This document shows, piece after piece, positions 1-64,000 of a DNA stretch of 64,000 bases. Origin of the DNA: Dendrobates tinctorius (Eukaryota); the NCBI RefSeq assembly GCF_039654945.1, contig NW_027361829.1, forward strand, positions 71,114,001 through 71,178,000, in the 5' to 3' direction. The notes under the pieces were generated by a model. It did no database searches. It was not told the DNA's origin and saw only the letters and a list, made by a program, of their open reading frames with translations. Each line of letters opens with the position of its first letter. Position 1 is the first letter of the stretch. The translations under genes and the position numbers were made by a program.

Positions 1-2585
1 TGGAGATGAATCTGTGCTGCTCAGTAGTGAGGCAGTGCTGTGGAGATGAATCTGTGCTGCACTTTATGTACATGCTCAGTAGTGAGGCAGTGCTGTGGAG
101 ATGAATCTGTGCTGCTCAGTAGTGAGGCAGTGCTGTGGAGATGAATCTGTGCTGCACTTTATGTACAGGCTCAGTAGTGAGGCAGTGATGTGGAGATGAA
201 TCTGTGCTGCACTTTATGTACATGCTCAGTAGTGAGGCAGGGCTGTGGAGATGAATCTGTGCTGCTTTTTATGTACAGGCTCAGTAGTGAGGCAGTGGTG
301 TGGAGATTAATCTGTGCTGCACTTTATGTACATGCTCAGTAGTGAGGCAGTGCTGTGGAGATGAATCTGTGCTGCACTTTATGTACATCCTCAGTAGTGA
401 GGCAGTGCTGTGGAGATGAATCTGTGCTGCACTTTATGTACATGCTCAGTAGTGAGGCAGTGCTGTGGAGATGAATCTGTGCTGCACTTTATGTACATCC
501 TCAGTAGTGAGGCAGTGCTGTGGAGATGAATCTGTGCTGCACTTTATGTACATGCTCAGTAGTGAGGCAGTGCTGTGGAGATGAATCTGTGCTGCACTTT
601 ATGTACATCCTCAGTAGTGAGGCAGTGCTGTGGAGATGAATCTGTGCTGCACTTTATGTACATGCTCAGTAGTGAGGCAGCGCTGTGGAGATGAATCTGT
701 GCTGCACTTTATGTACATCCTCAGTAGTGAGGCAGTGCTGTGGAGATGAATCTGTGCTGCACTTTATGTACATCCTCAGTAGTGAGGCAGTGCTGTGGAG
801 ATGAATCTGTGCTGCACTTTATGTACATGCTCAGTAGTGAGGCAGTGCTGTGGAGATGAATCTGTGCTGCACTTTATGTACATGCTCAGTAGTGAGGCAG
901 TGCTGTGGAGATGAATCTGTGCTGCACTTTATGTACATGCTCAGTAGTGAGGCAGCGCTGTGGAGATGAATCTGTGCTGCACTTTATGTACATCCTCAGT
1001 AGTGAGGCAGTGCTGTGGAGATGAATCTGTGCTGCACTTTATGTACATCCTCAGTAGTGAGGCAGTGCTGTGGAGATGAATCTGTGCTGCACTTTATGTA
1101 CATCCTCAGTAGTGAGGCAGTGCTGTGGAGATGAATCTGTGCTGCACTTTATGTACATGCTCAGTAGTGAGGCAGTGCTGTGGAGATGAATCTGTGCTGC
1201 ACTTTATTTACATGCTCAGTAGTGAGGCAGTGCTGTGGAGATGAATCTGTGCTGCACTTTATGTACATCCTCAGTAGTGAGGCAGCGCTGTGGAGATGAA
1301 TCTGTGCTGCACTTTATGTACATGCTCAGTAGTGAGGCAGTGCTGTGGAGATGAATCTGTGCTGCTCAGTAGTGAGGCAGTGATGTGGAGATGAATCTGT
1401 GCTGCACTTTATGTTCATGCTCAGTAGTGAGGCAGTGCTGTGGAGATGAATCTGTGCTGCACTTTATGTACATGCTCAGTAGTGAGGCAGTGCTGTGGAG
1501 ATGAATCAGTGCTGCACTTTATGTACATGCTCAGTAGTGAGGCAGGGCTGTGGAGATGAATCTGTGCTGCACTTTATGTACATCCTCAGTAGTGAGGCAG
1601 TGCTGTGGAGATGAATCTGTGCTGCACTTTATGTACATGCTCAGTAGTGAGGCAGTGCTGTGGAGATGAATCTGTGCTGCACTTTATGTACATGCTCAGT
1701 AGTGAGGCAGCGCTGTGGAGATGAATCTGTGCTGCACTTTATGTACATCCTCAGTAGTGAGGCAGTGCTGTGGAGATGAATCTGTGCTGCACTTTATGTA
1801 CATCCTCAGTAGTGAGGCAGTGCTGTGGAGATGAATCTGTGCTGCACTTTATGTACATCCTCAGTAGTGAGGCAGTGCTGTGGAGATGAATCTGTGCTGC
1901 ACTTTATGTACATGCTCAGTAGTGAGGCAGTGCTGTGGAGATGAATCTGTGCTGCACTTTATTTACATGCTCAGTAGTGAGGCAGTGCTGTGGAGATGAA
2001 TCTGTGCTGCACTTTATGTACATCCTCAGTAGTGAGGCAGCGCTGTGGAGATGAATCTGTGCTGCACTTTATGTACATGCTCAGTAGTGAGGCAGTGCTG
2101 TGGAGATGAATCTGTGCTGCTCAGTAGTGAGGCAGTGATGTGGAGATGAATCTGTGCTGCACTTTATGTTCATGCTCAGTAGTGAGGCAGTGCTGTGGAG
2201 ATGAATCTGTGCTGCACTTTATGTACATGCTCAGTAGTGAGGCAGTGCTGTGGAGATGAATCAGTGCTGCACTTTATGTACATGCTCAGTAGTGAGGCAG
2301 GGCTGTGGAGATGAATCTGTGCTGCACTTTATGTACATCCTCAGTAGTGAGGCAGTGCTGTGGAGATGAATCTGTGCTGCACTTTATGTACATGCTCAGT
2401 AGTGAGGCAGTGCTGTGGAGATGGATCTGTGCTGCACTTTATGTACATGCTCTGTAATGAGGCAGTGCTGTGGAGATGAATCTGTGCTGCACTTTATGTA
2501 CATGCTCAGTAGTGAGGCAGTGCTGTGGAGATGAATCTGTGCTGCACATTATGTGCATGCTCAGTAGTGAGGCAGTGCTGTGGAG
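1..2585. repeat. 55-bp tandem minisatellite (TGGAGATGAATCTGTGCTGCACTTTATGTACATGCTCAGTAGTGAGGCAGTGCTG) with occasional 40-bp deletion units; runs off the left edge
   Basis: Unit recurs with period 55 (e.g. TCTGTGCTGC at 421 and 476); 40-bp variants lack ACTTTATGTACATGC. Confidence 0.97.
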
Positions 2586-2641
2586 TTGGAGTCATGGAAA
2601 TGGAGGAGTCGGAGGTTTGGCTTACCGACTCCACAGCCCTA
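2586..2641 (-). mobile_element. Terminus of a non-autonomous hAT-type element (same family as 60744-61373)
   Basis: GGAGTCGGAGGTTTGGCTTACCGACTCCACAGCCCT is a near-exact reverse complement of the left end at 60744 (CAGGGCTGTGGAGTCGGTAAGCCAAACC). Confidence 0.8.
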
Positions 2642-3205
2642 TCTGAAACATCACATGCTGGCACAACAAAGCTACAGCCAGTGATTGGTTGCAGTGGTCA
2701 CGTTGTGTCGACACGTCATCACTTGAGCTGTAGATTGAATACCAATGGAGGACAAAATAAATGTCAGCAGTGGAGTAGCAGGGAATTGATAAGGAATTAT
2801 TCCCTTTAGTGTTTCATGTTGGAAGCGATTTCTTTATAATAAATCATGATGCCCCTTTAATACACAGCCCTGTGTAAGGTGCAGTTATTAAAGTACAATT
2901 TATATACTCATACATTCATTGAAGGTTTCGGTCCAGCTGGCAAGAAGCAGGTCCTCTGTGGTATAGGTACAGGGCTCCAGGATCCTGCGGTCAGTTACTT
3001 TATTGTTTGATTCCTTGGTTGAGATTTGCTCAGAAATCAGAGGCTTATTCTCCTCTAATTAAGAGGCTTACTGGTGTAAAGACGATTTGTCTGGTAATTC
3101 ACTTGCGCTACTTTATCTCCTTTATCTGCTACTGTGCCAAGTCTAGGTGACAGATAGTTCTCTGTATTTCTTGATTCTGTTTTAAATTTTATCGCAAATG
3201 TTTTA

Positions 3206-4733
3206 GCATTGCATAATGTATGGTGGGACTTTCAGGCCATAGTATGTGGTGGTGTATTGCTAGTGCATATCCCATTGCTGCAGTTCTCATTTCCAGTATT
3301 TCCCTACACAGCTGCGCTCTCGGCCACCTTTTATGCAAGAAATACGGTAACTAGAGACCAGTGCTAAGCTACAGCTGTGGCCCCTCCATACTCAATGTGG
3401 CCCCTTCATACTCACTGTGGCCCCTTCATACTCACTGTGGCCCCTCCATGCTCACTGTGGCCCCTCCATGCTCACTGTGGCCCCTCCATGCTCACTGTGG
3501 CCCCTCCATGCTCACTGTGGCCCCTCCATGCTCACTGTGGCCCCTCCATGCTCACTGTGGCCCCTCCATGCTCACTGTGGCTCCTCCATGCTCACTGTGG
3601 CTCCTCCATGCTCACTGTAGCCCCTCCATGCTCACTGTGGCCCCTCCATACTCACTGTGGCCCCTCCATACTCACTGTGGCTCCTCCATGCTCACTGTGG
3701 CTCCTCCATGCTCACTGTGGCTCCTCCATGCTCACTGTGGCTCCTCCATGCTCACTGTGGCTCCTCCATGCTCACTGTGGCTCCTCCATGCTCACTGTGG
3801 CTCCTCCATGCTCACTGTGGCCCCTCCATGCTCACTGTGGCCCCTCCATGCTCACTGTGGCCCCTTCATGCTCACTGTGGCCCCTTCATGCTCACTGTGG
3901 CCCCTTCATGCTCACTGTGGCCCCTTCATGCTCACTGTGGCCCCTTCATGCTCACTGTGGCCCCTTCATACTCACTGTGGCCCCTTCATACTCACTGTGG
4001 CCCCTTCATTCTCATCCATCATTATCCGTCTTGGTCTTAAGGGTAGTAATACCACCAAATTGTTATGGCTAGGATAACATCTATATTGACCTCTTATATG
4101 GACAAACCATAAAAGCCAATTAGTAGAGAAGAGCACATCTATAGGGGCCAAATCAGAATTCCAGGCCCACCAGACGAGAGCCCTGCATACTGCTTCCTAC
4201 GTGCCAGGCGCCTCTTCTGATACGTAGGCCCGGCAATACGTCATCATTGTGGCATGACGCATGTATGACATCGCTCCAGGCCAACTAATCAGAAGAGGCG
4301 TCGTTGACGCCGACCGGTAAGAAGAGGGCTGCTGGCCGGTGGTTACAGAATACTGATTTAAATGCTGGACCAGAGTCCTACAAATTGATTTACTCATCTC
4401 TACCAAATAGCTAGTGCGGCAGGAAAATTTCAGCTCACAGGCACTGACTAAAATTCTCAGCAAAATCTGCAACAAACCTGTGTGTGACCCATGATGATTG
4501 TGCCATGGATTTGTCACAGATTCCTAGCCAAATAGCCTATTTTCTCTGCACAAGGTAAGTCCTCATGTGGACGAAGCTGTAAAGCAGCGGTGGCGTGGAG
4601 CCAGTCTTGGACTCGTCTCCCGTAAATAGGACATGCCCAGTAATGATGCGCAGTGATCTTGGCCACACATATGACCCACAAGTGCTGGAGTCTGGTCTTC
4701 CAGCAACCTCTTTAATCTGCTTTTCCATTGGTT
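3206..4733 (+). repeat. Block A, left copy of a long direct duplication flanking the Penelope-like element
   Basis: Runs GCATTGCATAATGTATGG...TTTTCCATTGGTT; near-identical to 11214-12482 except for minisatellite length and scattered substitutions. Confidence 0.93.
3374..4010. repeat. 20-bp minisatellite (CTCACTGTGGCCCCTCCATG), about 32 units
   Basis: Directly visible periodicity; explains the repetitive ORFs in all three + frames. Confidence 0.97.
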
Positions 4734-5330
4734 TGAATCCAAAGGGAGTTTGTAGCTATATTCCGCGCTGCCGCTTTAGACAAATTCCAGGAGAACGCTG
4801 TATGATTGCAGTGGTTTTATTCTACGCGTTTCAGGGGTCTCATGCCCCCTTCATCAGGAAATACCACAAATACATACAGGTATCACAGTCATAAATAGGT
4901 TTGAAAGGATGCTGGATTTCAAAAAAATGAGCGCCAACAAGTCAGATGGTGCAGTGTCAAAGTTCAATGACACCACATGATTAACAGTTAACCTAAGATA
5001 TATTACAAAAGAATACGTATTTTAAAAGATTTTTTGATTAAATTTTCATTTACAAAACAGATAATAAAGTCAAATTTACGATTTAAACAAAAAAAAAAAA
5101 AAAAAAAAAGAAAAAGGGAAGGGGAGAGTTTATTCCTGTTTAGAGGTGGATACCTTACAAGTGGACTATCGTATGGAAACAGCAAACCGCTTTTTTTCAT
5201 TGAAAGCATTGCAATCTTTATACAAAAAGGGGAAAAAAGTAAAAACATAATTTTAATTCTTTACCAATAAAAAATATATAATTTTAGTTAAATTCTAAAA
5301 AATAAAATATAAAGTTATTTTTTAGTATAG
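4734..5330 (-). repeat. 3' pseudo-LTR (pLTR) of the PLE
   Basis: Direct repeat of 10627-11208 (TGAATCCAAAGGGAG...TTTTAGTATA). Confidence 0.9.
4811..4867 (-). ncRNA. Minimal type I hammerhead ribozyme in 3' pLTR
   Basis: Minus strand: GTGGTATTTC-CTGATGA-AGGGGGCATGAGACCCCT-GAAAC-GC-GTA-GAATAAAACCAC; conserved core, stem II AGGGG/CCCCT, palindromic ACGCGT stem III. Confidence 0.88.
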
Positions 5331-5669
5331 CGGAAATGGGTTTAAAAAATAATAAAGGATGCTAAAAGCAGCAACACACCAGAAGCTGCACAGCAGTCAG
5401 CGCTGCTCAGAATGAGAACGCAGACAGCATGGATTCATTACTTCACTAATACAAAGATCATGGGCAAATTTTAGATTTAACATGAAGCACATAAAAAAAG
5501 GGGGTTAATATCAGATGCAGCAACACACAGGACGCTGTGCAGGAGCCCACTACTGCTCAAAGTAAAAACGCAGGATAAAGCGGCAGAGTGAATGGGTGGC
5601 TTCATTAATAGATAAGATCGCAGGCAGCTTTTGTGTTCAACACGTGACACATAAGTCTTTACACTGTGA

Positions 5670-6048
5670 GGCTGTGTGCACACGCTGCGGATTTTGCTGC
5701 GGTTCCGCAGCGGTTTTGGCCGCTGCGGACCCGCAGCAGTTTCTGCTGCGGTGTACAGTACCATGATTCCCTATGGGAATCAAAAACCGCAGTGCAGACC
5801 GTGCGGAATTTTCCGCGCGGATTATCTGCGGTTTTCAATCCGCAGAAAGAATTGACATGTCAATTCTTTCTGCGGATTCTCCTGCGGTTTGCCATCTCCT
5901 CTATTGAGGAGATGAAAACCCGCAGGGCAAAACCGCAGAGCAATCCGCAGGTAAAACCGCAGGTCTTTTGACCTGCGGTTTCACCTGCGGATTTTACAAA
6001 ATCCGCGCGGATGAATCCGCACATAATCCGCAGCGTGTGCACGCAGCC
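5670..6048. mobile_element. PIF/Harbinger-type MITE inserted in PLE 3' region
   Basis: TIRs GGCTGTGTGCACACGCTGCGG / CCGCAGCGTGTGCACGCAGCC; 3-bp TSD TGA. Confidence 0.85.
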
Positions 6049-6769
6049 TGAAGGAGTGGCAGTAACATTCTTGCACTGTTCACTAATCTCTATGGCTAGG
6101 CAATATATGCATGGGAGCTGAGTTAAAGGAGAAATGAGATACTATTATCAGCCGGGGTCATTCTTTCATGTCAGACTAGTAGAATTAGTAGCGCTTACCC
6201 GGGCTTAATTAAAGAAGAAGAAAAAAAAAAAAAAAAAAACTTCAAAAAAATTTTTCTTCAAAAAATGCAACTAACAGAGATAATGTTTAAGACAGAGGTA
6301 TGAAAGTGATTGCTCCCAAGGGCAAAAGGAGCTAAACCTGATAGGAGGCTATACAGGATTTTCATATATATAACACTCTTTTAGAGCTAACGCACAAGTA
6401 ATATTTAAATAAATACATAAATAATTTTTTTCATTAGACCAAGGAGGCACAGTATTGTAAAATTAATTATAAATATAAATATAAAATTGCAATTAGGTAT
6501 TGCATAAAGTACAAACAAATCTATAAAAAATATATAAAAACCACAAGGCGGGGACTGCATAACTAGGTTAACATTATCAACAAGGGAAACTGACACAAAT
6601 AGTGCATGTAAAATTTTAAATTTAAATAGAACAAAGAGAAATTATCGCAAAGAACTCAGAAGCCATCTATGCACATGAGGGTTTTTTTGTTTTTTTTTTC
6701 TCTTTTCTTCCTTTTTTTTTCTCTGATTACAGAGCATGTGAATATGGGTGTGAACAAAAATTCCACTGT

Positions 6770-7596
6770 CTAGGTAAAAACCTCAGCTATTTCATTTAAA
6801 CCCTGTGGTTTCAGACTCCCTAATTTGTAGATCCAATAGGCTTCCTTTCTATTTAATTTCGTAGATCTGTTCGGTGCACATTTAGGTATATGATCGATAG
6901 GGCTAATTTTTAATAATTTCGAATTCTTATCATGTACCAAAGCGTAATGTCTGGACAGCCCATGAGTAAGCAGGCCTTTTTAATATTATGCCGATGGGAG
7001 TTCAATCTGAGGTGTAGGGGTTGTGTGGTCCTCCCTACATATTGCTTACCACAGGGACATTCAATGACATAAATGACAAAGTCAGAGTTACAATTTAGAA
7101 CAAAAGGGATCATAAATTTCTCTTTAGTAGAAAATGAAATTGTATAATTAGCTTTATGATTTATATTAGAACAGCATAAGCAGTTCCTCGTGCCACATTT
7201 AAAGATTCCTTTAGTTGAATTCAGGGTGTAACCGTTAATGGGGCTAGCATGAGCTCTCAGGCGGCTAGGGGCTATTAGATCCTTGATTGTGGGGGCTCTA
7301 CGGAATGTAACCCCGGGATTCCTAGGAAAGATATTGTTCAGAATGGGAGCGTTCAGTAATATATGCCAATTCTTATGAAAAATTATACGAATTTCATTAT
7401 GTTCAATGGAGAATTGCGTTATAAAATTCATTGAAAAGTTCTTATCAGTAATGACTTGCTCTTTAGGCTCCAGCAATGCTCTCTGATTTACTTTGAGAGA
7501 GTTTTTAAAGGCATTCTTAATTAAGTGTGAAGGGTATTTTTGGGCAAAAAATCTTTTCTTTAAAATATTGGACTGATCTTTAAAGTCAGTATCCAA
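6770..7596 (-). pseudogene. PLE C-terminal thumb/linker + GIY-YIG endonuclease (frameshifted)
   Basis: CGTRNCLCC...CNSDFVIYVIECPCGKQYVGRT...RLNSHR; after a frameshift it continues as EAYWIYKLGSLKPQGLNE to a TAG at ~6770. Confidence 0.9.
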
Positions 7597-9040
7597 TGAG
7601 CAGTTTTCTAATCCGGTGAAATTGATTGTTAGGAATGTTATTCAACCATTTGTTGTAGTGCCCACTATTAAAATGAATGTAGCCATTGGTGTCTACTTTT
7701 TTAAAAAACGTTTTGCTACATATTCTGTCTTCTTTAATAAAAAGGTTAATATCTAAAAAATTAATTAAAAGACTGCTGTAAGCTGCTGTAAAAGAAAGAT
7801 CCCAGTCGTTAGAATTTATTGTCTGAATAAAAGTTTCAACATTATTAGTGGAGTTGTCCCAGATAAAAAATAAATCATCAATGAATCTTTTATAAAAAAT
7901 AATATTTTTGCTCCAATTTTCATTCAAAATAAAAGAATTTTCAAAAATCCCCATGAAAAGGTTAGCGAAAGTAGGTGCTACCTTTGAGCCCATTGCGGTC
8001 CCCTTAACTTGTTGATAAAATATTTTTTCAAAGGTAAAAAAATTATTTTTCAATATAAAATCAATACCTTTTAAAATAAAATCCTTTTGAGCCAAAGAAA
8101 GTCTAATGTCAGATTTTAAAAAATGATGAAAACAATTCACACCTACATCATGTGGAATATTAGAATAAAGTGCAGTCACATCCATAGTAATGAAAACATA
8201 TTGTGGTTTCCAAGTGACTTCTTGGAGTAGATACAATAAATGAGTTGAGTCTCTGAGGTGACTTTTTAATTCAAATACATGCGGTAACATAATCCTATCA
8301 ATGTAATGAGCTAGATTAGAGGTTAGAGAGTTAATACCCGCAATTATCGGTCTGCCAGGGGGATTGCAAAGACCTTTATGTACTTTAGGTAAGTGATAAA
8401 AAAAAGGAATGCTTGGGTTTTTAATGCTTAACTTTTTTTCTTTATAATTGAAAATATTCTGGGAAAGACCCTCGATGATTAAAGCATTATAGGCTGTGAT
8501 AGATTTAGAATAATCGCTAAATGAGCTTTTAATATAGTAGCTAGTATCAGATAAAATTCTATGAGCTTCATTAATGTAATCACATCGATTTTGGATTACA
8601 ATCCCACCACCTTTATCAGCCTGTCTAATCACAATCAAACTGTTAAGAGAAAGGGATTTCAATGCTTGTTTCTCTTGTCTATTAAGATTAGGTTTCTTCC
8701 TTTTACTAATGTCCCTCCATGTTATTTTTTCAAGCTCTTTTTGTACAATATCGCTGAAGGCATTAATCTGATGACTTTTGTCCTCAAGGGGATAAAAATT
8801 AGATTTATAAGGTACATCGAGATGAAAAAGATCATGAACATCTTCATCCATTTCAGCAGAATCATTTGTGGTGTTTTTAGCAAAATGTCTTTTGAGAGTT
8901 AATTTTCTGATAAAAATCTGCAAGTCCAAAAAGAGGTCAAAATCCTTCGATTTATTATTAGGGCAGAAGGATAATCCTTTGGAGAGAAGGGCTGTCTCAC
9001 TACTAGTAAGGTCATAATCTGATAAATTAAAAATATTAGA
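7586..9040 (-). pseudogene. PLE reverse transcriptase domain
   Basis: IRQADKGG, FYHLPKVHK, PGRPII, MDVTALYSNIPH, GTAMGSKVAPTFANLFM, RFIDDLF, NFLD; upstream in-frame NLSDYDL...LSKGLSFCP. Confidence 0.95.
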
Positions 9041-9072
9041 AATATTAGGAGTATGACCCTCCTCCCTACTTG

Positions 9073-10382
9073 TTAAGGTAGTATTTTTCCTTTCTTTTTT
9101 TCTCCCACCTCTTGTTCCTCTAAAGCATTTTTTCTTTTTCCTTTTTTTGGAAGAAAGAACTGATTTACTTGAGGTGTGCTCTTGAGAGCATGGGGTAAAA
9201 AAGGCACGGTACCATTTTTGGAAACATTAGAGTTATCCAGTATAATGGTATTACTAATTTCTGAGGAAGTAATAGCACTTGTTGTGGCAATATTCACAGT
9301 ATCAAGCTCATTAGTATTGAAAGGTTGAGAGGGTAAAAGCATGCTTGGTGTAGTATCATGTATAGAGAAATCCAGTAATGAAATGGGGAGGGGGGAAAAT
9401 ACCGATAGGGAAACATTGCCCCCTTTCGTGGGTGGACAAGAATTTTTGAAGGTGGAGGACATTTTTACTTTTTCCATTTACTTATCAGCATTGTTTTTGT
9501 TAATCTGAATTTTAATCTTTTCAAGGTGTTCCCTTGCTTCAAGCAGGGTTTGGGAGTGATTAAGAAAAATCTTAATAAGAGCTTTGCCAGAGGATTTTGG
9601 AGTACTCATATTATCTGGGGGGATACTGGAGACAGAATTATTGTCCAGATTAGTAATATGAGTTTTGGCATGGAGGGGTTGTGGGCTAGATCCACCCGAA
9701 TCACCATTTGATTTCTTTATTTCTGTAAGAGATACAGTATAGGTCTGTTTATTAATAGGCTGTAGTAAAGCAGAATCATTATTAGCAGAAGCAATTAAAC
9801 AATTGTCCTTTAAGTTCTTATTCTTGTTAGTGTTTTTTCGTTTATAATCTTCCCTATCCCGCTGTAATTTGTTTGATTTCTTCATTATAGTGTCATTTTC
9901 TAGCTGCATAATAAATGTCGTCACATTTGAGTTTATTTTCCTATATTCTGGGTGCGCTATAAACGGTAACACATCATTGTGAATTTGTTTGATCTTAATT
10001 GTTGCTATATCGCAAAGCTGGGATCTCTTTTTAAAGAGGGCAGTTAACATTTCTGACATGCAAAATTATTTACAATATTATTCCAGTCATTTGTGAACTC
10101 ACAGTCATCCGGGAAGGGAGAATCATGTATTATTCTGAGACCTCTGGGGCAAATATTTTCTCTCAGATAAATCGAGAGAAAATGAGCATCCAGATGAAAG
10201 TGAAGTTCTTCTTTAAGTCCTTCCTTGAAACTATAAAATGTTTTACGAAGATTTCTAGTTTCTTCATCAGTAAATATGTGTTGATTTAGATCCACAGCAG
10301 AGCTGGGTTCAACACAACCAATTGTCTGTTTAATCAGGCGTTCTCTAGAGGTCAGTCGATTCTGAAAGTATTCCATAGTCAA
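9073..10382 (-). pseudogene. Disrupted N-terminal region of the PLE ORF
   Basis: Three consecutive minus-strand ORF pieces upstream of RT; FLSIYLRENICPRGLRI resembles the N-terminal motif of vertebrate PLE proteins. Confidence 0.65.
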
Positions 10383-10463
10383 AAGAGGAGAGAAAGTAAC
10401 GGACCCTCTGCTGCTGTGCAGTCTTGAACCAGGAGGATTTTCCCAGATCCTGCTAGTTGATAA

Positions 10464-10551
10464 CTATTGCAAAAAAAGGGGGGGGGAGACAAAAAGCGCA
10501 ATAGGGTCTTATCCACGTTACAAAGGACAGTATATCATGAAATATGCTCAC
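10464..10551 (-). other. Retained 88-bp spliceosomal intron in the PLE 5' leader
   Basis: Minus strand CAG|GTGAGC ... long pyrimidine tract ...TTTTTGCAATAG|. Confidence 0.7.
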
Positions 10552-10626
10552 CTGGTTAGGATGAGATAAGAGCGTGTAGGTAGCGGCTGCTGCAGATCCA
10601 CAGGTCTTCAGCGACCAAAGAAATCA

Positions 10627-11208
10627 TGAATCCAAAGGGAGTTTGTAGCTATATTCCGCGCTGCCGCTTTAGACAAATTCCAGGAGAATGCTGTATGATT
10701 GCAGTGGTTTTATTCTACACGTTTCAGGGGTCTCATGCCCCCTTCATCAGGAAATACCACAAAATACATACAGGTATCACAGACATAAATAGGTTTGAAA
10801 GGATGCTGGATTTCAAAAAAATGAGCGCCAGCAAGTCAGATGGTGCAGTGTCAAAGTTCAATGACACCACATGATTAACAGTTCACCTAGGATATATTAC
10901 AAAAGTATGCGTATTTTAAAAGATTTTTTGATTAAATTTTCATTTACAAAACAGATAATAAAGTCAAATTTACGATTTAAACAAAAAAAAAAAAAGGGAA
11001 GGGGAGAGTTTATTCCTGTTTAGAGGTGGATACCTTACAAGTGGACTATCGTATGGAAACAGCAAACCGCTTTTTTTCATTGAAAGCATTGCAATCTTTA
11101 TACAAAAAGGGGAAAAAATAAAAACATAATTTTAATTCTTTACCAATAAAAAATATATAATTTTAGTTAAATTCTAAAAAATTAAATATAAAGTTATTTT
11201 TTAGTATA
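10627..11208 (-). repeat. 5' pLTR of the PLE
   Basis: Direct repeat of 4734-5330. Confidence 0.9.
10704..10760 (-). ncRNA. Hammerhead ribozyme in 5' pLTR
   Basis: Same motif as 4811-4867 but GAAACGTGTA instead of GAAACGCGTA. Confidence 0.85.
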
Positions 11209-11213
11209 TGATT

Positions 11214-12482
11214 GCATTGCATAATGTATGGTGGGACTTTCAGGCCATAGTATGTGGTGGTATATTGCTAGTGCATATCCCATTGCTGCAGTTCTCAGTT
11301 CTAGTATTTCTCTACACAGCTGCGCTCTCGGCCACCTGTTATGCAAGAAATACGGTAACTAGAGACCAGTGCTAAGCTACAGCTGTGGCCCCTCCATACT
11401 CACTGTGGCCCCTCCATACTCACTGTGGCCCCTCCATACTCACTGTGGCCCGTTCATACTCACTGTGGCCCGTTCATACTCACTGTGGCCCCTTCATACT
11501 CACTGTGGCCCCTTCATACTCACTGTGGCCCCTTCATACTCACTGTGGCCCCTCCATGCTCACTGTGGCCCCTTCATGCTCACTGTGGCCCCTTCATGCT
11601 CACTGTGGCCCCTTCATGCTCACTGTGGCCCCTTCATGCTCACTGTGGCCCCTTCATGCTCACTGTGGCCCCTTCATGCTCACTGTGGCCCCTCCATACT
11701 CACTGTGGCCCCTCCATACTCACTGTGGCCCCTCCATACTCACTGTGGCCCCTTCATTCTCATCCATCATTATCCGTCTTGGTCTTAGGGGTAGTAATAC
11801 CACCAAATTGTTATGGCTAGGATAACATCTTTATTGACCTCTTATATGGACAAACCATAAAAGCCAATTAGTAGAGAAGAGCACATCTATAGAGGCCACA
11901 TCAGAATTCCAGACCCACCAGACGAGAGCCCTGCATACTGCTTCCTACGTGCTAGGCGCCTCTTCTGATACGTAGGCCCGGCAATACGTCATCATTGTGG
12001 CATGACGCATGTATGACATCGCTCCAGGCCAACTAATCAGAAGAGGCGTCAATGACGCCGACCGGTAAGAAGAGGGCTGCTGGCCGGTGGCTACAGAATA
12101 CTGATCTAAATGCTGGACCAGAGTCCTACAAATTGATTTACTCATCTCTACCAAATAGCTAGTGCAGCAGGAAAATTTCAGCTCACAGGCACTGACTAAA
12201 ATTCTCAGCAAAATCTGCAACAAACCTGTGTGTGACCCATGATGATTGTGCCATGGATTTGTCACAGATTCCTAGCCAAATAGCCTATTTTCTCTGCACA
12301 AGGCTACGTCCTCATGTGGACGAAGCTGTAAAGCAGCGGTGGCGTGGAGCCAGTCTTGGACTCGTCTCCCGTAAATAGGACATGCCCAGTAATGATGCGC
12401 AGTGATCTTGGCCACACATATGACCCACAAGTGCTGGAGTCTGGTCTTCCAGCAACCTCTTTAATCTGCTTTTCCATTGGTT
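11214..12482 (+). repeat. Block A', right copy of the long direct duplication; includes ~19 units of the 20-bp minisatellite (11382-11760)
   Basis: Near-identical to 3206-4733. Confidence 0.93.
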
Positions 12483-14397
12483 CGGGAATATGGAAAGGTG
12501 AGAGGCTGCAGACTTTATTCATCATTCATGGTGTGTCTACACCACCCTACTCGCTGCACTAGACCACCGCCGATCAGCTGCTTGCTAGTAGCCGGTTGTT
12601 TAATAACCTGTTTAATATGTGCACTTAGCCATCATTTCTAGATCATTTTGGTCATGTAGGCTGCCGTTGTTTTTGGCAGCACTGTGTACACATGTGCTGC
12701 CGAGAACAAATATTTTTATTTTTAAGCAAACCAAAAGATCGTTTGTCAGGTGACGGCAGCCTGGTTACACTGCATGTCAAGAAAGAGCTCCCAGAATAAT
12801 CGATCACTGATCGTTCTGTCTGAGGGTCATGTTGCCAATTGGAAGATGTTTAACGCCGGTCTAAACCCGAGCACCTCAGAAAACAGGATTATTTTCAATG
12901 ATCTACTTTTGAGGATTGTTCACACGACCATATTTTCAGTCTGAGTTCTGCCCATGAAAAAAAACATGGATAGTACTTGGACCAATATTATTCAATGGGG
13001 CAGTGTGGTTTCTTCTGTAAATCGAATGTGAATCACCCATTCAAGTCTATGGTTGGGAGAAAAATGCCGGATGCCGTACGGACCACAGCATTGCATCTGA
13101 TTTTTACCGATACATTGCAATTCTGTAACATAGGAAGCTGTAAACGATTAATAGCTGCTGGAAAAAATGGATTGTATGAAGATGATTGCACATGGATGAC
13201 AAGGGAGAAAAAATGTCTGCGTTTTCTGGATGAAGTCAATGATTTTTTTTTATGCTTTTCTGCGGAGTTTTGATCTGACACTATAGGCCATTTTCTAGCT
13301 CTGTGCAAATGGCTTTCATGCCATTGAGGTCTACATTTGGCAGCCGCTCCGTCCTGTGACAATCTCGGCAGCTGGCACTGTGATTCTGGGCTAGGATCAG
13401 CGTTCTGATGACTGCGGGCGCCGCTCCTAGCGACCTCCTGACATCAGTCAGAAAGGAGAGATGGGCTCATGTGTTTGTGGTGAGATCATCAGTGGGATCT
13501 CCAGCTGCACTCGGAATACTGCATCTACCCTGTGTCTACAGGAAAAAATGCCACTTCCTGAATCCGCACATGGAAGATGGGATAAATCCTTGGGCCGGGC
13601 CGTGTGTGCATCATGTCCTAGCATGACGGTATGGAAATCATGAAACAGGTTTCCTTGTTATTAATAGTGTCTAGTTAACCCATAAAAATCCTGCTTATTC
13701 TGTAGGATTAAGGACAAGTGTTTTATGTGTTGTTTTTTTATTTTGTTTCAGAATAAACATTTGTTTAAAGAAAAATTATTTAACAAAAATCACTATAGTA
13801 AGATGCCCCAGGTGTCTACAATATTACATTGTTGGGATAAACCTAGTCCCTCTAGAAATCAGTGAAAGGTCGGCTTCAGGGCCTCTGCCCTTTCTCTGTA
13901 GTTACCTGGCATGGTGACGTCCATGGGAGTCTCCACATTGATGTAAATATGGGTTAAGTGCGGTTCAGCTAATTTCCAAGTACAGCTACTATCCTATGGA
14001 CTTCAGCCACATTCTGCAGATTTCACTTGATTGCCTTTACAAAGAAAAACTCATGTATTTACCGTAATATCTGGAGATAAAACAACCATCAGCGAAAGAA
14101 CCACAAGGAGCGCCCCCTTCACTGCAGTGCCTGCACATAAACTTTACCCCTGGTGAAGCCACAGGTCTAGTGGTGATACATGGGGGGGGGGGGTGGGCGT
14201 TCTCCCTCTCTCCCTCCTCTCTACCAATTTACAGGTCCTTATTATACCCATTATCTTCTGGTCAACTGTGTTTTTTTTCATAACAGATGCTTAGTGCTTA
14301 TTTCCTCATTACAGGATTTATTATCTCCATTGGGTTCCATGCACTTGTTATTATCTCTAAATTTCTGCCAAGTATATTATTTAGTTTACTGAGGTAT

Positions 14398-15444
14398 TTT
14401 CACAAGTTTACCGCGACAGAGCAGGGCCAGAAGACCGCAATGTCTGATTCCACATACTTCTGTACTGATTAGAAGCACTTCACCATCATATTAAATGGTG
14501 CAGGTTTCTGCTAGCAGTGTAGGAGTTAAATCTGTTCATTTGAGTCTCTGAAGCTTTCCTACCTTGTTGGTCTCAGCTGTTCACTCCCCACTCCTATATA
14601 TACTTGCCTCTGACAATCAGAATTGCCAGTGTTAGTTTATACTGCCTTGTGTGGAGTTGGAGGTGTTGTTTGAGGAGGCGTTTGGAGTGTTAAATCACCA
14701 AGCAACAGTCTTTAGATTATATGTGTGCATATCCTCATCCTCTTCTATTTGGTTGTTCCTTCCTTTTACTTCCTAGTGTTCCACTCTTTTGTTTGTGAGT
14801 GCATATTTGTATGATTTGGTATTTTCATTTATCCATGTAGGTCTTCCCTTAAGGCCCCTTTACATTTAGCGATGCACCAGCGATCCCGACCACGATATGA
14901 CCCTGTCAGGATCGCTGGTGCATTGCTAAATGGTCGCTAGTGAGCTGCCAAACCTCACTAGCGATGCAGCAGCGCTCGGCGGTTGCTCTTACCTTTGAGA
15001 CGCGGTGAGGGTGTCCGTCTTCCGCCTGCGTCCATGGCCGCTCGTCGGTGCCAGCAGGAAGACGACGACGAGAAATGGACCAGGCCGATCTCGCGCTATC
15101 AGCGATAGCCAGCGGGTGAGCCGGTCGGAGGTAGGTATCACATGTAACGATATCGCTAGCAATATCGCTGCTGCGTCACAAAATCGGTGATGCTTTAGCG
15201 ATATCGCTATGTGTAAAGCCCCCTTTAGTCTGGGTTGTTTGTTCTTGTACACTTCAACTCCCCACTTCCCAGAGTGGGGGAGGGCACAGATAAGCGCTAA
15301 TTTAGGAGTTCTGCAAGGTACACGTGGCTCTAGCATCTTCACCATTAAAAATAATCCGGGGATCAGGGATAGCTAGGACGCCCCTATCTTTAGGGATAGG
15401 GAAGGAACCTCTGCCACAATATTTCAAACTACAGTTACATGACA
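14398..15444. mobile_element. Solo LTR (Gypsy-type) with nested MITE
   Basis: Ends T(T)TCAC...ATGACA, flanked by 5-bp TSD GGTAT (14393-14397, 15445-15449). Confidence 0.7.
14852..15224. mobile_element. Harbinger-type MITE inside solo LTR
   Basis: Imperfect TIRs AGGCCCCTTTACAT / ATGTGTAAAGCCCCCT, TTA TSD, internal AGCGAT/ATCGCT repeats. Confidence 0.75.
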
Positions 15445-15861
15445 GGTATTGTTACAGAACCAGATTTTTTCGTATATTGCTTGATAGTTTATACATTGTT
15501 TTGAACTGGCACTTAGAGGTGATTTGGGTCATTATTTTATTTAATTGTAAAGGGTAGGTTATGTGATACATCTTTGGCTTAAGTGAGTAGGTTATTAAAT
15601 TATTTGTATGTACTTCTTTTTCAGTTTGTGTTGATGGATAATCACTCCGTATAAGTTACCATTGGTCGTTCCCCTTAATAGTGATGCCCTCTTAGTTTAC
15701 CTTTTTCTATACCTAGCACATAGTCTAAAGGCCCTGTCACACTAAGCGAGATCGCTAGCGAGATCGCTGCTGAGTCACTAGAACTGTGACGTTATAGCGA
15801 TCTTACCAGCGAGATCGCTGTGTGTGACAGTGACCAGCGACCAGCCCCCCTGCCGGGTATC

Positions 15862-16598
15862 TGTTAGGGTGCCCGAGGGTGAACCCACTGGACCACGGCA
15901 GCGAACCTCCCCTGGGCGAGTGGACCACCCCCTATACAGGGAGTGTTAGGGACAAGCCCAGGGAAGACTATTACCGCGGCAGCTGGTACCCAGACAGCCG
16001 AAAACACAGGGTAGAACGGCCAGGTGACCGGATACTGGACCGGGGTAGCACGGCAGGAACACAGGAGACTGGACCAGGATAGGATGGCAGGAACACAGGA
16101 GACTAGACCAAGGTAGGACGGCAGGAACCCAGCAGACTGGACCAGGGTAGGACGGCAGGAACCCAGCAGACTGGACCAGGGTAGGACGGCAGGAACACAG
16201 CAGACTGGACCAGGGTAGGACGGCACACTGCATACACAGGAGATAGAAGGTAACAGCGCCGGGAGAAGGTAGGCAGGCGCCACACAGAGGAATCAGAAGA
16301 GGACGCCAGCAAGCGTGGGGCCAGAGTCACGGGGAGTGGTACCAATGACGATCAGGCAACGTCACTAGGGAGCGACGGCCTGATGTAGGAGAGTGGGGAG
16401 GGCTTCCGGGTCAGGAACCTCCTACCAGCAAGAGAGGCGACGGTTCAGAGAGGCAGTGCGCGCGCCCGTCGGGACCCACGGGGAGCGTGCGCCCGGGAGG
16501 CCGCAAGCAGCGCCAGAGGGGCAGGGGCACCGGCGGGACCGCGCAGGGGAGCGGTGGCCCGGTGAGACGGATGGGACGCAGGCGGCGGTGAGGTGACA
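15862..16598 (-). repeat. 3' LTR (737 bp, TGTCA...TAACA) with ~6 internal 34-bp repeats
   Basis: TG...CA termini, adjacent PPT, homology to 20606-21208. Confidence 0.92.
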
Positions 16599-19500
16599 GT
16601 ACCCCCCCCTTACGCTCCCCCCTCCCAAGGTTGGAAAGAAATCTTGCCAAAATCCGGGGAGCCTGAATGTTCTCCCGAGGTTCCCAAGATCTCTCTTCAG
16701 GGCCGAACCCCTTCCAATCGACCAAGAAAACGGTTTTTCCCCTAAGCCTCTTCATGGCGAGAATGTCTTTAACCTCAAAGACATCATCGGCGGAAATGGG
16801 CTGTGGAGTGCGGGTGGTAGAGGCATGGAACTGGTTGAGGACCACAGGTTTCAGAAGAGAAACATGAAACGAATTGGGGATGCGAAGCGAGGCAGGGAGC
16901 TTTAACTTGTAAGAGACATCGTTGATGCGGGACAGGACCTCGAAGGGTCCAATAAACCGAGGACCCAATTTGTGTGAAGGGAGCCTAAGGCGGATGAACC
17001 TGGAGGATAACCACACTCTATCGCCAGGATGGTAGAGAGGTGGGTCCAAGCGCCTCTTGTCTGCGTGTCTCTTCATCTTAACCTGAGCTTGTTCGAGGGC
17101 GGTTTTGGTCTCCTGCCAGATCCTGGAGAACTCCCCAGACAGAAGATCAGCGGCCGGCACACCCGAGACAGGAGGAACTGGTAGCGGTACGCCTGGATGT
17201 AGACCATAGACAATAAAGAAGGGAGATTTGGCTGAAGATTCGTTAGCATAGTTGTTGTATGCAAATTCGGCCCAAGGGAGCAAGTCTGACCAGTCGTTCT
17301 GGTGAGCGTTGGAAAAGTGACGGAGGTAATTGACCAAAATTTGGTTGGTACGCTCTGCTTGACCGTTAGTTTGAGGGTGATATGCAGAGGAGAAATCCAG
17401 TGTGACGTCCATAAACTTGCAGATCGCCCTCCAAAATCGGGAGGTGAACTGGACTCCTCTATCAGAGACAATACGTTGAGGAAGCACGTGGAGACGAAAA
17501 ATATGGTGGACAAAAATCTTCGCCAATTCGGGAGCCGAGGGTAATCCAGACAGAGGAACGAAATGAGCCATCTTGGAGAACCTGTCCACGACGACTAAGA
17601 CGACTGTATATCCAGAGGAACGAGGCAGGTCAGTGACAAAATCCATGGCAATGTGCTGCCAGGGAGCCGAAGGGACTGGTAGCGGGTGCAGAAGACCAGA
17701 AGGTAATTGCCTGGGGACCTTGTTTTTGGCACAGGATGGACACGAGGCTAAAAAATTACGAACATCCTGGAGAAGAGTAGGCCACCAATAGTAGCGCGAG
17801 ACCAGAAGAAGAGTCTTTTTCAACCCCACATGGCCTGCAATCTTAGAAGAGTGGCCCCAATGCAAGACTCGTCTCCTGTTGGTTACCGGAACGAAGGTCT
17901 TACCCGGTGGCAGGGTAGACAGAGTGAGGGGAGCCACCGTAATGATCTTGGAGGGATCCAGGATGTGCGCAGGGGCCTCCTCAGTGTCGACGGCAAGAAA
18001 GGATCTGGACAATGCATCAGCCTTAAGGTTCTTCCTACCCGGGCAGAAGTGCAGTTCGAAATCGAAACGGGCGAAAAACAAGGACCATCTTGCCTGTCGA
18101 GGGTTAAGTCTCTGTGCCGATCGGATGTAAGCCAGATTTTTATGGTCCGTGTAGACTTTAAAAGGATACACTGCTCCCTCCAAAAGGTATCGCCATTCTT
18201 GCAATGCCATCTTAATGGCCAAAAGCTTCCTGTCACCAAAAGAGTAGTTCCGTTCGGGAGCCGAAAACGTTTTCGAGAAGAAGCCACAGGTGACAAGATG
18301 CCCGGAGGGGGATCTCTGAGAGAGTACGGCTCCGACGCCGATGGCAGAGGCGTCCACCTCCAAAATGAAAGGTTTGTTAGTCTCTGGGCGGTGAAGGACT
18401 GGAGCAGAAGCAAAGGCTCGCTTTAGGGCTAAGAAGGACGCCTCGGCCTCGGACGACCAGACGTGCGGGTTGGCCCCCTTACGAATCAGAGAGGTGATGG
18501 GAGCGGTCAAGGAAGAAAAATGGGGGATGAATTGCCGGTAGTAGTTGGCAAAACCCAGGAATCGTTGGATTGCCTTGACTCAATGCGGTTGTGGCCAGTT
18601 GAGTACGGCTGACACCTTCTGTGGATCCATGCTCAGGCCGGAATCTGAAACAATGTACCCCAGGAACTGAAGAGAGGTCTATTCAAAGGAGCATTTCTCC
18701 AGTTTTGCATAAAGGTGATTCTCCCGTAGGTGAGAGAGGACCAGACGAACACTCCTCCTATGGGCCGCCAGATCCGAGGAAAAGACAAGAATATCGTCCA
18801 GATATACCACCACACAAGAGTAAAGGAGGTCTTGGAAAATGTCATTCACGAATTCTTGGAACACTGCGGGAGCGTTGCAGAGGCCGAAGGGCATGACCAA
18901 ATATTCATAGTGACCGTCCCTGGTGTTGAACGCGGTCTTCCATTTGTCACCAGGGCGAATGCGGATAAGATTGTAGGCCCCACGCAGGTCTAGTTTGGTG
19001 AAGATTCGTGCCCCCCGCAATCGATCAAATAGCTCAGGAATGAGAGGAAGCGGGTACTTGTTCTTGATAGTGATGTCATTCAGGCCCCTGTAGTCGATCC
19101 ACGGGCGAAGAGTCCCCATCCTTCTTCTTCACAAAAAAGAAGCCCGCACCTGCGGGTGAAGTAGACTTCCGAATAAAGCCTTTATCCAGGGCCTCCTGGA
19201 CGTACTCTGACATGGCTTGAGTCTCCAGAGGATTCAACGGATAAATTCGGCCCCGGGGTGGAGAGGAGCCCAGAACGAGGTTGATGGAGCAGTCATAGGG
19301 ACGAAGGGGTGGCAGGCATTCGGCCCCCTTCTTGTTGAAAACGTCAGCGAAGGACCAATAGGCAGAAGGCAAGCCCACGGGCGCCACTGGAGTTCTAGGA
19401 GACTTGATGGGCAGAACTGGAAGAAGACACGAAGAGTGGCACGACTGACCCCACCGAAGGATGTCTCCGGATCGCCAATCAAGAACGGGTTCATGGGTCC

Positions 19501-19612
19501 TTAACCATGGGAGGCCTAAGAGTAACGTGTGAGAGAGCAAGGGCAATACCAGGAAAGTTATCTTCTCCCGATGTAGAGCTCCGACTTGTAACTCCACCTC
19601 TTCGGTGACCAA
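16599..19612 (-). pseudogene. Gypsy pol (partial protease, RT, RNase H, integrase, chromodomain), frameshifted
   Basis: [29 protein letters not shown]; EVDASAIGVGAVL; HHCC zinc finger, MDFVTDLP, VSDRGVQF, QTNGQAER, GPF; chromodomain FEVKDIL...FLVDWKGFGPEERSWEP. Confidence 0.95.
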
Positions 19613-20592
19613 TGTTACAACCTCCAGAGACAGAGACCTTTGTCGAACTTCTCCTGGCGACGTTGCTCTGCCGGTTTGAGACGATCTACATGCATGGGTT
19701 CCGAAGCCAAGGCAGCGGAGGTAGAGGGAAACCGCGGAACGGAAGGACTGCGGGTTGCTAGGGAAACGCGGGGAAATCTTCTCTCCCTGGCGGACTCGCG
19801 GGAGCGCTCCTGGAAGCGCAAGTCAATGCGCGTCGCCAAGGAAATGAGATCCTCTAGGGTCGTGGGAGTGTCGCGACCCGCTAGCTCATCCTTTAATGCG
19901 CGGGGATAGGCCGCGCCAGAATGCTCCCACCAACGCCTCATTGTTCCAGCCGAGCTCCGAGGACAAGGTGCGAAACTGGATAGCATATTGCCCTACAGAA
20001 AGAGTACCCTGGCGAAGATTAAAGAGGGACTCCGTAGTTGAAGCCAGGCGTCCAGGTTCGTCAAAGACCTTTCGAAAGGTCTCGAGGAACGTGGAGAGCT
20101 GGGAGACCACCGGGTCATCCCGCTCCCAGAGAGGGTTTACCCAGGCCAATGCCTCACCCTCCAGGTGGGATACCACAAAGGCCACCTTGGCACGGTCTGT
20201 AGGATATTGGTGAGGCAGCAATTCGAAGTGCAATTGGCACTGATTGAGGAACCCGCTGCATAATCGGGGGTCACCGCCATACCGCGGAGCCTTAGCTAAC
20301 CAGGGGGGCTGGATGTGGAGACGGGGCCGGAGCAGGGACAGCCGCAGCAGACTGGAGCGCAAGGAGTCGGTTATCCACCGAAGCCATATAGTTTAAAATA
20401 TGACCCTGGGTATCGCGTTGCTGGGCGAGCTCCTGCAGGAGACTGGCCAGCTGCGACGCACTTCCGGGATCCGAGGGCTGTAGGGCTGATAACCGGGACT
20501 CCATGGATTTTAGGAAGGTCATGATCCGGGCCTGATTCTCGGAGGGTCGCCAGCTCCTTCTGGGTGGTTGCTGAGGTACCAGCGGGATTCAT
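19613..20592 (-). pseudogene. Gypsy gag (PEG10/RTL1-like retrotransposon gag), frameshifted and truncated at the zinc knuckle
   Basis: PRYGGDP...GFLNQC...GEALAW...LRQGTLSVGQYAIQFRTL...WNNEAL; ATG at 20592 just after the PBS position. Confidence 0.9.
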
Positions 20593-20605
20593 GGCCTGAT
20601 CGTAC

Positions 20606-21208
20606 TGTTAGGGTGCCCGAGGGTGAACCCACTGGACCACGGCAACGAACCTCCCCTGGGCGAGTGGACCAGGTGGACCACCCCCTATACAGGGAGTGTT
20701 AGGGACAGGCCCAGGGAAGACTATTACCGCGACAGCTGGTACCCAGACAGCCGAAAACACAGGGTAGAACGGCCAGGTGACCGGATACTGGACCGGGGTA
20801 GCACGGCAGGAACACAGGAGACTGGACCAGGATAGGATGGCAGGAACACAGGAGACTGGACCAAGGTAGGACGGCAGGAACACAGCAGACTGGACCAGGG
20901 TAGGACGGCAGGAACACAGCAGACTGGACCAGGGTAGGACAGCAGGAACACAGCAGACTGGACCAGGGTAGGACGGCAGGAACACAGCAGACTGGACCAG
21001 GGTAGGACGGCAGGAACACAGCAGACTGGACCAGGGTAGGACGGCAGGAACAAAGCAGACTGGACCAGGGTAGGACGGCACACTGCAAACACAGGAGATA
21101 GAAGGTAACAGTGCCGGGAGAAGGTAGGCAGGCGCCACACAGAGGAATCAGAAGAGGACGCCAGCAAGCGTGGGGCCAGAGTCACGGGGAGTAGTACCAA
21201 TGACGATC
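20606..21208 (-). repeat. 5' LTR lacking U3, with ~9 internal 34-bp repeats
   Basis: Matches 15862-16353; homology stops at ...CCAATGACGATC. Confidence 0.9.
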
Positions 21209-21250
21209 CCCTGATGAAGAAATGGTATACATTTCGAAACGCGTTGGGAA
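21206..21250 (+). ncRNA. Minimal hammerhead ribozyme at the start of a short PLE-type fragment (21206 to ~21345)
   Basis: TCCC-CTGATGA-A-GAAATG-GTATA-CATTTC-GAAAC-GC-GTT-GGGA, followed by AATAAA. Confidence 0.85.
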
Positions 21251-22484
21251 ATAAATGAATTAATCCTTTTCCTAAATATTGGATTGGTGAATTTATCTGG
21301 CAGCGCACAAAAGTCCGAGAATTTATTCCAAAAACTGATGGACATTTCTTTGGTCGCTCATGTCCCGCTGAGTCGCTTGTATCGTCACGTTTGACACCTA
21401 GCCTAGCGACCTCGTTAGTGACTCAGAAGCAAGACAAGGTGGGGATTAGCGTTCCCAACATCGTTACAAAGATCGCTATTGCACGCTAGATCGTTGCTCC
21501 GTTTTTGGGTAGATTGGACTGTCTGACATCTCAATAGCGACCACATAGCGATGTGGCAACGATCCCTGTCTTGTCGTATCGCTGTCGGGATCGTTATAGC
21601 GTCGCTAGGTGTGACGGGACCTTAAGCTCTCATTCAGACATCTTTGGCAAAGCTTCTTTTTATTTCTCATGTGAAAAATGGACAATTTGTGTGCTGGATT
21701 CACTTTTGGTCCATGTGTCTGCATTTACAATCTGTGTGTCATCCATTTTTCTTGTGTACAGAAAAAAATAGAGCGGTTTTTCAAAGCTTCTCCTGTGAAC
21801 TGCTCAATGAAAAATAGCAAAGGGATGACACGCTGATGTCATCTGTGCGCAATTCATTTTTTCTTACCAATCAGATCAAAAACGGAATTTTCAGCATACG
21901 CCCATAGACCACAATGGGTATGTACTCTATAAATTTTGGGTTTCGATATGGCCATAGATTTCTATACTAATAATATGTAGCTAGCCAAATGTCCCAATAA
22001 ATCCATAGAAAACTTTTCTTGTCGTTGTTAGAAACCAGTCCAAGTACCATTATTCCAGAACTACTTGTAGTAATTTGTTCGTTTTAACAATTTTTCAACT
22101 AGGAATTATCATACTCCGTGTCACAAAAGTTGTGACTCAGCAGCGATCTCGCTACTGAGATTGCTTAGTGAGACGGGGCCTTAATCCCGCAAATCACTCC
22201 ATGGCTGTGCTACTAAAAACTGTGTAGATATGCAAAAAACTCTATTAATGCGCACAATGTTAATTTTAATTACAATTTTATCACAATAAGGCTTCATTCA
22301 GGCGTCTGTTCTTCACGTACATATTCCATCCATGTTTTTCAGAAATAGAACAGGGCTGGTCTCATGTCCTGGTATTTTTGCACAAAATATCTGCCTAAAA
22401 TCACAGAGACAAGCTGGTTTGATCCATGAGTCGGATGAAAATCGGATATTTATTTATTTTGCTTATTGACCATTTAATTCCAGA

Positions 22485-22632
22485 GCTCTTTACAGACATC
22501 ATCTCTATCCCCATTGGGGCTCATAATCTAAATTCCTTACCAGTATTTCTTTGGCGTGTGGAAGGAAACAGAAGAATCTAGAGGAAACCCACGCAAACAT
22601 GGGGAAAACATACAAACTCCTTGCAGATGTTG
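22485..22632 (-). mobile_element. V-SINE-type fragment with L2-like tail
   Basis: Reverse complement of the 33672-33862 motif. Confidence 0.7.
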
Positions 22633-22951
22633 TAAGTCTATAGGTCCATGAAAATAATCACAGCATGTAGATGCCATTCGTGTGATGCCTGTTTTTCACT
22701 GCTTGAGAAACCTCCACCAGACAAGCTGCGGATAGCAACGGACAACACATTGCCCAAACACTGATGAACCTCTGATCAAAAACACTCATCAATATCAGAC
22801 AGTTTTTTGTGTATTAGAAAAATGTTTGACATTTCACTGAGGCCTATGAAATAAATGCCATATGTGAGGATAGTTACCGTATGTTCTTTGTTTCTCGATT
22901 ACGAGCTTTAGCAAAACAGGCGGGTTAAGTAATCATCCATGGCGTCTTCAA

Positions 22952-23345
22952 AAGGGGTTGTCCAGGGTATTGATGAAAGTATACAGTCACACTATGTATC
23001 TGCAGAATGCTGAATCCTCACGGCGTGCGCACAGCACGCTGTCAGTATTATCCGGTGTTGCCAGTGAGTGCAGGCGATCACATGACCACAAGTTGCATTC
23101 TTCCAGCCACTTTCCAACTAGACGTGCCTGGCCTCGCTTATTTCTCTTGTATTGCGTGAGGCTGAGCACATCTAGTCGCCAGGTTACCCACGTATGCAAA
23201 TCGCACACTTACGATCACATATCGGCCAACTCTCAGGCAGCAGCAGAGAATCCTTACAGCGATCGGTGCACACGCTCTTAAGGATTCAGAAGTTTGTGAT
23301 CACACAGTGACTTCAGACTTTCATCAAAACACTAGACAACCCCTT
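22952..23345. mobile_element. T2/Kolobok-type MITE
   Basis: AGGGGTTGTCCAG...CTAGACAACCCCT-TTAA termini, inverted arms; related copy at ~28235-28550. Confidence 0.7.
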
Positions 23346-24026
23346 TAAAAAATGATGTCCCATGTGGACTTGGCCTTACAATGTGTAGTTGCTCGCTAAC
23401 CGGCTTAGGTTTGCCCAGGCCTGTGCCATGATCTCATGAGATTGTGTGCTTTGTGCCGGGGCTGGGTGCTGTTTGCAGCTAACTGCTAGAATTCTTTTGG
23501 CAGTACTCAGTGGGCAGGGACAGTTTTGTGTTCTCTGAAAAGCCTTGCTGATGGCACATGTATGGTCTATATATAGTAGGAGGATGTGGTTTTCTGTCCA
23601 TCTCGGCGGATGAGCAGGACGCCTGCACTAGTGCACCACTCGCCGGTTAGGCCTGTCTTTGTTTTCTCCCCGGTATTGTCCCCGCTTCATACAATGACAC
23701 TCGCTGTCTGATCCTGGGTCACAGCTTGAAACCGCCACACACAATGAAGTCTTCCTGGCTGCAATCAATGGCGCATTTATAATCACTGCTGCTTTATTAT
23801 GTCAGCTATTTCCTACAATTTACCTCTTATATAAAAAAAAACCCAGCATATGAAAATTGGATAGAAATATAACAGGTATTTGTCTTAGAAATCTGCAACA
23901 TGTCAACTTCTCTTGTGGGTTCGCTGAGTTTTATGTGCAAATTTTCCCTATAAAATTCTATTGAATGTGGAAAATCTACAGGTAAAATCCTCCCCTGCAT
24001 TTGTATTGCATTTCCACTTCTTAAAT

Positions 24027-24856
24027 GCAAATCAGCAAAAAGAGAAAAAATATAAAACATAACTTTTAATATTGTATAAAAGCTACCAAACGATGAAGTG
24101 CGATTAAAATAAACCACTAAATCAGTTGCCACAGACTATACGATGGAGTGACACTTAGGAGGGAGCCTGGTTACTATGTGTTACGTCCAGCACTTGCAGT
24201 TAGATCCCCTGAAGAGTCAGTAAATGACGAAACGCGTCGGGATGCATAGGGACATTGCAGGGCTATTTTTGTGAGGGTCAGATGTGGACTGCCCTTGTTA
24301 GGGCGGGAGCTATGGGTGTCAGGTTTGTTAGCCCCTACAGGGTTTGATTAGGGTAATTCCCTTTTCCTGACTCGTCTCAACTCCTATGGACATCTGATTA
24401 TTGGCATCTTCCAGACATATTGGTGAGATCCTTCCTTTATTGAGCACATTTATGGACCACTGTTCTGGCTTTTGATGCCCCCTTTCTATACATGAATGAG
24501 TTATTTGTTTTAGTTAAATATGATAGGGGCTACATATGCCTCTGGTCAAATAACCATTCATGATAAGACTGTGGTTGTTATTCACATTGTCTTGTATTGG
24601 TCTGTCCAGGTTATGTTACTTTTGGACATGGAATTAGCCACATGTATGTACTTTGGGTGATCTGGGGTGCTAAATTAGACAGACACTCCATCGTATAGTC
24701 TGTGGCAACTGATTTAGTGGTTTATTTTAATCGCACTTCATCGTTTGGTAGCTTTTATACAATATTAAAAGTTATGTTTTATATTTTTTCTCTTTTTGCT
24801 GATTTGCCATTTATGTTATGAGAGATTGTGAATTTTTATTCCACTAGGTGCTGTAT
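24027..24856 (+). mobile_element. Non-autonomous PLE-type pLTR insertion with 5' inversion and 19-bp TSD
   Basis: 124-bp inverted repeat 24027-24150 / 24684-24807; TSD TTTCCACTTCTTAAATGCA at 24011-24029 and 24857-24875; internal hammerhead. Confidence 0.85.
24204..24243 (+). ncRNA. Minimal type I hammerhead ribozyme
   Basis: ATCCC-CTGAAGA-GTCA-GTAAA-TGAC-GAAAC-GC-GTC-GGGAT; perfect stems I and II, GUC cleavage triplet. Confidence 0.92.
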
Positions 24857-25059
24857 TTTCCACTTCTTAAATGCACTAAAACCGCATGTCATCCGCACAT
24901 GACTGTAATAAGAGTTTTGTCAGAGCCAACTACCAGGAGGTATCAAACGCCAAGCAGCTTTACTTATAATGTGATATAACAAAGCACAGTGTCACAAATG
25001 CAGTAAAATGCATGTAACAAACTCCCTCAAACACTAAAAGAAAACCCACAAGTAACTTA

Positions 25060-25626
25060 AAAGTTGTCGCTTCGTTTTTAGTTATTAAATTGGCCCCAGT
25101 GTGGTGTTAGTGAGGAAATGTGCGTCACCAACATGTCTTTGTCAAAGCAAAGCTCAAAGTATTGGGTTTAAGAAATACTTTATAGTTAGGGGATTCCCGC
25201 ACATAACTTTTCTTTCAGCCATAGGGTGGCGATTTAATTTTTTCAGTCACTGATCAGTCAGTGTGGTTTTGAAATGATGCACTCCCACAGGATCGCGATT
25301 GATTGCCGTGATTGGTCTGACGTCACGACAACCGTGTAGCAAATCCTGCGCGTGCGCACTGTCCAACCACTTCCCGGACATGCGCACTGATTCTGGGTGT
25401 ACAGCCCCAGCTTCATGTCAGATGTGCAGAGCTGCTCTAAGTCAGTGGCTACAAGACGCATCGCTGTGTCCCATTCACTCTGCGCTCCGGCGCATGCGCA
25501 CCTCTGGTTTGTTAACATATTACTTGGAGCTTTCCTTTGATATAAACATGTTGGTGATGCACATTGCATCACTAACACCACACTGGGGCCAGTTTAATAG
25601 CTAATAACGAGGTGACAGGTACCCTT
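25060..25626. mobile_element. T2/Kolobok-type MITE
   Basis: Long inverted arms (TTAAATTGGCCCCAGTGTGGTGTTAGTGA / TCACTAACACCACACTGGGGCCAGTTTAA), TTAA flanks. Confidence 0.7.
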
Positions 25627-25703
25627 TAAATTAGCTAATAGCTGCAGAAATGCTGATGAAAATATGCAACACCAAAAATACTCATCGTGGGAACATGGCT
25701 TAA

Positions 25704-26791
25704 AGTAAATCTGTCACCACATGTGACACATTTCTAAACTATTAATATGGGCATACAGAATATAGAATGCTGAAAAAAAGCCCTACTTGTATATCTAATA
25801 AAAGGTGATTTCTTAGCAACAAGGAATCTGATATCACTTTATATAAATGACCTCTTCCAGGCTCTGGGGAGGATGCTTCCTAGAAGATAACTCTGCCTCC
25901 AGAGCTTGTTTTGCATGAAGGGGAGTTATCAGTGTGAGATAAGTAACTGACACAGAACAGGAGAACTGAAATTTGTCTTCTTGCAAACACACTTTTTGCT
26001 TCTCTCTGAACTCTGCTGTATTGTAACAATTTTGCGGCGCTTTCTGCCTGAGAGATGGAAGCTGAGAGGAACCTGCAGATGTGTCAGGTGTAATCACAAA
26101 CCGCTCTGCAGTGAGATCAGGAGATCAGTGATTACACATCGCCCTGGTAACTCCCCTTCATGTAAATCAAGCTCTGGAGGCAGAGTTATCTTCCAGACAT
26201 CATTCTCCCCAGAGCCTGGAAGAGATAATTTATATAAAGTGATAAAAGATGATTTCGCAGCAACAACACATCTGATATGAGACACACAGGTAGGACTTAT
26301 GCCAGCAGTCTATAGCCTGTATGCCCATGTGAGTAGCTTAGGCTACTTTCACACTAACGTCGTGCACCGTACGTCGCCATGAGTCGGGGCGACGTACTGA
26401 CGCACGTTGTGAAAGTTTTGCACAACGGGGGCAGCGGATGCGGTTTTTGAACGCATCCACTGCCCCGTTGTAATGTCCAGGGAGGAGGGGGCGGGGTTTC
26501 GGCCGCGCATGCGCGGTCGAAAATGGCGGACAGGACGCACAAAAAAAGTTACATGTAATGTTTTTGTGTGCGTCGCGGCCGCCAAAACACGACGCATCCG
26601 TCGCACGATGGATGTGACGTGTGGACATACGTCGCAATGCGTCGATAATGCAAGTCTATGCAGAAAAAACGCATCCTGCGGGCAACTTTGCAGGATGCGG
26701 TTTTTCTCCAAAACGACGCATTGCGACGTACGTCGCACGACGCTAGTGTGAAAGTAGCCTTAGATAGGTCAAACGTGGCTGCAGATTTCCT
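25704..26791. mobile_element. T2/Kolobok-type MITE containing a nested Harbinger MITE
   Basis: TTAA-AGTAAATCTGTCACC ... GCAGATTTCCT-TTAA; inverted internal arms. Confidence 0.65.
26341..26759. mobile_element. Harbinger-type MITE
   Basis: TIRs GGCTACTTTCACACTA / TAGTGTGAAAGTAGCC, TTA TSD. Confidence 0.88.
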
Positions 26792-28823
26792 TTAACTTTC
26801 TGCTATTCAGGAGAAAAAACACATGGACATAGGCTTAATAGTCACCCACCCAACCTACCTTTTGTAATGAAGCATCTAATGAGCGTGTATAAAGGTCATT
26901 ATGAAGGGAGACTTAGAAGGTCAGCTGTGACATCACCTATTGTGATTGGTGGATCCTGTTTTATCAGTTGTATATAGATGTGTTACCAGTCATTGTAAGA
27001 TTGTTCAAGATAATCGTGAAGGAGCAGTGTTGTTAAAATTGCTTATTTCACGATTATCTTGACGTGCAAACAGGCTGCCTAGATAATTTTAAATGAAAGG
27101 GGGTATTACCTGTGTGAGACATGGAATGACTGACAGTCTGCTCTCCTTATGTAAATGGGTCACACAAATGTCTTTCATTTAAAATAAGCTCTGGAGGTAG
27201 ATTCGGCCCATAGTACGGAACAGCTCATTTAAATATAAGAAAATTGTGGCTTTCACTTGAATAACACAACACATCCAGATATTAAGGTATCATTTCATTC
27301 ACCTTCCTATGACCTGCATGCCCATAAATGCTGCTTAGGAGGGTTGATCCTACTAACAGATTCCCTTTAATAAAGTCACAAAATAAAAAAAAAGGAAACC
27401 ATTGCCAAAAATTAAAAACCTATTGAAAACCTTGGACTGAGTGTTGCAAAGCCCTCCCGACAGTTTACTAAGAATTGATCCAACTTTAGGGTGATGTGGA
27501 CCAGACCTGGGCAAACAACATCTGGCCCTCTATTTGTTACAGTCCGTCCCACAGAGTGACAGACAAAGGGCTGAAACAGTGGTCCACAATCTGCCCCATG
27601 CTATCCGCCGCTGTCCCCACGATTTACCTCCTCAGGATGCAGACAACAGTGACTACATTGGTAGAGAATGGGTTCGCCGGCTCCATCCTCCACCAATTAG
27701 TGAGAGACAGCAGACTCGTTGACTTCATTACATCGCGCTGGTGATGAGACTCGGAGCACAGGCGACAGGAGCGGAGCGCCGAGGAAATGGGAGCAAGGTA
27801 AGTATGTGGTGTTTTTTTTTCTCTCACTCATATTTCTGCTTTATGGGCGCAGTTTGATGTGCTAGGCATTTGTATGGGGATTAGCCCTGTAAATGGTATT
27901 AATTCACTGACTTTTCCATATTAATATTCTTGTTCTTTTACTGCTGTGAAGGGCACATTACCCGGAGTTACAAAAACTTTGTTCCTATGTTTCATGAAAG
28001 AAAAGTTGGCTTATAGCAATAAGTGGTCATTGTACATGCCCTTATCAGGCATTTTTTTTTTAACAAAGTAAAGAGGAAATTCCATTAAAAAGCATAGCAA
28101 AAATGCAATTATCAAAGCAGATAGTATTGTGTATTTTGGTGCAGATACCTGCAGAGAAGCTGCTGCAGGAAAGAAAGCCGTGCTTTATGAATTTGGCAAC
28201 ATGACCTAAATCTTTGGACGGAAAATCCTATAGGCATTGTCCGGTGTTTTTATAAAATCCGCAGTCATTCTATGTCACTGCAGACTTGTGGATTTTTACA
28301 GCGTGCGCACCTTGCACTGTCTGGATTCCGATGCTGTCAGAGAGAGTGTGCGCTTTGCCGGGTTAGAAGTGCTCATCCTTCTTTCAATACAAGTTGATAG
28401 GGTAAGTCTAGTTGGACTGTGGCTGGATGTATGCAAATCGCAAACTTCACAGTCAACAGCGGAGAATACTGACTGTGCAAGGTGTGCACGCTGTAAGGAT
28501 TGAGATGTCTGATGACTGCTGATTGTACAAAAAGACTGGACAACCCCATTGAATATTTTATGTAAACCATGTTTTTTTCTGCATTTGCTTAAATTCTCAG
28601 TTATGCTCAAGTGTGGAAAGAAGTTAAACAGGTGACCTTGCATAAAGTCAATCAATGATTAGTCTCCGTCCTCTAATGCTGTAGAATGTGCTGGCAGCAT
28701 CTGACCTTTGCGTGCTTCTTGGCATCTCTTATTCATTAGTATGACATTGAGAAAGCATTGGCACAGCTTGCCAGGGGGCAGCATAGTTTTCTTGTACATC
28801 GACACAACAGCCAGTGATCTTAA

Positions 28824-29271
28824 AGGGAATCTGTCCCCCCTTTTTTGAGATATCATATAATGATATCATTCAATTGTGTGTCACGTAAGCATTCTCTTAG
28901 TACTTCTGCTTCCCCCTGACCCCGCACCTTTCATGCATAAATACCTTTTTTATATTGGTTCAGATGTATGTAAACTGCCGCTGTCCGGTCCGCTGGGCGG
29001 GGCTTATTCACCTGCTCCCCCCCCCTCCCTGTCTTGCTCTATGCATTTCTTCTTGCGTAGAGCAAGACGGAGGGGGGGAGCAGGTGAATAAGCCCCACCC
29101 ATCTGACCGGACAGCGGCAGTTTACATACATCTGAACCAATATAAAAAAGGTATTTATGCATGAAAGGTGCGGGGTCAGGGGCAAGCAGAAGTACTAAGA
29201 GAATCCTTATGTGACACACAATTGAATGATATCATTATATGATATCTCAAAAAAGGGGTGACAGATTCCCT
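28824..29271. mobile_element. Foldback T2/Kolobok-type MITE (near-perfect palindrome)
   Basis: AGGGAATCTGTC...GACAGATTCCCT with TTAA TSD; ~215-bp arms almost fully complementary. Confidence 0.92.
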
Positions 29272-29775
29272 TTAAAGTTCAATGTCAGAACAAAAATGGC
29301 TCAACGCAGTGTGCCAATGGCAGGGGTGAAAATGGAAATGGCGATGTGATTAATTAATATTGGCATTACTGCCACTATTTTTTATACAAGTACATTAAAA
29401 TATGTTAATATTTCCTTATTCAGCTAAAACTCTGCCAAACATAACACATCTGATGTTTTCCTTGCACTACTTTGGGCCCATCTGCGTGCATTTTTATAAT
29501 ATGATCCTAATGACATCAGGCTAAAATATGAAATGTAAACATTATTACACTTCCATGCTGGTTTCTTGCTAGCTCCAGTTAAAATCATAATCAAGAACCC
29601 AGAATAAGGATGTAAGGTCGCATTCACACATGCATATGCAAAATCATCTGTTTTTCATCCAGAACAAATTGATGGTTTGTCCTCTGTATGTAATCTATAT
29701 GCCAGTTGACTCAGGATGTTTTCACACTGCGTTCAAGCACTCGTTCAGTGGCTCTTTCGGGGCCAACTGACATGC

Positions 29776-30433
29776 TGACATGGTCTTCGGTAAGAAAGGA
29801 GGGCCTCAAACTATCCCTAGATCTGGGACCCTAACTATCTTTGTCCCAGAAATACTCTTCTAGGTAGAGAGACCCGAGTCGCCGACTTTACTATGCTCCT
29901 GTTAAATCCTGATCTGTCCCCTCCTCTACCCCATGAGGCATAGGATAGAAATGTAAGGTAAACAAGACACAAAAACAAAACCGAGATAACCGAAAACCTC
30001 TATCATACAAAAGCACTAACCAACAATAGGGAGGAGGACAGAGACGGGGAGGAATAAACTAAATGGTAACAGGGATCAGGCGATAGACACACACACAGTA
30101 CAGCAAACCACAGACCACTACTAATACAACTCTACTCTAACCACTTAGCTTTAGCACACAGCACAGGAAGGCAAATCTTTCATTGGCAGGGACAAGAAGG
30201 TCTGACCAGTTTTTATAGGAAGAGGTAATGGCCATATCAGAAGCAGCTGAAACGGAGATGCGTGTTTCTGACTAGCATAGAAAGTGTCATTAACCTCTTC
30301 AGCACTAGAGGATACTAAATCCATTTAATATGGGACACAAATCACAACATCTCTAAAGAAGACCTGCAATTCATTATCCGACGTGACCATCTAACTCCAG
30401 GTATTCTAGGAGGACGTGACCCACCTCGTTACA
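29776..30433. mobile_element. Solo LTR
   Basis: TGACA...GTTACA termini; flanks CATGC/CTTGC (5-bp TSD with one mismatch). Confidence 0.6.
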
Positions 30434-30569
30434 CTTGCATCTGAATCCCCCGCAAAACTGGATTCAGGTGTATGCGCCGACAGGGCCATCAACTGTAATG
30501 GCGCTCTGCCTTGCATCCATACAGTGGATGGCCATGGAACAAGGAGGTGGAATAAGATTCTGCAGATGA

Positions 30570-32101
30570 ACCTGCAGGGCACAATTCAGATTATCTAAAG
30601 CTGACTATGAATTGAGGCTTGCAAGAGACGTCAAAAGCAATAATAAAGGATTTTGGGGATATGTCAAAAGAAAAAGAAAAGTCAAAGATGCTATAGGATA
30701 TTTACAGGATGAATATGATGAAATGGTAAGACAGGATATTGAGAAGGACGAACTTTTAAATTCCTATTTCGCATCTGTTTTCTCTCAGAAAGGTAATGTA
30801 ACATCAACTGTTCTTCACTGTCCTATTAAGGGAATAGAAGAATCCAGGATATCTATAAACATAAAGATAGTGAGGAAACACTTAGCTAACCTAAATGAAT
30901 TCAAGTCTCCAGGTCCAGATGAATTACACCCCAGAGTACTGAAGGAGATAGCAGAAGAAATTTTTGAGCCCCTCTCCATAATCTTAGAAAATTCTTGGGG
31001 AACAGGAGAAGTCCCAGTAGACTGAAGAAGAGCAAATGTTGTTCCTATCTTCAAAAAGGGAAGAAGGTGGACCCAGGCAACTATAGGCCGGTGAGTCTGA
31101 CTTCTATACCAGGAAAGATCTTTGAACAAATTATTAAACAACATGTATGTCAGTACCTGGATAAGAATGAAGTGATTAAACAGTCAGCATGGGTTTGTAA
31201 CTAATAAGTCATGTCAGACTAACTTAATTTCCTTCTATGATGGAATCACTGATTGGGTGGATCAGGGAAATTCTGTAGATATAGTATATCTTGACTTCAG
31301 CAAAGCATTTGACAAAGTATCTCACTCAATCCTTATTGAAAAAATGACTAGGTATGGAATGGACAAGGCAACTGTTAGGTGGATTCATAACTGGCTTAGT
31401 GATCGGACCCAAGGAGTGGTCGTAAATGGCTGCACATCCAGTTGGAAGAATGTCTCAAGTGGGGTACCACAGTGCTCTGTCCTGAACCCTGTATTGTTGA
31501 ACCTCTTTACCTACGATTTTGATGAAGGAATTGAGCGTAAACTGATTAAATTTGCTGATGACACAAAGCTAGGAGGGATAGCTAATACTAGAGAAGAGAG
31601 AGGATTCAAAAAGATATAAAATAAACTGGAGCAGTGGGCAGCAACTAACAGAATGGTTTTTAACAGGGAAAAATGCAAAGTACTACATCTGGGCAATAAA
31701 AATGAAAAAAGCATATACAGAATGGGAGGAATAGGGCTAAGCAACAGCACATGTGAAAAAGACTTGGGTATAGTAATAGATCACAGACTAAATATGAGTC
31801 AACAGTGTGATGCAGCAGCGAAAAAAGCAAATGCAATTCTAGGATGTATTAACAGAAGCAAAGCATACAGTCTAGATCACATGAAGTCATTATTGCCCTC
31901 TACTCCACTTTGGTCAGACCTCATCTGGAATACTGTGTCCAGTTTTGGGCGCCACATTTTAAAAAAGACATCAAGAAACTGGAGCAAGTTCAGAAAAGAG
32001 CAACCAGAATGGTGATCGGTCTGCAAACCCTGTCTTATGAGGAAAGGTTACAGGATTTGGGAATGTTTAGCTTGCAAAAGAGAAGACTGAGAAGAGACTT
32101 A
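30570..32101 (+). mobile_element. CR1 LINE ORF2 fragment, decayed, 5' and 3' truncated
   Basis: KSPGPDELHP, NYRPVSLTS, YLDFSKAFDKV, KFADDTKL; same family as 47504-49936; no GATTCTAT tail. Confidence 0.93.
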
Positions 32102-32740
32102 TCAACCTTTGAATTAGCCATATCACAAAACATGTGAGCTGATAAATACAAAATCTCAATCAACCAGTTGGTGGCTCCTACACGGCCCGCCAAAAACAAG
32201 AGCTTAAACCAATGATTTAGAAAAATATCAAAAATTCTTTATTAATCACCGTTAAAAATATTTGCATATTTCAGGCATACAGTACAGGAACAAACAAACA
32301 TGACACCAATAAGCTCACACAAACAATATTAGTTGCTGCTTGGTATGAGGCAAGTTGATATGCCATCAACTTCTTATTTCACAGTTTTAACATTCGTATG
32401 GAGATTTTTAAACACTGCCCATAACAAATGCAATCCTCCCTGTTCATTGCTATGTCAACCGACATCTGCACAATCAAACCACTAGGGGGTGTAGCAGTAC
32501 AAATCAGGCCTTAAAAACCACTCCACACCTCCCATACACCTGGAATCCCAACTAGGGTATTAACCCATAGTGAAATAAACTAGGGAGAATGTGACCCATT
32601 GAGTGAAATACACGTGCCACATGTTGTAACCATCCACCCTGCACACATTACCTGGATCCTTGCAGCTTCAAACCAGTGAAGGGGAGCCCATGTCACTCAG
32701 CCCCGACGCGCACGTTTCGCCCTGCTTCCTCGGGGGGCGG
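32102..32740 (-). mobile_element. Probable PLE-type pLTR fragment with a variant hammerhead at 32700-32738
   Basis: Minus strand CCCC-CCGAGGA-AGCAGGGC-GAAAC-GTGCGC-GTC-GGGG; downstream AATAAA (plus-strand TTTATT at ~32238). Confidence 0.55.
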
Positions 32741-32848
32741 AGCTATTTTATTGTAGCCCGAAAGAGAATGAATGGAGTGGATGTGCACATGCTCGACTTG
32801 TGCTTCTTTGAGACGGGGCTCTGCTCTGGGATTGTGAGGTCGGACTAA

Positions 32849-33183
32849 GGGTATGTGCACTCGTTGCGGATTTGCCCCGCAGATCCGCTGCAGTTTTCCA
32901 TGCGGTGTACAGTACTATGTAAACCTATGGAAAACCAAATCCGCTGTGCACATGCTGCGGAAAATTCAGTGCAGATTTGCTGCGGTTTATTTTCCACAGC
33001 ATGTCAATTTTTTGTGCGGAATCCGCAGCGATTTTACACCTCTTCTATTATAGGAAACCGCAGGTGTAAAAACGCAGGGGAAATCTGCACTAAATCCACA
33101 GAAAATCCGCAGGAAATCCACAGGTAAAACGCAGGTCATTTTACCTGCGGACGCAGCCAAATCCACAACGTGTGCACATACCC
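32849..33183. mobile_element. Harbinger-type MITE
   Basis: GGGTATGTGCAC / GTGCACATACCC TIRs, TAA TSD; related to 5670-6048. Confidence 0.85.
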
Positions 33184-33671
33184 TAACAAGAAGAAAGACT
33201 TTCTATTGAGCCTGTGCGGCAGCACACTTTAGGCCCAGTGCCAACGATCAGGAATTTCTGCGGGTTTAGCGCTGTGTATTTATGCAGTGTCAAACCCACA
33301 GCGACCAGATGTTAGAACGTAGTGCAGGTACGCCTTCGGATCACCCGCGGGCACTGAAATCCGGAGCCTCTTTCAAGATGGCAGCAAGTCAATCTCTCTT
33401 GCAGAGACGCTAGTACCTGCAAAATAAATTACATCTCTACAAATGTTTTGAATGCATTAAATCCTCATGGTTCAGTGAACACGTGCGGATTTACGGGCAG
33501 ATTGTGGGCATCTGGCCTTACAGCTGTTTTTGAGTGATCATTGAGGGTCTCGGGACCCGAACCCCCACCAAAACTGCAGGAAATCAAACAGAGACATGGT
33601 CTGAACCCAGCCATACTGGCTTTAAAGGGAATCTTTCATTCGATTTTTGCCACCAAATCTGATTGCAGCAT

Positions 33672-33862
33672 AACATCTGCAAGGAGTTTGTATGTTCTCC
33701 CCGTGTTTGCGTGGGTTTCCTCCGGGTACTCTGGTTTTCTCCCACATTCCAAAGACATACTGATAGGGAGTTTAGATTGTGAGCCCCATTGGGGACAGCG
33801 ATGATAATGTCTGTAAAGCACTGCAGAATAAGATAGCGCTATATAAAAATAAAGATTATTAA
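33672..33862 (+). mobile_element. V-SINE-type element with L2-like 3' tail, nested in a T2-type MITE (~33624-34211)
   Basis: GTTTGTATGTTCTCCCCGTGTTTGCGTGGGTTTCCTCCGGG V-domain; tail TGTAAAGCACTGC...GCGCTATATAAAAATAAAGATTATT. Confidence 0.8.
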
Positions 33863-36800
33863 TATAATGTAGAGACAGAGACCTAGATTCCAGCGATGTG
33901 TCACTTACTGGGCTGTTTACTGTAGTTTTCACAAGATAATTGTTCTATCAGCATTAGATTATCACTAGAGGACTAGTAACCATGGTGCCAGGTAGTCCTC
34001 CATATTCATGAGCTCTGTGTAATCCCATCCCCCACCACGTATTAGCAGATTCCTTCCCATACACTGTGTATACAGAAAGTTGTTAATCAGCTGTGTGGGC
34101 AGGGTTATAAGACCTCATGAATATGTAGGATTACATGGTAGCAGGTTTACTAGTCCCCTAGTGATAACTTCTTGCTGATAAAACAGTTTTTTTTTTATCA
34201 AAACTACACCTTTAAAGAGAATCCATTACAAGGTTTTTGCTCCCTCATCTCAGAGAAACTTGATGTAGAAAAAGAGACCCTGATTTCAGCAATGTATTGC
34301 TTAGTTTTCTGGATGCAGCGATTGTGTCCCAACCAAAGTTTAGATGTAGCAGAGCTCAGAAAACTAACCCTACCCACACAACCGCTTTCTCTGTACATTA
34401 TCTCTTGTCAGTGAGCTGCTTATCAGAGGGGGCGTGGTCAGACCAGTGCTCACAGGAGCAGCAGTCCTGGCATTGGTAATGTAATGGAGATAAAACCTTC
34501 ATTGTAAGTAAACAGCACAAAGCTAAAAAAGTGACACATCATTAAAATCTGTGTTACTGGCTCTATCTCCTGCTGTGTTCAGGTTACATATAAAAAAAGA
34601 AAACTGGCTGACAGATTAACTCTAAACACTATCCAGTTCCGATTACTTTTGCAGTGTAAGCGAGCGGTGCCGAGTACTGACTTTATATGCCACACTCCTA
34701 CCAAGACCAAATGTGGGATTGAGCGGCTCTGCATAACCCCATTTAACTGTGTTAATATGTGCTAAATGTAACGTGTCCAATTTTACCCTGCAGAAGGCTT
34801 TAAGGCTTTAAAGAAGCCTTAAAAATGTGCATCAGCAAATATGAACTTCTCTGGATAGACTCAATGTCATCGTCTGACTGTGAGAATTCCAATCTTATTT
34901 TAAAGGAGTTGTCCAGGATTAGAAAAAACATTGTTGGTTTTGTGTAGAACAGCGCCTTTCTTCTCCGTGGGTCTGGTCTGGTATTGCAGCTCTGTGCCAT
35001 TAGGTTTGGGCACACAACTCTTTTTTTCAGGTGGTTCTCGCCTGGAACTCGTCTGAAAAAGAACCAAAAAAACCATGAACTAGTGCTCAGCAACATTAAA
35101 AACGCAGCTTTACGCGTGTTCCATTTGTTGTAATTCTTTTGGCTATTTCAGGCTTTGAAAGCCATGAAGTGACTAAAAGAAGTGACCTGACAATTCACCT
35201 GGCAGCTTCTGCTAGAAAAAAAAACAATGGCAGGTAGACCATTGCAAAAGACATCCAAACGGTTGTCAAAAAAGACACTTCAGGGGAAACGCCGTCGTGT
35301 TCCTGAAGCATTATGGCACAGTTTTATCACCATGAGGTTATCAGTAGAGGACTAGTAAACCTACTGTCAGGTGGTCCCCCATATTCACGAGCTCTGTATA
35401 ACCCCACCCCCATCAGCTTTGTGCCTATGCTCAGTGTACATAGAAATCTGCCAATCAGAGGTGTGGGCACTGAGCTCAGCATTCAGAGCACTGCTGCTGG
35501 AACTGCAGCAGGGAAAACAGGGATTTTATGAAAAATCCAGGAAATAGCACTGGAAGTGATTTATCTCTGGAATCGGGGTTTCTGCATCTACATCACGCTG
35601 CTCTCACATGGAGTAGGAAAAGCCTGGAGACAAATTCATTTTAGAACAATCCTTTTCATTTGGATGGGACTGTCAGTTCCTGTAATGTTCATTAAATCGG
35701 CCTCATTCGTCACAAATGTTTAATTTAAAAAAAAATAAAAAATCTTGTTTCCATAGAAACCAATTAGTTTGCAACTTTCATTTTTCCATTTTTATGTTTT
35801 TGTAATCAAGAAACGTTTATTCCAAACCATAATCAGGCTTGGCACCAATCTTTTTGAAAAATGCAGGATCCACATACATTCTTTATATATGCTTATATAA
35901 CCATTGTAATTTTTAAGAAATGAAAGCTGAACTGTGATTGGTGGCCACAGACTACAACATTGAAGCAAAGTGATTTCTGTCTTCTCAGCATCTTCTTATT
36001 TTTTCTTTCTTGGAATTTAACCTTTTATTGTGCTTCATGGTCAACATGCAACAAGACGTCTTTTGTTCAAAAAGAAATAAAGTTTGGCATATTTTTCTGA
36101 TGATTTGTAATTTCTTTGCTGTGATTATGCTATAAAGTAAAGCCTAGCATATTGTTCACATGCACAGCAGACATTCAATGTCACCTGTGATGTGCTGCAA
36201 AGACGGTCAACTTTTCCTGTTTTGTTGTCCGGTCAAACCGATACGTCTGCAGTCACTCTGTATGACTGCAGACTTATGAATCCCCTCGCGTATGCACTAT
36301 ACGCTGCAAGGATTCACCAGTTTCTGAGCCAAGAACGGAGGGTATGAATGAGTTATACATACTTCCAGCCAGCAGGCACAGCCTCACTGCATACACTTGT
36401 ATGGAGCGAGGCCATGCCCTCTAGTCAACCACACCCACTGGATGGTCGCGTCACTAGACGGAGCGAGGCCTCGCTCTATAGAAGTCAGTGGAGCAAGGCC
36501 ACGCCCACTCGATGGGCCCCGGTCAGGAGTATGTATAACTCATATATACATTCCAGTTCCGGCCAGTTTAGAACGGTATTAACCTGCAGATTAAATCAAT
36601 TTTTCCACATAAGAGGTCCCCTTTAACTAATATTTCTTCCGCTTTTATCACGGCATCCAGTGTTGGAGGGAGAAACAGTACAGCTGAGCTTACAGCACTT
36701 TGTGAGGAGGAAAGCTGATAGTAAGGTTTGTATTGAGACACAGCTCCAGTCTGCTATACTGCCCTTTCCCCACACTGGCTCTCATGATGAAAGCTGAAGA

Positions 36801-37597
36801 AGTGTTAATAATGACACTCATCTGTGCTCCACTTTACGTACTATGTAATCACATAGCAGTGAGGAGAGCAGAGCTGTCTGTTATTTATCTCTCCCTGTGA
36901 AACCTACTCTTAACTACATTATCTTATGGGTGTGTTCTTCATTCTCCTGCATGTTGTTGCCTGCTTCTAATTGGTCAGTGTCATACATGGGGAAGAAGTA
37001 CCTTCCCCAGAGGCAAACTGCTTCTGTTCCGCCCGTAGACAGCTCATTTACATATCAAGAAAACATGAATTTCTCTTAAATAAAACATCAGATCACAGAT
37101 ATCAAGGTGTCATTTAGTGCAAATATCTATAACCTGCATGCCCATATAGACAGCTTAGGAGGGTTGACCCTTCTGACAGGTTACCTTTTAAATTAAAGGA
37201 CTTTTTTATATAAAGTAACTATGTAGTCATACAAGGACATGCTTATTGTTACTGCAAATATTTGTGCAAGCATAAAAGCATTGAAAAGACAAATACAGGG
37301 AGGAAAATGTTTGTTGAGCTGTATAAGCAGACACTTCTAGAACCGGCGACATCCGCATAAATAATTGATATTGTATATTGGAAGTCGACAAACGAGCGGC
37401 CTTATTTTAGAACCACTTTTACTCCATTAAGCTATGTACTTCCATTAATCTTTTTTTAATTTTTAAATTCATATTCTTATTTGCATGCTCACTTAAAATA
37501 TGCTCGCATCGTTAAAGTGAGCCATTTACTTTTCTGACAGCCATTAAAGTGGCAATTGATATTGATTTGCTACTTAAACGCCATTGCACATCATACG

Positions 37598-37952
37598 TAT
37601 CCTCCATCCCATAGTCCCATTCCCATATACCCATCACACATCCTCCATCCCATAGTCCAGTGCCCATATGCCCATCACACATCCTCCATCCCATAGTCCC
37701 GTGCCCATATACCCATCAAACATCCTCCATCCCATAGTCCAGTGCCCATATGCCCATCACACATCCTCCATCCCATAGTCCAGTGCCCATATACCCATCA
37801 TACATATCCACCATCCCATAGTCCCATGCCCATATACCCATCACACATCCTCCATCCCATAGTCCAGTGCCCATATACCATCACACATCCTCCATCTCAT
37901 AGTCCAGTGCCCATATACCCATCACACATCCTCCATCCCATAGTACCGTGCC
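37598..37952. repeat. ~41-bp tandem repeat (CCCATAGTCCAGTGCCCATATACCCATCACACATCCTCCAT)
   Basis: About 8-9 visible units. Confidence 0.92.
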
Positions 37953-38149
37953 CGTGTTGTGGAGCTGGAAAACTTGCTCATAGCAACCAATCACAGCTCA
38001 GCTTTCATCTTTTAAACAGCTCTGGTGAAATGAAAGATGCTTAGTGATTGGTTGCTATGGGCAACACAGGCTGTGTAATCTGTTGTTGTCAAGAAGATGC
38101 GCCTATGAAATGGATAATATTATTAAGATATTTATTACATATGTATATA

Positions 38150-39448
38150 CTAGCTGAGGAGCCCGGCGCTGCCTGGGCATAGTAACTAATTACGGTTAGT
38201 TATAACAAATTATAATGATTATTTCTATATATATAAAGCTGAGTGTAGAGCCTCTCCCATTCCGCATAGCCACATTCACTATAATATCCCACATCATCCC
38301 ATCAGCCAGAGCCACCGGACAACTACCACTAATATCCCACATCATCCCGTCAGCCAGAGCCACTGGACTACTACCCCTAATATCCCACATCATCCCATCA
38401 GCCAGAGCCACCGGACAACTACCACTAATATCCCACATCATCCCATCAGCCTGCAGTCAGAACCAGAGCGCTGAGTGGATTTGCCCTGACTTCCATACCA
38501 ATGATCCCTTTAATAGAAGCCTGGGGTGAGAATCGGAGTGCTGAGGGATTTACCCTAACTTCCATACTGGGGATCCCTTTAAGAGAGCCTGGGATCAGAA
38601 CCAGAGCGCTGAGTGGATTTGCCCTGACTTCCATACCAGTGATCCCTTTAATAGAACCCTGGAGTCAGAATCAGAGCGCCGAGGGATTTGCCCTAACTTC
38701 CATACAGGAGATCCCTTTAAGAGAGCCTGGGGTGAGAACCAGAGCATTTGAAGACAATTGCCCTGACTTCCATACCGGGGATCCCTTTAAGAGAGCCTGG
38801 GGTCAGAATTAAAGCGCTGGATGGATTTGCCCTGACTTCCATACCGGAGATCCCTTTAAGAAAGGCCTGGGGTCAGTTCCAAAGCGCAGAGTGGATTTGT
38901 CCTAAATTCCATACCAATGATCCCTTTAAGAGACCCTGGGGTCAGAAACACAGAGCTGAGTGGAAATGTCCTAACTTCCATACCAGGGATCCCTTTAAGA
39001 GACCCTGGGGTCAAAACCAAAGCGCTGGATGGATTTGCCCTAACTTCCTTACCGGGGATCCCTTTAAGAGAGATCTGGGGTCAAAACCAAAGGACTGGAT
39101 GGATTTGCCCTAACTTCCATACCGGAGATCCCTTTATGAAGGAAGATGTGCCTTCGGGATGGAGGATGTGTGATGGGTATATGGGCACAGGAGGGGGGAT
39201 TAATTCCTGTCATGTGCTCTCTGCTCCTTTCAGGGGGGCAGACAACGGCTGGGAGCTTATGTTCCTGAAGATACTATATTTTGCCCACCATGTCAGTGTC
39301 TGCTGAGGTGTTGTCAAGTGGGAAAACTGTTGGTCATAGCAACCAATCACAGCGCAGCTTCTTTTGAACAGCTCTGGTGAAATGAAAAATGCTTCGTGAT
39401 TGGTTGGTGACACACACACACACACACATTAATTTTTATATATAGAGA
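38150..39448 (-). mobile_element. Non-autonomous Helitron carrying 57-bp (38270-38450) and ~61-bp (38455-39140) tandem arrays
   Basis: Minus strand begins TC(TCTATATATAAAAA) and ends with hairpin CCCAGGCAGCGCCGGG + CTAG; inserted between A and T. Confidence 0.75.
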
Positions 39449-40210
39449 TTAGATATTTATTATACGGGGCTTTGTCTGTGGAGTGAGTGTGGCTATGTGG
39501 AGTGGGCGGGGCTTGATACACATACACTTGATACACTCATTTTCATATATATATATATATATATATAGATATATAGATTTCACGCTCAAACATTTTAAGA
39601 CCTACTCCTGTTATCGCTCATAGTAAAATTTTGTGATACAATTCTCCGCCAAATTTCTCCAAGGGCATAAATGACCTTTACGTTTAATTCTGCTAGAATC
39701 TCTGAAACATGACGAGGATACATTCACCAGCCATTTACCATGAATCTCTCCCCAAACTTGCAAATCTAGTGTAAAATTGCAGGTTAATAGCATTACAATG
39801 TTGTCCTACCAAGTTTACTAAAAGCACGTCTACCAGGAGAACTTCATCACTCCGGGAGCTGCCGGCTTTGAGTCCTACAGATGTGCCCCAAGAGGCGCCA
39901 GTCATCGCTCAGTACACATTGTGCGCCCGTGACTTTGACAGATGCGCTGCAGAGCTATCCGCATCATGCTCAGTATGTTGGCGAAATTCCACAGTTTTGA
40001 CCCATTCATTGCATAGCGGTGAAATCCATGTGAATCTACATGTAATACATTCTGAACTTGCTACAAAACTGCGGCAAGATCTGCAGCAGAAAAACTGCGC
40101 CATGCACGGTCTAGCCATTGATGATGCTTCTGTGGTTTGCATTAGTGAATCATATTTTTTTATCTATGCATTATCATCACTAATGTGCTTCCAATATTTG
40201 TGTTTTTCAG

Positions 40211-40262
40211 GTGAGTCTTGTCAGCAGATCAGACCGCGAACAGCTAAATATCACCTGGTCCT
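40211..40262 (+). CDS. Candidate 52-nt internal exon of an unidentified host gene (VSLVSRSDREQLNITWS or ESCQQIRPRTAKYHLV)
   Basis: Branch-like CACTAAT ~30 nt upstream, TGTTTTTCAG acceptor, GTAAGT donor, two open frames, non-repetitive context. Confidence 0.45.
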
Positions 40263-40683
40263 GTAAGTATTTGAAGTGTACAGAATATTTCTTAGTCTTG
40301 TTCCGGGAATACAATTATTAATAACGGTTTTGTTACTTTTGTTGTTTTTTTTTTATTATTTACAATGCAATGTTGTCTTTTCCATTTTTATCCAAAAGCC
40401 TAAAATGTCAGTATAAGGCTATGTGCACGTGTTGAGTATTTGCAGCAGATTTTTCTACAGGAAAAATCCTGTGTAAAATCCGCTCTTTTGATGTGTTTTT
40501 TGTTGCATTTTTATTTGTGTTTTTGGCATACATGATTGACAAAGGAAGGAAAAAAGGAAGCAGCGTATGAAGGCGATTTCAGAAATCTCAGCGTACAGCC
40601 GCAGCGTCCAGATATTACAGCATAGTGGATGGGATTTCAAGGAATCCCTTGTCCACTATCCGTTCTCTGACGCCCACAGCTTA

Positions 40684-41019
40684 GGCTGGGTTCACATTGC
40701 GTTAAAGGGGTGCGTTTAATGCATCCGTTACATAGCGGCATTAAAGCTATGTAACGGGTGCGTTAATGCACCCATAGACTGCTGTTGATGAGCGCATCGC
40801 TAATGCATGTCATAATCGGCATGCGTTAGCGATGTGCCGCCATTCTGTGACGGACCCTTGGACGCGGTCTGCAGCGTCCGGGGGTCCATCACTGCTAGCG
40901 CAGATGAAGCATCTGCACTAGCGGGATCGCATAACGCAATCGCGGAAGTGAGTAGCGTTAACGCAGTCTGCCAACGCTATGCGTTGAACGGACTGTATTA
41001 ACGCAATGTGAACCTAGCC
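40684..41019. mobile_element. Harbinger-type MITE nested in an older MITE (~40417-41217)
   Basis: GGCTGGGTTCACATTGCGTTAA / TTAACGCAATGTGAACCTAGCC TIRs. Confidence 0.82.
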
Positions 41020-44000
41020 TTTCCTGCGTAGACGGACATGTGGCTCGTCTTTCCAGACCACAGCATGTCTGTTTATCTTGTGGAGACAATCAGTCTCCGC
41101 AAGATAAATTTCACCGGTCCAATGTATTGGACGTGGTGATTCTGCACGGTTCAGTGATCACATGCGGAATCACCTGCGTACAAAGCGCTGCCGGTTACTG
41201 ACCGTGTGGCCGTAGCCTCATTTACTTTTTTGGAACTTTAAAACGATGTGTTTTTTTGAGGCAGAATAAAAACAGCAAAAATACTAATTGAGAACAAATA
41301 CTAATAATATCGAAACATTTACTTTTTCAGATACTCGAACTATAACTTAAAGATATTTGAAGGTGATTGTTGATGTTGTGCTGGGTTACAGTAATCTGCT
41401 TTAATTATGGGCAGGGACAGGCTTGTGAAATGTCATTCCGTAGGTGCCGAGATCCAGTTGTAAAACTGCTGCAGGCATCAAGGTGATGAAGCGCATCCTC
41501 CTGAGCCGCTCGTCATGGTGTCTACGCCACTTTTCTTTGATCTTCGGCTTGGCGCACCTTTAATAATCATTCTAGACTATTTTCTGAAGCTCTATGTGCC
41601 TGATCCATGAGCCTCCATGGCTGCCGGCGTGTTCGGCACCGTTCTGTCCCTCTCACTTTACACAAGGAGGCTCTATTTATAGATGCTCAGAGAAAGCTAT
41701 GGAAGGAGTCCCAATGAGCGGAGCCTCTCTGAGAAATCTGCTGAGCTACTCCCACACCCGTCTGACATTCAAGGTCACATGCAAGGGTGGTCTGGCCCAG
41801 CCTTCTCATTGGGAGCATTCTGCTCGGACAGCCGGGGCTAAAGGAGGCTTAACTCATGTAAGACTTTGCATTTGTCCGGGTGAGCTATAAGATCATGAAT
41901 GTTGCTTCTGCGAGTGCCGCTCATCTTTTTTTCTTTCTTTTATTTCTAATACACTTATGAGAGTGTCCGTGGAGCTTCTAGCTTTTTCATAGTTTGAAAA
42001 GTTACTTGCATGAGATACTTCATGAATATTTATTGTGCTTGGGTCTTCCTATTGATTAAAGCGCACTCTGTATGTGTCTGGGCTTTGCTGGTATGAAATG
42101 AGGTAGTTTAAGTAAGGTCACCCTGAAACCTTTCTAACATATTCTAATATAGAACTGCTAAGGACAGTCCGAAACGCTATTAGACCCGTGAAAAAAATAT
42201 TTTAAAAAAGAGAGAAATATTGGGTTATATTTTATTCTGACCTTCAGAGAATTACACAGGACGAGGAGTTTGGATGCACATTTGTTAATCATCACCTAGT
42301 GTTCAAGGACCTGCAGTCAGCTGAAGCTTGCTTGTCGTCGTTCTTTTGTAGAATTGTATCTGTTAGTGGACATGTATAGATGATTTGATTGGTTAAAAGG
42401 GTTTAAAGTAGGAGGGGGCTGTGAATTACGAAAACCCAGATCTATACTCCGGGTCGGAATGTTGCTGTCATCACCAATGCAGAACATTGATAATTTTTGG
42501 GTACTGAAGATTCCTTGGATTATTATTGGCTGCTGCTGTCACTTTATTATGTCATAATAAATGCAGAAAGTTGATAATTTTTGGGTACAGCAGCCACCTT
42601 GGATTATTATTGGATGCTGGAGCCTGGCTGTTGCTGCCATTTTATTATGTCATAACCAGTGCAGAAAGTTGATAATTTTTGGGTACTGCGGCCACCTTGG
42701 ATTATGGGATGCTGGAGCCAGGCTGCTGCTCTGCTTTCCCTATTTCTTTATACTGCTGCTCTGCCTTTGTATAAGCACAATCTCTGCAAACATTAGTACA
42801 ATAATAGGAACCTGTCACCTGGATCATTCTGTCCTAACAAGGTGTCAATCAGTGCTTGGTTTTACAATAATAATTTGCTGTGTTTAACCCTAGAATGCTG
42901 GTGTGTTTTGCAGGTAACATAGCTGTAGTACTGGATGTAGGCCCACTATAATTCGCAGCCCTCTCATTCTGTATTGGGCGTGGTGAGGGTGGCATGATCT
43001 TGGAGATTCAGAATCCCTTTTGTAATGGTATGAAATACAAATTAAAGTTATATTAATGGGGTTGTCCATTATTTTGTAAATAACTGCCTACTAGCTGGAC
43101 ATATGTATTGCATATTAAAATAATTATTACTTACCTGTTACTATCCACCACGTCTGCTGCAACCTCTTCACTGATGTCAGCAGTCATATGCCATCTATTG
43201 AAAGGTCACCACCGTGACCTGTCACATGAATAATGGTCATGGCGGTGACATGAAGTCATTGCTACAGGACCAAAGGAGCAGCAACTATATTAAAATATTC
43301 CATTAAAGTTGCAAATAAGTAGTGGTTATTTTCAGAGAAGAGTGGATTGCTTCTTGCAACCCTGACCCAGGTCTGTGCTCTCTGGCCATGGACAGGAGTT
43401 GCCCGAATTTCCTGACCTTCCGGGATCCTGGGCTCCGCTTATGATTTGCACTACTAGCGTGTCGTTATCTATTTGCAGCGCACCAGGACAGCAATTAAAC
43501 GCCACCCCGGGGAGCTCGGAATATCAGGAAATTCGCGCAGCTCCTAACCACAGCCAGAGATCACGGACTTGGACCGAGGTTGGGCGAAGCTATTTGCTCA
43601 TTTATAGTTAATTTATTGTATTAACACATGGCCAGCATTATTAAAAAGCATAAACGGGGAAAATAGCACATTACCTGCATTAGCAGCACTTTAAAAATGG
43701 TTCTGGTTTTATTAATGTTTGGATCAGAGTTTGGTCAATGATTTTCATGTATGGCTAAATAAAGAAATTACAGATCTCCTATCCTATGTTAAATATGGAC
43801 AGCACACAAATGGCGCACTAATGCAATCCATATTCCATATGTGTTTTTCATGGACCCATAGACTTGTATCGGTACTTCTGTGTTGCCGGTAATAACAGAC
43901 ATGTGAACTACCCCATAAACTAATGGGTACGTGTTATATCTGTGGAAAACATGGATGGATAGAATACGCAAGTGCAACACGGATGTCCGAATGAGGCCTT

Positions 44001-44961
44001 AAAGGGTTTGTCCACTGCTGGACATATTTGTAATTAATGCAGTTACCCATATAAAAGAGAAAAAGAAACATGTCCTCACTTTCTGCTCTGGTTTCCTTTC
44101 AGCAATGTGATGTGATTGCTGGAAGACCACACCGACATAAGGATATTAGTTTGTTTCTCCATTTTATGTGAGGCATCATAGCATTTGAGAAAGTGTTTTC
44201 AAGTAATGGACGACCCCTTAAATATTACAAGTCACAGACTGTGTCTGTGTGTGTGTTTGTGTGTTTTTCTGTGTCTGTGTGTCCCCGCTGTAGTACAGCG
44301 GGGTTGATGCAGTGTGATAGACAGGCAGTGACCACAGTAAAGTTCCAAAACAAAAGTCTCTTTAATGTTCTGTGTACTCACAAAATAGGAAAAAAAGGAT
44401 TTTCCCTTCACCCATGACAGCACCACATGAGAGAGGGATCCGCCCCGCCAGGACAGGAACCTACTGAAACATAAGGGGCGGCACCTCTCCCCCGCTTCAG
44501 TTGGGTTCCTGTCCTGGAAAGGAATCCCTCTGACAGCGGCGGCGCCTGTCAGGATGAAAGACCCAGGGCCGTCCCGGCGTTTAAATTGCAGGGCTTACTT
44601 ACCTGCGACGCCGGCCGTCGGCAGCTGGTAGCGCAGTCCCCGGGGTGTTGCCTGATCCGGGCCCCGGGTTCGTGCGGGCACGTCCTGATGTCCTCCCTTC
44701 GGAGGTTCCTCCACGTGCTGCCCTCCCCCTGTGCGCGCGCCCGTCCTTCGTCTGCTTGCAGGGGAAGCCGGGGGCGGAGATCGGCGTCCGACGTCAGCGG
44801 CGCAGAGGATTCTGGGAGCGCGACCGCTGACGTCATCGGGACGCGACGATCATGGCGCCGGGCGCGACGCCGGCCAGGAGAAGCGGCTGGCGGTCGCGGG
44901 GGGAGGGGTAATGAGGGGCACTCACTTTAAAGAAGGAGCAGAAGCGGCTGCAGGGGTGACA

Positions 44962-46452
44962 ATGGCGTCTCAGGAGGCTCGCTCACCGTCCCCATTGTCT
45001 CTGCCTCCTTCACAAGCTTCGGGTCGCAAGAGCCGCTCGAGCGGCAAAAGCAGCAGCCGTCCAAGTCACCGATCGAGGGATTCCTCGAGGTCAAAAGATC
45101 GCAGAACGCACGCTCCTTCGCAGCCCCAGAGCCCGGTATCGGTCTTTCCTGGGTGGTGAGTGATCTCCGTGAAAGTAGACAATGTTGTAATAGGGCTCCC
45201 TATGTCTTTTCCTTTTTTAGGGAGGCAAAAAAGCTACATGCAAAAAGAAAAATAAAGTATGTGCCATATGCCACAGCCCTTTAGCAAAGGACTACCAAAA
45301 GGACTTATGTGTCAGCTGTATCCAGCGGACTATGGCTGAAGAGGCACCGAGCCTGGCAACAAACCTCAGATCAATAATTAAGTCGGAGGTACAAGGCTCA
45401 CTTAAAAAATTATTAAAAAAGAAAAGTAAGAGTAGGAAAGCCTCCCTGAGTTCCTCGTCAGGCTCCTCCTCTTCGGAGTACCAAGTTGAGCGCGGGTCGT
45501 CTTCATCCTCAGACAGTGATACGGGGGCAGACCTTGCTTTCCCGTGGAAGATACGGACGCCCTCCTTAAAGCCATCAGGTCCACTATGGGCCTACAGGAG
45601 GAGAAAGTAGAGAGATCACTGGAGGATGTGATGTTTGGCGGCCTACAAGAAAGAAAAAAGCGTACCTTCCCGGTCAATGACAAAATTCAGGCCCTAATCG
45701 AGAGAGAGTGGAAGAAACCGGAGAAGTCAGGTAGCCTTCCCTCCTCTTCAAAGCGAAGATACCCCTTTGAGGCGAAGGACACGGACATCTGGGACAAAGT
45801 CCCAAAGATTGACGCCGCAGTGTCTAGGTCTTCCAAGAAGTCGGCCCTGCCCCTGGAGGATTCAGGGGTTTTGAGAGATCCCTTGGATAAAAAAGCGGAC
45901 TCATACCTAAGGCACACTTGGGAGGCAGCGGCAGGGGGTCTGAAACCAGCAATAGCCGGCACCTGCACAGCCCGGTCATTAATGGTCTGGTTGCAACAAC
46001 TGGAAGAAAAATTGGTCTCCAAAATGCCAAGGGAGAAAATTTTAGGTGAAATGTACCTACTACACGGAGCTGCCGCCTTCTTGGCGGACACCTCCGCCGA
46101 CTCGATGAGGTTAACAGCAAGAGCAGCGGGGCTGTCGAACGCCGCAAGACGGGCGTTATGGCTCAAAGGCTGCCCTGGGGACATTCAATCTAAGGCAAAA
46201 TTATGCTCATTACCATGTGATGGGCAGTTCTTGTTTGGAAAAGACCTGGATGACATCCTAGAAAAAGCCGGTGATAAAAAGAAGGGCTTCCCCAGGTTCA
46301 TGGGTGATCAAAGGAGACCGCCCTTTCGGAGGGGAAGGTTCAATCGAGGCCGCCCCCCGGGAGAACGGAAAAGGTGGGACGACAAGAGGAAGAAAGAACC
46401 AGGGTTTATGTTTGGGGGAAATACCTCAACCGCCAAAAAATCCCCGCAATGA
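44962..46452 (+). pseudogene. DIRS gag-like ORF1 (probable intron ~45136/45156-45220; frameshift near 45525)
   Basis: Ser/Arg-rich start, CAIC...CVSC zinc motif, WDKVPKIDAAV, ARRALWLK, LFGKDLD. Confidence 0.8.
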
Positions 46453-47500
46453 CACCAGCCCTCCTGTGGGGGGAAGATTGAGGCTCTTTTCCCAAGAATG
46501 GGAGAAAATATCGGCCAACAATTGGATCCTAAAAATTATAAAGAATGGCCTAAAAATACCCTTCTTCCAGTATCCAAGAGCTTCATTTGTGGTGACCCCC
46601 GTCAGGAAGGAACCAGGAGAGCAATCAGCCTTAGAAACAGAAATCTTAGGGCTATTGGAGAAACAAGTTCTGGTAGAGGTCCCGGAAGATCAAGAAAGAA
46701 AGGGGTTCTATTCTCCCCTCTTCCTAATAAAAAAACCCGACCTTTCCTTCAGAACGATAATAAATCTCAGGCGCCTCAATCAATGGATCAAGAACCAAAC
46801 ATTCAAAATGGAATCAGTGACTTCGGCCATAAAGCTGTTACACCACAACTGCTTCATGGCCGTAATCGATTTGAAGGATGCCTATTACCATATCCCGATG
46901 CACCAAGAGTACCAAAAATACCTGAGGGTAACCCTATACATCCAGGGCGACCTCAGGCATTTTCAATTCACAGCTCTTCCGTTTGGCATCTCCATAGCGC
47001 CAAGGATTTTTACAAAAGTAATAGCGGAAATGACAGCTTTCCTTCGAATCCACAATGTGATTATGGTGCCTTACTTGGACGATTTTCTGGTCATTGGCAA
47101 TTCAGAACATCACTGCGCACATCAGGTAGAGAAGATAACAGAGACCCTGCAAAGACTGGGTTGGATGGTAAACTTAAAAAAATCAAAACTTCAACCCCTA
47201 AGGAAACAAACGTTTCTAGGTTTCGTCTTGGACTCCGACCGTCAAGTTTGTCTCTTGCCAGAGAAAAAACTAGAGAAGGTGAGAGAAATGACCCTTACGG
47301 CAATACAGCATCCTCACATGACCCTAAGAAGGGCAATGTCCCTGTTGGGCACGCTAACAGCCTGTATCTCAGCGGTCAACTGGGCACAGTATCATACCCG
47401 ACAACTGCAGGCGGAAATCTTGTCAGCCCAGAGACGATTGAAAGGGCGTTTAGAAGGGAAGCTGGAACTTTCCGAAAGGGTGAAAGACTCTCTCACTTGG
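46271..47500 (+). pseudogene. DIRS reverse transcriptase (N-terminal part of pol)
   Basis: VGGRL, GFYSPLFLIKK, IDLKDAYYHIP, LPFGISIAPRIFTK, PYLDDFL. Confidence 0.95.
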
Positions 47501-47503
47501 TGA

Positions 47504-49936
47504 GATTTCAACTATCCAGACATTTGTTGGGAATCTCTCTCAGGCAAAACTAACAGGTCAAGGAAATTCTTATCCTCTCTTGCTGACAACTTTATCTTCC
47601 AAAAGGTAGGGGAGAAAACAAGGGGAACTGCTACCTTGGATCTAATCCTTATAAACAGGGAGGAAATGGTTGAGGAGGTAAAAGTGGCTGGAACCCTAGG
47701 AGGTAGCGACCATGCTATTTTAGAATTTTGGATAACTAGAGGTGGAAGACCTGTGAAGACTCAGACGTCAAGGTTAGATTTCAGAAAGGCAGATTTTAAG
47801 GGATTCAGAAAGATAATTGGAGGAATCCAATGGCTGGATATCCTTAAAGACAAAAATGTCCAGGAAGGATGGGAAATCTTGAAAAATGAAATTCTCAAAG
47901 CACAGTTGTTAACAATTCCGAAAAGAGGGAAGAATAGGAAGCATTTAAGGAAACCAGGATGGGTGAACACAGAACTTAAGCACATGCTAAAAAGGAAGAA
48001 AAAAATGTTTATAAAATGGAAAGAGGGAGGCATATCTAAAGAAGAATATAATGCTGTCTGCAGAATCTGCAGGGCACAAATCAGATTAGCTAAAGCTGAA
48101 AATGAATTGAGGCTTGCAAGAGATGTCAAAAGCAATAATAAAGGATTTTGGGGATATGTCAAAAGTAAAAGAAAAGTCAAAGATGCTATAGGATTTTTAC
48201 AGGATGAAAATGATGAAATGGTAAGACAGGATGTTGAGAAGGCTGAACTTTTAAATTCCTATTTTGCATCTGTTTTCTCTCAGAAAGGAAATGTAACACC
48301 AACTGTTATTCACTGTCCTATTAAGGGAATAGAAGAATCCAGGATATCTATAAACAGAAAGATAGTGAGGAAACACTTAGCTAACCTAAATGAATTCAAG
48401 TCTCCAGGTCCAGATGAATTACACCCCAGAGTACTGAAGGAGATAGCAGAAGAAATTTCTGAACCACTCTCCATAATCTTTGAAAATTCTTGGAGAACAG
48501 GAGAAGTGCCAGAAGACTGGAGAAGAGCAAATGTTGTTCCTATCTTCAAAAAGGGGAAGAAGGTGGACCCAGGCAACTATAGGCCGGTGAGTCTGACTTC
48601 TATACCAGGAAAGATCTTTGAACAAATTATTAAACAACATGTAAGTCAATACCTGGATAAGAATGAAGTGATCAAACAGAGTCAGCATGGGTTTGTAACT
48701 AATAAGTCATGTCAGACTAACTTAATTTCCTTCTATGACGGTATCACTGATTGGGAGGATCAAGGAAATGCTGTAGATATAGTATATCTTGACTTCAGCA
48801 AAGCATTTGACAAAGTCTCTCATACAATCCTTATTGAAAAAATGACTAAGTATGGAATGGACAAGGCAACTGTTAGGTGGATTCATAGCTGGCTTAGTGA
48901 TCGGACCCAAAGAGTGGTCGTAAATGGCTGCACATCCAGTTGGAAGAATGTCTCAAGTGGGGTACCACAGGGCTCTGTCCTGGGCCCTGTATTGTTCAAC
49001 ATCTTTATCAACAATTTAGATGAAGGAATTGAGGGTAAACTGATTAAATTTGCTGATGACACAAAGCTAGGAGGGATAGCTAATACTAGAGAAGAGAGAG
49101 AGAGGATTCAAAAAGATTTAAATAAACTGGAGAAGTGGGCAGTAACTAACAGAATGGTTTTTAACAGGGAGAAATGCAAAGTACTACATCTGGGCAATAA
49201 AAATGAAAAAAGCATATATAGAATGGGAGGAATAGGGCTAAGTGACAGCACATGTGAAAAAGACTTGGGTATACTAATAGATCACAGACTGAATATGAGT
49301 CAACAGTGTGATGCAGCAGCAAAAAAGGCAAATGCAGTTCTAGGATGTATTAACAGAAGCATACAGTCTAGATCACGTGAAGTCATTATTTCCCTCTACT
49401 CCTCTTTGGTCAGACCTCATCTGGAATATTGTGTCCAGTTTTGGGCACCACATTTTAAAAAAGACATCAACAAACTGGAGCAAGTTCAGAAAAGAGCGAC
49501 CAGAATGGTGACCGGTCTGCAAACCCTGTCTTATGAGGAAAGGTAGCAGGATTTGGGAATGTTTAGTTTGCAAAAGAGAAGACTGAGAGGAGACTTAATT
49601 GCTGTCTACAAATATCTAAAGGGCTGTCACATTGTAGAAGGCTCAACTTTATTCTCATTTGCACAAGGAAAGACTAGAAGCAATGGGATGAAACTGAATG
49701 GGAGGAGACACAGATTAGATATTAGAAAAAACTTTTTGACAGTTAGAGTGATCAATGAGTGGAACAGGCTGCCACGAGAAGTGGTGAGTTCTCCTTCAAT
49801 GGAAGTCTTCAAACAGAGGCTGGACAGACATCTGACTGGGATGATTTAGCGAATCCTGCTTTGAGCAGGGGGTTGGACCAGATGGCCCAGGAGGTCCCTT
49901 CCAACTCTACGATTCTATGATTCTATGATTCTATGA
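47504..49936 (+). mobile_element. 5'-truncated CR1 LINE; ORF2 (end of APE domain + RT) with one nonsense codon at 49544
   Basis: [42 protein letters not shown]; 3' tail (GATTCTAT)3 at 49911-49936. Confidence 0.96.
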
Positions 49937-50774
49937 CACAAATTTAACAGGGGGAATTTTGTGGCACAGGCCCGTGTCCGATGTAATATTGACGGACGCA
50001 AGCTCCTCGGGATGGGGGGCACACCTGAGAGAACATATGGCCCAAGGGTCCTGGGGGCACATAGAGCAGAAAGCTTCCTCCAACTTAAGAGAGTTGAGAG
50101 CGATAAACAGGGCCCTAGAGGCATTCATTCCCAGGTTACAGGGTCAAAACGTCCGAATTATGTCAGACAACAGGGTGGCAGTGGCGTATGTCAACCACCA
50201 GGGAGGGACAAGGTCAAACTCCCTAATGGACGAAGCCAAAAGAATCTTCCTCAAAGCAGAGCAACACCTAGCCTCCCTAACAGCCCTGCATATCAAAGGG
50301 ACAGAAAATGTTCAAGCCGACTTTTTAAGCCGCAACAAGTTAAAACAGGGAGAGTGGGCCTTGAATCGTGTAATATTCCAGAAGATAGTACAGTTATGGG
50401 GACAGCCAGTAATCGACCTCTTTGCCACCAAAAGCAACCGGCAAGTGAGAAGGTTCTGCTCATTAAACCCAGGGGAAAACCCGTGGGCAGTGGACGCTCT
50501 ACAAATCCCGTGGCTGTTCAAGCTGAGCTATGCCTTTCCCCCAGTAGCGTTAATCCCGGCAGTAGTAAAAAAGATAAGAGACGAGCAAGCCAGAGTAATC
50601 CTCATAGCCCCGTTCTGGCCGAAAAGACCGTGGTTTTCTCTACTACAAATGATGTCTCTCTCGGACCCGTGGGTACTGCCAGAGATTCCAGATTTGTTAG
50701 CTCAGGGGCCGATATTCCACAAACAAGTCAAGGGGCTCCATCTGACGGCGTGGAATTTGAGAGGTCACTTTTGA
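49935..50774 (+). pseudogene. DIRS RNase H + adenine-methyltransferase-like domain (C-terminal part of pol)
   Basis: LTDASSSGWGA, NLRELRA, MSDN, NVQADFLSR; IDLFAT and YAFPP motifs. Confidence 0.92.
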
Positions 50775-51778
50775 GAGAGAAAGGGTTTTCCCCGGGGTTG
50801 GTGACTACTCTAATGAAAAGTAGAAAACCAATAACAACCAACATATATGGCAGAACGTGGAGAAAATTCCTACAATTCCTGGGAAAACCGTTAGGTCAAG
50901 AACCCCCAATCGAGTCCATCTTGGAGTTCTTGCAGGCAGGCCTACAGCTAGGCCTGGCAGTTAATACCCTCAAAGTGCAGGTTTCAGCGCTGGGTGCATT
51001 ATACAATTGCAATATAGCGGCAAACAGATGGGTAGCCAGGTTTATAAAATCTTGCCACAGATCTAGGCCAGTTTCCTTACCAAAAATAGCTCCATGGAAT
51101 CTAAATCTGGTGCTGGAAGCCCTCACGAAAGAGCCGTTTGAACCCATACAGCAGATTTCAACTAAAAATCTCACTCTAAAAACCATCATTTTGGTAGCTC
51201 TAACGTCGGCACGTAGAGTCAGTGACTTACAGGCCCTTTCAGTCAACCCACCATATACCCAGATATACCAGGATAGGGTGGTTATGAGAACAGACCCTGC
51301 TTACTTGCCGAAAGTAGTAACTAACTTTCACCGAAACCAAGAGATTGTCCTCCCTTCCTTTTGCGAGAATCCGAAAAACCCAGGGGAGGAAAAGTTTCAT
51401 AGCCTAGATGTTAAAAGAACCCTAGTAGAGTATATGTCTATAACCAGCCAGTGGAGGAGGTCCCTATTTGTAGCCTTCCAGGGTGCTAGGAAAGGTTATG
51501 GAGTGTCAAAGGGGACTATTGCCCGATGGATTAGGGAGGCCATTAGTGTAGCCTATTCAGCTAGTGGCGTCCCGGTTCCTGACGGCATCAAGGCTCATTC
51601 CACCAGAGCCGTGGCGACCTCTTGGGCTGAGAAAGCAGAGGTATCAATAGAGCAAATTTGTAAGGCCGCTACCTGGGCCTCACCCTCAACTTTCTTTAGA
51701 CACTATAGACTAAATCTGTCCTCCTCTGCTGACTTGACCTTTGGTAGAAGGGTGCTGCAAGCGGTGGTCCCTCCCTAA
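49961..51778 (+). CDS. DIRS tyrosine recombinase (ORF3, overlaps pol; 5' part disrupted by CR1)
   Basis: LTSARRVSDL (R), HSTR (HxxR), ATWASPSTFFRHY (W...Y). Confidence 0.93.
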   Translation: MAQARVRCNIDGRKLLGMGGTPERTYGPRVLGAHRAESFLQLKRVESDKQGPRGIHSQVTGSKRPNYVRQQGGSGVCQPPGRDKVKLPNGRSQKNLPQSRATPSLPNSPAYQRDRKCSSRLFKPQQVKTGRVGLESCNIPEDSTVMGTASNRPLCHQKQPASEKVLLIKPRGKPVGSGRSTNPVAVQAELCLSPSSVNPGSSKKDKRRASQSNPHSPVLAEKTVVFSTTNDVSLGPVGTARDSRFVSSGADIPQTSQGAPSDGVEFERSLLREKGFSPGLVTTLMKSRKPITTNIYGRTWRKFLQFLGKPLGQEPPIESILEFLQAGLQLGLAVNTLKVQVSALGALYNCNIAANRWVARFIKSCHRSRPVSLPKIAPWNLNLVLEALTKEPFEPIQQISTKNLTLKTIILVALTSARRVSDLQALSVNPPYTQIYQDRVVMRTDPAYLPKVVTNFHRNQEIVLPSFCENPKNPGEEKFHSLDVKRTLVEYMSITSQWRRSLFVAFQGARKGYGVSKGTIARWIREAISVAYSASGVPVPDGIKAHSTRAVATSWAEKAEVSIEQICKAATWASPSTFFRHYRLNLSSSADLTFGRRVLQAVVPP

Positions 51779-51798
51779 GGTGTTCGAAGTCTCCAGAA

Positions 51799-51885
51799 TC
51801 TCTCATGTGGTGCTGTCATGGGTGAAGGGAAAACCACCATGGTTACTTACCGGTAGCCGGTTTTTCCGGAACCCATGACAGCACC
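51799..51885. repeat. DIRS internal complementary region (ICR)
   Basis: Joins the complement of the left terminus (…GGGTGAAGGGAAAA) to the complement of the right extension (CCACCATGGTTACTTACCGG…). Confidence 0.93.
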
Positions 51886-52557
51886 CGTACATTCCCCCCC
51901 TTTTTCACCGTTTGGGTGTGCACAATAGTCGGGTGTATTTGTGTGATGTGGTGTTGGATAAAAATGTAACTAACCGGGGAGTCCTCTCAAATGCTCTGTA
52001 ATCCAACTGAAGCGGGGGAGAGGTGCCGCCCCTTATGTTTCAGTAGGTTCCTGTCCTGGCGGGGCGTATCCCTCTCTCATGTGGTGCTGTCATGGGTTCC
52101 GGAAAAACCGGCTACCGGTAAGTAACCATGGTGGTATCCTCCAGATCGCAGCCAGGAAACAAGACAGTCCATCAGATTGCAGCCAATAAACAGTGCAGCC
52201 CACCTCCAAGACCGGTTGCCTTGGGTAACTGCACCGCTGTGTACAATGTGGGTGTCAGGCCTTTCAGCTATCTTGGCTGTTTGGCTCCCCTTGCCTTTGT
52301 TGCCTCACACAAGTGGAGCTCAGCAGACCCTTCTGCTCTGCACTGTTACAAACACCAAACTGACCCTGACACACTCAAACCCTTTACTGCAGGGCTTTTA
52401 ACTGAAATCTGTGGCCATGGGCCACATGGAAAACCTGGGCCGGGAATGAAACAGACTGCACTACTAACATCTGTAGTCTGTTTCAAAACACAAAAGCCCA
52501 GAGCAGGTTTTCCCTAAATCTGCCTTGGACAACTAGCATGTGCAAGACCCACACTTA

Positions 52558-53067
52558 GGCTAGGTTCACATTAGCGTTTGAGTCCGCAGCGTATCATCCG
52601 CATGCGCAAACGCATGCAAAAATGCATGTTTACGCAGCATTTTTATGCTCATCATCTTGCGCATGACGGAAAAACGCTGCGTGTGCATGCGTTTTTGCAT
52701 GTGTTTGCGTTGTTTGTGCGCATGCATTCGATATGACACCAGACAAAAATGGGCGTGTCTCATGGGATTTCTATTTACATTTTGAAGAACGCATGCGTAC
52801 GCATGTCCTTGTGTACCAATGCTTTCCAATAGACAGTAATGCATTTTTTTGACACATTCATCCGCATGCACATACCTGCGCATATTTGACGGATTTTTGA
52901 TGCCTCAAAAGGATGAAACCTGTTGAGTTAGCCGGATACAGCCGCACAGCGTGAAACGACGCATGCGTATGCAAACGCATGTCCCTGCGTACACCATGTT
53001 AAATATATGTACGCATGGCGCATGCGGCTCAAACGCTGCGCACACAAACGCTAATGTGAAACCAGCC
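52558..53067. mobile_element. Harbinger-type MITE
   Basis: GGCTAGGTTCACATTAGCG / CGCTAATGTGAAACCAGCC, TTA TSD. Confidence 0.87.
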
Positions 53068-53653
53068 TTACTTTTACCTTGCATTGCAATCACAGCTACG
53101 CCTGTGACTGCAGTACACTCTCATGGCTTATGTACGCCTCCGTGCGCATCCTGGGGGGAACACGACCCCCACATGTGACACCGGTCACTGCCCAACAGCG
53201 CTTTTTCAATGGCAAGAACATAACAAGATGTTCTCATCACAAACATACACCCCATCGCTACATATGTTAATTCAGCAGTCTCTAAACTCTCATCTGACAT
53301 GTCCGCCTACCCATCCTTTCCTTGTCTGAATTTGGTGGCTTGCAGCCTTCTCATCAGATGGGTCAAGAGACCCTCCTCAGTACAATCGCTGCTTAGCAGA
53401 AGTGAAACCCTCATATGTCAGACATTTATGACCTTTCCTGTTGATAGGCCCATAGGTCTAATTTCTTGTATGGCACATCAGTAAAATATTTGTTAATAGC
53501 TTTATAAATTGTAACAAAATATGCAGTGTAGTTACTGCTTCAGATTTTTGTAATTTTTTTTTCCTCTGGCTGGAATATTACCCAGAGTCACTTATTTTGA
53601 TTAACAACATTTTTGGCCCGTTTATGCCTAAGCCCGGCACAAGCTACTTTATA

Positions 53654-54874
53654 CACTCACTGGCCACTTTATTAGGTACACCTGTCCAACTGTGTGTTAA
53701 GACTTAATTTCTAATCAGCCAATCACATGGCGGCAACTCAGTGCATTTAGGCATGTAGACATGGTCAAGACAATCTCCTGCAGTTCAAACCGAGCATCAG
53801 TATGGGGAAGAAAGGTGATTTGAGTGCCTTTGAACGTGGCATGATTGTTGGTGCCAGAAGGGCTGGTCTGAGAATTTCAGAAACTGCTGATCTACTGGGA
53901 TTTTCACGCACAACCATCTCTAGGGTTTACAGAGAATGGTCCGAAAAAGAAAAAAAATCCAGTGAGCGGCAGTTCTGTGGCCGGAAATGCCATGTTGATG
54001 CCAGAGGTCAGAGGAGAATGGGCAGACTGGTTCGAGCTGATAGAAAGGCAACAGTGACTCAAATTGCCACCCGTTACAACCAAGGTAGGCAGAAGAGCAT
54101 CTCTGAACGCACAGTGCGTCGAACTTTGAGGCAGATGGGCTACAGCAGCAGAAGACCACACTGGGTACCACTCCTCTCAGCTAAGAACAGGAAACTGAGG
54201 CTACAATTTGCACAAGCTCATCGAAATTGGACAGTAGAAGATTGGAAAAACGTTGCCTGGTCTGATGAGTCTCGATTTCTGCTGCGACATTCGGATGGTA
54301 GGGTCAGAATTTGGCGTAAACAACATGAAAGCATGGATCCATCCTGCCTTGTATCAACGGTTCAGGCTGGTGGTGGTGGTGTCATGGTGTGGGGAATTTT
54401 TTCTGGGCACTCTTTGGGCCCCTTGGTACCAATTGAGCATCGTTGCAATGCCACAGCCTACCTGAGTATTGTTGCTGACCATGTCCATCCCTTTATGACC
54501 ACAATGTACCCAACATCTGATGGCTACTTTCAGCAGGATAATGCGCCATGTCATAAAGCTCGAATCATCTCAGATTGGTTTCTTGAACATGACAATGAGT
54601 TTACTGTACTCAAATGGCCTCCTCAGTCACCAGATCTCAATCCAATAGAGCATCTTTGGGATGTGGTGGAACGGGAGATTCGCATCAGGGATGTGCAGCC
54701 GACAAATCTGCGCCAACTGTGTGATGCCATCATGTCAATATGGTCCAAAATCTCTGAGGAATGCTTCCAGCACCTTGTTGAATCTCTGCCACGAAGAATT
54801 GAGGCAGTTCTGAAGGCAAAAGGGGGTCCAACCCCTTACTAGCATGGTGTACCTAATAAAGTGGCCAGTGAGTG
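53654..54874 (+). mobile_element. Intact Tc1-like DNA transposon, DD36E (Incomer-type)
   Basis: Perfect 29-bp TIR CACTCACTGGCCACTTTATTAGGTACACC, TA TSD, 1221 bp. Confidence 0.96.
53802..54842 (+). CDS. Tc1-family transposase, 346 aa, uninterrupted
   Basis: HTH region with [30 protein letters not shown]; 36 residues between the second D and E. Confidence 0.96.
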
Positions 54875-56674
54875 TATATGTGTCACAATGTCTGATTCCC
54901 TCTCCCTGTCGGTGTCCGTGTCCATATAGAGTACTGGTGCTGTTCTGTGTTTCGATCCCTGACTTGTCTTCACGGTATCTGAACGTGACAGATAGCAGAG
55001 CAGGAAGTCACGAGACGTCCCAACGCGGAATCTGCTGGCCTGAAACGTCAAGCACCATTGACTTCTTCCCTCTCCTGTGCTTGACATGATGTTGGCAGGG
55101 GAGTAGTTTTTGCAGAGTTTCGGCATCTCTAATAAATCATATTCAGACCCCTGATTAATGCCCCCTTATCTGTCCGTCCGTTACTACATTTGTGATGTTT
55201 TCCTCTTAGCTCTGTTCTTCGCAATCTGATGTTGCTTTTCTTTGTCCTGTTCCTTGTATTTCCCATGTTGTTCCAATAGTTGGATAATTTTCCGGCTAGA
55301 CCAGTTCTTGCCGAGAAGCTCGCCTTCTGAAGAGATCATTGTTAATGCTTTGAATGCAGGCTTCAGTTTACGAGGTGCTTCTATAGCGGTGCACTGAATT
55401 GTAGTAAATACGGTTAAGATGAATGTCCGCTGACCTTGCCGAGAGCGCTTTTCATTATTTCACTTTTCTTCTGAACTCTTTTATCCAATTTTTCCTGTAA
55501 ATGGTCACTTTGAATAGCAAATCGCCAGTCTAACAATGTAGATGAATAGAAATAATGTGTTTTGAATTTGTTTTGGGCTCCCAGCAATTTGTTTTTATTA
55601 TTTTTTTAAAACTCCCCTTGGGGAGCCATCTTGGAGATGAGCACTTTCTTCTTGTATCTGTCCATATAGTGCAGGAGAAGGTGTGCGCTTTATGACAGCT
55701 GGAAAGAATAGGGGTCCGTTCAGTATCACCGTGCCTGTACCTTTCTTGTCAATTGCAAACCTTGGCAATTGGCAATACAATATGTATTATATGAAATTGG
55801 CCATATAGCAAATTAAAAAAAACAACAACAAAAGAACCAACCAATCAGCTCATTTTTGAACCGTAGAAGTTTTACTGTCCACTTAATAGGGCTTTCACTT
55901 TTATACCTGGCAGTTCCATCAGTCTGGCTGTAGTGTTACAGTGGATTTCCTCCCATTGTAGCCTGGTTGCCTTGATTCCCTCCCTGTGACCAGCAGTTCT
56001 GTGACTTCTGCTCATTTAGCTCCCATTGCAGCATTGGCGGTGGCGTCTGTCAGATGTGTCCTTAGTTTCAGCTTCATGCTGGTATCTCTTTCTCCCAAGC
56101 CATCCTCTGCCTAGTGCCGAGAAGCTCACACCCCATTCAGGTCATCTATTCCGAGGGGACAACTCCTTTAAAAGAATACATAAAAATGTAGGATTTGGCA
56201 TATGTACTGTGTAGCAAAGGTTTTGAACAGTCATACGATCTGATGGATTTGGTTTAAAAGATTAATCTTGTCTTATCAAATTGGTATAGTTACTGTAGTT
56301 AGATAGCATGAAAATAAACAAGTTTGCAATGGACTTGCTTTTTCTACCGGCTTTCATTCTGTTGCTATGAGAGCTTTTGTATTTTATAGTTTACATCTTG
56401 TGGCCAAGGAGACTGGCCACCTAAGTATGTGCAGTAGCTACAGTCCAGGCTGAGGAGTTAACTCTTAAGATCCCATTCACCTCTCAGCAGCCTATTAATT
56501 TCTGACCTGGAGTTTATGTGATCAGTCCTGCAAAATCATAATCTACTAGCACCTGTCACTGCTTCAGAACAGTTCTTCTAGTAAAGGGATAACATTGTGA
56601 CTGATAATATAGTGATAACAGTGTAGACTTCAGGCTAAGCGCACTGACAAAACCTGAGTGTGCACAGTAGCAGA

Positions 56675-56840
56675 CAGGGTTGGACTAACCCACCGGAGAA
56701 ACCTCCGGTGGGCCCTGGCTTCTCCTTCAGGAGAGTTCATACTGCAAGCTTTGCAGTTGCTATGGGGCTCTTCAGTGGGGGAGAAAGGTGGGCCCCCAGA
56801 ATCATTCTCTGGGGGCCCAATGTTCCTCAGTGTGACACTG
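56675..56840. mobile_element. Short hAT-type MITE
   Basis: CAGGGTTGGACT...AGTGTGACACTG; 8-bp TSD GTAGCAGA/ATAGCAGA. Confidence 0.65.
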
Positions 56841-57844
56841 ATAGCAGAGACCTACAGACCAGTACTGTAGGTCAACAATGAAGTGTAGAGATATGTGCAG
56901 CTGAACTTGCATTTTGTGCAAGGCCTCATGAAGGAGCTTAGTGCACAGCAGATTAAGCAGTTGCTTGGGGTCAAAGGACCCAGACCCTCACCAATTTGCT
57001 AAAGGGGCTAGATAATAAATGAGTTGTCTGGTCAGAAAACTTTGATGACCTATCGATATTAAGCTAAGTGGGGGTGCGACACTCGGCACCATCCCTGATA
57101 AGCTGTTACAATTTCCAATGGATGGCTATAAACACATTTAAGAGAGCTGCCTCCATTCATTGTATAGCTGTCTACACCAGGTAGTGCCGATCCGCGTTTA
57201 TTGAAAAGCATGGCCATCGCCGGAGCTTGTAACAGCTATGTGGTGATCGTGCCGGGTGTCAGAACTCTTCACAGATCTGATATTGATGACTATTGATTGG
57301 TATACGACACTGCATTTCATCTTCATTAACCAGACCTCTATTTTCAGTAAACCAGGAGTCATTGACTGTTATCTATATATTGACTTTTGAACGAATGTGA
57401 AAAAAATGTAACCGCACGATTCTTAATATGTATTAGAAAAAGCCTCATGTACATTTTTTGGTGTGTTTTCCCATTGAATTGCAGTAAAATGCACATTTTT
57501 GTCTTTTTATCTTTTACTCTAGTTTTTGATGAACTTTTTGTGTGTAACCGTGCAAAAATACCACTATTTGTAGACCTCTTAAAATATAAAGTATCATAAA
57601 ATGTGACTAAAACGGTATTAAAACAGTTTTTTTTTTTTTTTTTTTGTTTTTTACAATGTTCTTGCAAAACCATTACAAAGAACATGTCTATTGGTATCGG
57701 GTTTTAGATGTGGATTTTTCTGCCTGAAACATTCACATAAAAAAACGTATGAACATATCCTAATAGTTTGCTCAGCAGATATCTCCTCCTTGGCCTCATT
57801 CAGACGTCCATTTTTCTTCACATATGCAAAAAAGTGATTTCAGA

Positions 57845-57945
57845 TTCATTGTGAGCCCCATCGGGGACAGCGATGATGATGTGTGCCAACTGTAAAGCGC
57901 TGCGGAATATGTTAGCGCTATATAAAAATAAAGATTATTATTCTT
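57845..57945 (+). mobile_element. SINE/L2 3' tail fragment
   Basis: ATTGTGAGCCCCATCGGGGACAG...TGTAAAGCGCTGCGG...GCGCTATATAAAAATAAAGATTATTATT. Confidence 0.75.
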
Positions 57946-58916
57946 CTTCTTCAGTCTTTGGTCTGTGTGTGTTAGGTTTTACATATGGATAACTAAATGA
58001 CCAAACTACTATACACGTGTATTGGAACTCTTCATCTCTGATGCTAATAAAAAACGGACATGTCTCTTTGATTTTTGCACTGAAACACTGTCCACAAAAA
58101 AAACACGTATGTGTGAGCAGCCCCATAGACTAGAATATCCAAAATCATGGACAGAACACAGATGTGAAAAACTTGCAGTGATAGATGTTGGTACACCTCT
58201 GCAGGGTCAGATTTACCATGGGGAAACAATGTTTTTTGCATTTTCTGCCGTATTCCTTCTGCTCGGGAAACAATGCTGCTAAATATAGACAGGACATATT
58301 GTGTCATTGTATGCGGATACTTCGTCTCCTTGGCTCCTAACCAACAAGATACGGGCGGAAGATGTTGCATTTACAAGAAGCGTACACAGAGATTAGATCT
58401 TAATGGGGTGAGCGCAGTATAAGGCCAAAGATCCACTTTATGACCATACGCGAATCATTGAGCCACCATCATCATCATTTCATTACTCCGTTGGAGGCTG
58501 TGTCCTGAAAACATGATGATAATTTAGTTTGGGTGCATTTAAATTAGTCGCGTTACGGTGTTAAATGACCCAATCGGTTCCATATAGGCGGCTGAGCAGT
58601 GATTTGCCAACCTGCTTAGAGAGGCCAGCCGCACGTTCCATGCACACGCAGAGCGATCGTAATAAATGGTTCCGTGTACATAGAATATTGCTGCTTTTGT
58701 GTGGCACATACCGGTTACACAGGAGGATGTGCAGCTGAGAACTATGTTTTTTAAGCGTAAAAATAATTGATTTGGACAAGCTCTTTGGGCAAGCAGTCTT
58801 TTTATACTGGCTCATTATTGGGAAACGAGTGCTCGTTCCCAATTATGGGCTTGGATAATTGCACCCTTAGAATTCTGTTCTTACCTTTTATTGTAAAGAT
58901 ATCAGATAATCACTTA

Positions 58917-59346
58917 GGCTGCCTTCACATTTGCGTATGGAGGAGCTGCGATCGTCTGCTTACTTCCACCGTGAAACTACTCCGGTCAGCTCCGCCTATG
59001 TACGCATACTTTTGGATGCGGCCTGTGTACCCTATCTTTAACATTGGGTACGCAGGTCGTGCGGATGTATGCGGATGCCTTCGCATGAGTCGTTTTGACG
59101 ATGCGGCGCCTGCATAAAATTCCAACATGATGCGTTTGGCGCGGGTCGCCGCATCGGCAAAACGACGCATGCGAAGGCATCCACATACATCCGCACGACC
59201 TGCGTACCCAGTGTTAAAGATAGGGTACGCAGGCCGCATGCGGACGTAGGCGGAGCTGACTGGAGGAGGTGCGGCCATGGGCGGAGCTTCACGGAGGAAG
59301 TCCGCAGACGGCTGCAGATCCTCCATACGCAAATGTGAACCTAGCC
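58917..59346. mobile_element. Harbinger-type palindromic MITE
   Basis: GGCTGCCTTCACATTTGCGTATGGAGGA / TCCTCCATACGCAAATGTGAACCTAGCC, TTA TSD. Confidence 0.87.
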
Positions 59347-60743
59347 TTATTTTGTCAAACATGTCATCCTCAATCCTCCATAATTTAGTGTGCTTTAGCA
59401 TAGGTGCAAGCTTTACCCAATTTCCTTGGACTCCTGGACTGAAATGGGGTAGGTTTCATGTAAACCCCACCCAAACATGCTTTTCTGGGTAGGGAGAGAG
59501 GAGGCTACTGTGGTTTCAGGGCGCGTAAGTAGCTGCTAGATGTATAAGGCACAGCTTATTTTACACGGTGATAATAGGATAAAGCCTGACCTATCCATGT
59601 TTTCGTAATGCCATCCACACACTTTACAGGGAACAGGGACTTGATGGCACAGACGGCTCTCCATAGCCTGCCATGTTGAACTCCTTGTCTGGTTACGCTG
59701 TTGAGTTAACTGATGTATTGTGTTGATGAAGAGACCATGAAACTCCATTGGCACATGCAGGATTCATGAGATTTAGGCCATATGTTTACACGTTGCTTTT
59801 TTGGTGCTTTTTTTTCTACAGCCAAAAGCTGATCTCTTAGAAGTAAAATACCTGCAGACTAACACCACCTTTTGTTGACTTTTATTGCTGCGTTTTATGT
59901 ATCCCAAAGTTCAGCTTTGCTTCAACCATACAAGCATGAGCAACACAAGGTATTAGGTCACCCATGCAAGACGTATGTGACACCATAAAACACTTGATCA
60001 AATCACTTGGTGGAATAGATTTTTTTGCCTGAAAAAAGTGACTATTCTGAACAAAAAAGTACATTAGTTCATGAAAAAATACACAACTGCTAGCGTAAAA
60101 ACAGTGTGGGGAGTTGAATTGGTCTGGAATAGTTTACCTAAGACATTGGCAGAGCTTTTTGTAGGTCGGGCACTGTTGCGTTCACACGTTGGTCGGCCCT
60201 TGAGTTGGTCAGGTATTGTTCAATTTAAACATTGGTCAGGCAATGTTTAATTTACACACATCACTAATTTAATTAAACTGTACTAATCCTGACTGCCATT
60301 CTCTGGCAAGGAGACCAAGACATTTTGGTTTAAACTTGAGAAAATCACACGAATAATTGGATTTCACATCCTGCTATATCGTCTGATTTTTTTCCACTAA
60401 AAATGCACCAAAAACTAATGGCAACATTTTTGTTGCTTTTTGTTTTTTACACTTGCCCATTGCTTTCTATGGGTGAAAAAACACTTCATAAATGCTGAAA
60501 GAATTGGCATGCTGCAGTTTAAAAAAGCAACAGTTTTCCAATTCAGTCAGGAAAAAAACAAAACAAAGAGTGTATATTAAATTTCTGAACTCTCATAGCT
60601 TTTGCTGGTACTGTCTAAAAAGCAGCTTTTAATTTGCGTAAAAATGCAACATGTGAACATAGCCCGAGAGAGAGAAATCCTATACTATATTGCCTGAGCA
60701 TAGACTACTGCCGAGGTCCCCAGCTGTTTTGTAGGTTTTCAAC

Positions 60744-61373
60744 CAGGGCTGTGGAGTCGGTAAGCCAAACCTGCGACTCCGACTCCTCAATTTCCCTTAC
60801 ACCGACTCCAACTCCGACTCCACGACTCCGACTCCCACACATATTGCTTATATTTAAGTGAAAAATGTATTGTAGTACAATGTGAACCTCAGACATTTAA
60901 TCATTTTTATGATCCAATAATCAAGATATTTAGAACAGAATATATATTGGTGTACTACCCGGTTTTCATTCTTTTTGGTACAGATACGATATGGATAGAC
61001 AGATATGGATAAATGGATAGATAGAGCAGATTTCTAATCTGCTTTTGCTATTGAAAACATTATCTATGAGCTCAAAAACCTTTCAGGTGATGCAGTTTTT
61101 TAAAAAGCTGATCTGCTTTTGCAACTGAAAAACGTATCCTCAAAAAACACAGGAAAAACGCTGTGTGTGAATGTAGCCTTAGATCAGGAATATAACAGCC
61201 ATTTATAGGACATTTCATAACTTTCCCAAACTCCTATGAAAAAATATTCAGCACATCCTGCATTGAATTACTGTACCCAATTTATTATATATTTTAGGAG
61301 TCGGAGTCGGTCCATTTTATACCGACTCCACCAAAATGAGCACCGACTCCACGACTCCGACTCCACAGCCCTG
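60744..61373 (+). mobile_element. Non-autonomous hAT element with subterminal CCGACT repeats
   Basis: TIR CAGGGCTGTGGAGTCGG / CCGACTCCACAGCCCTG; perfect 8-bp TSD TTTTCAAC. Confidence 0.92.
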
Positions 61374-61428
61374 TTTTCAACCACTTAGAAATAAATCTGG
61401 TTATGGTCAGTCATATTAGTATTAGATA

Positions 61429-62758
<1,330 letters not shown>

Positions 62759-64000
62759 TTTTAACTCCCTCCTCCGCCCACCACTGCCTCCTCCAACCTC
62801 CCTCATCTCTGCCGAGGACTTTGCCACACACTTCAAAAACAAGATTGACCAAACAAGGCAAGTATTCATCACTCAACCACCACAACCCCTTTGTATACCA
62901 GACCAATGCCCAAACCCCATAACCTCACTCTCCAACATCACTGAAGGGGAACTTAATCGCCTCTTCTCCAAATCGCACCTCACAACCTGTACACTTGACC
63001 CCATCCCATCCCACCTCCTCCCCAACCTCACCACCACACTTATCCCATCCCTAACCCACCTCTTCAACCTATCACTAACGTCCGGTACCTTCCCTTCTGC
63101 TTTCAAGCATGCCACAATCACGCCTATTCTTAAAAAGCCAACCCTCGACCCAACCGCTATGTCCAGCTATCGCCCAATATCGTTGCTCCCATTCGCTTCC
63201 AAACTCCTGGAACAGCATGTCCACGCTGAACTTTCCTCCCACCTATCATCTAACTCGCTCTTTGACAATCTACAATCTGGTTTCCGCCCCCATCACTCCA
63301 CTGAGACAGCCCTGACCAAAATTACTAACGACCTACTTACAGCCAAATCAAATTGACAATACTCTATACTCCTGCTTCTAGACCTGTCCGCTGCATTTGA
63401 CACAGTTGACCACTGCCTCCTACTACAGATCCTCTCCTTCGGCATCAAAGGCCTTGCCCTATCCTGGATCTCCTCATACCTTTCCAACCGCACATTCAGC
63501 GTCTCCCACTCCCACACCACCTCCTCATCCCACCCTCTCTCTGTTGGAGTCCCCCAAGGCTCTGTTTTAGGACCCCTACTCTTCTAAATCTATTCACTTG
63601 GTCTGGGGCAACTCATAAAGTCCCACGGATTCCACTACCACCTTTATGCTGATGACACTCAGATCTACCTCTCTGGCCCAGATGTCACTTCTCTGCTGTC
63701 CAGAATCCCAGAGTGTCTATCAGCCATATCCTCCTTCTTCTCCTCTCGCTTCCTCAAACTCAATGTAGACAAATCTGAACTCATCATCTTTCCTCCATCT
63801 CACAGATCTTCTTTACCCGACCTAACTATAACAATTAATGACATCACACTTTCCCCAGTACCAGAAGTCCGCTGCCTCGGAGTAACCTTTGACTCTGCCC
63901 TGTCCCTCCAACCGCACATCCAAGCTCTTTCTACCTCCTGTCGCCTGCAGCTCAAAAATATTTCCAGAATCCGTCCTTTCCTCAACCCTCAATCTACTAA
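62759..64000 (+). mobile_element. L2-clade LINE RT fragment (5' truncated, contains stops), runs off the right edge
   Basis: [69 protein letters not shown]. Confidence 0.94.

What the first reader, a model, noticed from the sequence alone, without database searches (positions are those of the whole stretch)
3206..12482. Penelope-like element flanked by a ~1.3-1.5 kb direct duplication: possible giant target-site duplication
Seen: the layout is A(3206-4733)-pLTR-body-pLTR-A'(11214-12482). A ends exactly where the pLTR begins, and A' starts within ~5 bp of the other pLTR. By eye, A/A' differ by scattered substitutions at a level similar to the two pLTRs. Known: retroelement TSDs are normally a few to tens of bp. 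Inference: widely staggered GIY-YIG nicks, or repair synthesis during insertion, duplicated more than 1 kb of host DNA. This would make PLEs generators of kb-scale segmental duplications.
Basis: partly seen in the sequence, partly recalled or inferred. Interest (0 to 1): 0.8.

Follow-up and report, generated by a model that had tools for sequence, protein, structure and literature searches.

The report
Penelope element between 1.4-kb target copies
A dead Penelope-type jumping gene in a poison-frog genome sits exactly between two copies of a 1.3-1.5 kb stretch of neighbouring DNA, most likely because its insertion duplicated the landing site about a hundred times more than usual, something seen before for LINE elements but unproven here.

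Summary
The layout is real. Block A (3206-4733) and A' (11214-12482) are direct copies. Each has a 169-bp head, a 20-bp minisatellite (32 versus 19 units) and a 719-bp unique tail. Between them lies a degenerate Penelope-like element on the minus strand (4734-11208), with RT and GIY-YIG domains and 596/582-bp pseudo-LTRs that carry a hammerhead core. A abuts one pLTR exactly. A' follows the other after 5 bp (TGATT).

A/A' differ at 17 of 888 sites (1.9%) and the pLTRs at 9 of 581 (1.55%). That fits a single age, though power is low. There is no short duplication at the outer edges. A shows no LTR, hammerhead or tRNA-like features, no similarity to the element and no other copy in the window.

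An insertion-coupled kb-scale target-site duplication is the most economical reading (about 0.55). It is not proven.

Kb-scale duplications of this kind are documented for LINEs: L1 up to 5.3 kb, ZfL2-2 1228 bp, Dualen about 900 bp. This would be a new member of a known kind, not a new mechanism. First readers of this scan noted 144-bp and about 295-bp duplications beside Penelope elements elsewhere in this genome; these are unchecked.

The parts
2586..3205 (.). Left flank W. It is unique in the window apart from a 67-bp repeat fragment and lies between a 55-bp satellite and A.
3206..4733 (+). Block A, the left copy of the duplicated target: head 3206-3374, 20-bp minisatellite 3375-4014 (32 units), unique tail 4015-4733.
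4734..5329 (-). The element's 3' pseudo-LTR (596 bp). It abuts A with no extra base.
4829..4857 (-). Hammerhead-ribozyme core (CUGAUGA, helix II, GAAA) in the 3' pLTR. An identical core lies at 10722-10750 in the 5' pLTR.
   Evidence: Motif scan, sequence, fold. Rfam does not call it.
5330..6778 (-). 1.45-kb non-coding region between the end of the RT-endonuclease gene and the 3' pLTR. It holds a palindrome-rich, MITE-like piece at 5669-6049.
6779..9034 (-). RT plus GIY-YIG endonuclease gene (ORF2). The frame is broken near 7604-7608 and near 6976-6982.
   Evidence: Pfam, frog PLE relatives, tblastn map.
9073..10382 (-). Upstream ORF pieces (ORF1-like), with a frame change near 10044-10059 and a stop at 9478-9480. 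No Pfam match.
10627..11208 (-). The element's 5' pseudo-LTR (582 bp). It is a 5'-truncated upstream unit of the usual partial tandem.
11209..11213 (.). 5 extra bases (TGATT) at the element's 5' junction. They match the last 5 bp of A (TGGTT) at 4 of 5 positions.
11214..12482 (+). Block A', the right copy of the duplicated target: head 11214-11382, 20-bp minisatellite 11383-11762 (19 units), unique tail 11763-12482.
12483..13500 (.). Right flank Y. It is unique in the window and shares nothing with W's end or with the pLTR.

Best explanation
A Penelope-like retrotransposon inserted by target-primed reverse transcription into a site W-A-Y.

Proposed steps:
1. The plus strand was nicked at the right end of A, after what is now 4733. 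That 3' end primed copying of the element RNA, giving the exact A|pLTR junction.
2. The minus strand was opened about 1.3-1.5 kb away, at the left end of A (3205|3206), instead of the usual roughly 10-20 bp. The cut could have come from the element's GIY-YIG endonuclease, or it could have been an unrelated nick or repair or replication end.
3. That end primed second-strand synthesis. It joined the cDNA with 5 extra bases (TGATT).
4. Filling in the two long single-stranded overhangs left one copy of A on each side of the element.

Shown: the anatomy, the junctions, the equal divergence of the two repeat pairs, and the nature of the element. Inferred: that A was single before insertion, and where the two strands were opened and by what.
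For: - The repeats are nested and direct. Outer A/A' abut inner pLTR/pLTR exactly, at 0 and 5 bp.
- Extra bases occur only at the element's 5' junction. This is the side where target-primed insertions usually carry them (PMC2666801).
- A/A' differ at 17/888 sites and the pLTRs at 9/581, Fisher p = 0.56.
- Both minisatellites begin and end with the same variant units but differ inside. The array therefore predates the duplication, and the copies have evolved apart since, which also argues against a trivial assembly copy.
- There is no short duplication at the outer edges W|A and A'|Y.
- A has no hammerhead core, no tRNA-like part, no similarity to the element, no LTR-type ends and no other copy, even a diverged one, in the remaining 62 kb.
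- Kb-scale target duplications are a documented outcome of the same insertion chemistry in LINEs: L1 up to 5.3 kb (PMC5223499), ZfL2-2 1228 bp (PMC2666801), Dualen median 900 bp (PMC9977147).
Against: - No empty site, no read support and no genome-wide copy number of A could be obtained.
- Some small sequencing runs hold 6-36% of the words of 2600-5400. Some part of that stretch may therefore be repeated or transcribed, and I could not tell which part.
- TGATT matches the last 5 bp of A at 4 of 5 positions. That could be a decayed ordinary 5-bp target duplication of an insertion into an already tandem A-A'.
- The divergence test has low power. The two rates could differ up to about threefold.
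- Published PLE target duplications are short, 8-10 bp (PMC3846280).
Confidence: 0.55

Rival explanations
1. A was already a tandem duplication (W-A-A'-Y). The element later inserted at, or within 5 bp of, the A|A' joint, making an ordinary 5-bp target duplication (TGGTT, now TGATT on the right).
For: TGATT after the 5' pLTR matches the last 5 bp of A at 4 of 5 positions. By my own calculation the chance of exactly 4 matches is about 1.5%. The region is rich in tandem repeats.
Against: The insertion would have to hit a target about 10 bp wide. The tandem duplication would also have to be about as old as the insertion, because the divergences are equal. Only two A copies exist, and nothing suggests that the joint is a preferred target.
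Confidence: 0.17
2. A is itself an RNA-derived or mobile unit. The Penelope reverse transcriptase copied A RNA, then element RNA, then A RNA again by template jumping. On this reading 3206-12482 is one composite insertion into W|Y.
For: PLE enzymes make head-to-tail multimers and can mobilise foreign sequences (PMC3846280; PMC8557442). Both A copies are full length with identical ends, and the joints are end-to-end.
Against: There is no duplication at the outer edges. A has no 3'-end similarity to the element, no hammerhead and no tRNA-like promoter. There is no other copy of A in the window. In published cases the captured sequence lies between the pLTRs, not outside them (PMC3846280).
Confidence: 0.13
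3. A later rearrangement unrelated to insertion placed a second A beside an ordinary insertion. Candidates are replication template switching, or a duplication of A plus element followed by loss of one element copy.
For: Direct repeats and minisatellites favour such events. The divergence test cannot exclude a somewhat younger A/A' pair.
Against: It needs two breakpoints that both fall exactly on the element's ends. No second element copy or remnant follows A'.
Confidence: 0.08
4. Assembly artefact. The second A, or the placement of the element between two A copies, does not exist in the animal.
For: No reads could be laid. Published work warns that PLE structures cause assembly problems, mainly in short-read assemblies (PMC8557442).
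Against: There are no gaps in the stretch. A and A' differ at 17 sites and by 13 minisatellite units, in the pattern of separately evolving copies. Both joints are unique sequences that would need chimeric reads to arise. Four runs of one sample hold 74% of the words of 2600-5400, but they may be the source data.
Confidence: 0.05

Closest known systems
Kb-scale target-site duplications of human L1 in cultured cells (Servant et al. 2017, PMC5223499; also Gilbert 2002/2005 and Symer 2002 as cited there)
   Same: A retroelement inserted by target-primed reverse transcription is flanked by direct copies of the target measuring hundreds of bp to 5.3 kb. These are explained by a second-strand break far from the first nick.
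   Different: L1 uses an APE-type endonuclease. The events are de novo in cell culture and are frequent only when nucleotide excision repair is defective. Here the element is a GIY-YIG Penelope-like element, and the insertion is old and carried in the germline.
ZfL2-2 (zebrafish LINE) insertion with a 1228-bp target duplication in DT40 cells (Suzuki et al. 2009, PMC2666801)
   Same: Nearly the same length of duplication. It was a rare outlier (1 of 25 insertions in wild-type cells) among short duplications. Extra bases at 5' junctions are common.
   Different: It is an experimental LINE insertion whose empty site is known. Here the empty site is unknown.
Dualen-4b_cRei insertions with flanking duplications of median 900 bp in Chlamydomonas mutation-accumulation lines (Lopez-Cortegano et al. 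2023, PMC9977147)
   Same: Flanking duplications of about 1 kb arise at insertion in whole organisms.
   Different: In Dualen it is a family habit, seen in more than half of insertions, and is attributed to two endonucleases. Here it is one locus of a PLE family with no other copies in hand.
Canonical endonuclease-bearing Penelope-like insertions (Arkhipova et al. 2013, PMC3846280; Craig et al. 2021, PMC8557442)
   Same: An RT plus C-terminal GIY-YIG gene, a partial tandem that gives pLTRs, a hammerhead core in the pLTR, and a long non-coding spacer before the 3' pLTR as in Pen1_Av.
   Different: Reported target duplications are 0-10 bp in Adineta vaga. Here the flanking repeat is 1.3-1.5 kb.
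R9 rDNA-specific LINE of rotifers with a 126-bp target duplication (Gladyshev and Arkhipova 2009, as cited in PMC8557442 and PMC9977147)
   Same: An exceptionally long duplication made at insertion.
   Different: It has a fixed length, is site-specific and is a property of the family. It is ten times shorter.

Membership tests
Penelope-like element (endonuclease-bearing) | Reverse transcriptase domain related to PLE RTs | tested here: met
   Pfam RVT_1 on 7586-8929 minus strand. The best relatives are frog PLE proteins, E = 1e-117, 55% identity.
Penelope-like element (endonuclease-bearing) | GIY-YIG endonuclease C-terminal to the RT | tested here: met
   Pfam GIY-YIG on 6910-7596 minus strand. 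Relatives align on to 6779 across a frame break.
Penelope-like element (endonuclease-bearing) | Pseudo-LTRs from a partial head-to-tail tandem | tested here: met
   4734-5329 and 10627-11208 are direct repeats differing at 9/581 substitutions.
Penelope-like element (endonuclease-bearing) | Hammerhead ribozyme in the pLTR | tested here: inconclusive
   A CUGAUGA, helix II, GAAA core with a plausible helix I lies on the sense strand of both pLTRs. Rfam gives no hammerhead match even at E = 10, and the fold z-score is only -1.0.
Target-site duplication made at insertion | Direct repeats of non-element DNA abut both ends of the insertion | tested here: met
   0 bp at the 3' junction and 5 bp at the 5' junction.
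Target-site duplication made at insertion | The repeat is as old as the insertion | tested here: met
   1.9% versus 1.55%, p = 0.56. Power is low.
Target-site duplication made at insertion | The repeat is present once at the empty site | not testable with these tools
No frog genome DNA search is on hand. Protein look-ups were blank.
Target-site duplication made at insertion | The repeat does not travel with the element at other loci | tested here: inconclusive
   There is no other copy of the element or of A in the window. No family member above 55% protein identity is in the collection, so no other locus could be examined.
LTR retrotransposon with A as its LTR | TG...CA ends, 4-6 bp duplication at the outer edges, primer-binding site next to the LTR | tested here: not met
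   A starts GCATTG and ends TTGGTT. The outer flanks TTTTA and CGGGA differ. No tRNA-type primer site was seen by eye (inference).
Non-autonomous PLE partner or retrozyme (A as a mobile unit) | 3' end shared with the autonomous element, a hammerhead, multiple copies, own target duplication | tested here: not met
   No similarity of A to the element, no hammerhead core in A, no other copy in the window, no outer duplication. Genome-wide copy number is untested.

The most novel reading that the evidence does not exclude
In this frog genome, Penelope-like elements have a long-tailed distribution of target duplications, from about 15 bp through 10^2 bp to more than 1 kb. This would arise because the second-strand break in GIY-YIG-driven insertion is loosely coupled to the first nick. 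PLEs, very abundant in frogs, would then be a recurrent source of small segmental duplications, including promoter-like CpG-rich DNA such as the core of block A.
Probability: 0.15. Interest if true: 0.7.

Novelty: new member of a known kind. Interest (0 to 1): 0.42.

Why it matters
If confirmed, this would be the first documented kb-scale target duplication for a Penelope-like element, and a naturally fixed germline one. That would extend a phenomenon known from LINE assays to a retroelement class with a different endonuclease. It would also bear on how second-strand cleavage is positioned in PLE insertion, which is not understood.

Such insertions duplicate host DNA. Here that includes a minisatellite and a small CpG-rich core. 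They also leave 1.3-kb direct repeats that can later recombine and erase the insertion, so they may be under-counted in genomes. As a single unverified locus it does not show that PLEs are notable makers of segmental duplications.

Tried and rejected
**Tried without result**
After that, no query holding 6673-6729 was sent to any search tool, and masked those places. Other local scripts compared short queries against the window file already on the script machine.
- Exact look-ups of four ORFs (two in A and A', two in the element): not on record.
- Word-based protein searches with an ORF of A's unique tail and with the ORF that spans the A|pLTR joint: no relatives. These are non-coding ORFs, so a blank says little.
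- Metagenome scan with a 29-base piece of A: no match, as expected for frog DNA.
- Rfam: no hammerhead or other credible family. The miRNA-like hits at 5869-6000 are palindromes far below the gathering score.

**Considered and rejected**
- A as an LTR: wrong ends and no outer duplication.
- Unequal crossing-over between pLTRs: it duplicates the body, not A.
- Recombination between two flanking element copies: no element copies lie outside A and A'.
- 3' transduction plus partial tandem: the upstream unit would have to be truncated exactly at the pLTR|A boundary.
- Rolling-circle or circular permutation: neither can give the order A-P-body-P-A with all parts direct.
Full report
**Observation**

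A self-comparison of the window shows two nested pairs of direct repeats.
- The outer pair is A (3206-4733) and A' (11214-12482).
- The inner pair is 4734-5329 and 10627-11208.
- A ends at 4733 and the inner repeat begins at 4734. The other inner repeat ends at 11208 and A' begins at 11214, with TGATT between them.
- Similarity stops sharply at all four outer boundaries.

A is not uniform. It has a 169-bp head, a 20-bp minisatellite (32 units in A, 19 in A') and a 719-bp unique tail. The minisatellite accounts for the whole length difference of 1528 versus 1269 bp.

**What lies between the copies**

The stretch between the copies is a Penelope-like element on the minus strand.
- Pfam finds RVT_1 in 7586-8929 and GIY-YIG in 6910-7596.
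- The nearest proteins are frog PLE proteins. The best is from Anomaloglossus baeobatrachus at 55% identity.
- These proteins align from 9034 to 6779 across two frame breaks, near 7604-7608 and 6976-6982.
- Upstream ORF pieces (10382-9073) are also broken.
- The inner repeats are the pseudo-LTRs of the usual partial tandem (PMC8557442).
- Both carry, on the element's sense strand, a hammerhead core: CUGAUGA, a 5-bp helix II, then GAAA, followed by CGCG and GUA, with a plausible helix I. Rfam's models do not call it, so I list it as a motif only.
- A 1.45-kb non-coding stretch separates the gene from the 3' pLTR. It recalls the 0.9-1.5 kb spacers of Pen1_Av (PMC3846280).

Earlier notes of this scan name the genome as the dyeing poison frog. 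I did not test this.

**Age**

Substitution divergence:

| Pair | Differences |
|---|---|
| A/A' head | 5/169 |
| A/A' unique tail | 12/719 |
| A/A' together | 17/888 (1.9%) |
| pLTRs | 9/581 (1.55%), plus three indel events |

The Fisher test gives p = 0.56. The two repeat pairs are therefore compatible with one age. With so few differences, a two- to threefold difference cannot be excluded.

Both minisatellites start with the same variant unit (..TCCATACTCA) and end with the same one (..TTCATTCTCA), but their interiors differ. The array existed before the duplication, and the copies have evolved separately since. The number of frame breaks in the element is about what roughly 0.8% of change per copy would give (inference).

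**What A is not**
- A has no other copy in the remaining 62 kb of this repeat-rich window, even a diverged one (nhmmer).
- It has no similarity to the element, no hammerhead core and no tRNA-like part.
- It does not begin or end like an LTR.
- The 80 bp left of A and right of A' share nothing that could be a short target duplication of a larger composite insertion.
- A does contain a small CpG-rich core (4150-4350, observed/expected 0.9). I could not interpret it.

**Mechanism**

With the element on the minus strand, the first-strand cDNA is plus-strand sequence.
1. A plus-strand nick at the right end of A gives the 3' end that primes reverse transcription. This explains the exact A|pLTR joint.
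2. If the minus strand was opened at the left end of A, the two 3' overhangs are each one A long.
3. The minus-strand end primes second-strand synthesis on the cDNA. This is the junction where extra bases are common in LINE insertions (PMC2666801), and it is where TGATT sits here.
4. Fill-in then gives A-element-A'.

This is the standard geometry of a target-site duplication with a stagger of about 1.3-1.5 kb. I cannot tell what opened the second strand. It may have been the GIY-YIG endonuclease acting far away, or an unrelated nick or a replication or repair end, as proposed for L1 in repair-deficient cells (PMC5223499).

**Rivals**

(a) Pre-existing tandem. The element may have inserted at the joint of an A-A' tandem that was already there.
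- In favour: TGATT resembles the last five bases of A (TGGTT) at four of five positions. It could be a decayed ordinary 5-bp duplication.
- Against: the hit must fall within about 10 bp, and the tandem must be about as old as the insertion.

(b) Composite insertion. A could be an RNA copied before and after the element RNA by template jumping.
- In favour: PLE enzymes do make multimers and move foreign sequences (PMC3846280).
- Against: A shows none of the marks of a partner element, and there is no outer duplication.

(c) A later rearrangement would need two breakpoints exactly on the element's ends.

(d) An assembly artefact is unlikely given the pattern of differences between the copies, but it is untested.

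My odds are 0.55 for an insertion-coupled duplication, 0.17 for (a), 0.13 for (b), 0.08 for (c) and 0.05 for (d).

**What could not be done**

It was meant to show which parts of W, A, pLTR and body are repeated in other runs, and whether contigs cross the joints.
- The run search showed that four runs of one sample hold 74% of the words of 2600-5400. Some small runs hold 6-36%. So some part of that stretch may be repeated or transcribed, and I cannot say which part. The pLTR alone is 21% of the stretch.
- Protein-based routes to other copies, to the same locus in other individuals, or to other members of the family were all blank. So was a metagenome scan.
- The empty site, the genomic copy number of A and read support therefore remain open.

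**Comparison with what is known**

Published PLE target duplications are short: 8, 9 and 10 bp, or none, in Adineta vaga (PMC3846280). Long ones are well documented for LINEs, which use the same insertion chemistry.
- L1 in HeLa cells shows duplications over 100 bp in under 10% of events. In cells lacking nucleotide excision repair the median is 1495 bp and the maximum 5.3 kb (PMC5223499).
- One of 25 ZfL2-2 insertions in wild-type DT40 cells had a 1228-bp duplication (PMC2666801).
- Dualen-4b insertions in Chlamydomonas lines carry flanking duplications with a median of 900 bp (PMC9977147).

The phenomenon itself is therefore known. What would be new is its occurrence with a GIY-YIG element, as an old insertion retained in a germline genome. 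The authors of the L1 study point out that such long direct repeats invite recombination that removes the insertion (PMC5223499). That may explain why few are seen.

**Earlier notes of this scan**

First readers noted, on other pieces of the same genome (all unchecked):
- an exact 144-bp duplication flanking an element they describe as intact;
- a duplication of about 295 bp around a truncated Penelope;
- another Penelope insertion with a "long" duplication.

A follow-up accepted a 392-bp duplication around a retrocopy, but found that nothing linked it to Penelope elements. These are leads for a survey, not support.

**Verdict**

The giant target-site duplication is the most economical reading but is unproven. 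It would be a new member of a known kind of event, and the generalisation to PLEs as a class is not supported by one locus.

Noticed in passing
window 1-2585: A 2.6-kb satellite of 55-bp units. Units with a 40-bp period occur at 73-155, 1323-1405 and 2078-2160, giving a higher-order pattern. I did not check whether it is the same repeat.
   Followed up: no
window 5669-6049: A palindrome-rich, MITE-like piece inside the element's 3' non-coding region. It has 37-bp inverted ends (5669-5705 / 6013-6049), a perfect 42-bp palindrome at 5837-5878 and another at 5942-5993. A 75% similar piece lies at 32866-32988. It may be a nested insertion. Rfam's weak miRNA-like hits here are these palindromes.
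   Followed up: partly
window 4829-4857 and 10722-10750 (minus strand): A hammerhead core in both pLTRs that Rfam's covariance models miss even at E = 10. After GAAA comes CGCG and then GUA, which looks like a very short helix III.
   Followed up: partly
window 4150-4350 and 11898-12098: A small CpG-rich core (observed/expected 0.85-0.9) kept in both copies of A. It has CCAAT-like and TGACGCA-like motifs and a consensus donor-like CAAG|GTAAGT near 4551-4560. This could be a promoter or first-exon remnant, or an old repeat. If it is a promoter, the event duplicated it.
   Followed up: no
window 15861-16225 and 20605-21080: Two 92% similar stretches, each with a 34-bp tandem array (16007-16225; 20787-21080). 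They bracket the Gypsy-type ORFs at 16411-20362 and are probably its LTRs.
   Followed up: no
window 5330-6778: 1.45 kb of non-coding DNA lies between the end of the RT-endonuclease gene and the 3' pLTR. It resembles the 0.9-1.5 kb spacers of captured host DNA described for Pen1 of Adineta vaga (PMC3846280).
   Followed up: no
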